52,061 nucleotides of DNA, taken from assembly GCA_964509605.1 (NCBI GenBank), contig CAZDXF010000004.1, positions 1 to 52,061 of the forward strand, written 5' to 3'. Position numbers and translations under genes: made by a program. The notes under the pieces were generated by a model. The model was not told the DNA's origin, searched no databases, and saw only the letters and a program-made list of their open reading frames with translations. Each line of letters begins with the position of its first letter. Within the stretch, counting starts at the first letter, position 1. This document shows, piece by piece, positions 1 to 52,061 of this stretch. The DNA comes from an uncultured Candidatus Saccharibacteria bacterium (GTDB lineage: Bacteria > Patescibacteriota > Minisyncoccia > Phycocordibacterales > Zambryskibacteraceae).

Positions 1-1250
<1,250 letters not shown>

Positions 1251-1566
1251 GGAAATGTAAAGACCGCATTTCCGCACAATGTGCGGAAATTTTTTTATTC
1301 ATTCTGTTATATGAAATCAATTCACATAACAATTTTTTGCTTTTTTTACTTACCTGCGCTTACCTCCTGCACGAAGACCCTCGTTAGAGAAACGAACAGT
1401 GGTAAGCATTCAATTGTCAACGAACTTCTATATCAACCAATTTTCAACAGAGTTTTTTTAAAAAAAATCCGCTTTCTCAAAGCGGTTCCTAGGTAGCACG
1501 ATTTAAAAGGCGCTTACCGTTTCCGCTTTGAAAGTTGAAAAATATTGGTCATATAGACAGAGGTAT

Positions 1567-1594
1567 AGTATAGCCATATATTAAAGCGTGTCAA
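1567..1594 (-). promoter_or_regulatory. Candidate sigma70-type promoter for the 23S rRNA transcript
   Basis: The minus strand reads TTGACA (1594-1589), a 16-nt spacer, then TATACT (1572-1567), about 320 nt upstream of the mature 23S 5' end. Confidence 0.4.
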
Positions 1595-1633
1595 ATATCT
1601 AAAAGGTTGGAAAAACTGTGGAAAAATAAAGAC

Positions 1634-1666
1634 AAAACCCCTCCCGGCAAGCCGGGAGGGGTTTTG
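1634..1666 (-). terminator. Rho-independent terminator downstream of CDS 1686..2375
   Basis: GC-rich hairpin cccctcccggc/gccgggagggg flanked by A and T runs. Confidence 0.7.
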
Positions 1667-1685
1667 TTGAGTAGAAAGAGACTTT

Positions 1686-2375
1686 TTATTTCCTGTCTGA
1701 CATTTCGTCTCTCATTTTGGCAATAAATTCAGATGCCGCCTGCTGTCCCCCAAGACCGAACGAAAGTCCGATCGCAAGAGAGAGAGCGATTACAAATCCG
1801 GTAAACAAAGTCTGGCTAAATGCTGCTGCTACCCCAAGATGAGTTAGGGCTACAAGAAAAGCAAAAATCCAAATTGACCATCTTGTAATAGCGCCAAGCA
1901 TTGAAGCTGAGCGAATCTCTGCTGCTCTTGCAGAAGCTGAAACAACTCTCTGCATCACATCTCCCAACACACCTCCAACCAAGAGCACCAAAACTGCTAC
2001 GATTACTCTTGGCAAGTAAGTTAGGACTACTTCCCTGAGGAAGAGGTTTACCTGATTGAGTCCCAAAACATCAAAAGATGCTATAAGGAAAACGATTATA
2101 ATAAACCATTTTACGAGACCGCCAACAAAAGCTCCGGAGTTTAAGCTCAAACCTCCGCGATGCATCATTTCATCAGCACCGGTCTTTTTAAGAGCTTCGT
2201 CAACACGGATCGAGCGGAAAAGTTGATGAATTCCTCTGCCTACTATTGTTCCAACGATCCATCCTAAAACAAAAATTATTATTGCAACAATAAGGCTAGG
2301 AACGAATTGCATCACTCCCACCCAAAGATCTTGAAAAGATGCTGTTAATACATCTCTCCATGTGTTAATCATCAT
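1686..2375 (-). CDS. Multi-pass membrane protein, conserved-TM-helix repeat / small mechanosensitive-channel-like
   Basis: 229-aa ORF with several hydrophobic helices and repeated VGG/LGD-type helix motifs. The family assignment is from memory only. Confidence 0.55.
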   Translation of the reverse strand: MMINTWRDVLTASFQDLWVGVMQFVPSLIVAIIIFVLGWIVGTIVGRGIHQLFRSIRVDEALKKTGADEMMHRGGLSLNSGAFVGGLVKWFIIIVFLIASFDVLGLNQVNLFLREVVLTYLPRVIVAVLVLLVGGVLGDVMQRVVSASARAAEIRSASMLGAITRWSIWIFAFLVALTHLGVAAAFSQTLFTGFVIALSLAIGLSFGLGGQQAASEFIAKMRDEMSDRK

Positions 2376-2554
2376 GATATCTAACTGCGGTTAAGACCGC
2401 ATTGCGCAAAGCGCATTAATACTAATAAATGACCTATCGGGTTTCTAATTAAACACAATGTGCCCTGAAAGTATTATACCATTGTGTTTTATGGGTTTTT
2501 GGGGTTAAAAATGTCTTTGTGGATAAGAAAAAACCGGTAAAAACCAGCTTTTTC

Positions 2555-3172
2555 TTATATTCCGAGTTTATTCAATATTTTTTCGTGCGGAGAATCCATT
2601 ATCTCTCTAACAAGTTTGTCATAAAGCCCTAGTCTGTATTGAAAATCTGGTGTTTCAAATATTGCATATCTAATTTCCTTACCCATCTCCGCTTCAATGG
2701 TTTTAATCATTGATTCCATAAGCCCTTTTTTCATCTGATCTCCAACAATTAGAATGTCCACCCTACTTTCCGGCTCTTGTATGAAAACTCCGGAAATTAT
2801 TATGAGTTTTATATTACCCGCCTTTGAAAATTTGCGAACAATATCTTTTGGACCAAGATGATTCATCGTCACCATAAAAGTCTGGAGTGGTATAAGATAC
2901 TCAAAATTTTCATTTAAAATCCACCCTGATGTCTTTATTTTCCTGTGTTCTTTTTTTCCTCTGACCTTTTTTGTTATCTGCTTATAAAAAGTTCTTCTCT
3001 TTAATATTTTGATTTTCTCCAGAACGGATATTTCTCTTCTGGCCTTTGAAGAATTTTCTTTTATCCTGTCTGCGATCTGATTCAAATCAAAAGGAGTGTC
3101 GGCGTTGAAGAGAAAAAGTTTTAGAACCTTTACTTTTACAGCGCTTCCGAAGAGTTTGCTTAGGGTTTCCAT
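2555..3172 (-). CDS. Hypothetical protein with an N-terminal winged-helix-like DNA-binding region
   Basis: 205-aa ORF. The N-terminus (VLKLFLFNADTPFDLNQIADRIKENSSKARREISVLEKIKILK) resembles an ArsR/MarR-type wHTH. Confidence 0.5.
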   Translation of the reverse strand: METLSKLFGSAVKVKVLKLFLFNADTPFDLNQIADRIKENSSKARREISVLEKIKILKRRTFYKQITKKVRGKKEHRKIKTSGWILNENFEYLIPLQTFMVTMNHLGPKDIVRKFSKAGNIKLIIISGVFIQEPESRVDILIVGDQMKKGLMESMIKTIEAEMGKEIRYAIFETPDFQYRLGLYDKLVREIMDSPHEKILNKLGI

Positions 3173-3230
3173 ATCTCAATATTGTACCAAGCCGACCATT
3201 TTCGCAAGGAGTCAAAATTTGTAATTTTTA

Positions 3231-3266
3231 CACCAAAAAATCCGCATTTTTGCGGATTTTTTGGTG
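3231..3266 (-). terminator. Rho-independent terminator after rplL
   Basis: Hairpin caccaaaaaatccgca/tgcggattttttggtg followed by a T run on the minus strand. Confidence 0.7.
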
Positions 3267-3298
3267 TTTTTTCCTATTTTCTGTCTACTAATTACTAA

Positions 3299-3763
3299 TT
3301 ACTTGAAAGCAACTTTACCACCCGCCTCTTCTATCTTCTTCTTCAGCTCTTCTGCTTCCTCTTTTTTCATATCAGTTTTAAGCATTGCAGGAGCGCCGTC
3401 TACAAGATCTTTTGCCTCTTTAAGCCCAAGGCCCAAAACTTCTTTCACAACCTTGATAACTGCAATTTTGTTTGCTCCTCCATCAGCGAGCTCAACATTC
3501 ATTGTGTCTTTTGCTTCCTCCCCTGCTAGAGCTCCGGCAGATGGGCCGGCAACCGCAACAGCGGTAGCAGAAACACCAAATTTATTTTCAAAAACCTTTA
3601 CGAGTTCGTTCAAATCAAGAACGGACATGCCTTCTATTTCTTCAACAATCTTTTTGAATTTAGCAGGAACTTCTACATCAGCAGATTTTTCCTCTTTAAC
3701 TTCAGGAGTCGTTTCAGCTTTTTCTTCCGCTGGAACTGCCTGTGCATTTGTTTCGTCTGTCAT
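3299..3763 (-). CDS. rplL: 50S ribosomal protein L7/L12, with a ~35-aa acidic N-terminal extension if the annotated ATG is used
   Basis: The C-terminal half ([59 protein letters not shown]) and the dimerisation helix ([17 protein letters not shown]) are canonical L12. Confidence 0.9.
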
Positions 3764-3855
3764 ATTTTTTAATTAATTTTTAATTTCTAATTTTTAATTT
3801 CCAACCAATGATTCATTAAAAATTCAATGAAAATTTAGAATTGAAAATTGATAAT

Positions 3856-4341
3856 TTATCTTGTCTTCGCTATCTCATTTAATCCGATAACAAAACGCTG
3901 AATCGGACTATTTATGATATTCACAAATTTACCATGGAGCACTGGCAAAGCAGGAATGCTTGCTATCTCCATCATTTCCGACTGATTCATAAACTTACCT
4001 TCAAAAACCCCTCCAACAATTTTTAAATTGTCAGGATTTTTCTTCTGGAATTCGTAGACTTCTCTTGCTGGTGCAATCACATCATCGCCCCACGCAAGAG
4101 CTATTTCGCCAGGAAGCTCCGGCATAGAGCCCTCCAACCCGGTCTTTCCCGCAGACAAATTTATGAGGTTCTTTTTTGCGACAAAATATTTAACCTTTGC
4201 CGATCTCAAAGCTCTTCTCATTTCATTTGCGGTAGCAACAGAGAGGCCGTGGAAGTTTACAAAAACCAAAGATTTTGCTGTTTTGAAAGCGTCGTCTAGT
4301 TTAGCGACAATTTCTTTCTTCTTATCTTTTGTTATTGCCAT
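3856..4341 (-). CDS. rplJ: 50S ribosomal protein L10
   Basis: 161 aa. KKEIVAKLDDAFKTAKSLVFVNFHGLSVATANEMRRALR is typical L10, and the gene lies directly upstream of rplL. Confidence 0.9.
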   Translation of the reverse strand: MAITKDKKKEIVAKLDDAFKTAKSLVFVNFHGLSVATANEMRRALRSAKVKYFVAKKNLINLSAGKTGLEGSMPELPGEIALAWGDDVIAPAREVYEFQKKNPDNLKIVGGVFEGKFMNQSEMMEIASIPALPVLHGKFVNIINSPIQRFVIGLNEIAKTR

Positions 4342-4577
4342 ATTATTTAGCTCTTGGTTTTTAGCTTATAAAATAAAAGGTCCGCCTTTGTGAGCGGAGT
4401 GGAGTTGAGACCCGCAAAACAAAAATTTCGCGAGCTCGACCTCGACAGGATTTATGTCTAGAAATAAATTTTCTCACTGCTGTCAGCTGACAGCTGTATA
4501 CTTATTACTAGTCACCTGTTTTCTCCGGCCTTTTACGCTCTACATACTAATAAAAATACAAACTATGTCAAGAAAGC

Positions 4578-4600
4578 GCCCCCGCACCAAGTGCGGGGGC
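4578..4600 (-). terminator. GC-rich hairpin terminator of the GC-rich cassette gene 4606..4869
   Basis: gcccccgcac-caa-gtgcgggggc, 6 nt after the stop codon. Confidence 0.55.
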
Positions 4601-4605
4601 AATTC

Positions 4606-4869
4606 TTACTCCCACCTCTCCAGATCATCGGAAGAGGCGGATTTTGCTGCATCAAGCAGACTTGCGAGATCGTCGGCAGAGCAACCTGGACAGCGAAGGA
4701 TCGTGATCATGGACAGAGACTTCAAGCCAATTAGGGCCTGCGCTCCCTCCCCCGCTTTGACCCAGTCGGACATGATCGTGGTTCCAGTCTTCTTACAGCG
4801 CCACTTGCCGTCTTCTCCACTCTCAGCATGACTCTCAAGCCATCTGGCCTGAAACTTAAGCAACCACAT
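4606..4869 (-). CDS. Hypothetical 87-aa protein (GC-rich cassette 1)
   Basis: The ORF is preceded by a strong SD (aaggagagctcATG) and followed by a hairpin. Composition is clearly richer in G+C than the flanks. I recognise no family. Confidence 0.5.
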   Translation of the reverse strand: MWLLKFQARWLESHAESGEDGKWRCKKTGTTIMSDWVKAGEGAQALIGLKSLSMITILRCPGCSADDLASLLDAAKSASSDDLERWE

Positions 4870-4942
4870 GAGCTCTCCTTGTCAGGGTTCTAAATAGAAA
4901 TTATCATCAAAAAAATTACTGTCAAATAAAATCAGTTTTTAG

Positions 4943-5113
4943 TTAGTTTTGTTTGGGAGATTGAAAGATTTCCCCATTTACATAAACATCTGTGTCTGGC
5001 TCTGGCGTTTCTTCTATTTTATCCACAAAATATATGGTCACAAAAGTAATTATCAAAATTGCCAAAAAACCGGCTAGAAATTTAAAAAATGTTTTATCAA
5101 AATATTGAAGCAT
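4943..5113 (-). CDS. Possible 56-aa single-pass membrane peptide (below the ORF-track cutoff)
   Basis: Hand translation: MLQYFDKTFFKFLAGFLAILIITFVTIYFVDKIEETPEPDTDVYVNGEIFQSPKQN, with one clear TM helix. Confidence 0.3.
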   Translation of the reverse strand: MLQYFDKTFFKFLAGFLAILIITFVTIYFVDKIEETPEPDTDVYVNGEIFQSPKQN

Positions 5114-5151
5114 TGAAATTATTTTACACCTAAAATATTTTTAACCAAAAC

Positions 5152-5184
5152 AAAACCCCCTCGCCAATGGCGAGGGGGTTTTGT
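5152..5184 (-). terminator. Rho-independent terminator after the surface-protein gene
   Basis: aaaaccccctcgcc-aat-ggcgagggggtttt. Confidence 0.7.
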
Positions 5185-5236
5185 TTATCCGTGTCCCGTT
5201 AAAGCGGGCTTTGGATTTGTCGTATCTCTTACGAGA

Positions 5237-7171
5237 TTACGGCATTGAGACCTCTGAAGTCCTCCAGCTTGTCTTTCCAGACATGAAGGTTGAAGTCTGC
5301 TGAGTTCCTGCGGCTACCCAGTTGATTCTCTCAAGACCGGTTGCATATGAACCAGTTGTGATAAGAGCACCAGCTGTTGTTCTTCCTTCAAAGAGGAATG
5401 AAACAGGGATGTCAACTGAATTACCTTCTTGCAATGTGAAGCTGTTTGTCAAACCTGCTGTTACAACTCCTGAACCAGGAACTGTAATTGAGGTTGTTGA
5501 AGCGCCGCTAGTTGCAGCTGAAGCTCCACCTCTGTAGATGATGAATGAAGGTCCGAGAACAGCGTTTGTAACCATTGGATAGGTTGTAGACGCTGCACTT
5601 CCGAACATAACATCACCTCCTACTGCTTTTACTCTAAGAGTGAATCCTGCTAGAGCAGTTGATGTTGAAACATCACCTCCTCCAATCTGGCTCTTACTCA
5701 TTGTCTTAGACAAGAGTGAGATTTCAGGACCAACATTTCTTACAGTCACAGCTTCTGAAGTTGCAGATCCGCTCGGAGTAACAGTTGAACCTTGTGAGTT
5801 CTCTGCTGTCTGAGATGAACCTGTCATAGCAACTGTGAATGTTGTTGCAGAACCACCAGCATCCTTAATGTCAAGTTTAACAGTAAGGGTCTTTGTGGTA
5901 TCGCGAGCAATTGTCCAGTCAATGTCAGTAAATGTAGCGGTCATTGCTGTAGCAGATGTACCGTTAACAGTAGCTGAACCTATGAGGGTTGAACCGTCAT
6001 AAAGGTAAGCTGTAGTTGATGTAGCTGTTGAAGTATCTCCACCTCTTGTAATAGAGAGAGAAGCGTCTGTTACAGTAACATCATCTTTTTCTGCCTTGAA
6101 CTGAATCATTCCAACTGTGAGCTCATCGTATTCATCCTCATCAGTATTCTGATCAGCAATAACTTCTCTTGCTTCAGGGCTGTTTGTAGCCAATGAAACG
6201 ATCAAAGAAGCATTGTCAACCAATGAACCTGAAATGGTTACGCTGTTTGAGAATGAAGAGCTTGGGCTCTGTTGATCAATTCCTGCTCCGTCAAGTGCGC
6301 GAACGCCGTTTACTGGAAGAGTAATTGTCTTTGAACCCTGATCAGCGGCCTTAACAACATTGAAGACATCGAAGGCAACTGTTAGAACTTTAGTTGTGTT
6401 TTTAGGCACTACCCAGTTAAATCCAGTAACCTGTACAAAGTGGTCTGATCCTTCCTTGAAGACTGTTCCTGAGTTCAAGTCCAATTGAGCAACTACTGTA
6501 GAACCATCCAAGAGGTAAACTCTTGAGAAGATTTTTGTGTAGATTGATGTGTTTGAACCAAGGTTGAGCTTTATTCTCTGAACTGAAAGGTCAGAGTTCT
6601 TAGCTTCAACTTTGAGACCCAAAACTGACTTCATTGTGTCTCCCTCTCTCAAGGTTGCACCTGAGCTAGGTGTTGGGTTCTTTGTAACTGTCAAGATACC
6701 TTCAACTCCAGGAGTGGTGATTCCAGTTCCTGTGCCAGTACCTGTTCCAGTACCAGTGCCTGTTCCAGTTCCCGCCATAGAGTTCATCTTTGCGCGAGAG
6801 ATTGGTCCGAAGTATCCAGCTGCTGGAGCGATACCATTAGCTGCCTGCCATGCTGCAACTGCTGCTTGGGTCAAAGGACCAAAGTAACCGTATGCTACAC
6901 CTGCTGGCATTGTAAGGTAACCACCTGCAACGAGAGCCTGTTGAAGAGCCACAACATCAGCGCCGGTTGAACCAATAGTAAGGTCAACATTGTACATGTG
7001 ACCTCCCATTGAACCGCCAGTCTGACCTGCGAGCTGAGCTTGCAACTGTGCGATAGTTGCGAGCAAGCTATTAATTTGCGCCTGAAGTTCAGCTGTTGTC
7101 TGAGCACCAGCCGGAGCTGCTACTGTAGCCAACATAGCCAAACCGAGAACGCTTGCTAAAACTTTTTTCAT
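5237..7171 (-). CDS. Secreted cell-surface protein: signal peptide, coiled-coil, peptidoglycan-binding-like domain, (GT)8 linker, long beta-rich Thr/Ser/Val region
   Basis: MKKVLASVLGLAMLATVAAPAGA is a signal peptide. GADVVALQQALVAGGYL...GYFGPLTQAAVAAWQAANGI resembles PG_binding_1. I prefer the ATG at 7171 over the GTG at 7201 used by the ORF track. Confidence 0.8.
   Translation of the reverse strand: MKKVLASVLGLAMLATVAAPAGAQTTAELQAQINSLLATIAQLQAQLAGQTGGSMGGHMYNVDLTIGSTGADVVALQQALVAGGYLTMPAGVAYGYFGPLTQAAVAAWQAANGIAPAAGYFGPISRAKMNSMAGTGTGTGTGTGTGTGTGITTPGVEGILTVTKNPTPSSGATLREGDTMKSVLGLKVEAKNSDLSVQRIKLNLGSNTSIYTKIFSRVYLLDGSTVVAQLDLNSGTVFKEGSDHFVQVTGFNWVVPKNTTKVLTVAFDVFNVVKAADQGSKTITLPVNGVRALDGAGIDQQSPSSSFSNSVTISGSLVDNASLIVSLATNSPEAREVIADQNTDEDEYDELTVGMIQFKAEKDDVTVTDASLSITRGGDTSTATSTTAYLYDGSTLIGSATVNGTSATAMTATFTDIDWTIARDTTKTLTVKLDIKDAGGSATTFTVAMTGSSQTAENSQGSTVTPSGSATSEAVTVRNVGPEISLLSKTMSKSQIGGGDVSTSTALAGFTLRVKAVGGDVMFGSAASTTYPMVTNAVLGPSFIIYRGGASAATSGASTTSITVPGSGVVTAGLTNSFTLQEGNSVDIPVSFLFEGRTTAGALITTGSYATGLERINWVAAGTQQTSTFMSGKTSWRTSEVSMP
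6723..6773 (-). repeat. Imperfect hexanucleotide tandem repeat encoding (Gly-Thr)8-Gly
   Basis: ccagttcc tgtgcc agtacc tgttcc agtacc agtgcc tgttcc agttcc on the + strand; the protein reads GTGTGTGTGTGTGTGTG. Confidence 0.85.
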
Positions 7172-7696
7172 AAATGAATAATTTCTTTTAAACGACGCCA
7201 CCCCAATTACTTTTAAGGGTGGAGAGGTGGCGCAGTGCCTCCCTTCCGGGAGGGTGATTAAAAATAAAATTTAATAATAATTTTCTTCTAATAATTTCAT
7301 TCAACTCCCCGCCTCAATTGCTCCGCAAGTTTTAAAAACAAACGAAGACCTCGACACGAGAAGAGAGTTGGTAAGCTTGTGGGAATTAAAGAGTTTCAAC
7401 AATGTCCGTAAAAACAGAGTTCGGTGAGAGCGCTTTTTGAAAGGAGCGCCAGCCTTTTGATCCTATGAAGTTGTCAAGGTCCTGACCATACAGCGGTTCA
7501 GTCTTTTGAGACGAACAGAATATAGAAAGCTTACGCGAATAGGCCGATAGAATACGAGCCAAATCACGCACGAATTCATTATAATGCCTAACTTGCCTCA
7601 GAACAAAAGAACCGTGTGGATAACCTCAAATTGGCCTTCTCAGCCAAATGATTGCTGGTAAGAATATACAAAATATTCACAAAAGTCAAAATTTGA

Positions 7697-8533
7697 TTAG
7701 TTAACCAAGCTGTATTTTGTCCATCGCCTCTCCCCGCTTTTCTTCAAAACACCTTCATCAACAAGGGAAAGGAGCTCTCTTTGTATAGTTTTCTCGCTAC
7801 AATTATCTATTAGACCAACAATGTCTTTTATCATTACCTCTTTTTTCCTTTTTAAAAGGTTGATTATCACGCTTTTTCTCTGATTTTTCTTTACAGACAC
7901 AGAACTAAATTCTTTTAATGGAGCTGGTTTTTTAATCTGCTGAAGTGAAGAAAAAGGTTTTTCTTCTTTCTGGGAAGAAATGTCTTTTACAGCTCCGATT
8001 GAATTTGTCCTTGAGATATTTTCTCTGCTTTCTTCTTTGCCAAAAGAATTTTCTTCTACAAAAAAATCTTTTGAGAAAGATGCACCGTTTTGTTTTGATT
8101 TATTTTCAATATCTTTCAACACCTCTAATGCCAAGTAAAATTCGCGTTTTAAGATAGAAAAGTTCATTGGTGAAATGAGATTTGCAAACATAGCAACTTC
8201 TAAGTGAGAGACAATTTCTAAAACGATTTCTCTTATTTTATCTCCAGAATTGTCTTTTTGAGAAAAAGAAGAGCTTTTGAAAGAGACACTGGTTTCCAAC
8301 AATTTAGAACCTCTTTCTCTAATTTTCCACTTTAAAGATTCTTTATCGTCAAGAAAATTTGTAATTAGATAAATGGCAGATATAAGTTTTTCTACCTTTT
8401 TATGAAACAGAATAAAATTTTTGTCCTTTTTAAAAAAGTTAGATATATCAAAATCTCCCTTAATTAAAGAGTTGTTTGTGTTTTCCTGTGATACCAAGCC
8501 AGCTTCTTTGGCTTTTTGTTCTTTATTGTCCAT
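7697..8533 (-). CDS. Hypothetical protein with a C-terminal winged-helix DNA-binding domain
   Basis: 278 aa. The C-terminus (IKDIVGLIDNCSEKTIQRELLSLVDEGVLKKSGERRWTKYSL) is a DeoR/HTH-like wHTH. Confidence 0.55.
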   Translation of the reverse strand: MDNKEQKAKEAGLVSQENTNNSLIKGDFDISNFFKKDKNFILFHKKVEKLISAIYLITNFLDDKESLKWKIRERGSKLLETSVSFKSSSFSQKDNSGDKIREIVLEIVSHLEVAMFANLISPMNFSILKREFYLALEVLKDIENKSKQNGASFSKDFFVEENSFGKEESRENISRTNSIGAVKDISSQKEEKPFSSLQQIKKPAPLKEFSSVSVKKNQRKSVIINLLKRKKEVMIKDIVGLIDNCSEKTIQRELLSLVDEGVLKKSGERRWTKYSLVN

Positions 8534-8763
8534 AAAGTTTGTCTTTTATAAAAATACCAAATTTATGTGTCTTTTAGTGTCCTTTATACTCGTCCTTTAT
8601 GATATCATGTCCTTTAAAATAAATCAAGTGCCTAAATAAAAAGACAAAATTTTTTGTCCCTTTGTTTAGGACCAGATTTTTAAAGCTAAAAACAAGGGTT
8701 TTTTAACACTTTAAAACATTTGGAAACGGTCTCTGTGATATGATATTCGTATAAAATAAAAAT

Positions 8764-10944
8764 ATGGGCAGAAAAAGTAAAAAATCGGAAAGCCGAGGGT
8801 TGGGAGGTTTTTTTGAGCACTTGAGAGAAGAGACTGTTCAGGGGGTACTGGCAACACTCTTTTTCGTAATAAGCATATTTTTTATACTTTCGGTTTTTGG
8901 TATAGCTGGAGTGGTAGGAAGAATAACTTTTGATTTTTTTCATACCCTTTTTGGTTGGGGATATTTTTTGATACCCGCCCTCTTTTTGGCTCTTTCAATA
9001 TCGTTTTTCAGAGACCTTGAAAAAAGGTTCGCTGGCACTCAAATATTTGGAAGTATTGTTTTATTTTTTTCTTCTCTCGGCTTGATAGAAATATTCACAG
9101 ATAGTAGAGGTGGGGTTATTGGTAGGTGGGTAAGTACTCCTATAATCAAGATGTTTGATGTCTACGCTGGAAGCATAATACTTTTGGCTCTAGTGGTGAT
9201 TTCATTTCTAATTGCGTTTGACGCGACTCTTAGGATTGATCTGCTTCTTTATCTCAAAAAAATACTCAAGAGGAAAGAAAAAGATGAAGAGGTGGAAGTG
9301 AAAGTAAAAGAAGTTGCACAACCTGAAGAGGTGGCTGAGGAGGAGGAAATGGATGAAGAAGGGACTGAAAAACCAAGTCCGATAAAAAAGATTTTGGGAA
9401 AAAAAGACGAAGATTTTATTTCTTATAAAGCAAAAACTCTTTCAATGGGTGAGTTTACCCCTCCCCCACTATCCTTACTTGAGCGAGACAGAGGCACGCC
9501 CGGTGTTGGAGATATAAAAGCAAATGCAAATATTATAAAAAGAACTTTGCAAAATTTTGGCATTGCGGTTGAGATGGATGAAGTTTCTATAGGTCCGTCC
9601 GTTACTCGATACGCTCTGAAACCGGCCGAAGGTGTAAAACTTTCAAAAATTTTAGGACTTCAAAACAACTTGGAGCTTGCTTTGGCGGCTCACCCTGTGA
9701 GAATAGAAGCACCGATACCAGGAAAATCTTTGGTTGGTATTGAAATGCCGAATAGCACTAAAACAACTGTTGGTCTTGGAACGCTTCTCGCTGAAAATGA
9801 GTTCAAATCATCTGATAAAGAGCTTTTGGTGGCGCTCGGAAAAGATATTTCTGGAAATATTAGATTCGCAAATATTGCAAAAATGCCTCACCTTCTGATT
9901 GCTGGAGCGACCGGCTCTGGAAAGTCAGTGACCATACACTCGCTCATCACTTCCCTACTTTTCCGCAATCCGCCAGAAAATTTGAAATTTATAATGATTG
10001 ACCCCAAGAGAGTAGAGCTCACTCTTTACAACAATATTCCCCATCTTTTAACTCCAGTAATAACTGATGCAAAAAAAGCGATCTTGGCGCTCAAGTGGTG
10101 CGCGAAGGAAATGGACAGAAGATACGATGTCTTGGAAGAACACTCTGTAAGAGATATAGACTCGTATCACAAAAACATACTTGAACCGGAACTTAAAAAA
10201 ATGAGAGAAAGTGGAGGAGATCCGGAAGAACTTCCAGAAACAATGCCTTACTTCGTGATAATAATAGACGAACTGGCAGATATAATGCAGGCATACCCAA
10301 GAGAACTTGAATCTGCGATAGTGCGTTTGGCACAGATGAGTAGGGCTGTCGGAATTCATCTTGTTCTTTCTACCCAAAGACCTTCTGTAAATGTCATAAC
10401 CGGCCTTATTAAAGCCAACATCCCTTCTAGAATCGCACTTCAAGTCGCATCTCAAGTGGACTCTAGAACAATTCTTGATATGGCTGGTGCAGAAAAGCTC
10501 TTGGGAGCGGGAGATATGCTATATATGTCTGGAGAAATGTCCAAACCGCAAAGAATCCAGTCTGCCTTTATTTCAGAAAATGAAGTTAAAAAACTCGTCA
10601 AATACCTAACACAAAACTACGAATCTGAAGCTCCATCTGAAATAGATTTTTCACAAGAGAGTTCGAAAAATTCTATATTTGAAAGCAATTTTGAAGATGA
10701 TGACAGTGATGACCTGTACGAAGACGCCAGAGAAGAAGTGATGCGTGCTGGAAAAGCTTCTACTTCGTATCTACAAAGGAAACTTGGTGTTGGATATGCA
10801 AGAGCCGCGAGACTAATGGATATGCTGGAAGAAAGAGGTGTTGTGGGACCTGGGTCTGGCTCAAAACCAAGAGAGGTCTTAATGAAAAATGATTCTGAAA
10901 CAGCGGGAGTAGAGCAAGAAAACAAGGATGAATTACAATCCTAG
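8764..10944 (+). CDS. ftsK: DNA translocase FtsK/SpoIIIE
   Basis: N-terminal TM helices, Walker A (LIAGATGSGKS), Walker B (FVIIIDELADIM), and a C-terminal gamma wHTH (STSYLQRKLGVGYARAARLMDMLEERGVVGP). Confidence 0.92.
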   Translation: MGRKSKKSESRGLGGFFEHLREETVQGVLATLFFVISIFFILSVFGIAGVVGRITFDFFHTLFGWGYFLIPALFLALSISFFRDLEKRFAGTQIFGSIVLFFSSLGLIEIFTDSRGGVIGRWVSTPIIKMFDVYAGSIILLALVVISFLIAFDATLRIDLLLYLKKILKRKEKDEEVEVKVKEVAQPEEVAEEEEMDEEGTEKPSPIKKILGKKDEDFISYKAKTLSMGEFTPPPLSLLERDRGTPGVGDIKANANIIKRTLQNFGIAVEMDEVSIGPSVTRYALKPAEGVKLSKILGLQNNLELALAAHPVRIEAPIPGKSLVGIEMPNSTKTTVGLGTLLAENEFKSSDKELLVALGKDISGNIRFANIAKMPHLLIAGATGSGKSVTIHSLITSLLFRNPPENLKFIMIDPKRVELTLYNNIPHLLTPVITDAKKAILALKWCAKEMDRRYDVLEEHSVRDIDSYHKNILEPELKKMRESGGDPEELPETMPYFVIIIDELADIMQAYPRELESAIVRLAQMSRAVGIHLVLSTQRPSVNVITGLIKANIPSRIALQVASQVDSRTILDMAGAEKLLGAGDMLYMSGEMSKPQRIQSAFISENEVKKLVKYLTQNYESEAPSEIDFSQESSKNSIFESNFEDDDSDDLYEDAREEVMRAGKASTSYLQRKLGVGYARAARLMDMLEERGVVGPGSGSKPREVLMKNDSETAGVEQENKDELQS

Positions 10945-11368
10945 AAAGTCTATAAATACGGCAATATTTTTTATCCTCCTCTTATCTATAGTTGTGTATG
11001 GCTTTTTCCAAGCCAGAAATTTGATAGCTGGGCCATCAATAGAGATAGAGAGTCCGCAAAATGGTTCTGTTATAACGACCCCAGAAATTGAAGTCCGAGG
11101 AAAAGCTAGAAACATAGCCTTTATTAAGCTAAACGATAGGCAAATATTCATAGATGACGAGGGTTATTTTAGCGAAAAATTGATAGCCAAACCGGGCTAT
11201 AATATAATCAAGCTCACCACAGAAGATAGGTTCCGAAGGCAAAAAGACAATTTAATAGAAATTGTATACGATGCTCCGATGGAAGAAATTGTTGAAGATG
11301 TCGTAGAAGAAAAAGAAGAAATGTCTGAGGAAGAAGCGAATGTAAAAAAATTAGAAGAAAATTTTTAA
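10928..11368 (+). CDS. Hypothetical membrane-anchored protein with an acidic C-terminal tail
   Basis: 146 aa with an N-terminal TM helix. It overlaps the ftsK stop by 17 nt. Confidence 0.55.
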   Translation: MNYNPRKSINTAIFFILLLSIVVYGFFQARNLIAGPSIEIESPQNGSVITTPEIEVRGKARNIAFIKLNDRQIFIDDEGYFSEKLIAKPGYNIIKLTTEDRFRRQKDNLIEIVYDAPMEEIVEDVVEEKEEMSEEEANVKKLEENF

Positions 11369-11371
11369 AAA

Positions 11372-12382
11372 ATGAGTAAAAAACAAAAAACAGAGACCAA
11401 GGATTCTCAAAAAAACATAGAGGAAACTTTGCGACAAATAAAAACAAAGTTTGGAGAAGAGGCAATAATGAAATTGGGTGAGAAACCGAAAGTGGATGTA
11501 AATGTTGTGCCCACCGGATCAATCGGCTTGGATTCTGCTCTTGGGGTAGGTGGTTTTCCTCGCGGGAGAATAATTGAAATATTTGGTCCAGAATCTTCAG
11601 GAAAAACAACCTTGGCGCTTCACGCAATAGCTGAGGCGCAAAAAACCGGAGGAATTTGCGCTTTTATAGACGCTGAACACGCTATGGACCCTGAATACGC
11701 AAAAAAACTCGGAGTCAAAATAGACGAACTTCTAATCTCTCAACCCGATACAGGAGAACAGGCTCTTGAAATAACAGAAAGTCTCGTAAGATCGGGCAAA
11801 ATGGATGTTATTGTCGTAGACTCGGTAGCGGCCCTTACTCCAAAAGATGAAATTGAGGGTGATATGGGGGCGCACCATGTTGGCAAACAAGCTCGCCTAA
11901 TGAGCCAAGCTCTTAGAAAACTAACAGCTATTGTTGCTCGATCAAAAACAATTGTCATCTTTATTAACCAAATCAGAATGCAAATAGGGGTGATGTTTGG
12001 TAATCCAGAAACAACCCCCGGCGGAAAAGCTCTCAAATTTTACACATCAGTTCGTTTGGATATAAGAAGGATTGCCCAAATAAAAAAAGGTGATGAAGTT
12101 GTGGGAGGAAGAGTGCGCGTTAAAGTGGTAAAAAACAAAGTCGCTGCTCCATTTAAGCAGACAGAATTTGACCTAATGTATAACGAAGGAATTTCAAGAG
12201 AAGGAGAAATAATCGCTTTGGGAGAAAAATTTGGCATAATTCAAAAATCTGGATCTTCATATTCTGCGGGAGAAATGAAGCTGGGCAGAGGATATGATGC
12301 GACAAGACAATTTTTGAAAGAAAATAAAAAAACCTCCGATTCCCTACTAAAAGAAATTCGAGAAAAACTAAAAAGTCAGTAG
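11372..12382 (+). CDS. recA: Recombinase RecA
   Basis: [20 protein letters not shown] (Walker A), [34 protein letters not shown]; unmistakable RecA. Confidence 0.97.
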
Positions 12383-12399
12383 TTGAAAAAATAAAGCTT

Positions 12400-12700
12400 A
12401 TATCTTATAATCGCAAAACTCGCACTCAGCGAATTCGGCGAATAGCACCCTTTTGTGGGTATGATCATTCCGAGCCAAAAGAAGGATATTTCATAAAAAT
12501 CAGAAAGCTCGGAACAGACGAGAAGTTGGTGAACTAGCGGGCCTAAGCCACCCGCGCGCATCAACTCTCTTAAGGGCCTCCCGGTTGGGTATAAATAGGA
12601 ACTTGCCTCCGCGCCAGTACCAAAAAAATACCCGTGCAGACCAGGAATAAACCGAACCGCAGTGTGAGAAGCCGGTCCAACGCCCACAGGGCCGGTTTTT
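12400..12700 (+). ncRNA. Unassigned GC-enriched, hairpin-rich non-coding stretch between recA and efp, ending in a + strand intrinsic terminator
   Basis: No credible ORF. Local hairpins include ccgagc...gctcgg and gcggg-cctaagcca-cccgc. Terminator ccggtcc-aacgcccaca-gggccgg+TTTTT lies at 12671-12700. I could not find RNase P, SRP or tmRNA signature motifs. Confidence 0.25.
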
Positions 12701-12712
12701 CAATAAAAAAAT

Positions 12713-13279
12713 ATGCTTCAATACAACGAAATCACAGAAAGAAAATTTATAGAATTAGACGGAGAACCATACGAGGTTCTAGATTCTCATGTCTTCAGAA
12801 AACAACAAAGAAAACCTGTTAATGTGACAAAATTAAAAAATTTAATAACCGGAAAAGTTTCGGAGAGGTCTTTTCATGTATCTGAAAAAGTAGATGAAGC
12901 CGACATTTCTTCAAAAGAAGTAAAATACTTGTACAACAACAAAGGAGAGTGGTGGTTCTGCGAACCAAATGACCCAAGCAAAAGGTTTTCTCTCCCCGAA
13001 GAAATTTTGGGAGACGGTAGAAAGTTTTTAAAAGAAAACACTATTATAAATGCAGTTGTATTTGACGAAAAGATAATTGGTGCAAAGCTCCCGATTAAGG
13101 TTGAACTCAAAGTAACAGGAGCAGAACCTGCAGTTAAAGGAGATACCGCAAAAGGAGGAAACAAAATAGTGACCTTAGAAACTGGGGCGACAATTCTTAC
13201 TCCCCTATTTGTAAAAGAAGGAGATATTGTCAGAGTAAACACAGAGACTGGAGAATATACAGACAGAGTAACTAGTTAA
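12713..13279 (+). CDS. efp: Elongation factor P
   Basis: 188 aa. YEVLDSHVFRKQQRKPVNVTKLKNLITGKV and the three-domain length are typical of EF-P. Confidence 0.9.
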   Translation: MLQYNEITERKFIELDGEPYEVLDSHVFRKQQRKPVNVTKLKNLITGKVSERSFHVSEKVDEADISSKEVKYLYNNKGEWWFCEPNDPSKRFSLPEEILGDGRKFLKENTIINAVVFDEKIIGAKLPIKVELKVTGAEPAVKGDTAKGGNKIVTLETGATILTPLFVKEGDIVRVNTETGEYTDRVTS

Positions 13280-13580
13280 CTTCCCTATCTACCTCATCGT
13301 CTTCTTCGAGCTTTTTGAAAAGATTAAATTTTTCAAAAAGCTGGCCCAACACTCCCCCAATAAAAACCCAGAAAATAAAAACAAAAGCTGGTTCCAGAGA
13401 GCCGAGAGTCTCATAAGCCCTGGCATCAGTTATAAACTCAATTAGAAGTAAAGGAGAGAATATTGGCGGTAGGAAAGGATCGACAAAACAGCCGATATCT
13501 AACGGGCAGACTATCTTTAGAAAGAATATTAGTAGCAGGAATACGGCAAAAAAGATTCCTCCTTTTAGCCAACCTCGCAT
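13272..13580 (-). CDS. Hypothetical small membrane protein
   Basis: 102 aa with 2-3 hydrophobic helices. Confidence 0.45.
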   Translation of the reverse strand: MRGWLKGGIFFAVFLLLIFFLKIVCPLDIGCFVDPFLPPIFSPLLLIEFITDARAYETLGSLEPAFVFIFWVFIGGVLGQLFEKFNLFKKLEEDDEVDREVN

Positions 13581-13581
13581 A

Positions 13582-13776
13582 TTATTTTGAAGTATAAGGT
13601 AAAAGACCTAGGAATCTAGCTCTTTTTACCGCCAAAGACAACATTCTTTGGTGCTTCGCAGAAATTCCAGTTCTTTTTCTGGACAAAATTCTTGCGTGAG
13701 GATTTAGAAACTTTTTAATAAGTTCCGTATCTTTATAATCTATATGCTTTACATTTTGAAGACTTGTTTGTTTCAT
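13582..13776 (-). CDS. rpsR: 30S ribosomal protein S18
   Basis: IDYKDTELIKKFLNPHARILSRKRTGISAKHQRMLSLAVKRARFLGLLPY. Confidence 0.92.
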   Translation of the reverse strand: MKQTSLQNVKHIDYKDTELIKKFLNPHARILSRKRTGISAKHQRMLSLAVKRARFLGLLPYTSK

Positions 13777-13892
13777 CCCGTTTAGAAGCAGGTCGCGGTC
13801 TACGAACTCTGCTGTATATTATATTTAATAATTTAATTTTATAATCAATCTTTTCCCTCGCTTAGAAGCCGTGACCGTGGCTTCTAACGGGA
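13777..13892 (-). repeat. 116-nt structured intergenic repeat, copy A (exactly fills the ssb stop to rpsR start gap)
   Basis: Colinear with 14331-14446. Positions 1-57 are near-identical (2 mismatches), the last ~29 nt differ at 2 positions, and the centre has diverged. The termini cccgtttagaagc / gcttctaacggg are complementary. Confidence 0.85.
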
Positions 13893-14330
13893 TTAAAATG
13901 GGATATCGTCAGGATTAATTTCTTCTGGATATTCAATTGTATCTAACTCTTCTTTGGCTGGGGCTTTGCTTGAAGGGCTTTCTGGAGAGGCTGAAACGCC
14001 TTCCCTTCTTGGACCAAACTGAATCCTGTCAGCAACTATTTCTGTTCTGTATTTTTTTGTTCCGTCAGAAGCATCCCAACTTCTTGTTTGAATTCTTCCT
14101 TCCACAAGGACTGAACTCCCTTTCTTGAGATACTGAGCCACTGTCTCTGCCTGTCTGCCAAATGTGACTATATTATGATAGTCGGCGCTTTCTTGGCGAG
14201 CTCCATTTTTATCTTTCCAAACTCTATTAGTAGCAATTGAGAAAGCCGTGACTTGTATTCCAGATGGAAGAGCTTTCATTTCTGGATCTCTTGTAAGATT
14301 TCCTATAAGAATCGCTTTGTTTAGATACAT
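13893..14330 (-). CDS. ssb: Single-stranded DNA-binding protein
   Basis: The OB fold (LNKAILIGNLTRDPEMKALPSG...VWKDKNGARQESADYHNIVTFGRQAE) and the acidic tip DDIPF. Confidence 0.92.
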   Translation of the reverse strand: MYLNKAILIGNLTRDPEMKALPSGIQVTAFSIATNRVWKDKNGARQESADYHNIVTFGRQAETVAQYLKKGSSVLVEGRIQTRSWDASDGTKKYRTEIVADRIQFGPRREGVSASPESPSSKAPAKEELDTIEYPEEINPDDIPF

Positions 14331-14446
14331 CCCGTTTAGAAGCAGGTCGCGGTCTACGAACTCTGCTATATATTATTTTTAATAATTCGACTCTATAAAC
14401 AACCCCTCTCCCTTTCCAGAAACCGTGACCGCGGCTTCTAACGGGA
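14331..14446 (-). repeat. 116-nt structured intergenic repeat, copy B (starts immediately upstream of the ssb ATG)
   Basis: See copy A. It has the same length and conserved ends, and it abuts the start codon in the same way (..gcttctaaacgggATG on the minus strand). Confidence 0.85.
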
Positions 14447-14545
14447 GACATATTTTTGTTTAGAAAAAGTCTTTCAACCTCTCTAGTGTTCTTTTAATTA
14501 AACTAACTCTACTCTTTGAACTAGTTTTTTTCAACCACAAAGAGC

Positions 14546-15034
14546 TTATTCTTCTGTTACCAACTCTTCTATGCTTTTGTCTATATCTTCCTGAGAAGAC
14601 TCGGAAGCTGGCGCTTCGCTTGTCGCCTCTTCAGACGAATCTTTTTCTTCAGTGAAAGTCTTAGACAAACCCATAAAAGTATTTTCACGAACTGTTTTTA
14701 TAAGGAGAAAACGAAGGATGTTCTCAGCAGATTTCAAGTTGTCGTGCAAAGTCGGTATGGACTCTGCAGGAGCTTCAAATTTAATCCAGCCAAAATAAGC
14801 TGATTTAAAGTCTTGATTTTTTGAGCCAACAGTCTTTGTCATTTCATAAGACAAAGTTTGAAACTGCGGATCTCCCTGAGAGATTACAGTCCCCGAAACA
14901 TCAGCAATCATCTTTTTTATTGCTTCTGTATTCTGGGAAACCTGTTCTTCTGGAATGGAAGGGAGCAAAAGATAGCCCACTTCATAGACTCTAAGGGAAT
15001 CTCCTTCATTTTTCTCAATATGATCTTCGGTCAT
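14546..15034 (-). CDS. rpsF: 30S ribosomal protein S6 with an acidic C-terminal extension
   Basis: YEVGYLLLPSIPEEQV...GWIKFEAPAESIPTLHDNLKSAENILRFLLIK, in rpsF-ssb-rpsR order. Confidence 0.85.
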   Translation of the reverse strand: MTEDHIEKNEGDSLRVYEVGYLLLPSIPEEQVSQNTEAIKKMIADVSGTVISQGDPQFQTLSYEMTKTVGSKNQDFKSAYFGWIKFEAPAESIPTLHDNLKSAENILRFLLIKTVRENTFMGLSKTFTEEKDSSEEATSEAPASESSQEDIDKSIEELVTEE

Positions 15035-15104
15035 ATATGGTCATTCCTTAACTAATAATCCTCGTTTGAGGTTAGAGCACAATAGCACAATATAAAAGAG
15101 CGGG

Positions 15105-15165
15105 CAATGGTGAGGGGTAAAGAATGAGGAATGGTGAATGGAGAATGATGAATAAGAAAATGAAG
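15105..15165. repeat. Purine-rich heptamer array (nnnGAAT)n in the tatD-rpsF intergenic region
   Basis: Read in 7-nt register: aaaGAAT gagGAAT ggtGAAT ggaGAAT gatGAAT aagAAAA. Confidence 0.7.
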
Positions 15166-15197
15166 ACAAAAAATTCTCGAAAATATTTTAATCTTCC

Positions 15198-16010
15198 TTA
15201 AATAACTATTTTAAATACCCTTAGGGCGTTTTTTACCATGACCTCCCTCACCTCTTCAAACGAAGCGCCTCGTATTTCAGCGATTTTTTTGACCACTTCG
15301 CTTACATATGAAGGTTCATTTCTTTTGCCTCTATACGGTACTGGTGCCACATAAGGCGCATCGGTCTCGCTCATAATCATATCTATTGGTGCAAACTTAA
15401 CCACTTCATCATAATCATGGGTAAAGGTTAAAACTCCAGTAAAAGAAACTGTGAATCCAATATCAAAAAATCTGCGAGCGATTTCTTTGTCTCCGGCAAA
15501 AAAATGAACATTGCCAAAAAGTCTCTCCCCTTCTTTTTTTGCAATTGGTTCCAAAATATTTAACACTTCTTCATAAGCATCTCTGGAATGAATCATTATT
15601 GCCTTGTTGTTTGCTATAGCAAAGTCAATATGATTTAAAAAAAGATCTTGCTGTCTCTTAATTTCCCCCTTGGTCAAACCCTGCCCACCCAAGGCGGGTC
15701 CGCCTCGGGCGGAATGAAAAAAATCCAAACCGCACTCTCCTACTGCTACAACTTTTGGATTTGAGACAAGTTCTTGAAAATTATCTTTATCGAAAACCCT
15801 TGAAGGGTTATCTACAGGATGAACCCCTATACAAGCATAGATCTCTCTATGCTTGTCTGCCAACTCTACAGCTTTTTGAGATTGCTCAAGATCAGTGCCA
15901 ACGACAATAGTGTGCGTGTCTGTTTCTTTTAGACGGCCAATAACCTCGTCAAAATCGGATCCATAGTCCTTGAAATTTAGATGAGAATGAATGTCAAAGA
16001 ATTGAGGCAT
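15198..16010 (-). CDS. tatD: TatD-family metal-dependent hydrolase/DNase
   Basis: FFDIHSHLNF at the N-terminus, GECGLDF, and the ETDAPY motif. Confidence 0.85.
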   Translation of the reverse strand: MPQFFDIHSHLNFKDYGSDFDEVIGRLKETDTHTIVVGTDLEQSQKAVELADKHREIYACIGVHPVDNPSRVFDKDNFQELVSNPKVVAVGECGLDFFHSARGGPALGGQGLTKGEIKRQQDLFLNHIDFAIANNKAIMIHSRDAYEEVLNILEPIAKKEGERLFGNVHFFAGDKEIARRFFDIGFTVSFTGVLTFTHDYDEVVKFAPIDMIMSETDAPYVAPVPYRGKRNEPSYVSEVVKKIAEIRGASFEEVREVMVKNALRVFKIVI

Positions 16011-16066
16011 GGAAGGAAGAATGATGAATAAGGAATAAGGAATAATGAATGAGAAATAAGAATTAG
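16011..16066. repeat. Second purine-rich heptamer array (nGAATnn)n in the metG-tatD intergenic region
   Basis: ggaagga agaatga tgaataa ggaataa ggaataa tgaatga gaaataa gaattag. Confidence 0.7.
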
Positions 16067-17505
16067 TCTTTGCGGGGGAAAATGGGTTTCTCAGGAGATT
16101 TGTTTTTATTAATAGCTTCTATAATTTTTACTGATGTTTCTGGCATAAAGGGCGCTAGATTGTGAGCCACCTCTCCAAGCTTTTTTACAAAAAACTCTAT
16201 ATCTTTTTTATCTTTAGTCTTCCAAGGTTGTTTATTTTGGATCTCCCAATCAATAAGACCAATCGAAGCAAAAATAAGATTTACAGCCTTTTGAATTTCA
16301 AAACTCTCTAAAAGCTCAGCAACTCCTTTTTCTACATCCAAACCATTTAAAGAAACCGGCCCTGCCATATGAGTCTCCGACAGCTTCATTATTCTTGAAA
16401 CCAAGTTTCCGAGACCGTTTGCCAGATTGGCGTTGTATGACTCTTTAAACCTTTCCATAGTGAAAGGGCTATCTTCAAAAGACGAAATTTCTCTGGCAAG
16501 AAAATATCTAAGGGCATCTGTGCCATACTCTTCAATAACATCGAATGGGTTTATTACATTTCCTAGAGATTTAGACATTTTTATGCCTCCGTCCCCCGTT
16601 ATAAATCCATTTACCACCACCGTCCTTGTGGGAGTAAGACCTGCTGACATAAGCATTGCTTGCCACATTACAGATTGGAAACGAGTATTATCTTTTCCAC
16701 AATATTGGACCGGAGTGCCATTGACCCAAAACTTTGTAAAAGTCTCTTCGTCTTTTGGCCACCCTAGCGTGGAAATATAGTTAACAAGAGCATCAAACCA
16801 TACATACATCACATGTTCTTCATCATCTGGAACCGGCAAACCCCAAGACATATTTTTTTTAAGTCTTGAAATACTAAAGTCTTCCAATCCTCTTTTTATA
16901 AACTCCCTCATTTCATTTTTTCTGTGAGATGGAATTATCTTGAGCTCGCCTTTATCAAAAAGATTTAAAATTTTATCTCCAAAATCTGAAAATTTGAAAA
17001 AGTAATTCTCTTCTTCACGAATTTCTATATCTCTGTCAGGATGAATAATGCATCTGCCGTTTTCCAAATCAGATTCCGATTTGTTTTCTTCACACAATAC
17101 ACAGTATTTTGCTTTGTAGTTTTTCTTATAAATATAGCCGTTGCTCTTTGCCCTTTTCCAAAATTCAAAAGCGGCTTCTTCATGCTTCTTGTCGGTAGTT
17201 CTGATGAAATGAATGTCCTCCTTCATTCCAAGTTTTGGAATGATTTGTTTGAAACGATTTGCATTTTTATCTACATAATCAAGTATCTCTACGCCCTCTT
17301 TCTCTGCAGATTCAGCAATTTTTTGTCCGTGTTCGTCCGTGCCAGTATTGAAAAAAACTTCATAACCCTGAGACTCTTTAAAGCGGGCGATTATATCCGC
17401 GCGCACAAACTCCAAAGCGTGCCCCATATGAGGATCGCCGTTTACATAAGGAAGTGTAGTTGTAATATAGAAAGACTTTTCAGATCCTTCGTTTTCTTTT
17501 TTCAT
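16063..17505 (-). CDS. metG: Methionyl-tRNA synthetase (short form, no C-terminal tRNA-binding domain)
   Basis: TTTLPYVNGDPHMGHALE (HIGH-like) and KMSKSLGN; 480 aa. Confidence 0.92.
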   Translation of the reverse strand: MKKENEGSEKSFYITTTLPYVNGDPHMGHALEFVRADIIARFKESQGYEVFFNTGTDEHGQKIAESAEKEGVEILDYVDKNANRFKQIIPKLGMKEDIHFIRTTDKKHEEAAFEFWKRAKSNGYIYKKNYKAKYCVLCEENKSESDLENGRCIIHPDRDIEIREEENYFFKFSDFGDKILNLFDKGELKIIPSHRKNEMREFIKRGLEDFSISRLKKNMSWGLPVPDDEEHVMYVWFDALVNYISTLGWPKDEETFTKFWVNGTPVQYCGKDNTRFQSVMWQAMLMSAGLTPTRTVVVNGFITGDGGIKMSKSLGNVINPFDVIEEYGTDALRYFLAREISSFEDSPFTMERFKESYNANLANGLGNLVSRIMKLSETHMAGPVSLNGLDVEKGVAELLESFEIQKAVNLIFASIGLIDWEIQNKQPWKTKDKKDIEFFVKKLGEVAHNLAPFMPETSVKIIEAINKNKSPEKPIFPRKD

Positions 17506-17511
17506 TTTCAG

Positions 17512-18579
17512 TTAAACAGAATTTTCCTGCGAGCCAGCCTTTCTTTTTTCAAAGTCGTCCAAAAATTCCATAAAGACAGCTGCTAGAGGAACTGAAAGAA
17601 TAATACCCAAAAATCCTGCGAGCTTAGCACCGATAACAAGCGCTAAAATTGAAATTATGGGCGGAACACCAACAACTTTTTTAACAACCAAAGGATAGAT
17701 CAGCTGACTTTCAAATTGCTGAATAATTATATAAAAACCAGTAACGATAAGGGCCATTGTTAAACCTCCGTCTATAAAAGAAAGGAGGATCGCTGGAATA
17801 GCCGCGAGGAAAGAGCCGAATATTGGAATGAGCTCAAAGACCGCGGCAACAACCGCCAAGAGAAGAGCGTGTTTGACTTGAAGCAAAGAAAGTCCTAGAA
17901 AAACTAAAATACCGACAATGATTGCCAACACCAACTGCCCTTGCATCCAATACCCTATTTTGAGCTGGGATCTTTTCCAAAGTCCGATTACATACTTCTC
18001 TTGCTTGAGGGGAACAACGGCTCTAAGAAATTTTGAAACTCCATCTTCCTGAACCGCCAGATAAAAAGACAAGACAACGATAAGCAGGAAACTTAAAGCT
18101 CCTCCGAAAATAACATCAACTGTGCTGAAGAAACCGCTAGAAAGCTCCGCAAATGTTTGGTTTACCTCGTTTATGATTGAAGGCAAAGAAAAACTATCTG
18201 AAAATCCAGAAAGAAATGCTCCTCCACCAGAACCGAGCTCTGTTTCAGCCGACTTGCTCAAGACATAAGAATACTCTGGCAAAGTCCTCAAAAATTCTGC
18301 TGATTCGCTAAGAAGAGGAAGTAAGATGAAGTAGAAAGAAGATACAAATATAATAGCTGTTGCCAAGTAGATTAGAATAACAGCCGGCACCCTGGGGATC
18401 CTTCTTTCAATAAACCACTTTGTGCCCGGCTCCACAGCTGAAGCTACCACTATGGCCGTGAGAATAACCAAAAGTATATCCAATAGCCTATAAGCTATTA
18501 AAAAGACTGAAATCACCAATAGAAATCGGACCATTGTTCCCGTGCTTATATTTACGAGAGAAAAGCTTCCTTTTGACAT
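17512..18579 (-). CDS. AI-2E family transporter (PerM/UPF0118)
   Basis: 355 aa with ~8 TM helices, plus ELIPIFGSFLAAIP and VPPIISILALVIGAKLAGFLG typical of the family. Confidence 0.8.
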   Translation of the reverse strand: MSKGSFSLVNISTGTMVRFLLVISVFLIAYRLLDILLVILTAIVVASAVEPGTKWFIERRIPRVPAVILIYLATAIIFVSSFYFILLPLLSESAEFLRTLPEYSYVLSKSAETELGSGGGAFLSGFSDSFSLPSIINEVNQTFAELSSGFFSTVDVIFGGALSFLLIVVLSFYLAVQEDGVSKFLRAVVPLKQEKYVIGLWKRSQLKIGYWMQGQLVLAIIVGILVFLGLSLLQVKHALLLAVVAAVFELIPIFGSFLAAIPAILLSFIDGGLTMALIVTGFYIIIQQFESQLIYPLVVKKVVGVPPIISILALVIGAKLAGFLGIILSVPLAAVFMEFLDDFEKRKAGSQENSV

Positions 18580-18634
18580 GAATCCATAATAACACTAAAG
18601 ATTTTTTTTGAAAGAAGAGACCGGATGCAGAAAA

Positions 18635-19906
18635 TTAAAAGTTTTTTAGAATTTTTTCAAAATTTTTTGAAGATTTTACATCCCCTATTATCGCCAAGTT
18701 CAAATTTTTTGTTTTAAATATTTCGCCAGCGAGTTTTTTTATATCTTTAGCAGAGACTTTTCTTACTTTAGCTTCTATTTCCGAAGGGATTTCAATCTTT
18801 CTTCTCAAAACTTCTTGTATTGCGCAAAATTCGGCAACTTGATCAGAACTCTCCAAGTCCATAGCCAAATTGCCGATGACATATTCTTTTGCTTTTTCTA
18901 GCTCTTTTGAAGAAACCTCTTCATCTTTTAATTTTTTATATTCTTCAAGAATCGCTTTTACCACCTCCTCCGCGCGAGAATTTTCAACCCCGGTATAAGT
19001 TGCCAAAAAACCGTGATCCGTAAAATCATCTGCCGATGAGCGAACATAGTAGCCCACCCCCATACCCTCCCTAATCTTTTGGAAAAGTCGAGAGCTCATA
19101 CCTTGGCCCAATATAGTGTTTAGCACCATAAGAGTTGTGTTTCTCTTGTCTTTAGTGCCAAAAGTTCTAACACCCAAAGCAATGTGGGCTTGTCCAGTCT
19201 TTTTATTCTTAACAAAAACTTTTGGCGCGTTTTGGCTCTCAACAACTTTTGCTTTTTTATCTTTTGAACCGTTTGAGATGTTTTTGAAAAATTCGGAAAT
19301 CTTTTTCAAAACCTTTTTTTCATCAAAATTCCCAGACACCACCACTATTGTTGATTTTGCCACATAGTGCTTCTTTCTGTAGTTGAAAAAATCTTGTCTC
19401 TTTATTGAACGGATAACATTTTTTTCTCCGAGTATTGTTCTGCCAGCCGGCTGGTCTCCGTACAAAAGTTTTGTAAAGACATCATAAATCTGCCGTTGCG
19501 GAAGGTCTTCATACATATTCATTTCGTCCAATATAACTCCTTTTTCTTTTTGAATTTCTTTTTCTGGAAAATTGGAATTTAAATATATGTCCGAAATTAT
19601 CTCTAAAAGATTGTTGGTATGCTTCGGGTGCGCTTTTGCATAATAGCCAGTAAATTCGTGACCAGTGAAAGCGTTTGTTTGTGCGCCTTTTGATTCTATT
19701 TCATGCAAAATATCCATAGAACTAGGTCTATTTGTGGTCCCCTTAAAACAAACATGTTCTAAAAAGTGAGAAATACCATTTTCTCTTTTTGATTCATATT
19801 TAGAGCCAGCTTCTACCATCACCATAACAGTAGTGGTGACGCTCTCCTTCATGGGCACCAAAATAACCCTCAGACCATTGGAAAGTGTTTTTTTAAAAGC
19901 TTTCAT
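18635..19906 (-). CDS. M16 (pitrilysin/insulinase) family zinc peptidase
   Basis: Inverted zinc motif HFLEHVCFKGT (HxxEH); 423 aa. Confidence 0.87.
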   Translation of the reverse strand: MKAFKKTLSNGLRVILVPMKESVTTTVMVMVEAGSKYESKRENGISHFLEHVCFKGTTNRPSSMDILHEIESKGAQTNAFTGHEFTGYYAKAHPKHTNNLLEIISDIYLNSNFPEKEIQKEKGVILDEMNMYEDLPQRQIYDVFTKLLYGDQPAGRTILGEKNVIRSIKRQDFFNYRKKHYVAKSTIVVVSGNFDEKKVLKKISEFFKNISNGSKDKKAKVVESQNAPKVFVKNKKTGQAHIALGVRTFGTKDKRNTTLMVLNTILGQGMSSRLFQKIREGMGVGYYVRSSADDFTDHGFLATYTGVENSRAEEVVKAILEEYKKLKDEEVSSKELEKAKEYVIGNLAMDLESSDQVAEFCAIQEVLRRKIEIPSEIEAKVRKVSAKDIKKLAGEIFKTKNLNLAIIGDVKSSKNFEKILKNF

Positions 19907-19944
19907 ATTGTTTTGAGTAGTCTATCTGAATGTTACAAATACTT

Positions 19945-19982
19945 CAAATAAACAAAACTCTCCCACCACAAGAGCGGGAGAG
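19945..19982 (-). terminator. Hairpin plus T-run directly 3' of the DGR template repeat
   Basis: The minus strand reads ctctcccgctcttgtggtgggagag followed by ttttgtttatttg. Confidence 0.6.
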
Positions 19983-19994
19983 AAATGAAGAGAG

Positions 19995-20116
19995 TTGCGA
20001 GGAGAGCGGGGTTGTTGACGCTCCACCTGTTCTCGAGCCAGTTCCAGTTCACGACCACCTTGTTGCCGTCCCAAATGAGGTACGGAACATTGCGATTGCC
20101 GTCACGGTTCTGAGCG
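19995..20116 (-). repeat. DGR template repeat (TR)
   Basis: 112/122 identical to 20514-20635. All 10 mismatches are adenines in this copy when read on the minus strand. This copy carries AAC/AAT codons where the other copy has varied codons. Confidence 0.85.
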
Positions 20117-20422
20117 TAATATATAAAGTACTATCCATATCACCACCCCTCGAACCATATATAGGTGCCGACCATAAATGGTCGGCTACTCTCGGGGTTG
20201 TATCGTATTCCGCATCTCATTCAGTAGAATGACCCACTGGGTTAATGCGCTAGTACTCTATACCAAGTATCTTCTTTTTTTTGAAGTTTCTGCATGCACC
20301 ACCCTATGCCAAGCCTTGACCGAGCATACTCTCGATGCATGGATACTGGATTCGGGAGCCGGAAGCCGTAACCACCGGTGACTATTCCCCTACTACCATT
20401 TTTTATTTTATCATATGAAAAA

Positions 20423-20450
20423 GCCCCGCCCGCCAATTGGCGAACGGGGC
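20423..20450 (-). promoter_or_regulatory. GC-rich hairpin downstream of the VR and target-gene stop (terminator and/or DGR homing-associated stem-loop)
   Basis: gccccgcccgcc-aatt-ggcgaacggggc (12-bp stem with a 2-nt internal mismatch), followed by a T-rich tract on the minus strand. Confidence 0.6.
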
Positions 20451-20502
20451 CAAAATCCAAGAGCCAAGGTCAAAGGGTCTAAGAGCACCAAGTGACCAAG
20501 GT

Positions 20503-20997
20503 TCAAGAGCTACTTGCGAGGAGAGCGGGGCTGCTGACGCTCCACCTGTACTCGAGCCAGCTCCAGTCCACGACCACCTTGTTGCCGCCCCAAATGAGGT
20601 ACGGAACATAGCGATCGCCGTCACGGCCCTGAGCGCTCTTCCAGAGAAAAACCATCTTACCCTTCAATTCCTCTGGATAGGTCGCCGGATTGGCGACCCA
20701 ACCCCTGACTAGGTCATCCTCGATGGAGAAACAACGGTCGATGAGACCGGTCTCTTTGAGGTGGGACTCGAGATAAAACCCCCTGATTGTTTCCCCCTTC
20801 TCTTGGGTTGGGAGGAGGTAGAGCTCCCACCCTATCGCCAACGGGAGATTGAAAGTTGCCGTGCCGTTGAGAACCTTGAGCAGGTTCTTGAGAATGTCTG
20901 GCGCCTGCCCCAAACGCGTGAGGTGCACCTTGGTGAAACCGGCCACCTCAAACGCATCAACGAGCTGGTGCACCTGACCTTCTGTGTATGAGGACAT
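20503..20997 (-). CDS. DGR target protein, 164 aa (GC-rich cassette 2); the C-terminal ~40 aa are encoded by the VR
   Basis: The ORF has an SD (aaaggaaatggggacATG). The VR spans the 3' end (..AQGRDGDRYVPYLIWGGNKVVVDWSWLEYRWSVSSPALLASSS*). Confidence 0.8.
   Translation of the reverse strand: MSSYTEGQVHQLVDAFEVAGFTKVHLTRLGQAPDILKNLLKVLNGTATFNLPLAIGWELYLLPTQEKGETIRGFYLESHLKETGLIDRCFSIEDDLVRGWVANPATYPEELKGKMVFLWKSAQGRDGDRYVPYLIWGGNKVVVDWSWLEYRWSVSSPALLASSS
20514..20635 (-). repeat. DGR variable repeat (VR)
   Basis: See the TR entry. TR codons AAC, AAT, AAT, GAC, AAC, AAC, AAC, AAC, AAC correspond to GGC, GAT, TAT, GGC, GAC, AGC, TAC, AGC, AGC here. Confidence 0.85.
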
Positions 20998-21152
20998 GTC
21001 CCCATTTCCTTTCTGGGCTCATGAGCCCAAAAGATTGCCTCTGCCCGAGGTAGGAGCTAGACCTGATGGTCATAGCGAGGAGACCCCAAACATGTCTGGG
21101 AGCTTTTCGCTATGACCATTGCAAGTAGTATCTCAAAGTTCTATCTTCCTTA

Positions 21153-21181
21153 ATTATACACCCACATTAGCTAAATGTCAA
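21153..21181 (-). promoter_or_regulatory. Consensus sigma70 promoter of the DGR target gene
   Basis: The minus strand reads TTGACA (21181-21176), a 17-nt spacer, then TATAAT (21158-21153). Confidence 0.6.
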
Positions 21182-21269
21182 GAATTTGAGGCGGAGATAC
21201 CACAAAACCCCTTATTTTTAGGCATTTCGCCACCAATACATAGGCTTAGTCTAGATACATAGGGTAGTC

Positions 21270-22589
21270 CTATGTATTAAGAAAATCTGAAAGCTCAGGT
21301 TCGCCAACTCTTTCTTGCTTTCCAGTATCACGGTCTCGAACAGTCACGCCTTTGCCCTCCAAAGTTTCAAAATCAACAGTTATGCAGAAGGGTGTCCCTA
21401 TTTCATCTTGTCTGCGATAGCGCTTTCCAATATTTCCATTATCATCAAATTCAACCGAACCAAATTCTTTTTTGAGCTTTGCAAAAACTTCTCTCGCCTT
21501 CTCAACCAATTCTGGTTTATTTTTAAGTAGCGGAAAAACAGCAATCTTAACAGGAGCAATTTCTGTCTTGAACGCCAAATAAGTTCGCCTTTCTCCTCCC
21601 AATTCATCCTCTCTGTATGCTGAAAGCAAAACTGCCAAAATAGTCCTGCCGTGACCAAATGTCGGCTCAATAACATGAGGAATGAATTTTTCATTTGTAG
21701 TAGGATCGGTAAAGTTTAAATCGACACCAGAAGCAGACATATGTTTTTTTAAGTCATAATCTGTTCTATAAGCCAACCCATAAAGCTCTTTTCTGCCAAA
21801 TGGGTAATCAAATTCAAAATCAATCGTTCTCTTAGAATAGTGAGCCCTGTCTTCTTCTTTGACTTCAAGCTCGTGAACAAGGTCCTTGGATATACCCACT
21901 CTTTCAATCCATTTCCACATTTCCTCTCGCCACATTTCAAAATATTTCTGCCAGTCATTTTCGCGAACAAAATATTCAAATTCCATCAAATCAAATTCGC
22001 GTACTCTAAAAAGAAAATCTCGTGGAGCTATTTCATTTCTATAAGCTTTTCCTATTTGCGCCAAGCCAAATGGCAAATCCGGACGCATCGTATCAATAAT
22101 ATTTTTAAAATTAACAAACATCCCTTGGGCTATTTCTCCACGAAGATAAGCATTTGCTTTGCCTTCAACGGCGCCCAGAGAAACGGGCAACATCAAATTG
22201 AAAACCCTTTCTTCACCCAATTCGCCCCCACAGTCAGGACATTTTTTATTTTCAACATTTTCTTTGGCTATTTGATCCACTCTAAACCTGTGTTTGCATT
22301 TTTTGCACTCAATCAAAGGATCGGTAAAACCATCCAAGTGTCCAGATGCCCTCCAAACAGCTTCAGGCATTATGGTTGGAGTGGTAATAGCAAAATTGTC
22401 TTCCCTTTCTTCAACAAAATGTTTCCACCAAAGCTCTTTTATGTTGTGCGCCAAAAGAGATCCGTAGTGTCCATAATCCCATGTGCCAGATAAACCTCCG
22501 TAAATTTCAGAACTCGGGAAAACAAAGCCCCTCCTCTTTGCGAGAGATATTATTTTTTCCATAAGTTCTGTGTTTTTTTCTTTACTCAT
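21270..22589 (-). CDS. glyQS: Glycyl-tRNA synthetase (homodimeric class II type)
   Basis: RRGFVFPSSEIYGGLSGTWDYGHYG, FRNEISPR-like (YRNEIAPRDFLFRVREF), and a C-terminal anticodon-binding domain. Confidence 0.92.
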   Translation of the reverse strand: MSKEKNTELMEKIISLAKRRGFVFPSSEIYGGLSGTWDYGHYGSLLAHNIKELWWKHFVEEREDNFAITTPTIMPEAVWRASGHLDGFTDPLIECKKCKHRFRVDQIAKENVENKKCPDCGGELGEERVFNLMLPVSLGAVEGKANAYLRGEIAQGMFVNFKNIIDTMRPDLPFGLAQIGKAYRNEIAPRDFLFRVREFDLMEFEYFVRENDWQKYFEMWREEMWKWIERVGISKDLVHELEVKEEDRAHYSKRTIDFEFDYPFGRKELYGLAYRTDYDLKKHMSASGVDLNFTDPTTNEKFIPHVIEPTFGHGRTILAVLLSAYREDELGGERRTYLAFKTEIAPVKIAVFPLLKNKPELVEKAREVFAKLKKEFGSVEFDDNGNIGKRYRRQDEIGTPFCITVDFETLEGKGVTVRDRDTGKQERVGEPELSDFLNT

Positions 22590-24515
22590 TTAATTTCCAA
22601 CTATATCATCTCCCACCCTAAACGATGGATCTGTATTTATTCTTGTTGTCATAGCAGGTCTGGTTGAGTCCAAAGTTCTTCCGGTAAAATTGTCCGCTCC
22701 GGTTATTCTCATCTCCTGCACCAAGGTCGGTGTCGTGCCAACCTGATTTAAACTTGGGGTCAGTGAAATCTGGAAAGCCACTTCTCTAGGCGCAGAGCTA
22801 ATTCCTGTTCCCGCTTTTACATCGCCAATTGTCCAGACAACTTGTCTTGTTGTTGGATTAAATGTAATTCTCTCTGAAGAAGGGCTGGTTAGCTCAACCC
22901 AAGAAACATATGGAGGTATGACCGCTTCAACCCTTGCATTTTGAACATCGTTCAAAGAATTGGATACGCTCCAAATCACCGTGTAGGTAGTGGGGGCATC
23001 AGCTCTCGGAGGCATCGGACCGCTATTTTCAAACGGACCAATAGATCTTACTATTCTTCCTGCAAGAGACAAGTTTGAGGCAAGTTTTATTTTCCTTATA
23101 GCAGAAGAAGATATTGTCTGTGGACGACCTCCTTCAAGCACTTGCTCCCCTGTCATAAAAAACTCTATATTTATTTCTTGATTAAACAAGCCACTTGGCA
23201 AACTAGGAAGTGAAGAAAGTGAAAAAGACGAAACTCCTTTCTGACCCGGCTCTATTCTTCCAAACTCTGAAGATGCCGGAGATTGCCAGATGACCGTATT
23301 ATCAGAAGATCTATAAAAACCAGAACCCAATGTAGAAACAGAAGATCTGTCAAAAGAAGCCCCTGATATTTTCGCTTCAAGGCGCGCATTCAAAACCGGT
23401 GCGGTCAAATTATTTGTCCAAACAACATTTACTTGGACTCTTTCTCCCAACCTAGAAACATATTCTTGTGAAGAGCTTCCAGCCAAAGAAATCGCTAAAT
23501 CCAAAAATGGTTTTTTGATAACAATAGATTCTGAAAGACTTACAAATTCTGGTGCAATAACATTTGGCACTTGCCCCTCTATTCCTACACCAAAGCGAAA
23601 TGTTCTTTCTTCTTCATTTTGACCCTGCAAAGTCCCACGCACTTTTATAGTTCTCCTGTCGCTCGGAGACAGATCTCCAATTCTCCAAACATAGTCACCT
23701 TCTGCAGGACTTGGATCTGAAGATACGAAAGAAAAACCAAACGGATATTCTGCTCTAACCAACACATTCCTGAGAGTTTCGGTCGTGTTTGATGTTATTA
23801 AAAAGACAAACTCAACTTCCTGACCAGAGGTAATCTCGTTTGGATAACTAACCGTCATAATTACTGGGGCAGATTTTATAGCGACTTCGTATTTTTTTTC
23901 TTTAAAAAACAACGCGCTTGAACCAGTAAGGCGGTACTCAAGAACAATATTTATTTCTTTTATAGAATCTTTTTCACCAAACAAAACCCCCTTTACTGTT
24001 TTTCTCACCTCACCTCCAGCAGGAATTTGTCCGACAGATTCTCTTTGGCGCAACAATTCCTCTGTCAGATTTCCAGCGACCCTGCTTCCTTCCGGATATT
24101 CAATCTGAATATTCACCCCCTCCAAATCGGTTGCATTACGATTTTTGATTATTATATCCATTACAAGCTCTTCACCACCCGCAACAGATGTCGGCGCCCC
24201 AACCTGAATATCAATGTTCCCAGAGGATATACGGCTACTGCTTCCAAAAAACATAAACCCTGCGACACCAAGAGCTACAATGAAAAACAAAACCGCTCCT
24301 ACTAAAATTTTTTTAAATAAAACACCCTCCTCATGCTCCTCTCTCTGCCTTTGCAAAAGCTCCTCTAATTTTGGACCATCCGCAGTCCCCCAATCTTGAG
24401 GAACGCTGTCTTCAGAATCTTCAAAATCACTCCTTTCTGTAGAATCAGGATTTTCATAGCTTCTTGAATAAAGCTTTTTTTGCAGTTTATCTATTCGGTT
24501 TTTATCTTCAAACAT
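22590..24515 (-). CDS. Large membrane-anchored extracytoplasmic protein with repeated beta-sandwich (CARDB/DUF11-like) modules
   Basis: 641 aa, with one TM helix after an acidic N-terminus and a repetitive beta-rich remainder. No specific family recognised. Confidence 0.65.
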   Translation of the reverse strand: MFEDKNRIDKLQKKLYSRSYENPDSTERSDFEDSEDSVPQDWGTADGPKLEELLQRQREEHEEGVLFKKILVGAVLFFIVALGVAGFMFFGSSSRISSGNIDIQVGAPTSVAGGEELVMDIIIKNRNATDLEGVNIQIEYPEGSRVAGNLTEELLRQRESVGQIPAGGEVRKTVKGVLFGEKDSIKEINIVLEYRLTGSSALFFKEKKYEVAIKSAPVIMTVSYPNEITSGQEVEFVFLITSNTTETLRNVLVRAEYPFGFSFVSSDPSPAEGDYVWRIGDLSPSDRRTIKVRGTLQGQNEEERTFRFGVGIEGQVPNVIAPEFVSLSESIVIKKPFLDLAISLAGSSSQEYVSRLGERVQVNVVWTNNLTAPVLNARLEAKISGASFDRSSVSTLGSGFYRSSDNTVIWQSPASSEFGRIEPGQKGVSSFSLSSLPSLPSGLFNQEINIEFFMTGEQVLEGGRPQTISSSAIRKIKLASNLSLAGRIVRSIGPFENSGPMPPRADAPTTYTVIWSVSNSLNDVQNARVEAVIPPYVSWVELTSPSSERITFNPTTRQVVWTIGDVKAGTGISSAPREVAFQISLTPSLNQVGTTPTLVQEMRITGADNFTGRTLDSTRPAMTTRINTDPSFRVGDDIVGN

Positions 24516-24538
24516 AAAAAAATTATATCACAGAGACC

Positions 24539-25126
24539 TTATTGGCTCGCTTTTAATGCCTTATTGATACTTGAGACCAGATCCGTTTTATACCGCTCCA
24601 CCTCCTTTAGAAGCTCTCTTTCTATGGCGGAGTGAAAAATTTTAGGAGGAAATGGTTTTGGATCTAAAAAACCAAGATTGTGCAAAATTCTTGAAACAAT
24701 AACGATTTCCGCTAAATCAATTTCTTTTTCAGAAAAATTCTCGCTTTTTATCTCCTCCACGCCTTTTTCAACCACTTTAAAAAGTTCTTTGTTTTTTTCT
24801 TCGCCGTTCAACATCAAAAGAAGAATTGAAAATATCCTTCCAAAAAGAATTTCCTTCTTTCTGTTTTTTGGATTGAAATAAAGAAGATTCTTGGCTTCTG
24901 AAGCGCTCGTTATTTTCCAAGAATTTTTACCACGAACAAGAGAGCAATTTATCATAGAAAACGGATTGAGATGCGCTCGTAGCTTTGAAGAAACAACTCT
25001 GGCGCTTTTAGCAGATGTGTTTATGAGCCCCAAATCCTCGGTAAAAATTTTTAAAAACTTATCGGCTTCTCCTTGAGGAGAACTGCTCAGTACAAAACCT
25101 CTGGTCGTATAAACATGATATGCCAT
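24539..25126 (-). CDS. recO: DNA repair protein RecO (short form)
   Basis: N-terminal OB-fold pattern TRGFVLSSSPQGEADKFLKIFTEDLGLINTSAKSAR...LNPFS. Confidence 0.7.
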   Translation of the reverse strand: MAYHVYTTRGFVLSSSPQGEADKFLKIFTEDLGLINTSAKSARVVSSKLRAHLNPFSMINCSLVRGKNSWKITSASEAKNLLYFNPKNRKKEILFGRIFSILLLMLNGEEKNKELFKVVEKGVEEIKSENFSEKEIDLAEIVIVSRILHNLGFLDPKPFPPKIFHSAIERELLKEVERYKTDLVSSINKALKASQ

Positions 25127-28100
25127 TAGACAATTTCTATTTCAAACCAACTTTCATTTTCTTCCGACAAATCTGCTCCAAATTTAAAATCAGAAACTCC
25201 GCATATTTTTTTTATCATTGAAGAATTTTTTTCAAAAACATTTTTCATTTTAGGAGAAATACTTAAGGAAACATTTATTTTGTCTTTAGGGAGAAGACCT
25301 TTGAGCTTTCTCATCTCCTGCAAAGCTCTTATAAACTCCCTTATTTCCCCTTCTTCTTTCAGTTCTTCAGTAATTTGAGTATCCAAACTAACTTCGTCCT
25401 CCAATTTTTCAGAATAAACAACATCTTTCACATTTACTTCATCTTTTATAATTTCCAAAAAATCTTCATTTAGAGAAATTTTTCCTTTTTTTATTTCAAG
25501 CTTGCTTAAAGGTTGTCTTATTTTAATCCCAGATTTCGCCCTAGCTTCAAGTGCCAGAGAAACTAACCTTCTGGTCTCTCTCATACTACTCAAAGATTCT
25601 TGGCTGACCCTTGAAGCTCCTGGCCAATCTTCAAGATGAACGCTTACGAGCTCCCCTCCCTTGGTTATCCTTCTGTAGATGTCTTCTCCCCAAAATGGAG
25701 CAAATGGAGAAACTACCTTTGAAAATTCTTTTATTACAAACCCTAATGTAGAAATTGCATCTTCTTTATCCTTCTCGTCTTCTCCTTTAAATCTGTCTCT
25801 TGAGCGCCTCAAATACCACTGCGAGAGATCGGCTATAAAATCCCTGATTCCTCTGACTGATTCAAAAACTTTATAGGAATCCATATTTTTTGAAACTTTC
25901 AAAACAAGCTCATCAAAAAGAGAAAGTATCCAAACATCTAGGACATTAGAAACCTTTGGACGCTCTTTCGGAGCGTTTTCTTTTGAATACAGTTCGTAGA
26001 AAGACAAAACATTATTAAACAAATTAAAAACTTTTTTATTTACATCATCTACTGTTTTTTCATCAAAATTTTTTGCATCTCCGGGCTGGTTTACCGAATA
26101 CATCCAAAGTCTCAGAGGATCAACACCGTATTTATCTATCATCTCCCAAGGATCCACCGCATTGCCTTTTGATTTTGACATCTTCTGACCTTTTTCATCC
26201 AAAATATGGCCGAGACAAATTACATTTTTATAAGCTCTCCCTTTGCCAAATAAAATCCCTATAGCGTGAAGAGTATAAAACCACCCTCTAGTTTGATCTA
26301 TCGCTTCAGAAATAAAATCGGCTGGATAGGGAGAATTTTCTATTCTTTTTTTGAGATCTTTTTGGCTTAGAGAAATTTCTGAAGCGTTTTGAGAAAGAGA
26401 CATTGCCCCAGAATCAAACCAGACATCAACCACCTCTGGGACTCTTTTCAAAACATTTCCTGTCTTTTTTGATTTGATGACAACATCATCAACATAAGGG
26501 CGGTGGAGATCAAGTTCGAAATCAGAGTTTTTAGGAAGTGCTCTAAAATCAATCTCTTTAAATTCACCTGTTTTTACGATATCTTCTCCAGCATCTTCTT
26601 TCATTTTTATCGCACCGTTTTTACCAACCCCTAGTGAGACAGCCTCCATCATCCAGAGAGGGTATTCATGGCTTATTATGAGTATTTTTTTGTTGTTATA
26701 TTTTGAATCAATATCATATAAAAACTCCCCTACTCTTTTGCGAAGTTCTGAAAGATTCTCTCCACCTTCTGGTGCTTTTTCAAATTTTTCTGAAATAGAC
26801 GAAAAGAAACCGTGGTATTCATTTACATGCTTACCATTAAATATTCCTGTTTGTATTTCTTTTATCCTCTCATCAACAACAATATTTTTTTCATCCAAGC
26901 CTAAAATCTCTGCTACTTTTTTTGCAGTCTCTCTTGTGCGAATAAGAGGCGAAGTGAATATCAAATCTATTTTTTCTTTTTTGAGTTTCTTTGAAGCATC
27001 AAGGACTTGTTTCTCTCCCATCTCTGTAAGACTTGATGGGACCGAATCATCTCCGCTCACAATACAAGAAACATTTTTCTCGGCTTGACCGTGTCTCATT
27101 ATGAAAAAGGTGTTTCTTTTTTCTATTTTTTCTTTTAGTTCGCTTACTGAACCAATAACATCTGTCTCAGTGCCATCTTCCGAAATCCAAACTGGAAGCG
27201 GGGTGCCCCAATATCGCTCTCTAGAAAATGCCCAATCTTTTACATCAGAAAGCCATTCTCCAAATCTACCGTCTTTTATATGCTCTGGCTCCCAGTTTAT
27301 TTTCTGATTTTCAGAAACAAGATCCTCTCTTAATTGAGACATTTTTATATACCAAGAACTTCTGGCGTAATAAACCAAAGGGGTTTTGCATCTCCAACAA
27401 AAAGGATAGCTGTGCTCAAACTTTTCTTTCTTAAAAAGCAAATTCCTTCCAGCTAAATCTTTTATCACAAAAACAGCTGTGTCTTCGTCGTGAACAAATT
27501 TTCCAGAAAATTCTCCCGTGTTTGCAATAAAATGGCCCGAATCGTCTACCAAATGAAACTTTGGAAGACTGACTTTCGTGCCAAGCTCAAAATCGTCTTG
27601 CCCATACATTACCGCTGTATGCACAATCCCCGTACCATCTTCTGTAGTTACAAAATCAGCCGAATAAACTTTGTATGCGTTAGAAAGTTTCTCTTTTTGA
27701 GAATCAGAGATGTTTTGTGAAAGATATGGATAGAGTGGTTCGTATTCCATACCAACCATCTCGCTTCCTTTATGTTCTGCTATCACTTCATATTCATCAG
27801 TCAAAAGCTCGAGCTTATCCTTAGCTAAAACTAAAATTTCACCATTAACCTTGGCCTCTACATAAGTAATGTCTTTTCCTACGGCTAAGGCAACATTGCC
27901 CGGTAAAGTCCACGGGGTTGTCGTCCAAGCTACAAAATAAGCATCTGGGAAACCAATGATTTTAAATTTTACAAATACAGAAAGACTTTTTATTGTTTCA
28001 TAACCTTGAGCCAGCTCGTGAGAAGAAAGTCCTGTGCCACATCTCGGACACCAAGGAACCACCTTGTAGTCTTTGTAGAGAAGTTTTTTCTCATTTACAG

Positions 28101-28593
28101 TTTTTATAATCGCCCAAAGAGACTCCATATATCCGGAAGAATAAGTAATATAGGGACTCTCCATATCAACCCAAAAACCGATTCTTCTAGTAAAATCCTG
28201 CCATTCACTTAAATACTTCCAAACATTTTTTTTGCACTCTTCGTTGAATTTGGCAATGCTGTATTCTTCAATTTCTTTTTTTGATTTTATTCCCAACTGT
28301 TTCTCAACTTCAAGCTCCACTGGAAGTCCGTGCGTATCCCAACCAGCTTTTCTTTCCACACGAAAACCTCGCATCGTTTTGTAGCGAGGGATTGCGTCTT
28401 TAAACGCGCGAGCTTCTAGGTGGTGAATCCCCGGTCTGCCATTTGCAGTTGGAGGCCCTTCATAAAAAACAAAAGATCCCTCTGGAGATTTTTTCTCGAG
28501 GGTTTTTTTGAAAACTTCTTCCTTTTCCCAAAAAGACAGTATCTCTTCTTCTTTGAGGGCTAGTGGAGATTTATCTTCTCTCTCTGTGGCCAT
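25126..28593 (-). CDS. ileS: Isoleucyl-tRNA synthetase (type 2-like) carrying a nested histidine-phosphatase domain
   Basis: PPTANGRPGIHHLEAR (HIGH), WTTTPWTLPGN (editing domain), KMSKSKGN; 1155 aa. Confidence 0.95.
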   Translation of the reverse strand: MATEREDKSPLALKEEEILSFWEKEEVFKKTLEKKSPEGSFVFYEGPPTANGRPGIHHLEARAFKDAIPRYKTMRGFRVERKAGWDTHGLPVELEVEKQLGIKSKKEIEEYSIAKFNEECKKNVWKYLSEWQDFTRRIGFWVDMESPYITYSSGYMESLWAIIKTVNEKKLLYKDYKVVPWCPRCGTGLSSHELAQGYETIKSLSVFVKFKIIGFPDAYFVAWTTTPWTLPGNVALAVGKDITYVEAKVNGEILVLAKDKLELLTDEYEVIAEHKGSEMVGMEYEPLYPYLSQNISDSQKEKLSNAYKVYSADFVTTEDGTGIVHTAVMYGQDDFELGTKVSLPKFHLVDDSGHFIANTGEFSGKFVHDEDTAVFVIKDLAGRNLLFKKEKFEHSYPFCWRCKTPLVYYARSSWYIKMSQLREDLVSENQKINWEPEHIKDGRFGEWLSDVKDWAFSRERYWGTPLPVWISEDGTETDVIGSVSELKEKIEKRNTFFIMRHGQAEKNVSCIVSGDDSVPSSLTEMGEKQVLDASKKLKKEKIDLIFTSPLIRTRETAKKVAEILGLDEKNIVVDERIKEIQTGIFNGKHVNEYHGFFSSISEKFEKAPEGGENLSELRKRVGEFLYDIDSKYNNKKILIISHEYPLWMMEAVSLGVGKNGAIKMKEDAGEDIVKTGEFKEIDFRALPKNSDFELDLHRPYVDDVVIKSKKTGNVLKRVPEVVDVWFDSGAMSLSQNASEISLSQKDLKKRIENSPYPADFISEAIDQTRGWFYTLHAIGILFGKGRAYKNVICLGHILDEKGQKMSKSKGNAVDPWEMIDKYGVDPLRLWMYSVNQPGDAKNFDEKTVDDVNKKVFNLFNNVLSFYELYSKENAPKERPKVSNVLDVWILSLFDELVLKVSKNMDSYKVFESVRGIRDFIADLSQWYLRRSRDRFKGEDEKDKEDAISTLGFVIKEFSKVVSPFAPFWGEDIYRRITKGGELVSVHLEDWPGASRVSQESLSSMRETRRLVSLALEARAKSGIKIRQPLSKLEIKKGKISLNEDFLEIIKDEVNVKDVVYSEKLEDEVSLDTQITEELKEEGEIREFIRALQEMRKLKGLLPKDKINVSLSISPKMKNVFEKNSSMIKKICGVSDFKFGADLSEENESWFEIEIV
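26539..27117 (-). other. Histidine phosphatase (PGAM/CobC-like) domain inserted in IleRS (aa ~493-685)
   Basis: FFIMRHGQAEKN (RHG motif), SPLIRTRETA, and ILIISHEYPL (second catalytic His). The insert lies between ..WISEDGTETDVIGSVSELKEKIEK and DLHRPYVDD, segments that I recall being only ~10-15 aa apart in other type 2 IleRS. Confidence 0.75.
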
Positions 28594-28630
28594 ATATGTT
28601 CAATCGTATCACAAAGTTATAAAAACAAAG

Positions 28631-28660
28631 ACCCCCGCGACAACTTGTGTCGCGGGGTTT
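28631..28660 (-). terminator. GC-rich hairpin terminator of cassette 3
   Basis: ccccgcgac-aacttgt-gtcgcgggg with flanking T/A runs. Confidence 0.6.
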
Positions 28661-28742
28661 TCTTCACGCCGGGTTCCAATGACCGAAGCTTACGGGGTCC
28701 TCAGCCCTGTGCTTGGCAGTAAAACACGGCACGGCAATACGG

Positions 28743-29177
28743 TCAGGTCATCATCAGGTCGGAGGGGATGTCGACGAAGCGTCGACATCGGCCCTCCGGG
28801 TCCATGACCCGGGCGCCGGTACTCGGCAGGAGATCGCCGGAGCTCGTCATGAGCGCCGGGTACAGCATCGCAGTCGTTTCGTAAACGTGGTCCAGGGCCG
28901 TGAAGACGGCGCTGGAGGGATCGGCGTTATCGCCGAGGATGATGCTCGCGGGGCTCGCCCGCGAGAGCGCGTCGCCGGCCATGGCCGGGCTGAGGTCCAC
29001 GAAGATCGTCATCTCCATCGTGCTGGCGCCCGTCACGGGGGCCGGCAGGTCCTGCGTCGCGTTGTCGTACTCCATGACCTCATTGACCGAGGGCGGCGGA
29101 TCAGTCGCGTGGGCGACCGAGGCCGACATCGGCACCGCCACCAAGGTGGCGATGAGAGCCATCGTCCGAAGGCGCAT
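28743..29177 (-). CDS. Hypothetical secreted protein, 144 aa (GC-rich cassette 3, the most GC-rich)
   Basis: Signal peptide MRLRTMALIATLVAVPMSASVAHA and SD aaaggagtatgaATG. Hand counts: 28801-28860 is 43/60 G+C, against 24/60 for 28441-28500 inside ileS. Confidence 0.6.
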   Translation of the reverse strand: MRLRTMALIATLVAVPMSASVAHATDPPPSVNEVMEYDNATQDLPAPVTGASTMEMTIFVDLSPAMAGDALSRASPASIILGDNADPSSAVFTALDHVYETTAMLYPALMTSSGDLLPSTGARVMDPEGRCRRFVDIPSDLMMT

Positions 29178-29246
29178 TCATACTCCTTTCGGCTGGTTGT
29201 GAAGCCAATATGAGCGGATACTCACATTGGGTACATCTAACAATCC

Positions 29247-29275
29247 ATTATACACCCTTATTCACTTTTTGTCAA
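29247..29275 (-). promoter_or_regulatory. Consensus sigma70 promoter of cassette 3
   Basis: The minus strand reads TTGACA (29275-29270), a 17-nt spacer, then TATAAT (29252-29247). A second tttgacaaaaag copy lies 15 nt upstream. Confidence 0.6.
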
Positions 29276-29336
29276 ACAATATTTAGGCTTTTTGTCAAAA
29301 AGCTATATTTAAAGCCATTTTTAAGGCAATACCGCT

Positions 29337-31031
29337 CTACATCCTTTCTGGAGATTTAATCCCCAACACAAAAAGTCCATTTTTTAAAACTTGACCCACA
29401 GATTGTGCAACAGCTACCCTATGTCCTGATAAAGGATCACTAGAATCAACAATCTGGTTTTTTGCATAATAAGAATTGAAAAGACCAGCAACTTGAACAA
29501 GAAAAGAAATTATAGATTGGGGCGAAAGGTTTTTATAAGCTTCTTCAACAACTTCCGGGAAACGAACAATTCTTTTTTCAAGCTCTCCAACTTCTTCATT
29601 CATCAGTTTGGGCTCTACCTCCTCTTCTTCAGCTTTCTTCAAAACAGAATTTATTCTGGCATTTGTATATTGCAAGTATGGACCAGAGTCCCCTTCAAAA
29701 GAAACCGCTGAATCTAGATCAAAGATTGCATCCTTGCCAATATGCTGTTTCAAAATTGAATATTTCATCGCACCAACTGCAATGTTTGAAACTAGTTCCT
29801 CTTCTATATTAGTTTTTTCAGAAGAAGACATCTTTTCTTTTATTTTTCCACTCAAAGAATCCAACACAAACTCTGCCGTAATAACATCTCCGGTGCGAGA
29901 AGACATTTTGCCTGTTGGGAGGCGAAGCATACCGTGTCCAATGTGTCGCGTTTTTTGAGCTAAACTAGGAAAAATTTCTGAGAGAGCGGTGAGAAGAACT
30001 TCAAAATAAGAATTTACTTCGTTTCCAGTAATAACTATTGAAGAGTCGTACGGATACAGATCGTATTTTATTTTCGCAAGTCCCAACTCTTTTGCTTCAT
30101 AAGTAGGTATTCCATCTTTGTTTACAAAAACCCTTGTATGGAGTTTCTTGTCTCTTTTTTCACCTCTATAAACAATAGCCCCGTCGCTTTCTTCAAAAAT
30201 ATTAGGAGTATTTTCTTTTACAATATTTATTCCAAACTCCCCTGTCTCGCTTTCATAAAAATAAAAATCAAACTTTGTGCCAAGTTTTCTGTAAATTGAT
30301 TCAAAATATTCCAAAGTCAAAGTCCTACCTACCATATAAATCTGATTTATTTCAGGATCAGTCTCTTCATAAATTTTTTTATTAACCTCTATTACAAATT
30401 TTTTAAAATCTTCGTCCTCATCAAAAAGCTTTGATCCTTCGGCATAAGAAACCGCCACATCTTTTTCAGAAAACCAATCAGTCCCGGTCTTTATTTTATG
30501 GGCCACGGCTCTAGCCACATGGATCCCCTTGTCTCCTGAATAACACGCTCTTTTTACTTCCGCTCCATTCCACTCAATTATCCTAGAAATCGCTTCGCCT
30601 ATGGCATTGCTCATCGCATGCCCAATATGAAATTCTTTAAAAGGATTTGGATCCGTATATTCAACTATTGTTCTCAAACCAGAAAGATTTTGGTTTTTGC
30701 CATACGAATCGCCTTCTTTTAAAATTTCTTTCAAAGAAGATAGGAAAAAATCTTTATTTAATCTGAAATTTATAAACCCTGGTTTTGCCACCTCAACGCT
30801 TTCTACAAAATCTGGTTTTTCTTTCTCAAGCTCTTCTTTTATTTTCTCCGCCAATTCAAGTGGATTTGTTTTGAGAGTCTTGGCAGAAATCATTGCCACA
30901 TTTGTCGCATAATCTCCGTGAGAAATATCCTCTGGATGTTCCACAGCAAAATCCGCTTGTTCTATAGCAAGATTTTTCAATACTTTTTCAATACTTTTTC
31001 TTAAATCACCTGAAACCATTTGCTGTATCAT
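29337..31031 (-). CDS. argS: Arginyl-tRNA synthetase
   Basis: NPFKEFHIGHAMSNAIGEAISR (HIGH-type), a C-terminal DALR anticodon-binding region, and a terminal M; 564 aa. Confidence 0.9.
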   Translation of the reverse strand: MIQQMVSGDLRKSIEKVLKNLAIEQADFAVEHPEDISHGDYATNVAMISAKTLKTNPLELAEKIKEELEKEKPDFVESVEVAKPGFINFRLNKDFFLSSLKEILKEGDSYGKNQNLSGLRTIVEYTDPNPFKEFHIGHAMSNAIGEAISRIIEWNGAEVKRACYSGDKGIHVARAVAHKIKTGTDWFSEKDVAVSYAEGSKLFDEDEDFKKFVIEVNKKIYEETDPEINQIYMVGRTLTLEYFESIYRKLGTKFDFYFYESETGEFGINIVKENTPNIFEESDGAIVYRGEKRDKKLHTRVFVNKDGIPTYEAKELGLAKIKYDLYPYDSSIVITGNEVNSYFEVLLTALSEIFPSLAQKTRHIGHGMLRLPTGKMSSRTGDVITAEFVLDSLSGKIKEKMSSSEKTNIEEELVSNIAVGAMKYSILKQHIGKDAIFDLDSAVSFEGDSGPYLQYTNARINSVLKKAEEEEVEPKLMNEEVGELEKRIVRFPEVVEEAYKNLSPQSIISFLVQVAGLFNSYYAKNQIVDSSDPLSGHRVAVAQSVGQVLKNGLFVLGIKSPERM

Positions 31032-31060
31032 AGCACTTTGAAAACAATGGAAAAGCCCGG

Positions 31061-31711
31061 CTAAGTGCCGGGCCCCGTGTTCGGTTTTCCAAAGAACGGC
31101 TCAAGAATTCTCAAGCAGTCAATCAGAACTTTCTCTCTAGGCTGAGATCCATCAACCACTGAATGTGGAACTCGAGAGAAAAACTCAGAGAGACCTTCTG
31201 CAACCATTCGATGAAAGCTGTGTTCTCTCTCATCAAAGTGTGTAGTTTCTTGAGACTTATCTCGCGCTCGTCTCTCAACTCCAACTTCGACTGGAACCTG
31301 GACCAGAATATAGAGATCTGGAGCGAGTCCTTGGTCTACAAGAAGAGATTTTCTAATAGACCAAAAAAGTGGTTCAAGTTCCCTGTTTTGAGGAGCAACG
31401 ACTTGATAGGCAAATGTTGACTCATCAAAACGGTCGGCTATCACACCGATTCCGCTAGAGAGAGCTTTTTCCACAACCAAAGACAAGAGGTTCGCTCTGG
31501 CGCAGAAAAAGTGAAGGAGTTGAGTGACTGGGCTCCATCCTGCTCCCACGCTTGAGAGTACTTCTTTTCGAATCTTTTCAGACAAGTCAGTTCCGCCCGG
31601 CTCTCGAACATAAACCAAAGCGTCTCCGTAAAGTTCTCTGATCTTCTTGATGAGGGTGGTCTTGCCAGCCCCATCAGGACCAGAAATTACAACAAACTTG
31701 CCTCTTGTCAT
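31061..31711 (-). CDS. tmk: Thymidylate (dTMP) kinase family protein, intermediate GC, SD-led
   Basis: P-loop FVVISGPDGAGKTT, REPGGT, DRF motif; SD ttaggaggcgggtATG. A hairpin terminator (gcccggc/gccgggc) overlaps the stop codon. Confidence 0.8.
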   Translation of the reverse strand: MTRGKFVVISGPDGAGKTTLIKKIRELYGDALVYVREPGGTDLSEKIRKEVLSSVGAGWSPVTQLLHFFCARANLLSLVVEKALSSGIGVIADRFDESTFAYQVVAPQNRELEPLFWSIRKSLLVDQGLAPDLYILVQVPVEVGVERRARDKSQETTHFDEREHSFHRMVAEGLSEFFSRVPHSVVDGSQPREKVLIDCLRILEPFFGKPNTGPGT

Positions 31712-31856
31712 ACCCGCCTCCTAAGAGTAAAAGAGCGTTTCCTTGAAACAAATTACACTAATTCAAACACTTGGCAACCGTTGACAATAAAATCAAAAAG
31801 TAGAAAATTGCTTTTGGAATAAGAACCTTCTCATCACACTAAACGCGGAGAAAACG

Positions 31857-32687
31857 ATGCTTGAATATCTTGATGCTATGAGAGACATCATTGAAAATGG
31901 AGTAGATCGCCCTGGAAGAAACGGCGACACTAGGGCTATTTTTTCCATTCCCATGCGTTTCAACATGGACGACGGTTTCCCAGCTGTAACCACCAAGAAA
32001 CTTGCTTTCAAATCAATGACTGCGGAGCTTCTCTGGTTTCTTGAAGGTTCAGGGGACGACAACCGACTCAAGGAAATCGTCGGCAGAAAACGCACCATCT
32101 GGACCGACAATGCCGAATCAAGCTACTGGTCTCCAAGAGCTCGTTTCCCTGGTGATTTGGGGAGAATATACGGAGTTCAGTGGAGGCATTGGATGAAACG
32201 GGACGGCCAGGAAGTAGATCAAATCAGGAATTTGATCGATGGACTTCGAAACAACCCGTTTGATCGACGCCATGTCGTAACGGCATGGAACCCTGGAGAA
32301 CTTGGTGAAATGGCTCTCCCGCCATGCCACATGTTCTTCCAGCTCTTTGCCTACCCAGACGGAAGACTCTCTCTTTCAATGGTCCAGAGAAGTTGCGACA
32401 TGTTCCTCGGGGTGCCTTTCAACATCGCGTCATACGCCCTCCTTCTCTCCATGATCGCCCAAGTCGTAGGCATGAGACCTTATGAGTGCATCTTTCTTTT
32501 CCAAGACGCACACATATACCATGCACACTTTGAGGCCGTACTTGAACAGCTTTCCCGAAAGCCGTTTGAACGGCCAAAACTCTGGCTCAACCCAGAAGTA
32601 AGGGAAATTGATGAGTTTAGCCTAAAAGACATCGAGCTTCGGAACTACAATCACCACCCGGCAATTGAAGCTCCGATGATCGTTTAG
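31857..32687 (+). CDS. thyA: Thymidylate synthase ThyA
   Basis: RTGTGT-like (DRPGRNGDTRAIF), LPPCHMFFQ (catalytic Cys), DAHIYHAH; 276 aa. Confidence 0.95.
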   Translation: MLEYLDAMRDIIENGVDRPGRNGDTRAIFSIPMRFNMDDGFPAVTTKKLAFKSMTAELLWFLEGSGDDNRLKEIVGRKRTIWTDNAESSYWSPRARFPGDLGRIYGVQWRHWMKRDGQEVDQIRNLIDGLRNNPFDRRHVVTAWNPGELGEMALPPCHMFFQLFAYPDGRLSLSMVQRSCDMFLGVPFNIASYALLLSMIAQVVGMRPYECIFLFQDAHIYHAHFEAVLEQLSRKPFERPKLWLNPEVREIDEFSLKDIELRNYNHHPAIEAPMIV

Positions 32688-32691
32688 ACAG

Positions 32692-32730
32692 ACACCCCCC
32701 GAGCATTAGGACGCTCTCGGGGGGTGTTTT
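32692..32730 (+). terminator. Rho-independent terminator after thyA
   Basis: acaccccccgag-cattaggacg-ctcggggggtgt followed by TTTT. Confidence 0.75.
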
Positions 32731-32755
32731 GATTCTATTTTGATATAATCTACTC

Positions 32756-33415
32756 ATGGCACTATCCGATAAAAAAATTCTGGAAGAGATGAAATCTGGA
32801 AATATAATAATTTCCCCTTTCAAAAAAGAAAATCTTTCAACTTCAAGCTACGATGTGACACTTGGCGAATACTATTTCAGAGAACAACCGCCAAAGTATC
32901 ACCACAATCTTTACAACATTTACAACAAAGGACACACCGACGAGGTCTGGGGAACAAAAGCTCTAAAAGCGCAGAAAGCAAAAGATGTTTTTGATAAATT
33001 CAGATTTGAGTACAAGGGCATTAATCCAAATGACAAAATAATTTTGCTTGAACCTGGAGAAACAATTCTTGCGCACACAAATGAATTTATTGGTGGCAAA
33101 AACCACATAACCACAATGATGAAAGCTCGTTCTTCAATGGGTAGAAATTTTATAGAAGTATGCAAATGCGCTGGCTGGGGAGATGTTGGATATACAAACC
33201 GTTGGACAATGGAGATCACGAACAATTCCAGCCATTACGCCATTCCCTTAGTTGTCGGCAGGAGAATTGCTCAAATAATATTTTTTGAAACGGGAGAAAT
33301 AATAAAGAGTGATTATTCTCACTCGGGCAAATATCAAAACAAAGAATCCCTTTCGGAGCTAAAGAAAAAATGGAAACCAACAGATATGTTGCCGAAGCTT
33401 TATAAAGATGTTTAA
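32756..33415 (+). CDS. dcd: dCTP deaminase family protein (long form, possibly bifunctional dCTP deaminase/dUTPase)
   Basis: LSDKKILEEMKSGNIIISPF...SSYDVTLG N-terminus and ARSSMGR..; 219 aa. Confidence 0.82.
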   Translation: MALSDKKILEEMKSGNIIISPFKKENLSTSSYDVTLGEYYFREQPPKYHHNLYNIYNKGHTDEVWGTKALKAQKAKDVFDKFRFEYKGINPNDKIILLEPGETILAHTNEFIGGKNHITTMMKARSSMGRNFIEVCKCAGWGDVGYTNRWTMEITNNSSHYAIPLVVGRRIAQIIFFETGEIIKSDYSHSGKYQNKESLSELKKKWKPTDMLPKLYKDV

Positions 33416-33468
33416 AGAAAACACCGCCCCAGTAAACCGGGACGGTGTTGTGTGCAACCTAAGTAACA

Positions 33469-34320
33469 CTACTCACTTCCGGGCGCAGGAAGCTTCCTGC
33501 GCTTGAGGAGTTGAACAAGAGACAGGACGATCAGTCCAGAAGCCAGCAAAATCATTGTGGCTGGCTCTGGAACAACCGTTGAAGCCCCGTAAAGAACCTC
33601 GTCGGTCAGAAGACCTTCCTTATAAGCCCAGCTATCCTGTCCGAGCTCAACAGATGCTCGGTAGTAAAGATCAGCAGTAGGATCGTAGAAGATCCCGGCC
33701 ATCTGTCCTGACACTGCATTCGGCCTGATCATGGACTCAAAGAGCCCCGACGAGGCGTTCCAGACCGCCGAAGAGAGGAAGGACGCTGTGAGCGAAATGC
33801 TCCAATCAAGGAACACCCCTCCGTTCGCAGCGTTCACACCGTTCCACAGTCGCCCGCAATCTTCTGGCGGAATCGTGGAACACCCCTGAATGGTCGGGCC
33901 TCCTTGCGCAAACATCTGAAAGATTGTTCGCGAGGGATCAGCCCAGCTCATGCTCATAGACGAAACGGAACCAGCGTCGGTGTCGTACACCTGCCAGAAG
34001 CCGACATTGGTGTTATTGGGGTTTGTATTCGGAACCCCGGTAAACCAGTTCGTCAGCATGTAAGCGAAATACGACTGACTTCCCCCATAGTGGGGAGTGT
34101 TCATCCCCATATAGAGGGCGAGGTCCCTTGTGGGGAAATCGCTCGCATAGAGCTGGTTCACACCCTGCTGGGCATCAGAGAGAGAGTTGTATGCCGACAG
34201 CAAGCCATTCCCATAGGAAAGGCTGTAGTCGTACACAAACCCTGACTGAGCAGAGACATCTGTCCGCCCGAGAGCCAGAAGGGCAAACAGGGCAAACAGG
34301 AGACCTCTCATTTTCATCAT
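33469..34320 (-). CDS. Secreted protein with a C-terminal PEP-CTERM sorting signal (GC-rich cassette 4)
   Basis: Signal peptide MMKMRGLLFALFALLALGRTDVSA. The C-terminus reads VPEPATMILLASGLIVLSLVQLLKRRK, i.e. PEP, then a TM helix, then a basic tail. SD ccggaggaaaATG. Confidence 0.75.
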   Translation of the reverse strand: MMKMRGLLFALFALLALGRTDVSAQSGFVYDYSLSYGNGLLSAYNSLSDAQQGVNQLYASDFPTRDLALYMGMNTPHYGGSQSYFAYMLTNWFTGVPNTNPNNTNVGFWQVYDTDAGSVSSMSMSWADPSRTIFQMFAQGGPTIQGCSTIPPEDCGRLWNGVNAANGGVFLDWSISLTASFLSSAVWNASSGLFESMIRPNAVSGQMAGIFYDPTADLYYRASVELGQDSWAYKEGLLTDEVLYGASTVVPEPATMILLASGLIVLSLVQLLKRRKLPAPGSE

Positions 34321-34373
34321 TTTCCTCCGGTTAGGGTTTTACTTGGAATTGCACTGAAAGGAGCGACAGCCCC

Positions 34374-34401
34374 AAAATACTTATTGAGACGAATTTGTCA
34401 A
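34374..34401 (-). promoter_or_regulatory. Candidate promoter of the PEP-CTERM cassette
   Basis: The minus strand reads TTGACA (34401-34396), a 16-nt spacer, then TATTTT (34379-34374). Confidence 0.45.
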
Positions 34402-34403
34402 AT

Positions 34404-34437
34404 ACAAAATAGCCCCGACAAGTCGGGGCTATTTTGT
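34404..34437 (-). terminator. Rho-independent terminator after rplK
   Basis: acaaaatagccccgac-aagt-cggggctattttgt. Confidence 0.7.
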
Positions 34438-34447
34438 ATTTGATTTT

Positions 34448-34870
34448 CTATTTTACTTCAACACCCATGGATCGAGCGGTGCCTTCTATTATTTTCATCG
34501 CTCCTTCAATATCATTTGCGTTTAAATCTGGCATTTTTTTCTCGGCAATTTCCTTTACTTGGGCTTTTGTAAGTTTGCCAACCTTGCTTGAAACATTTTT
34601 TCCGGATCCTTTTTCTGCACCTATAGCTTTGAGTATCAAACTTGATGCTGGAGGAGTTTTGAGAATGAAATCAAAACTTCTATCTTCGTAAACACTTATC
34701 TCAGCCGGAATTGTCTGTCCCATCATTTCTCTAGTGGCATCATTAAACTTGGTGATAAATTCACCAATGTTTATTCCCGCCTGACCCAAAGTTGGCCCCA
34801 CTGGAGGTGCCGGGGTTGCCTTGCCTGCTGGCAAAACCACTTTTAGTTTTTTAGCTACTTTTTTCGCCAT
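34448..34870 (-). CDS. rplK: 50S ribosomal protein L11
   Basis: [31 protein letters not shown] and [12 protein letters not shown]. Confidence 0.96.
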
Positions 34871-34982
34871 GATTGGTTCTTAATTTAGAAACACAGAATA
34901 ATGAATTGGTGCGTGAAAGTCAAACCGCTTTTACCTCGCCTGCGAAAGGGCGGGGTTAAAAGATTTATACTCACTGCGTTCG

Positions 34983-35528
34983 TTAAATCTTTTTAACCTG
35001 CAAGAAGTCCAGCTCGACGGGAGTTTCTCTGCCAAACATTGATACAAGAACCTTAACTTTCCCTCTTTCTTGATCAATTTCTTTAATTTTTCCTTCGAGC
35101 TCTTTGAAAGGACCATCTACAATGAGAACAGAGTCATCAATTGAAAGTTCAACTTTATGCAGTGCCTTGTCAGCATTCATTCTTCCAAAAATTGAGTCCA
35201 CTTCCTTTTTATCAATTGGTACTGGATATACTCCAGAACCAACAAATCCTGTGACACGAGGAGTGTTTCTGACAACATACCAAGAATCATCTGTAACGAC
35301 CATATCTACTAAAACATAGCCGGGGTATATTTTTTCCTCCTCTTCCACTCTTTTACCTCCCTTTATTTTTATCTTCTTTTCAGTGGGGACAAGGACATCA
35401 AAAATTTTATCTTCCATTCCCAAAGATTCAACTCTCTGTTTGAGATTCCTCATAACAGCATTTTCATATCCGGCATAAGTATGAATTGCATACCAATTTC
35501 TACCTTCTTGTATTTTTTGTTTTGACAT
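34983..35528 (-). CDS. nusG: Transcription termination/antitermination factor NusG
   Basis: WYAIHTYAGYENAV (NGN domain) and a C-terminal KOW (VLIVDGPFKELEGKIKEID). I take the ATG at 35528. Confidence 0.9.
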   Translation of the reverse strand: MSKQKIQEGRNWYAIHTYAGYENAVMRNLKQRVESLGMEDKIFDVLVPTEKKIKIKGGKRVEEEEKIYPGYVLVDMVVTDDSWYVVRNTPRVTGFVGSGVYPVPIDKKEVDSIFGRMNADKALHKVELSIDDSVLIVDGPFKELEGKIKEIDQERGKVKVLVSMFGRETPVELDFLQVKKI

Positions 35529-35552
35529 AACTTGAAAGATCTAATTAGCAAA

Positions 35553-35732
35553 CTAAATAACAATAAGTTCCAAAAGAAAAGAAAATATGAAGTCCAAAAA
35601 TCCAAGATAAAAAGCGACCACTAAAGAAATTGCAATAACTATAAAGGTAAAGATAAATGACTGCCTTCTGGTTGGCCAGCTGACATGTTTCATTTCGCCT
35701 TTCGTGTCTCGGATATAATTTATTAATCTCAT
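35553..35732 (-). CDS. secE: Preprotein translocase subunit SecE (59 aa, in a different frame from the listed ORF 35545..35805)
   Basis: Hand translation: MRLINYIRDTKGEMKHVSWPTRRQSFIFTFIVIAISLVVAFYLGFLDFIFSFLLELIVI. It has the SecE motif and lies upstream of nusG. Confidence 0.75.
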   Translation of the reverse strand: MRLINYIRDTKGEMKHVSWPTRRQSFIFTFIVIAISLVVAFYLGFLDFIFSFLLELIVI

Positions 35733-35857
35733 AAATAAAATATAGATTGGTAATTTGTCCTTTGAGTATTCCTATAGAATTTGGCTTTTCTCTATAAAAA
35801 AACACCCCGCGGGTGTTTTTTTATACTACGCTTATGACAGAATTTGTCAAATCAAAT

Positions 35858-36649
35858 TTATCTTATCTCGTAAACAATAGTGACATTTGAGACAATTCTG
35901 TTTTCTCCCGTAGGCAAGTTTGGTCTGGATTCAGGTAGAGCTTGATCTCCCCCCATCCCCAAAGCCATTTCTGATTTGTAATAAATCGGATAATCTCCAG
36001 ATTCAGAAAAACTTACAATTTTTACCAATTTTACTTTCAAATCCTTTGATAGTTGACGCGCTTTTTCACGAGCATCCTCAATGGCCATTTTTCTCGCTTC
36101 GGCCTTGAGAGTTTCTTCGTCATCAATAGTAAAACTCAAACCACTGACATTTGTGGCTCCGGTACTGCCGAGAGATCCTAGAATTTCACCAGCTTTGTCT
36201 GTGTCTCTTACCTTAACAGAAATTGTCTGATTGACCTCATATCCGACCAGCTCTGATCTTCCTGGTGGACAAGGGTAGGTGACGCAAACAATTTGATTGT
36301 ACTCATACTTCGGATAAGCGCTGTAGTCTAAAGTTTTGATATCTCTGTCTTCAATTCCAAAAGATTTAACTTTTTCTATCGCCTTATTTATCCTCTCTGT
36401 TACAAAATCTTGAGCTTCTCCAACTGTTTTACCAGTATAGCTTACGCTGAATGTGAAAGAAGCCACATCAGGCACTGCAAAAACTTCCCCCTCACCCGAA
36501 ACAGATATCGTATTAGGATATCCGGCCCCACCTATGTACCTGTACTCTTTTATAGAGCTTACAAGTTGCATAAACAAAAACGCTGTTAAAACCAAGACCA
36601 GTATCGGAGCGTACTTCCAGAGACGGGCCTTTCCTTCATTTCCTTCCAT
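35858..36649 (-). CDS. SIMPL/DUF541-domain protein (membrane-anchored)
   Basis: ISVSGEGEVFAVPDVASFTFSV...AIEDAREKARQLSKDL pattern; 263 aa. Confidence 0.72.
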   Translation of the reverse strand: MEGNEGKARLWKYAPILVLVLTAFLFMQLVSSIKEYRYIGGAGYPNTISVSGEGEVFAVPDVASFTFSVSYTGKTVGEAQDFVTERINKAIEKVKSFGIEDRDIKTLDYSAYPKYEYNQIVCVTYPCPPGRSELVGYEVNQTISVKVRDTDKAGEILGSLGSTGATNVSGLSFTIDDEETLKAEARKMAIEDAREKARQLSKDLKVKLVKIVSFSESGDYPIYYKSEMALGMGGDQALPESRPNLPTGENRIVSNVTIVYEIR

Positions 36650-36705
36650 ATTTTTAAATTAACTAATAATTTTTCTACCTTTGAGACGAATTATAGCACC
36701 CCTTC

Positions 36706-37542
36706 TTACAAATCGCCCGTACAAACATCTGCAAGGTTTTCAAACAGAGACAAAACGGTCATAGGGCCCACTCCCCCAGGAACCGGAGTTATGGCTGAAA
36801 CAATTTTAGAAACTCTGTCAAAATCAACATCTCCCACCAAAGAACCGTCTTTCTGCCGGCTAATACCAACATCAATTATTACCTGACCAGTAGAAACGAA
36901 ATCTTCGGTTATAAATTTTGGTTTTCCAATAGCGGAAATTAGAATTTGCGCATTTTTTGTTTTTTCTTTTAGATTTTCTGTTTTGCTGTGACAAATTTGC
37001 ACCGTCGCGTCTCGATTGATAAACGCTAGTGCTGTCGGTTTTCCCACCAACTCCGACCTTCCAATAATGCAAATATTCTTTCCTGAGATTTCTATTTTGT
37101 AATATTCAAGAATTTCCAAAATACCTCTGGTAGTAGCTGGGACAAGACCGTTTCCTCCCCCCATCAGAGCTTTAATATTTTCTCCAGAAAGACCATCTAT
37201 ATCTTTTTTTGGATTTATTGACTGAGAAATTTTGGATTTGTCTAAATGATTGGGTAATGGAAACTGAACAATAATTCCTTGAAATTCTTTGTCAGAATTA
37301 TAAATTTCAATTTTTTTTATTATTTCTTCATTAGATACCGATTCTGAAAAAGACTCTCTCTTAACTTCTACCCCGATAGAATTTCCAAAAATTTCTTTCT
37401 GTCTAATATATGCATCCGAAGCCGGATTTTCACCCACTTGAAAAACTGCCAATTTGGGCACAAACCCCATCTTAGAAATTTTCTGAGAAAGAATAGACTT
37501 TTTCTCGTCTCTTATTTTTCTACCATCAAGAATTTTAGGCAT
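36706..37542 (-). CDS. folD: Bifunctional methylenetetrahydrofolate dehydrogenase/cyclohydrolase FolD
   Basis: ILDGRKIRDEKK.., NPASDAYIRQKE, VIGRSELVGKP, and ITPVPGGVGPMT. Confidence 0.92.
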   Translation of the reverse strand: MPKILDGRKIRDEKKSILSQKISKMGFVPKLAVFQVGENPASDAYIRQKEIFGNSIGVEVKRESFSESVSNEEIIKKIEIYNSDKEFQGIIVQFPLPNHLDKSKISQSINPKKDIDGLSGENIKALMGGGNGLVPATTRGILEILEYYKIEISGKNICIIGRSELVGKPTALAFINRDATVQICHSKTENLKEKTKNAQILISAIGKPKFITEDFVSTGQVIIDVGISRQKDGSLVGDVDFDRVSKIVSAITPVPGGVGPMTVLSLFENLADVCTGDL

Positions 37543-38164
37543 AATCCTTTATTTTCAAAATTACCAAGATAAAGGCCAAAAAAGATGCCCAAAATAAACC
37601 GAGAAAAATTCCACCAAATACATCTGAAAACCAATGGGCTTGAGACAGAATCCTACTTCCCCCAGCCAATACCAATAAGACAGCCGGCAGTAAAAATACA
37701 GCCCTGTTTAGGGCATACGGTTTTATTCTCTTAAAAAGAAAAAGTAAGGTGAAACAAAAAGCGGACGCTGAAGCCGTGTGAATACTTGGAAAGCTCCATC
37801 CGTTTTCTGATATAAGGCTTTCTGGACGAACCACCTCCATAGATTCCTTTATGAGAATAGCGGACAGTATGGAGAGAGAAACTCCTCCGAAAATAAGAAT
37901 GGCTGAAAAATATTTTTTATTCCAAGAAAAATAAAAAAAAGTGAGAACAGATACTATGAAAAAAATCACAGGGTGAAGTCCGTCACTAATATGAGAAGAA
38001 AAAACGACAAAAAGACTTGGCAAAAAAGAAACACTTTGGTGAAAAAAGGCGTCCAGAGCTGAAAAAAATATTCCGTTGGCAACAGAAAAAGAAATGGCGA
38101 GAAAAGATAGCGCTGAAAAAATTGCGAGAGAAAGTAATAAGTTTGCGTTAAGCTCTGTCTTCAT
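37535..38164 (-). CDS. PAP2-family phosphatase (integral membrane)
   Basis: SFPSIHTASA and SRILSQAHWFSDVFGG (PAP2 motifs). The internal start MKTELNAN avoids the overlap with the upstream gene. Confidence 0.72.
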   Translation of the reverse strand: MKTELNANLLLSLAIFSALSFLAISFSVANGIFFSALDAFFHQSVSFLPSLFVVFSSHISDGLHPVIFFIVSVLTFFYFSWNKKYFSAILIFGGVSLSILSAILIKESMEVVRPESLISENGWSFPSIHTASASAFCFTLLFLFKRIKPYALNRAVFLLPAVLLVLAGGSRILSQAHWFSDVFGGIFLGLFWASFLAFILVILKIKDYA

Positions 38165-38192
38165 TTCTAAATAAGATCTGCTTATATTGAGA

Positions 38193-39089
38193 TTATAAAC
38201 CCAACTGTATTTCTTTGCTCGACAAATCACTCTCCACGAGAGATTCGGCGGTTTCAATTAGAGATAAGGCTTTTTCAACGAGTTCTCTATCTTCCGAACC
38301 GTTTAAAGATAGGCTGGACAAAACTTCTCTGGCCTTTAAAAGTTTAAATCTGGCCTGAATTGATTGTTCTTTGGAAAGATTCCTTTCTTTTATAAGACGA
38401 CTCACTTCTTCTGCCCTGCTTAACGCCTCTTCTTTTTCAATCTTAAAATCTCGCTCCAGACTTTGAGCTTCCAAAATCTTTGCTGAAAACGCTTTTTCTA
38501 CAGGAATTTCAACCAGACTTGTTTCAGGAGATCTGACAGACAACATATCAGGCTCAACTGTTTCCACAGAAAGTCCGGTTTCAACAACTGCTCTAAAATT
38601 TTCTTGGGAGGAGTCGGCGGGAATAAAACTTTCAACTCTCTCAGCGTGCTCATCAAATTTTCTTTTTAAAATATTTTTTCTTTCTTGGGTCAATTTATTT
38701 TCTTTTACCAAAAGATCGGCTTCAATAAGTCTGCGCTCTGCGAGCTCAAGTTGCCATTCGGCTTCTCCCTTTATTGGTTTCATAAACCAACCACTTACAT
38801 TTTCATTGAGACTGGTTTTAACTCCATACAAAAATTCCCCTGGTAAAGAGCCTTGGGCAACAGCGCTTGCTCCACTTCCCACAAAAATTATTAACAAAAT
38901 AAAAGCGGCTGTGGTATGACGAGAAAGAAAAACAAACCAAGAATAATTGCTCAATACCAAACTTTTTTCCCTAGGCAAAACAGAACTTTCCATCTCCGAC
39001 AAAAGAGCGGAGCGCAGACTCTCCTTCTCGGATTTGGTGAGCTTAATCTCACCAGCTTTATTTAAAATTTTTTCAAAATTATTTTTCAT
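38193..39089 (-). CDS. Putative anti-sigma factor / membrane protein with an extracytoplasmic coiled-coil domain
   Basis: 298 aa with one TM helix after a short N-terminal domain. The start overlaps the stop of the ECF sigma gene. Confidence 0.45.
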   Translation of the reverse strand: MKNNFEKILNKAGEIKLTKSEKESLRSALLSEMESSVLPREKSLVLSNYSWFVFLSRHTTAAFILLIIFVGSGASAVAQGSLPGEFLYGVKTSLNENVSGWFMKPIKGEAEWQLELAERRLIEADLLVKENKLTQERKNILKRKFDEHAERVESFIPADSSQENFRAVVETGLSVETVEPDMLSVRSPETSLVEIPVEKAFSAKILEAQSLERDFKIEKEEALSRAEEVSRLIKERNLSKEQSIQARFKLLKAREVLSSLSLNGSEDRELVEKALSLIETAESLVESDLSSKEIQLGL

Positions 39090-39594
39090 TGTTAAAAATT
39101 TCCTTAGCTCTGGCTGTTGCCCTATGAATCCTTACTGATACAACATTTTCACTTTCTCCTAAAATTTCAGCGACTTCCCCGACAGAGAAACCGTCGACAT
39201 AACGCAAAATCATGACCTCTTTGTATTTTTCATCAAGCATATCTATTGTCTTTCTGATAATAGACCACTCTGCACTTTTCTCTATGGATTCAGTACCCTC
39301 TCCCACAGGATCAAAATTTAAATCTTCTTGCATTTCATCCAAAGAAACATTTTTCTTTTTCCTGTAATAATCTATTATCAGATTGCTTGCTGTCTTAAAA
39401 AGAACCGCTTTCATATTTAAAATTTCAGATCCAGAAGAAATACTCCTCCAAACTTTAAAAAAAGTTTCTTGTACCAAATCCAAAGCAATCTCCCTGTCAG
39501 AAACCCTGAAAAAGCAGTGCCTAAAAAGGGCATCCGACAAGTCTTCGTAGGCCTTTAGAAACTCTTTCTCTGTATTTGAAGATACTCTTTTCAT
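39079..39594 (-). CDS. ECF-type RNA polymerase sigma-70 family factor
   Basis: Region 2 (DLVQETFFKVW) and region 4 HTH (FSVGEVAEILGESENVVSVRIHRA). Confidence 0.85.
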   Translation of the reverse strand: MKRVSSNTEKEFLKAYEDLSDALFRHCFFRVSDREIALDLVQETFFKVWRSISSGSEILNMKAVLFKTASNLIIDYYRKKKNVSLDEMQEDLNFDPVGEGTESIEKSAEWSIIRKTIDMLDEKYKEVMILRYVDGFSVGEVAEILGESENVVSVRIHRATARAKEIFNNEK

Positions 39595-39620
39595 TAGACG
39601 GTCTTTAAAACATTCTCTTA

Positions 39621-40469
39621 CTACTTAAAAATAGCTCTAGCAAATATGCCTGCTGGTAAAAGCCGGCCATTTTGGGATTCTTCTATAGCTAGCTCGCCAG
39701 ACTCCAACCCTTTAATTTTTTCACCAAAAACACCTTTTAAAGCATTCTCATAAGCAACATGAGAATACCCAGAAGCATAACCGTTTATCAAAACAAATAT
39801 AGGATCGTCTGACAAAACCTTTTGAACTGATTTTAGAAGATCCACAAAACCGCTTTCTATTTTCCAAATTTCTCCCTTAGCTCCCCTGCCAAAAGCTGGT
39901 GGGTCCATTATAACAGCGTCGTACTTATTTCCTCTTTTTATTTCTCTTGAAACAAATTTTGAAACATCATCCAAAATCCACCTGACTTTTTTTTCGGAAA
40001 GACCTGATAGGCGAGCATTTTCTTTTGCCAATGCAATTGAAACTTTTGAGCCATCGACATGACAAACTTCGGTGTCCACCTGAAGAGAAGCAAGTGTTGC
40101 TCCGCCCGTATAGCCAAAAAGATTCAAAACTTTTGCTTTCTTGCCAGATTGTTTAATTTTGTTTTTTATCCATTTCCAGTTTTCAACCTGTTCGGGGAAA
40201 ACTCCAACATGCTTAAAAGAAGAAAGTTTTAGAGTAAAAACTAAATCTTCCAGATTTATTTTCCAGTCTGCATCAAATTTTGATTTTTTCTTCCAACTTT
40301 TATCAAAATGAGCGTGAGCATCACTCCAATCTTTCTGAGAAAGTTTCTTGCCCCAAAGAGCTTGAGGGTCTGGTCTGGATATTATAAACTCGCCAAACCT
40401 TTCCAACTTAAAGCCATCACCAGAATCTAGGAGTTCATAATCTTTTTGAGATTTTGTTATTAAAAGCAT
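39621..40469 (-). CDS. Class I SAM-dependent (rRNA-type, RlmI/RlmK-like) methyltransferase
   Basis: VLNLFGYTGGATLAS (SAM motif I) and VIMDPPAFGRG (motif IV). Confidence 0.78.
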   Translation of the reverse strand: MLLITKSQKDYELLDSGDGFKLERFGEFIISRPDPQALWGKKLSQKDWSDAHAHFDKSWKKKSKFDADWKINLEDLVFTLKLSSFKHVGVFPEQVENWKWIKNKIKQSGKKAKVLNLFGYTGGATLASLQVDTEVCHVDGSKVSIALAKENARLSGLSEKKVRWILDDVSKFVSREIKRGNKYDAVIMDPPAFGRGAKGEIWKIESGFVDLLKSVQKVLSDDPIFVLINGYASGYSHVAYENALKGVFGEKIKGLESGELAIEESQNGRLLPAGIFARAIFK

Positions 40470-40510
40470 ATCTAAAGATTAGTACGAAAATTAAAAAATA
40501 TAAACGACAT

Positions 40511-40534
40511 GGGCGGGCCTCAATTGGCCCGCCC
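40511..40534. terminator. GC-rich hairpin next to cassette 5
   Basis: gggcgggcc-tcaatt-ggcccgccc. The T run is on the + side, so orientation and function are ambiguous. Confidence 0.4.
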
Positions 40535-40550
40535 GTTTTTCCTTCTTGCC

Positions 40551-40781
40551 CTAAGCCTTGGACACGACTTGCGCCGTCTTGGTGCAGACGCAGTAATAGT
40601 TGTGTCCATCCTTACTCAAACACACGATTGGCGGCCTCCTGTTGCCAGGAAGTCTCTTCCCACTGAGCGCCGCGTCCACCGACTGCATCGTGAACTGCGG
40701 GAAGGTGTCATCAGTCTTGGGTGAAGAGGTAAACTCACCCCGAACTCCAGACTTCTTTCTCCCGCCAACCGAATGAGGCAT
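40551..40781 (-). CDS. Hypothetical basic 76-aa protein (GC-rich cassette 5)
   Basis: SD ttaggagtttaaATG. The promoter-like TTGACA-17-TATTCT lies at 40859-40831. No family recognised. Confidence 0.45.
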   Translation of the reverse strand: MPHSVGGRKKSGVRGEFTSSPKTDDTFPQFTMQSVDAALSGKRLPGNRRPPIVCLSKDGHNYYCVCTKTAQVVSKA

Positions 40782-40864
40782 TTAAACTCCTAAGGGTAGA
40801 TTGTAAAAACCACAGGGAACTTCCATAAACAGAATAGAACAATTTAAACTCTATGTCAAAGAAA

Positions 40865-41737
40865 TTAGAGCACAATCAGCACTGTTCCCAAAATTATCAC
40901 TAGAGATGCGAGCATCTTTCTGCCCAAATGTTTTTCGTGGAAAAGCTCCCCGCCTATTAAAGTTGTGAAAAATGACGAGCTCCTTTTTATTGCGGACACC
41001 AAACCGACAAACATTAGAGACAGTGCTTGCATCTGAAAAAATCTATAAATAATAGTAAACGCTGAAATGAAAAAAATATTTTTCTTCTCGGTTTTTAGCG
41101 CTTGAACTATACCACCCAATCCTCTGCCTATAAAAAACAAAGCTGGCACATACAATAATCCGATGAAAAGATGGACAAAAAACATATAGTTGGCGATAGG
41201 AACTTCAAAATCAAAAAGAATAGCTCTGTCCAGTGTTGCGCCCATAGAATAGAAAAGTAAAGACGCTAAAACAAAGTGGATGTACTTTGACTCAGCAAAC
41301 ATTTTTATCGGAGAAAATATCCCTTTTCCAGGTTCCAAGGTGAGAATATAAGAACCGATTATCATAAAGACAATTCCCCAAATTGATTGAGGATCAAGTC
41401 TTTCTCCTAATATAAAAAAACCAAAAAAAGAGGTTGTGCCTGGGGTAAGGGCCAAAAGTGGAGCCACGGTGCTTATTTCCATATGTCTTATTGCTTTTGC
41501 GACAAGATAAAACGCTATCGCAGCCACAAGACCAGAACCAAAAATCACAACCATTGAGTGAAATTCAACTTTACTAAAATCAACAAAAAACAAAAAAGGT
41601 AGAGCAAAAATCAAATTTGAAAAAGCCAGTGTTGAAGAAAGATCAATAGAGTGCACCGTCTTCAAGGCCTTTTTCTCTACAAGAGCAGATGCGGATACAA
41701 ATAGAGCGGCCAGAAGTGCAAAAATGAACCAATTCAT
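40865..41737 (-). CDS. EamA/DMT-family transporter
   Basis: 290 aa with ~10 TM helices and a two-fold internal repeat typical of EamA. Confidence 0.78.
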   Translation of the reverse strand: MNWFIFALLAALFVSASALVEKKALKTVHSIDLSSTLAFSNLIFALPFLFFVDFSKVEFHSMVVIFGSGLVAAIAFYLVAKAIRHMEISTVAPLLALTPGTTSFFGFFILGERLDPQSIWGIVFMIIGSYILTLEPGKGIFSPIKMFAESKYIHFVLASLLFYSMGATLDRAILFDFEVPIANYMFFVHLFIGLLYVPALFFIGRGLGGIVQALKTEKKNIFFISAFTIIYRFFQMQALSLMFVGLVSAIKRSSSFFTTLIGGELFHEKHLGRKMLASLVIILGTVLIVL

Positions 41738-41746
41738 GAGTTAATT

Positions 41747-42535
41747 TTAAAGTCTAGAAAAATAGTATTCAACTCCATCCCACCAACCATCTCCATTGGT
41801 GTCCCTCTTAAACGGTTCTGTGTTTGTACAATCTGGATCTTCAAAATAAATTCCAGTGCAAGTCTCCTGCTGATCAGTAAGACCATCTTCGTCACTATCC
41901 AAAATCATAGCTTGGAGTTTCTCTTCTACAAATTCCGGAGTATCTGTTTCTTTTGGTGTATAGAGCCATCCTCGTGCCGGATTAAATGTGAGTACTTTTA
42001 TTGAACCGGTGAAATCATCTCTGACAAAATAAACATAACCTCTAGCAAAACCGACCAGCCCCCCCTCTTCTACTCTAATAAAATCGGTAGATATTATTAT
42101 CTGACTTCTGTCTTCCCAAATATGAACAAAATCTTGTTTTCTCAAATCTTTGCCGAGCTCATACACTCCGTCCATTCTTAAAAAACACTCCTCTTCTCTT
42201 TCGGGGTCTGCGCATGCTTCAGATTGTTTATAGGTAAGTAATTTTACTCCCTCTATATCGCGAGCTTGGGCTTTTAGTAAAAAATCTTGAAAAATTTTCC
42301 AGGAATTATCCAAACTGCTAGACCTCGGAGCCTGTGGTTCGTTCTCTACAGGAGTTTCTTCATCCAAAAGAAAGTTGGGCGTTGGATCAACGTCATTCCA
42401 AGAAAAGCCAGTTTCATCTAATTTGTTTATAGAAAAATTTTTGATACCAAAAAAAACCGCCACAGCAAAAAGCGCTAGAAAAACAATAATCACGATACTT
42501 ACCGCTTTTATTTTTTTGTGATGTTCTTCGTGCAT
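41747..42535 (-). CDS. Membrane-anchored hypothetical protein with thrombospondin-type-3-like Ca-binding motifs at the C-terminus
   Basis: One N-terminal TM helix, plus DSDEDGLTDQQE and DTNGDGWWDG motifs. Confidence 0.6.
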   Translation of the reverse strand: MHEEHHKKIKAVSIVIIVFLALFAVAVFFGIKNFSINKLDETGFSWNDVDPTPNFLLDEETPVENEPQAPRSSSLDNSWKIFQDFLLKAQARDIEGVKLLTYKQSEACADPEREEECFLRMDGVYELGKDLRKQDFVHIWEDRSQIIISTDFIRVEEGGLVGFARGYVYFVRDDFTGSIKVLTFNPARGWLYTPKETDTPEFVEEKLQAMILDSDEDGLTDQQETCTGIYFEDPDCTNTEPFKRDTNGDGWWDGVEYYFSRL

Positions 42536-42609
42536 TTATATCAATTATAACCTTTTTGGGTCGATGGGTGTATAGATTTAACACTAAGTTTGTTTCCATA
42601 TAAAGAAAA

Positions 42610-42637
42610 AGGCGCCGTACCCGTGGGTCGTGCGCCT
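42610..42637 (-). terminator. Hairpin terminator of cassette 6
   Basis: aggcgc...gcgcct stem with an inner accc-gt-gggt stem, followed by a T-rich run on the minus strand. Confidence 0.55.
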
Positions 42638-42655
42638 CATTTTTCTCCCAGAAAG

Positions 42656-43057
42656 TCAAGCCACCTTAGATGCCTCCTTCACTTCTTCCCTGAACCAACC
42701 CCAAGAAACACGACGCTCCTCATCCAAACACTTCTTGGCTACCTCGAGAGCAACAAGAAGTTGATTGGTGTGTTCCATGAGTCGTTGGGCAGAAATCATA
42801 TCTGCAAGCCTTGGACCCATACCAGCATAGTAGCGACGACACGGTCTCTGCCACTGAGGATTCAGCTCGCAAAAGAAGAAGTCCATTACCGACACATAAC
42901 GGTCCATGTTCTTCCTTGAGGCAACAAACTCCAACGATTCCATGTAGTCGCCACTCAAGAGGAGGGCTTCCACTTGTGGAAAGATTGAGTTGGTGGCACC
43001 ACCAACCAGTTCTAAGGCCTGTCTGACCTCCATGCACATCGACATTGATAGCGACAT
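42656..43057 (-). CDS. Hypothetical 133-aa, predicted all-helical protein (GC-rich cassette 6)
   Basis: SD tggaggcaggaATG. TTGACA-16-TATTTT lies at 43124-43097. No family recognised. Confidence 0.5.
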   Translation of the reverse strand: MSLSMSMCMEVRQALELVGGATNSIFPQVEALLLSGDYMESLEFVASRKNMDRYVSVMDFFFCELNPQWQRPCRRYYAGMGPRLADMISAQRLMEHTNQLLVALEVAKKCLDEERRVSWGWFREEVKEASKVA

Positions 43058-43191
43058 TCCTGCCTCCAGAGAAAGTTGTTCAAAATTCTATTTCTTAAAA
43101 TATAACAAAAATTGCGATTGTCAACTAACTAGTTTTAACACCTCAATATTGGGTATCCAGAAATCGCCCAACAAAGCCATGAGATAAATTG

Positions 43192-43264
43192 GGTGCCTAT
43201 CGGGAATCGAACCCGAATCGAGAGTTCCACAAACTCCAGTGTTAACCGTTACACCATAGGCACC
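43192..43264 (-). tRNA. tRNA-His (anticodon GTG) with encoded G-1; CCA not encoded
   Basis: Reverse complement: GGTGCCTATGGTGTAACGGTTAACACTGGAGTTTGTGGAACTCTCGATTCGGGTTCGATTCCCGATAGGCACCC. Folded by hand as a cloverleaf with anticodon loop TTGTGGA. Confidence 0.85.
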
Positions 43265-43295
43265 ATACAAACATTTTACCGTCTGGCAAAAATGC

Positions 43296-43380
43296 TGGTG
43301 CGCGGGAGAGGACTTGAACCTCCACGCCTTACGGCCTACGAACCTCAATCGTAGATGGCTACCAATTACATCACCCGCGC
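43296..43380 (-). tRNA. tRNA-Leu (anticodon GAG), long variable arm, CCA encoded
   Basis: Reverse complement: GCGCGGGTGATGTAATTGGTAGCCATCTACGATTGAGGTTCGTAGGCCGTAAGGCGTGGAGGTTCAAGTCCTCTCCCGCGCACCA. Confidence 0.85.
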
Positions 43381-43381
43381 A

Positions 43382-44050
43382 TTAGAAATGCTCACCCACT
43401 ATAGCTAAAGCCCTTCTCATTTTCAACTTTTTCCTTTTCAGATATATTCCTTTTTTATTTTCGTACATTTTTCTTAGTAAGAAAATAGACTCTTTTTTGG
43501 CATATTTAAGTTGAATGACAGATCTTTTCTTGTTATTTGTTATATGACCCTTAATTTTTAATCTTTTAAATAGCTCATTTCTAATCCAAGATATGTTTTC
43601 TTTGCTTGCGGAAACAAATTCTGTATAAAACATAAAACTAGATCTCCAACGCAAATCCCAATACGAATAGAATGTTCCGTCTCCATCAAACAGTCCCCTC
43701 AAAAAGGAAAAGAAATACTTTTTAGGTATATCAACTTCTCCAATCACTTTAGACTTTGCTGGCATTAGTCCAATTCCAAGAAGAAATTTATAAAAGACAA
43801 CATCTCCAAACTGGATTCTGTTGCTCTTTTTTGAACCTTTTCCAGAAGTGGTTGTTCCAACCTTAATCCCTCTAATTTTAAAAGCTTTTAAAAAATTTTT
43901 TATTTGGTCATCTTCTTTAGAAACAAAAACTATATGCCTGCCGTCTGGAGAAAGATTTCCATCACTAACTAAAAGACCTATGCCATATGCAAAATCATCT
44001 GACCATTTGGTCTTTACCAATCTTTTTGGTTTTCTGCCCGTATTCCCCAT
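43382..44050 (-). CDS. Free-standing LAGLIDADG homing endonuclease (two-motif, monomeric type)
   Basis: Motifs GIGLLVSDGNL and LRGLFDGDGTF, ~100 aa apart; 222 aa. The stop lies 1 nt from the tRNA-Leu 5' end. Confidence 0.85.
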   Translation of the reverse strand: MGNTGRKPKRLVKTKWSDDFAYGIGLLVSDGNLSPDGRHIVFVSKEDDQIKNFLKAFKIRGIKVGTTTSGKGSKKSNRIQFGDVVFYKFLLGIGLMPAKSKVIGEVDIPKKYFFSFLRGLFDGDGTFYSYWDLRWRSSFMFYTEFVSASKENISWIRNELFKRLKIKGHITNNKKRSVIQLKYAKKESIFLLRKMYENKKGIYLKRKKLKMRRALAIVGEHF

Positions 44051-44144
44051 TACCTTATTCTATCCACACCACACACAGACCTCAAGGTATTAGCGTCTAC
44101 CAAATTTAATAAAATATAAAATAATAAATAATACGAAAATAAAA

Positions 44145-44171
44145 AAGACCCTTAATTTACCGAAGGGTCTT
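44145..44171 (-). terminator. Rho-independent terminator after rplS
   Basis: aagaccctt-aatttaccg-aagggtctt followed by a T run. Confidence 0.7.
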
Positions 44172-44173
44172 TT

Positions 44174-44680
44174 TTATTCTTTAACTTCAGCTTCTTCTGG
44201 TTTTGCTTCCTCTTGAGTTTCTACGCTAGTGTTTTCGTTGTTTTCAGAATTTTCGGCTTCTTTCACTTCTTCAGGAGTTTCTTCAATTTCTGTTGCTTCT
44301 TCTCCGATATTCACAAATTGAGTATTTCTCATTTGTCTCTTTATTTCCTTGGCCGCTTTCTTTCTGATGTGATAGAGCTTTGACCTTCTGACTTTTGACC
44401 TCTTTGAAATTTCAATCCTGTCTATCATCGGAGAGTATAGGGGAAATATTTTTTCTACTCCAACCCCGCTAGCAACTCTGCGAACAGTAAAAGTTGCCCC
44501 CGCTTCGCTTCCATGTTTTACCGCCAAAACAAGCCCTTCAAACATTTGAAGTCTTGTTTTGCCTTTTTCCTGAATTTTTTGCCAAACCTTAACAGTGTCT
44601 CCTGACCTTATGCCGAGATTTTTTCTAGCTCCCATATCAACAGGAGAAATTTTTATTTTTTTTGCCACAGCTGTTTTCAT
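44174..44680 (-). CDS. rplS: 50S ribosomal protein L19 with a ~45-aa acidic C-terminal extension
   Basis: IRSGDTVKVWQKIQEKGKTRLQMFEGLVLAVKHGSEAGATFTVRRVASGVGVEKIFPLYSP. Confidence 0.9.
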   Translation of the reverse strand: MKTAVAKKIKISPVDMGARKNLGIRSGDTVKVWQKIQEKGKTRLQMFEGLVLAVKHGSEAGATFTVRRVASGVGVEKIFPLYSPMIDRIEISKRSKVRRSKLYHIRKKAAKEIKRQMRNTQFVNIGEEATEIEETPEEVKEAENSENNENTSVETQEEAKPEEAEVKE

Positions 44681-44711
44681 TTTTAGAGAAAGCTAGTCTA
44701 ACACAACAATT

Positions 44712-45449
44712 TTAATCCGGCAAATTTTTAAATTGCTCAATCGCCTCTTCAAAATCTGGGCTATATGGAGCTTCTACTGAAACAAAATTTCCATCTAAAT
44801 TTTTAAATTTTAATTTTTTTGCATGGAGTGCCAATCTTTCCAAACCCAAAGCTTTTGGTCTTTTTGGAGCATAAAGAGAGTCTCCAACAAGCGGATGATT
44901 TATAGCTTTGAAATGGGCCCTTATTTGATGGGTCCTTCCTGTCTTTGGACTTGCTTCAACAAAAGTAATTTCTTTTTTTCTTTCTAAAACCTTGAAATTT
45001 GTGATTGCATCTCTCAACTCTCCCCTCGCCCCTCTTTGTGCAGACCAGAGTCTAAAATCTTTTTTGCTTCTGCCCATCGGTCTGTCTATGACTCCTTCGT
45101 CTTCTTTAATATTCCCCCAAACAAATGCGTGATAAGTTTTTTCAACTTCATGATTTTGAAATTGTTTTTTCAAACACTCAAAAGCGTTTTGGTTTTTTAC
45201 CAAAATTAAAGCTCCGGATGTTTCTCTGTCTATCCTGTGCACCACCCCCGATCGAACAATTTCTTTTCCATCCGAGAGAGTGATGTGCTCCCCCACACCT
45301 TTGGACTTCGGATACTTTGATTCAAACCAAGAAGAAAGACTCTCTTCTTCTCTTTTTCCGTCCGGATGAACTATTAAACCAGCTGGTTTGTTTATAACCA
45401 AAAGGTTTTCGTCTTCGTAAAGTATTTTTATTTTATTTAATAAAGACAT
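44712..45449 (-). CDS. RluA-family pseudouridine synthase
   Basis: VVHRIDRETSGALIL (catalytic Asp) and GRTHQIRAH. Confidence 0.87.
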   Translation of the reverse strand: MSLLNKIKILYEDENLLVINKPAGLIVHPDGKREEESLSSWFESKYPKSKGVGEHITLSDGKEIVRSGVVHRIDRETSGALILVKNQNAFECLKKQFQNHEVEKTYHAFVWGNIKEDEGVIDRPMGRSKKDFRLWSAQRGARGELRDAITNFKVLERKKEITFVEASPKTGRTHQIRAHFKAINHPLVGDSLYAPKRPKALGLERLALHAKKLKFKNLDGNFVSVEAPYSPDFEEAIEQFKNLPD

Positions 45450-45450
45450 G

Positions 45451-45533
45451 TGCCGAGGAGGAGACTTGAACTCCTACCACCTAAGGTGACGGCGCTCTGA
45501 ACGCCGCGTGTCTACCAATTCCACCACCTCGGC
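45451..45533 (-). tRNA. tRNA-Leu (anticodon CAG), long variable arm
   Basis: Reverse complement: GCCGAGGTGGTGGAATTGGTAGACACGCGGCGTTCAGAGCGCCGTCACCTTAGGTGGTAGGAGTTCAAGTCTCCTCCTCGGCA. Confidence 0.85.
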
Positions 45534-45547
45534 AAGTCTTCTTTTTG

Positions 45548-45620
45548 TGCGCGATACAGGACTCGAACCTATGACCTTCCCGGTGTAAACGGGTTGCTCT
45601 ACCAACTGAGCTAATCGCGC
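45548..45620 (-). tRNA. tRNA-Val (anticodon TAC)
   Basis: Reverse complement: GCGCGATTAGCTCAGTTGGTAGAGCAACCCGTTTACACCGGGAAGGTCATAGGTTCGAGTCCTGTATCGCGCA. Confidence 0.85.
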
Positions 45621-45725
45621 ATACTAACTAAAGTTATAAACAAATATTCCTAATGTAAATGGGCCTCCATATCTACCAAGACAGCATGATCGTACGTGAC
45701 GGGCATTAAAACAAATGCTCCGGGC

Positions 45726-45821
45726 GCAGTATTCTTGAATTAGTCCGAACGCATTTCGCCGCCTGCGGCGGCGAGGAAGTTCCCCCGCGAAAATTCGGAA
45801 AGGCGGCGGAGCCGCACCGCT
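45726..45821. repeat. IR-1 left arm (96 bp, GC-rich)
   Basis: Perfect reverse complement of 46565-46660, checked base by base. Confidence 0.9.
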
Positions 45822-45866
45822 GACAATTTCAAGTTTTTCTTTGGCGGCAGAATTCTTTGAAAAATT

Positions 45867-46397
45867 TTAGAGTCCTTGATTCTTAGATTGGCGAGCGCGC
45901 TGAATTAGCTCGTCTCGAAGTTGTTCTGCAACATCCATAGAAACTGCAGGCAATCTTCCCTCTGCACTGCCACCCATTACGCCATAACGTGATACGGTTG
46001 CACTTGCTCCGGCCGTTTGGATGTTGAGGTCAGATAGTCCAAGGATGCGAGCCAAAATACCACGGTTGATGTCAACGTTTTGAATTCGGTCGTAAGGAAC
46101 AGTGACATATTTTTTATAGATAACTCCTGATTCCTTACGAAAACCCGTGTCAAGAAGTTCGTAGCGATAATAATGGTAAGTGAGTTTAGCCCACACAAAA
46201 CACAAAACAAGAAAAGCTGGGATGATAAGCCACAACCAATTCAAAAAGCCAAACGAAAACTCACTGCCGTTATTTAAGTCGTCAAAACCACCTAAAAATG
46301 CTGAACCCCAAATACTCAAAAATATTATCGGTATGAACGACCGTAAAACAAAACTAAAGAAGAAAAACCAGACGGACTTTGGATCAAGTTGTTTCAT
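45867..46397 (-). CDS. Membrane protein with a bacterial PH (bPH_2 / YdbS-YdbT-like) domain, enclosed by IR-1
   Basis: Two N-terminal TM helices, then YRYELLDTGFRKESGVIYKKYVTVPYDRIQNVDINRGILARILGLSDLNIQTAG. Confidence 0.7.
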   Translation of the reverse strand: MKQLDPKSVWFFFFSFVLRSFIPIIFLSIWGSAFLGGFDDLNNGSEFSFGFLNWLWLIIPAFLVLCFVWAKLTYHYYRYELLDTGFRKESGVIYKKYVTVPYDRIQNVDINRGILARILGLSDLNIQTAGASATVSRYGVMGGSAEGRLPAVSMDVAEQLRDELIQRARQSKNQGL

Positions 46398-46564
46398 ATT
46401 TTATGAATTTAATGATTTTAATAGAAAAGCCGACCGCCCTTTCTTGAAATTATTATACCACATATTTGTCTATATTATGATTAAAAGGATTAAAAAATTT
46501 TCTTCCCCCAAAATTAAAATATGGTTCGAGCCGATGTTTTTCTCCGGGTTCTTTTGCGGTTTTG

Positions 46565-46660
46565 AGCGGTGCGGCTCCGCCGCCTTTCCGAATTTTCGCG
46601 GGGGAACTTCCTCGCCGCCGCAGGCGGCGAAATGCGTTCGGACTAATTCAAGAATACTGC
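46565..46660. repeat. IR-1 right arm (96 bp)
   Basis: Perfect inverted copy of 45726-45821. It overlaps IR-2L by 2 nt. Confidence 0.9.
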
Positions 46661-46759
46661 ACCAGACAGGAAAATACAAGTTTGAAAGGTTCGCCTCGCT
46701 TCGCTCGGCGACTAATTTGTATTCAATTTTGGGGGTAAAAACGAATTCTCGATTTCGCA
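46659..46759. repeat. IR-2 left arm (101 bp): inverted copy of the recombinase 3' end plus the tRNA-Arg 3' tip
   Basis: 97/101 identical to the reverse complement of 48163-48263. The 4 mismatches cluster at the distal end. Confidence 0.9.
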
Positions 46760-46802
46760 TTTTTGGGGAAGAAAATTTTTTAATCCTTAATTTTCAAAAC
46801 TT

Positions 46803-48272
46803 ATGAAATATATACTATACGCTCGTAAGAGCACAGAAGAAGATGATAGGCAGGTATTGAGTATTGAAGCGCAACTCGTAGAGTTGCAAGAGTATGCCGC
46901 CAAAGAAAACCTTGAAATTGTAGCTTCCTTTCAGGAAGCCAAAACCGCAAAAGAACCCGGTCGAATGAAATTCGCAGAAATGTTGTCATTGATTGAGAGA
47001 GGAAAGGCAGACGGCATTATTTCGTGGCACCCCGATCGATTAGCTCGCAATTCTGTAGACGGAGGCAAGATAATTCATTTCGTAGATCGCGGCTTGATTA
47101 AGTCCCTCAAATTTCCCACCTTTTGGTTTGAAGCAACCCCACAAGGTTTATTCATGCTCAATATCGCTTTCGGCCAAAGTAAATATTTTGTGGATAATTT
47201 GCGAGAGAATGTGAAAAGAGGTCTGCGACAGAAAATCCGTAATGGGGTATGGCCTGGCTGGGCTCCAGTGGGATACCTCAACAATGCTAAAACTCGCGGT
47301 ATTGATGTTGATACGGAGAAATCCACGAAAGTCAGAAAATTGTTTGAAATGTACGCCACCGGAATATATACGCTTCATTCTCTCGCAAATTGGTGCAAGG
47401 AAAAGGGTTTACGAGGCAATCTAGGCAAAGAAATAGCGTTAAGCAACGTGCAAAGTATTCTACAAAATATTTTCTACATCGGGCTAATGAAATATGGTGG
47501 GGAAATTTTTGAGGGAAAACACGAGCCGTTAATTTCAAAGAAACTTTTTGATAAGTGTCAAGAAGTGATGAGTAAGCGTGGAAAATTCCATTATGTGAGA
47601 AAAAAAGATTTTGCTTTTCTTGGCCTCTTGAAATGTGCTTCGTGTGGTTGTTCAATAACCGCAGAGAAACAGAAAGGTCATAACTATTATCGTTGTACGA
47701 AAAAGAAGGGCATTTGCCAAGAAAAGCATTATCTCCGCGAAGAAGCACTAACCGAGCAAATCACTTCTTATCTCCAAAAAGTTTCTTTGTCGAGCCAAGA
47801 TACCGAGAAAGTTTTGGCGGCGTTGGATAGCGAGCAAGATAAAGCGATAAAGGACACACAATCCAAAGTTGAGATTTTGAAAGAGCAGTTATCACAAATT
47901 GAGACAAAACTCCAAAAACTTCTCGATGTCTATTTAGCAGACGCTTTATCCACAGAAGAATACGCCGCCAAAAAACAGAGTTTGCTGTCTCAAAAAGTTT
48001 CGTTATCTGAAAAAATCAACGACTTTGAGACAAAAGGGTTGTCTTGGCTCGAACCGGCTCGTGAGTTCGTAAAGTCCTTAAATCAAGCCGCAAATCTGCT
48101 TTCCTCTCCCAATCCGACTGCAATGACAACATTTCTGAAAAACATCGGCTCGAACCATATTTTGCGAAACCGCCAATTCGTTTTTGCCCCCAAAATTGAA
48201 TACAAATTAGTCGCCGAGCGAAGCGAGGCGAACCTTTCAAACTTGTATTTTCCTGTCTGGTGCTCTCGGTAG
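46803..48272 (+). CDS. Large serine recombinase (resolvase catalytic domain, recombinase domain, zinc ribbon, coiled-coil)
   Basis: YARKSTEEDDRQVLSIEAQ (catalytic Ser), SWHPDRLARN, and CASCGCSITAEKQKGHNYYRC. The last 15 nt overlap the tRNA-Arg 3' end. Confidence 0.9.
   Translation: MKYILYARKSTEEDDRQVLSIEAQLVELQEYAAKENLEIVASFQEAKTAKEPGRMKFAEMLSLIERGKADGIISWHPDRLARNSVDGGKIIHFVDRGLIKSLKFPTFWFEATPQGLFMLNIAFGQSKYFVDNLRENVKRGLRQKIRNGVWPGWAPVGYLNNAKTRGIDVDTEKSTKVRKLFEMYATGIYTLHSLANWCKEKGLRGNLGKEIALSNVQSILQNIFYIGLMKYGGEIFEGKHEPLISKKLFDKCQEVMSKRGKFHYVRKKDFAFLGLLKCASCGCSITAEKQKGHNYYRCTKKKGICQEKHYLREEALTEQITSYLQKVSLSSQDTEKVLAALDSEQDKAIKDTQSKVEILKEQLSQIETKLQKLLDVYLADALSTEEYAAKKQSLLSQKVSLSEKINDFETKGLSWLEPAREFVKSLNQAANLLSSPNPTAMTTFLKNIGSNHILRNRQFVFAPKIEYKLVAERSEANLSNLYFPVWCSR
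48163..48263. repeat. IR-2 right arm (within the recombinase 3' end, reaching into the tRNA-Arg acceptor/CCA)
   Basis: See IR-2 left arm. Confidence 0.9.
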
Positions 48273-48332
48273 GAATCGAACCTACATTGGGAGATTAGAA
48301 GTCTCCAGTTCTATCCATTGAACTACGAGAGC
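48258..48332 (-). tRNA. tRNA-Arg (anticodon TCT), CCA encoded
   Basis: Reverse complement: GCTCTCGTAGTTCAATGGATAGAACTGGAGACTTCTAATCTCCCAATGTAGGTTCGATTCCTACCGAGAGCACCA. Confidence 0.88.
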
Positions 48333-48355
48333 ATTGCAGAAAGACTATACAGATA

Positions 48356-48691
48356 TTAAAGCGCTGGGTCAACGCTCCATTTTTGAGAATCAGCAGAATC
48401 ATTCAATTTTTCTGCCTTGCCATCAAAAAAAGAAATTATTTTTTGTAAATCCTTCAAGCTCACTGCCTCCTTTTCAGATTCAGATGAGTCGTATCGGCTA
48501 AAAGCTTCTCCTTCGCTGACCTGTATAAATAAATAGAAATTGAAAACGGCAACTGCCGAAATCACTATAAAAAACAAAGCTAAAACAAGCTTCCAGTCGT
48601 GAGCCGCTTTCAAACTCAAATTTTGATACTCCTTTTTATGAAAAGAAGGTTTTTTAAATAATTTTTTTATGTCTATGTTTTTTAGATTCAT
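48356..48691 (-). CDS. Hypothetical single-pass membrane protein, last gene of the pilMNO cluster
   Basis: 111 aa with one TM helix, translationally coupled to the upstream gene. Confidence 0.5.
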   Translation of the reverse strand: MNLKNIDIKKLFKKPSFHKKEYQNLSLKAAHDWKLVLALFFIVISAVAVFNFYLFIQVSEGEAFSRYDSSESEKEAVSLKDLQKIISFFDGKAEKLNDSADSQKWSVDPAL

Positions 48692-48692
48692 T

Positions 48693-49259
48693 TTATTTAA
48701 TTTTCAAAACCGAAAATTCCACATTACCTTTCCACGAAGATGGACCCGAGCTATTTTCGAAAAATAAATCCTCTTGAGTTTTTTCAGAGACAATTACCAC
48801 ATTTTTAATTAAAACTCTATAAGGAAGATTTTCAATAGAAGAAACAAAGCTCATAACACGACCCCAAGACCCGACAACCTCCACCCTCATATTCAACAGC
48901 TCTTTAAAATCATCCTTGTTTCTTGTTTCGTCTTCAACTGAAACATAGGCAACATTCAAATCTACTCCCAAATTTCTTGCCAAATCTTCTATATTTTCTA
49001 TGAATTTTGGAGCTTGATCCCTTTGAACAAAATAGCTGTCTAGTTTTGAAATTGAATCAGCGTTTTCATTTAAGATAAGCTTTGTCTTGAGCAGAAATTC
49101 ATCTTTTTTTAGCTCCCTGTCGGCGTCATTTAGCATGGAGGAAATGTGCTCATTTTTTATTTTTACCAAAAAGAACATTCCGGCGTAAATTGCAATCACA
49201 ACAATGTTGAGGATTAAGATGGTTATAAATATTTTTTTTACAGAAGTCGGATTTTTCAT
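48693..49259 (-). CDS. pilO: PilO-like type IV pilus assembly protein
   Basis: An N-terminal TM helix, a coiled-coil, and a C-terminal ..VEVVGSWGRVMSFVSSIENLPYRVLIKNVVI pattern, positioned after pilN. Confidence 0.55.
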   Translation of the reverse strand: MKNPTSVKKIFITILILNIVVIAIYAGMFFLVKIKNEHISSMLNDADRELKKDEFLLKTKLILNENADSISKLDSYFVQRDQAPKFIENIEDLARNLGVDLNVAYVSVEDETRNKDDFKELLNMRVEVVGSWGRVMSFVSSIENLPYRVLIKNVVIVSEKTQEDLFFENSSGPSSWKGNVEFSVLKIK

Positions 49260-49269
49260 GAATTTAAAA

Positions 49270-49809
49270 TCAGGACTCTACGCTTATCCTTATAGAAAAA
49301 GTTGCGTTTCTTTCTTTGGCAAAACTTGAAACGGGTATATCAACTTTAGAAAATATTTCTTCCTCTTCCAGAGACCGCACAAATTCTGAAAGACTGTCTC
49401 TGTTTAAAGCCACTCCGCTTAAGACCACCTCTTTTTTGTTGCCCTCTCCAACACTAAAACTCATAGAATTTATTCTTATTGAAGATGTCTTCTTATCCAA
49501 AACTTTTTTAAAGAGAACGCTTGGCTGGTTTAAATCTTGTCCGATCAACAAAGATTGAATTTTCAAATTTGTCTGAACTAGACGAGCATTAAGCTCATCA
49601 GCTTCTTTAAGAATGGTGGACATTCTCACAGACTCTATTCTTTCTGAAATCTCATTGTCTTTTGCGTTAGAAATCAGATAGGAAGGCAATAAAAATAAGA
49701 TGGCAACAAAAACAATGGCAAAAAAGAAAGTTAAAACAACTATGAGTAGACGGAGTCTGTACTCTTGGAAAATTCTCTTTTTCTCTCTGCTTGGAAGTAA
49801 ATTAAACAT
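49270..49809 (-). CDS. pilN: PilN-like type IV pilus assembly protein
   Basis: The N-terminus FNLLPSREKK followed by a TM helix is the PilN hallmark. Confidence 0.62.
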   Translation of the reverse strand: MFNLLPSREKKRIFQEYRLRLLIVVLTFFFAIVFVAILFLLPSYLISNAKDNEISERIESVRMSTILKEADELNARLVQTNLKIQSLLIGQDLNQPSVLFKKVLDKKTSSIRINSMSFSVGEGNKKEVVLSGVALNRDSLSEFVRSLEEEEIFSKVDIPVSSFAKERNATFSIRISVES

Positions 49810-49812
49810 TTT

Positions 49813-50892
49813 TTAAAAATGAAAATGGTGGGGCAAGGCCAATCCAACAGCAACCGCGTATTCTAAAGATTCGGATTTTGGTATTGAAGGCACAAAAGAT
49901 TCAAATGAGAAAGCGTTTACCCAAACATTAGAAACAGAAACCTCCATATTCAATACGGCAAGTTTGTTTAATAATTCGGCACTATCTGCTGAGTATCCAC
50001 TAACAATGAGAGAAGAAATAGTGGCTGGTTTTTCGTTTATTTTTTCAAATTGAGAATTCCAATAGGAAATTATTTTATTTGTTTCTGATTTAAATTCTTC
50101 AAAAACAGAATCTGTTATTCTGTCCAAAAAATTAGATCTTCTCTTTTTCTCCCCAAGGCCTGTGGCTGTACCATTTTCATAAGGAAAATAAACCGTGGAA
50201 GAAAAATTTATAACACCATCACTTGCAATTGCTATGCATATTTTTTTGTCAAAAAAATGAACGAGAAGGTGAGGGTCGTTGTCTTCTCTGGAGACCGAAG
50301 CCTTGAGAACCGCCTGAGATTCCATTTCAAAATGGAGAGCTGTCATACCAGCTGAACTGAAAATATCCATATAAGAGCTGACAACATTTTCTGGCACAAC
50401 CGTAACAGAAACATCAATATCCCCCTCTTCCTCTTCTTTGTTTTCTACAACAGAATAATCAAAAACAGCTTCTCTCACAGAAATCGGGACATTTTCTTCT
50501 ATCACAAACTCAACAGCCGTATTCATATCAGAAGATGATGCTTTTGGAAGCTTTGTTCTAAAAATGTATCCTTTCTCTTCAGGAACTACAGATCTAATGT
50601 AGTTTAAATTGTGTTTTTCTTTTAATTCAGACAGCAATCTCACTAAAACATCTTTCTTTGCAACTTCCCCAGAAACAATGACACCTTCTGGAATCTCTAC
50701 AAAATCATATTTTTCAAGAGCTAGGCCTTCTTTGTTTCTAGAAAATTCAACATATCTGATAGCCGTGTCTTCTATCGAAATACCCGGTGCAGACATCTCT
50801 AAAAAGCGGGGGGTTGGAAACACATCAAAAAAATGTGTTTTGTTGTGATTTTTTGTAGAGTCAGTTTTTTTCATCACAATTTCTATCCACAA
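49813..50892 (-). CDS. pilM: PilM-like type IV pilus assembly ATPase-fold protein
   Basis: ~350 aa of actin-like fold length, placed before pilN/pilO. The true start may be the MKKTD at 50874. Confidence 0.65.
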   Translation of the reverse strand: MWIEIVMKKTDSTKNHNKTHFFDVFPTPRFLEMSAPGISIEDTAIRYVEFSRNKEGLALEKYDFVEIPEGVIVSGEVAKKDVLVRLLSELKEKHNLNYIRSVVPEEKGYIFRTKLPKASSSDMNTAVEFVIEENVPISVREAVFDYSVVENKEEEEGDIDVSVTVVPENVVSSYMDIFSSAGMTALHFEMESQAVLKASVSREDNDPHLLVHFFDKKICIAIASDGVINFSSTVYFPYENGTATGLGEKKRRSNFLDRITDSVFEEFKSETNKIISYWNSQFEKINEKPATISSLIVSGYSADSAELLNKLAVLNMEVSVSNVWVNAFSFESFVPSIPKSESLEYAVAVGLALPHHFHF

Positions 50893-50933
50893 TTATACAA
50901 CAATTTATTTAGAGAGTTATTTAAAAACCGCGA

Positions 50934-51263
50934 TTATTTCACAAGAGAACCGGGCTCAATCTGATCTTTTACCTCAAGAAATGAAAAATTTTGATCGTCG
51001 CTTGCGCATAAAATCATTCCTTGGCTCTCCAAGCCAAAAATCGTTCTTGGTTCAAGATTAAAAACAAAGGGATATTTTTTGCCAACAATTTCTTGCGGAG
51101 AGTTTAAATATTTTTTTATACCAGAAACTATCTGCCTTTCTCCACTCTCGCCAAAAGACACTCGGAGTTTCAAGAGTTTTTCGGACCCCTCCACCTCCTC
51201 TGCAGAAATCACTTCTCCAATCCTAATTTCTATCTTTTTAAAATCTTCAAATGAAATAGACAT
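50934..51263 (-). CDS. Stand-alone tRNA-binding domain protein (CsaA/Trbp111/MetRS-C-terminal-like)
   Basis: FKKIEIRIGEVISAEEVEGSEKLLKLRVSFG...IVSGIKKY...LEPRTIFGLESQGMILCA. Confidence 0.82.
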   Translation of the reverse strand: MSISFEDFKKIEIRIGEVISAEEVEGSEKLLKLRVSFGESGERQIVSGIKKYLNSPQEIVGKKYPFVFNLEPRTIFGLESQGMILCASDDQNFSFLEVKDQIEPGSLVK

Positions 51264-51264
51264 T

Positions 51265-51657
51265 TTATTGTAAATTATTTTTTCGCTTATCTAAAAAACT
51301 TTTAAGTATTATGGCGGCAGCAGAAGCGTCGTGCTTGAGATTTTTGCCTTGCAGACGCTCCGCTTCTGCTGAAGTGAGAAATTCGGGTTCAAAATAAACA
51401 GGGATTTTTGTTTTTTCTTCAAGTTGAGCGGAAAAGTTCTTTATGCTTTCCATCAAAATGTTTTCATTTAGAGAAAAATCTTTTGATTCACCCATTACGA
51501 TTCCTTCGATACCCTCTTTCAAACAAATTTCCAAAATTTTATCCAAAAGATTTTTGTCGTTTGCAAAAACATCCAAAGGCAAGGCGAAATCTCCGGATAT
51601 GTCGGTTATCGAAACCCCCACTCTTTTCATTCCAAAATCAATGCCCAAAAATCTCAT
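51265..51657 (-). CDS. ruvX: Holliday-junction resolvase-like RuvX/YqgF
   Basis: MRFLGIDFGMKRVGVSITD and the ..LTSAEAE.. motif; 130 aa. Confidence 0.85.
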   Translation of the reverse strand: MRFLGIDFGMKRVGVSITDISGDFALPLDVFANDKNLLDKILEICLKEGIEGIVMGESKDFSLNENILMESIKNFSAQLEEKTKIPVYFEPEFLTSAEAERLQGKNLKHDASAAAIILKSFLDKRKNNLQ

Positions 51658-51719
51658 TTGATTATTCTACTACAATAAGGTCTGTTTGAGAGAAATCTTC
51701 GTTCTGGTATTATTCATAC

Positions 51720-51962
51720 ATGGAAACTTTTGCACAAAACCTTTCAAATGCCGGGGTGTTTTTGGAAAACCATCCGTGGCTCTTTGTATTTTTAATAGCT
51801 TGGTCTTTGGTTTGGAAGGGTTTTGGTTTATGGAAATCCGCCCAACTTGCGCACAAGGGCTGGTTTGTGGCAATCTTACTCCTTAATACGCTAGGAATAC
51901 TTGAGGCGATATATCTTTTTGTAATCGCCAAAAAATACAGCGTAAAGGTTGAAGAAAGCTAG
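51720..51962 (+). CDS. Small two-TM membrane protein (DUF5652-like)
   Basis: WSLVWKGFGLWKSAQLAHKGWFVAILLLNTLGILEAIYLF. The family call is from memory. Confidence 0.6.
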   Translation: METFAQNLSNAGVFLENHPWLFVFLIAWSLVWKGFGLWKSAQLAHKGWFVAILLLNTLGILEAIYLFVIAKKYSVKVEES

Positions 51963-51975
51963 TTTCAAACAATAT

Positions 51976-52060
51976 GGAGGAGTGGCAGAGTGGTCTATCG
52001 CACTTGTCTTGAAAACAAGAGTCTCGAAAGGGACCGTGAGTTCGAATCTCACCTCCTCCG
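51976..52060 (+). tRNA. tRNA-Ser (anticodon TGA), long variable arm, at the window edge
   Basis: GGAGGAGTGGCAGAGTGGTCTATCGCACTTGTCTTGAAAACAAGAGTCTCGAAAGGGACCGTGAGTTCGAATCTCACCTCCTCCG. Confidence 0.85.
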
Positions 52061-52061
52061 C

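Follow-up and report, generated by a model that had tools for sequence, protein, structure and literature searches.

How does a large serine recombinase gene come to lie beside a tRNA gene within two abutting sets of ~100-bp inverted repeats? This arrangement was noticed in a 52,061-nucleotide stretch of DNA (the window) from an uncultured Candidatus Saccharibacteria bacterium, a member of the ultra-small CPR/Patescibacteria, among which, to our knowledge, gene exchange is poorly understood. The first-pass annotation regarded it as a candidate double invertible element that fits neither the DNA invertase model nor the integrated element model cleanly. From the comparisons described below, the segment 45723-48263 is probably one integrated mobile element of 2.54 kb, which its own recombinase (REC) would have driven into a tRNA 3' end by conservative attP x attB recombination and which would contain an internal inverted attP. 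Our preferred reading is a tRNA-targeting serine-integrase element whose modular form appears to be new; no description of this layout was found in the searchable literature.

Layout of the locus and its conservation

All repeats listed in the first-pass annotation were present, and ARAGORN/Rfam and Pfam confirmed its calls of tRNA-Arg(TCT), the bPH_2 gene and the large serine recombinase. Read from left to right, the segments are X, d', cargo, p, a', c' and X', which abuts Y', p', the recombinase gene, a and Y, followed by the tRNA gene. The host gene to the left of the insertion, tRNA-Val(TAC) (45547-45620, minus strand; ARAGORN and Rfam), lies outside the element and is followed by a host spacer (45621-45722, ending ...CTCCGGGC) that would represent the former 3' trailer of tRNA-Arg and the B arm of attL; the spacer had no match in any other locus. 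X (45723-45826, plus strand) forms the left end of the element, and its first ~25 nt (GCAGTATTCTTGAATTAGTCCGAAC) make up a P'-type half-site with a TTCGAAC-like motif. X and X' (46560-46663, plus strand; assigned by repeat comparison) are the arms of the first inverted repeat, IR-1, which has a perfect core (45726-45821 and 46565-46660) and is 104 nt long and 97% complementary over its full extent.

The cargo slot between these arms holds a gene for a bPH_2 (bacterial PH domain) membrane protein (45867-46397, minus strand; PF03703, E = 3.7e-16). Its left border is d' (45823-45849, plus strand), an inverted copy of the recombinase codons at 46895-46921 (26/27) that is kept beside X in ~65 loci. 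The conserved right border is the AT-rich p (46485-46514, plus strand), which, read on the minus strand, precedes the cargo gene as its leader. It is the reverse complement (30 nt, 97%) of p' (46759-46788, plus strand), the leader directly upstream of the recombinase ATG (46803). Next to p lie a' and c' (46516-46564, plus strand), contiguous inverted copies of two recombinase segments that are 1176 nt apart within the gene: 46516-46542 is the reverse complement of 48137-48163 (27/27), and 46544-46564 is that of 46940-46960 (21/21). The copies c' and d' had not been listed before. The p-a'-c' stretch is 100% identical to that of the window in several loci of other lineages.

Y' (46659-46759, plus strand) repeats the final 101 nt of the recombinase gene in inverted orientation and forms IR-2 (101 nt, 97/101 identical) with Y (48163-48263, plus strand), the right end of the element, which encodes the C-terminal 33 residues. 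As annotated, the repeat includes the 3' end of the tRNA: Y' begins with GCACCA, and Y ends with its reverse complement TGGTGC, which supplies ACCA to the tRNA. The X'/Y' abutment, conserved in 73 non-redundant junctions, makes up the internal inverted attP copy (46640-46680; on the minus strand it reads as the Y-X junction), and its GCAC core occupies 46658-46661. The target gene tRNA-Arg(TCT) (48258-48332, minus strand; ARAGORN and Rfam), which provides the B' arm of attB, is intact (70.4 bits), with a promoter-like site of its own at 48372-48344. Chance cannot reasonably account for 100-nt repeats that are 96-99% identical, and no further copies of any part of them were found in the 52-kb window.

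The recombinase (489 aa; 46803-48272, plus strand) showed Resolvase (PF00239, E = 2.2e-22), Recombinase (PF07508, 2.1e-16) and Zn_ribbon_recom (PF13408, 3.2e-08) domains above the cut-offs. The N-terminal sequence YARKSTEED shows Ser10 directly; by its three domains and the active-site serine it belongs to the large serine recombinase family. Its distant relatives include the A118 integrase, SprA, CcrB and XisF. Among 8,000 scored candidates, >7,800 were homologues at E <= 1e-20; an identical gene was found on no recorded contig. The codon-position conservation was 0.84 / 0.91 / 0.68, and the gene is under purifying selection. Its reading frame crosses the end of the element and stops inside the antisense tRNA. 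Recombinase genes in most loci likewise end with ...TGGTGC fused to an antisense tRNA 3' end, and the homologues diverge after ...FP.WC into tails that are translated antisense T-arms, DSNPH- or ESNLH-like. A small hairpin, hp (46923-46939, plus strand), lies in the reading frame between d and c, at the position where the cassette carries X'...X. It showed compensatory changes, with CG:23 / UA:22 at one pair and CG:24 / GC:13 / UA:9 at another.

The ~100-bp inverted repeat layout is not restricted to this locus; it proved to be family-wide. The layout recurs in most of ~170 loci from many Patescibacteria (CPR) lineages, with an identical segment order in ~45 of 80 recombinase loci and with several copies per genome. 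The recombinases are 66-92% identical across many candidate phyla, and the double abutting inverted repeat is kept even where they are only 66-70% identical to that of the window. Beyond the recombinase gene, the element has space for just one variable cargo gene, and at other loci unrelated genes (GC 0.32-0.55) occupy the slot in either orientation. The element combines two genes, one for the recombinase and one exchangeable cargo gene, and ~100-bp inverted repeats frame each of them.

tRNA target, attachment half-sites and proposed mechanism

At the level of gene order, the empty site that the first-pass annotation had suggested looking for was found: relatives have tRNA-Arg(TCT) adjoining tRNA-Val(TAC) with no element between them, and their tRNA-Arg genes end with ...GCAC or ...GCGC, free of element sequence. 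With its insertion at a 3' end, an intact tRNA and an empty site in relatives, the element belongs to the tRNA-integrating elements. The occupied tRNAs across genomes comprise at least 19 anticodon species, and the outer flank of X is unique to each locus, usually with GT before GC.

The distance between the TTCGAAC-like motif and the core is 16 nt in X and 11 nt in the tRNA gene. An offset of exactly 5 bp, with the motif further out in X than in the tRNA T-loop, was found in 37 of 40 loci and in three subfamilies. The comparison covered the P'/B' side, on which the element shows the arrangement of serine integrases, in which attP places the motif ~5 bp more distant from the crossover than attB does; structural work on the A118 integrase reportedly established this difference in half-site geometry. 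The offset thus indicates that the Y-X junction is attP and that the element spans 45723-48263. It follows that the abutting arms X'Y' make up a second attP inside the element, intact and inverted, and that cargo and recombinase form two modules with terminal inverted repeats. The 100-bp repeats would stem from this second, inverted copy of the element's end-to-end junction. The locus, contrary to the first impression that it fits no model cleanly, fits that of an integrated element, with its position at a tRNA 3' end and its serine-integrase half-site geometry.

All junction types share 4-8 bp corresponding to tRNA positions 71-74 (GCAC), and in divergent subfamilies the shared core shifts together with the acceptor end of the target (GTGC, GTGG, GCTCCG). 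At the present locus, the crossover would be confined to GC (positions 71-72) if the ancestral tRNA ended with GAGAGCGC, as it does in the relative L177.

The identity between arms was 96-100% within a locus and 80-90% between loci, and the arm mismatches (1.9-2.6%) showed no wobble (G:U) bias. This combination of similarity within loci, divergence between them and no G:U bias points to homogenisation at the DNA level, that is, to arms that evolve in concert.

On these grounds we propose the following mechanism. Integration at the 3' ends of tRNA genes would proceed through conservative attP x attB recombination, the crossover falling within the few bases common to all junctions (tRNA positions 71-74). 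The right end Y, which is the recombinase's own 3' coding end, would restore ACCA to the tRNA, and the left end X would act as a P'-type half-site in which the T-loop motif TTCGAAC stands 5 bp further out. The internal inverted second copy of the junction (X'Y' = attP) would split the element into a cargo cassette (X...X', here with the bPH_2 gene) and a recombinase module (Y'...Y), each with terminal inverted repeats of ~100 bp. DNA-level recombination or gene conversion would keep the arms identical, and through the arms each module could be separately inverted, lost or re-joined; REC itself is the putative catalyst of these rearrangements, and the dominant orientation may bring a regulatory benefit. 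The internal attP may also react with other tRNA sites. Together, these reactions would give rise to the natural variants in other genomes.

Several points count against this explanation. Canonical serine integrases recombine attP with attB only, and attL x attR recombination needs a directionality factor. Inversion of the modules would call for attP x attR and attP x attL, which are non-canonical pairs of sites, and no directionality factor is evident; no conserved second ORF was seen in the element, and recombination directionality factors are not recognisable by homology. A half-site of ~25 bp leaves the conservation of 100 bp per arm unexplained. One orientation is dominant (40 of 46 junctions), and homogenisation of the arms by crossover would imply selection against the flipped states. 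Site-specific recombination also leaves unexplained the fragments a', c', d' and p and the compensatory intragenic helices, which suggest an added RNA or single-strand layer.

Natural variants and alternative explanations

Among 46 resolved junctions in other genomes, 40 showed the dominant orientation, the recombinase module was in the opposite orientation in five, and the cargo module was reversed in one or two. REC reads into Y-X at L081, L082, L252, L069 and L117, and the cassette is reversed relative to Y' at L082 and L246. Palindromic Y'Y scars lie between the tRNA and X at L155 and L093, and at L066 the REC module is located between two convergent tRNA-Ala genes. REC-less cassettes downstream of tRNAs, as well as cassette arrays, are common. 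The double invertible element of the first-pass annotation is supported only in part: both segments do occur flipped elsewhere, but one state is in strong excess, which speaks against phase variation by frequent toggling.

A programmed double DNA-inversion switch, in which REC would flip its own gene (at Y'/Y) and the cassette (at X/X') to produce heritable ON/OFF states or alternative expression states of use to the host or the element, seems to us unlikely. The flipped REC would be co-directional with the tRNA promoter and would gain a C-terminal extension. Near-perfect inverted repeats bound both segments, the inverted cores make inversion the polarity-consistent product, and the flipped recombinase and reversed cassette junctions, the homogenised arms and the X-encoded tail (WCSILELVRTHF...) carried by P0002 and P0045 (clusters of 11 and 24 sequences) all speak for it. 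Many contigs also break at the repeats; however, multiple copies per genome account for these breaks just as well, and the alternative states could stem from insertion of an extra module (L082, L001, L031). Moreover, a single state is dominant across independent genomes. The switch would operate with no small invertase and no evident enhancer, we know of no large serine recombinase that inverts between identical or attP/attR-type sites, and the cargo, lying in either orientation and often having its own promoter-like sequence, would be flipped without obvious switching. A broader reading that we entertain tentatively is that the family is a mobile serine-recombinase counterpart of integrons and shufflons, in which REC, by means of the internal inverted attP and the modules bounded by repeats, would flip its own gene and would capture, invert and stack single-gene cassettes at tRNA 3' ends, with a structured mRNA or single strand as a second layer of control. 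We propose that, under this broader reading, the dominant state, converging with the tRNA promoter, would be OFF and the flipped state, co-directional with that promoter and with the X-encoded tail, would be ON; together with recombination at other tRNA sites, these activities would make REC a major engine of change in gene content and gene order in the reduced CPR genomes.

Fold-back inhibition occurs in IS10/IS50, and integron attC sites are folded single strands. It is conceivable, but in our judgement quite improbable, that the repeats serve mainly as a single-strand structure. As RNA, the pairing of Y':Y, X:X', p:p', a':a, c':c and d':d would fold read-through transcripts and block expression of REC and cargo from outside promoters, as in IS10/IS50; as DNA, a single strand arising during uptake or replication would fold, much like attC, into a pair of coaxially stacked hairpins and so restore attP as a duplex. 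The zero-spacer X'/Y' abutment is conserved, as coaxial stacking needs, and p and p' bracket the divergent intergenic region beside both start codons. Peaks of synonymous-site conservation in the REC reading frame coincide with the IR arms, the compensatory changes in hp are clear, and the contiguous a'c' is complementary to the two segments flanking the base of the I12 helix. Six intragenic helices were 88% paired, compared with 42-50% when one strand was slid, although defining the helices on the sequence of the window itself inflates this percentage; they contained 92 double-change cells as against 28 in shuffles (0/500 shuffles reached this number). On the other hand, the long arms showed no G:U bias in their mismatches on either strand, the local folds of X and Y were no more stable than shuffled ones (z between -0.7 and 0), and a perfect RNA duplex of 100 bp exceeds regulatory need. 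Both strands of a duplex site are cut by serine recombinases, which are not known to act on folded single strands. Inverted repeats can also give rise to fold-back misassemblies, but an assembly artefact or a dead, functionless duplication scar is exceedingly improbable and is effectively refuted by the comparative data: the same architecture was found in >100 independent assemblies from different assemblers and projects, the arms co-evolve, the tRNA is intact, and the recombinase is intact and under purifying selection.

Relation to known systems and implications

As a tRNA-targeting serine-integrase element, it shares with the large serine integrases (A118/LI, Bxb1, phiC31, SprA of SPbeta) the set of Resolvase, Recombinase and zinc ribbon domains, the use of one defined type of site and a P-type motif placed 5 bp further out than the B-type motif. 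In contrast to these systems, it is only 2.5 kb long, lacks phage and conjugation genes as well as an evident directionality factor, targets many tRNA 3' ends instead of one locus, and has an integrase reading frame that crosses the att site, an inverted internal attP and 100-bp arm duplications. TnpX is a large serine recombinase that acts as the sole mobility protein of a small cargo element, and Tn4451/Tn5397 (TnpX/TndX) are similar in this respect, but they insert at GA dinucleotides, not at tRNA ends, and have no 100-bp inverted repeats.

The best NCBIfam similarity of the recombinase was to CcrB (96.6 bits, cut-off 900), followed by XisF (90.8, cut-off 375) and CcrA (65.9, cut-off 700). 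Assignment to the SCC recombinases (CcrA/B/C) or XisF was rejected, since the scores are far below the equivalog cut-offs and the target is a tRNA; XisF acts in excision of the fdxN element. The element resembles SCC in its insertion at the 3' end of a conserved housekeeping gene, variable cargo, arrays and recombinase-less cassettes at the same site, whereas SCC inserts at rlmH and measures 20-60 kb, and the present element has a single recombinase and long inverted repeats instead of short direct/inverted ones. An IS607-family transposase, a small serine recombinase whose MerR-like DNA-binding domain precedes the catalytic domain, was likewise rejected (29.1 bits against a cut-off of 110; match to the catalytic domain only, which here comes first).

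Small serine invertases (Hin/Gin/Cin/Pin) and shufflons (Rci) are alike in having a segment bracketed by inverted repeats near a recombinase, with alternative orientations in nature. The invertases are proteins of ~180-200 aa with a C-terminal helix-turn-helix, and their inversion depends on an enhancer; shufflons have several 19-bp sfx repeats within a pilV-type gene. Neither assignment was retained: the enzyme is a 489-aa serine recombinase with recombinase and zinc-ribbon domains, not an invertase of ~190 aa or the tyrosine recombinase Rci, and the repeats are 101-104 bp long instead of 26 or 19 bp, pairwise unique and outside any pilin C-terminus. The unit is also integrated and mobile, with one dominant orientation. 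Integrons share the recombinase beside a slot or array of single-gene cassettes of diverse function and GC, and the cassette borders X'...X are imperfect or perfect palindromes that could fold, which we regard as an analogy only. Integrons proper combine IntI with an attI site, a Pc promoter and cassettes that lack promoters and end in attC hairpins. An integron was rejected because there is no tyrosine recombinase (IntI) and the cassettes bring a leader (p') and in many cases TGnTATAAT-like promoters of their own; unlike in integrons, the platform itself is mobile and tRNA-targeted, with one cassette in most copies. Tycheposons are tRNA-associated cargo elements, of which a minority encode a large serine recombinase and which occur in culture subpopulations with tandem repeat junctions (doi 10.1101/2020.12.28.424599). 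They differ from the present element in mostly using tyrosine integrases, in their larger size and in being cyanobacterial, with no internal inverted attP reported.

The many homologues, wide range of lineages, several copies per genome and diverse cargo suggest that this family may be one of the main vehicles of accessory genes in CPR bacteria and, as the arrangement at L066 illustrates, a source of rearrangement between tRNA loci. It is unusual that an integrase gene spans its own att site and that one serine integrase reads the T-loop/acceptor DNA of many tRNA genes through a single motif. Also unusual is the retention of an intact inverted attP inside the integrated element, which poses a testable question of how directionality is achieved if no dedicated excision factor takes part. 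Being compact and apparently multi-target, with a target motif that is simple and conserved, this serine integrase could also interest those who engineer genomes.

Repeat architecture and recombinase family

The element occupies 45723-48263 (2.54 kb) at the 3' end of tRNA-Arg(TCT) and is built from the two inverted repeats pointed out in the first-pass annotation. IR-1 (arms X and X', 45723-45826 and 46560-46663) measures 104 nt at 97% complementarity around a perfect 96-nt core, and IR-2 (arms Y' and Y, 46659-46759 and 48163-48263) measures 101 nt with 97/101 matching positions. They abut as described, with an overlap of a few bases at GCACCA, and the smaller inverted repeats a'/a (46516-46542 and 48137-48163) and p/p' (46485-46514 and 46759-46788) were likewise recovered. 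We found two additional inverted fragments of the recombinase gene, c'/c (46544-46564 and 46940-46960) and d'/d (45823-45849 and 46895-46921). The order on the + strand is host spacer, X, d', the bPH_2 gene (antisense), p, a', c', X', Y', p', the recombinase gene (ATG, d, a short helix hp, c, recombinase body, a and Y) and tRNA-Arg (antisense). Since X'Y' is an inverted copy of both ends, the element divides into two units, each bounded by terminal inverted repeats: a cassette with a cargo slot (X...X') and a recombinase module (Y'...Y). No further copy of any part of the element was found elsewhere in the 52-kb window. X was considered as a known RNA gene, and this was dropped because the Rfam matches in 40-52 kb are tRNAs only.

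The gene calls of the first reading also held. The 489-aa ORF (REC, 46803-48272, +) contains Resolvase, Recombinase and Zn_ribbon_recom domains, a bPH_2 domain was found in the cargo ORF (45867-46397, -), and tRNA-Val(TAC) at 45547-45620 (-) and tRNA-Arg(TCT) were each called by two methods. REC matches A118 integrase and SprA in the PDB with E-values of ~1e-5 to 1e-6, and its best NCBIfam matches, CcrB and XisF, are both far under the cut-offs. REC is, by these matches, a genuine but distant large serine recombinase. Plasmid relatives reach at most 31% identity among the eight best matches listed. A phage origin of the element was dropped, as the IMG/VR search yielded only two partial matches. 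No contig encoding exactly the recombinase or exactly the bPH_2 protein of the window, sought for orientation variants, is on record.

REC belongs to a large family: of 8,000 scored candidates, more than 7,800 are homologues at E <= 1e-20. Identity is 81-92% in the top 120, which belong to Parcubacteria, Kuenenbacteria, Moranbacteria, Zambryskibacteria, Jorgensenbacteria and other Patescibacteria. In species-representative genomes, a scan gave more than 565 loci, the best 80 of which include several per MAG and repeat the segment order of the window where enough upstream sequence is present. When each locus was compared with itself, two abutting inverted repeats were present in almost all loci, and they persist at 66-70% REC identity, even where X is unlike that of the window. 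Loci from scans for DNA patterns were pieces of up to 8 kb overlapping the first locus set, and duplicates were removed via the junction sequence.

Target tRNAs, att sites and natural variants

All of the homologous proteins share ...FP.WC followed by variable tails, for example RRGDSNPH or PRQESNLH, which are translated antisense tRNA T-arms. At the DNA level, TGGTGC is followed by an antisense tRNA in most loci listed. The targeted tRNAs are Leu and Arg (five each), Gly (two), Lys, Tyr, Ile, Glu, Phe, Val and Met, and Ala, Gln and Val-gac were found at further loci. No two loci share the sequence left of X, which in most cases has GT as its last bases before GCAGTATT. In divergent subfamilies, the bases common to Y|X, Y|tRNA and flank|X co-vary with the acceptor end of the target tRNA (GTGC, GTGG, GCTCCG). 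The shared block always spans tRNA positions 71-74, and the crossover therefore falls there. The left junction of the window reads CTCCGGGC|GCAGTATT and the tRNA-Arg gene of a relative with the same acceptor stem ends in GAGAGCGC, which together would place the crossover of the window at the GC of positions 71-72. With a crossover at this point, the element would provide A73 and the CCA of tRNA-Arg. The palindromic GC was also considered as a general account of the freedom of orientation, and was rejected since the cores of other subfamilies are non-palindromic at the same positions.

The geometry of the ends supports an att-site assignment. X opens with GCAGTATTCTTGAATTAGTCCGAAC, and its TCCGAAC-type motif begins 16 nt past the shared core, whereas the T-loop motif (A/T)TCGAAC of the tRNA gene begins 11 nt past it. 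This offset is exactly 5 bp in 37 of 40 loci and holds across three subfamilies with different cores; it is 1 in two loci (L001 and L031), in which the recombinase is followed by another X-type sequence and not by a tRNA. An outward shift of the motif by 5 bp in attP half-sites, compared with those of attB, is an established signature of large serine integrases, known from work on the A118 integrase and its attP. On the basis of this displacement, we read the start of X as a P'-type half-site and the tRNA end as a B' half-site, so that Y|X would correspond to attP, flank|X to attL and Y|tRNA to attR. The internal inverted junction X'|Y' (46640-46680) would then be an intact attP in inverted orientation.

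A second type of recurrent sequence follows the recombinase in L001 (5700-5760) and L031 (7455-7530) and is seen in the protein tails of P0005, P0026, P0054, P0073 and P0116. It encodes a tail WC(I/V)YCTKLEPIFK..., its TCGAAC motif lies at the attP-type distance, and it probably represents another class of cassette end (X2). WCCNYTLCANFL is a third tail that recurs.

The first-pass annotation raised tRNA-Val...tRNA-Arg as a possible empty site. An exact DNA search with the left flank gave no match in the metagenome collection, and gene order was compared using the neighbouring RluA-like gene as an anchor. The closest relatives, whose RluA-like proteins are 51-64% identical and Zambryskibacteria-like, have the order Ser(TGA) ... 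Arg(TCT) - Val(TAC) - RluA - Leu(GAG) - His; 4-880 nt separate Arg from Val, and no pieces of the element lie in between. By gene order the empty site is thus confirmed, and the empty tRNA-Arg|trailer junction expected for the window is ...GAGAGC|GCCCGGAG. The neighbourhood is kept between these relatives (L175-L192) and 45450-48332 of the window, and the Arg(TCT) and Val(TAC) genes lie on the strand opposite to the RluA-like gene in most relatives; they share its strand in L184, L191, L216 and the window. Judging from these arrangements, tRNA genes have evidently undergone local inversions.

The cargo slot between d' and p measures 0.5-1.9 kb, has a GC content of 0.32-0.55 and holds genes in either orientation, including an HNH nuclease supported by Pfam. 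By inspection of translations, other cargo genes look like methyltransferases, a HIT protein, a SET-domain protein, an SRPBCC protein, an SDR and secreted or membrane proteins. Scanning for the p|a' junction gave 91 stretches, many of which are recombinase-less cassettes right downstream of a tRNA. Typically, these consist of the tRNA, the first 11-21 nt of Y', a TGnTATAAT-like box, the last 13-27 nt of X and then c, a, p', the gene, d and X'. The short box right after the tRNA, standing in place of most of Y', the recombinase and most of X, was seen in L133, L171, L114, L173, L091, L169, L168, L099 and L128, at several different tRNAs. In L155 and L093, a short palindromic Y'Y scar, left by loss of the recombinase module, lies between the tRNA and a full X. 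Two or three cassettes form arrays in L049, L093, L114, L124, L155 and L163, and L170 carries two complete elements at neighbouring tRNAs. In L066 (5799-7595), a recombinase module without a cargo cassette lies between convergent tRNA-Ala genes (cgc and tgc). Such a chromosomal rearrangement is what recombination between the internal attP and another tRNA site of the same chromosome would be expected to produce. L126 (395-2700) has an odd order, X d' G1' p Y X c a p', with a 'Y X c a' centre from which two cargo slots point outward; it looks as if a cargo gene took the place of the recombinase, and fits none of our models.

Orientation states and arm identity

The locus was originally proposed to be a double invertible element (45726-48332). 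We counted orientations at 46 non-redundant X'|Y' junctions of which both neighbours were resolved. The window-like orientation was found at 40, the recombinase reads into Y-X at five (L081, L082, L252, L069 and L117), and the d end of the cassette lies beside Y' at one (L082); L246 shows the same arrangement but is resolved on one side only. A separate scan of the Y|X junction gave ~24 of the window type against 2, and the proteins with an X-encoded tail, P0002 and P0045, have 11 and 24 member sequences, respectively. Thus, the part of the proposal that held is that the other orientation of both segments exists elsewhere, whereas frequent toggling is not favoured, as one state dominates.

A dedicated double switch that toggles often would be in keeping with both repeat-bounded segments being known in the other orientation and with arms kept identical. 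It is nevertheless only a possible reading and not the best one, because a single orientation state dominates, the enzyme belongs to the large serine integrases, which canonically recombine attP x attB, and the alternative states can also be obtained by insertion of further modules (L082, L001, L031). The occurrence of both segments in the other orientation and the maintained identity of the arms indicate that inversion or an equivalent recombination does occur, on evolutionary time scales. In the dominant orientation, the recombinase and the tRNA converge, and a promoter-like site of the tRNA's own lies at 48372-48344. By pure inference, the flipped state would set the recombinase downstream of the tRNA promoter with an X-encoded tail added, which is a regulatory idea.

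The arms are 96-100% identical inside a locus, compared with 80-90% across loci. Mismatch rates are 1.9% for X (46 pairs) and 2.6% for Y (59 pairs), and the mismatches comprise transitions that are equally of G:T and A:C types as well as many transversions. Since this spectrum is unbiased and identity is higher within than between loci, the identity of the X and Y arms appears to be kept by homogenisation at the DNA level and not by selection on RNA pairing. RNA pairing as the force behind the identity of the long arms is unsupported for X and Y, the mismatches having no G:U bias.

X and Y were also considered as strong local terminators or structures; folding z-scores are ~0 and this was kept as a minor possibility only. 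A consensus scan found just a weak 5-bp hairpin in Y/Y'. A short hairpin in Y/Y' (48211-48226 and 46696-46711) coincides with the C-terminal stretch ...VAERSEAN..., which is hypervariable among homologues in length and sequence (e.g., AEPAEAGEAN, AERRVSRREA and AERLVVSVVEPSEAN), as expected if the nucleotide hairpin and not the peptide were under selection. The hairpin could act as a terminator for the convergent tRNA.

Intragenic helices, cassette frame and described systems

Conservation at third codon positions of the REC gene averages 0.68, with sharp peaks of 0.85-0.98 that fall on d, c and a and on the arms of inverted repeats lying wholly within the gene. These comprise the local helix hp (46923-46928 and 46934-46939) and the long-range helices I12 (46976-46990 and 48122-48136), I18 (47180-47194 and 47459-47473), I14 (47196-47211 and 47376-47391), I19 (47536-47550 and 47775-47789; nearly invariant at 47537-47550 and 47775-47788 in 48 sequences) and I13 (47607-47624 and 47716-47733). 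In an alignment of 48 sequences, 88% of cells in the six helices are paired versus 42-50% with one strand slid. Double changes affect 18 pairs versus 9.6 in shuffles and 92 cells versus 28, and none of 500 shuffles attains 92. A caveat to these figures is that the window's own sequence served to define the helices. The alternates of hp are GCTTCC/GGAAGC, GCCTCG/CGAGGC and GCCTCT/AGAGGC. These patterns, with synonymous-site conservation in both arms and compensatory changes, suggest that the helices of the REC gene form in a structured mRNA or single strand.

The contiguous a'c' of the cassette is complementary to both segments bordering the base of helix I12. Relative to the recombinase module (Y' p', 5' end, d hp c, body, a Y), the cassette frame (X c a p', slot, d X') is circularly permuted: it lacks the body, through a deletion across helix I12, has X'...X in place of hp and has lost Y Y'. 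This correspondence suggests that the cassette frame arose from a recombinase gene in which cargo took the place of the 5' part. Derivation of the segment order from a simple two-copy ancestor via single inversions was tried by hand and gave no parsimonious path, which leaves the circular permutation as the one firm point. The small inverted fragments and the intragenic helices are an extra layer that recombination does not explain.

A full-text literature search found no description of the element. Serine-integrase integrative elements are closest to it in mode of working, and SCC cassettes are closest in lifestyle, as they likewise insert at the 3' end of a housekeeping gene, carry variable cargo, form arrays and include recombinase-less members. 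The element differs from the described systems found in that a large serine recombinase targets the ends of many tRNA species, the integrase ORF crosses its own att site, an intact inverted attP is present internally, arm duplications of ~100 bp create two repeat-bounded modules, and the cargo slot for a single gene is conserved. The nearest published analogue of tRNA-linked cargo elements is the tycheposons, a minority of which use large serine recombinases (10.1101/2020.12.28.424599).

Other features were noted at tRNA genes and in GC-rich stretches of the window. A free-standing 222-aa ORF (43382-44050, -) matches LAGLIDADG_3 weakly (E = 2.5e-4, just short of the cut-off) and may be a remnant of a homing endonuclease. 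It directly adjoins tRNA-Leu(GAG) and is flanked on the other side by a gene resembling, on inspection, that of ribosomal protein L19. Two patches have a GC content of 0.49-0.57 in a genome of ~0.36: 42600-43060, with a 133-aa ORF that has no Pfam match and adjoins tRNA-His, and 40500-40800, which overlaps a weak L20-leader-like Rfam match (E = 0.21).
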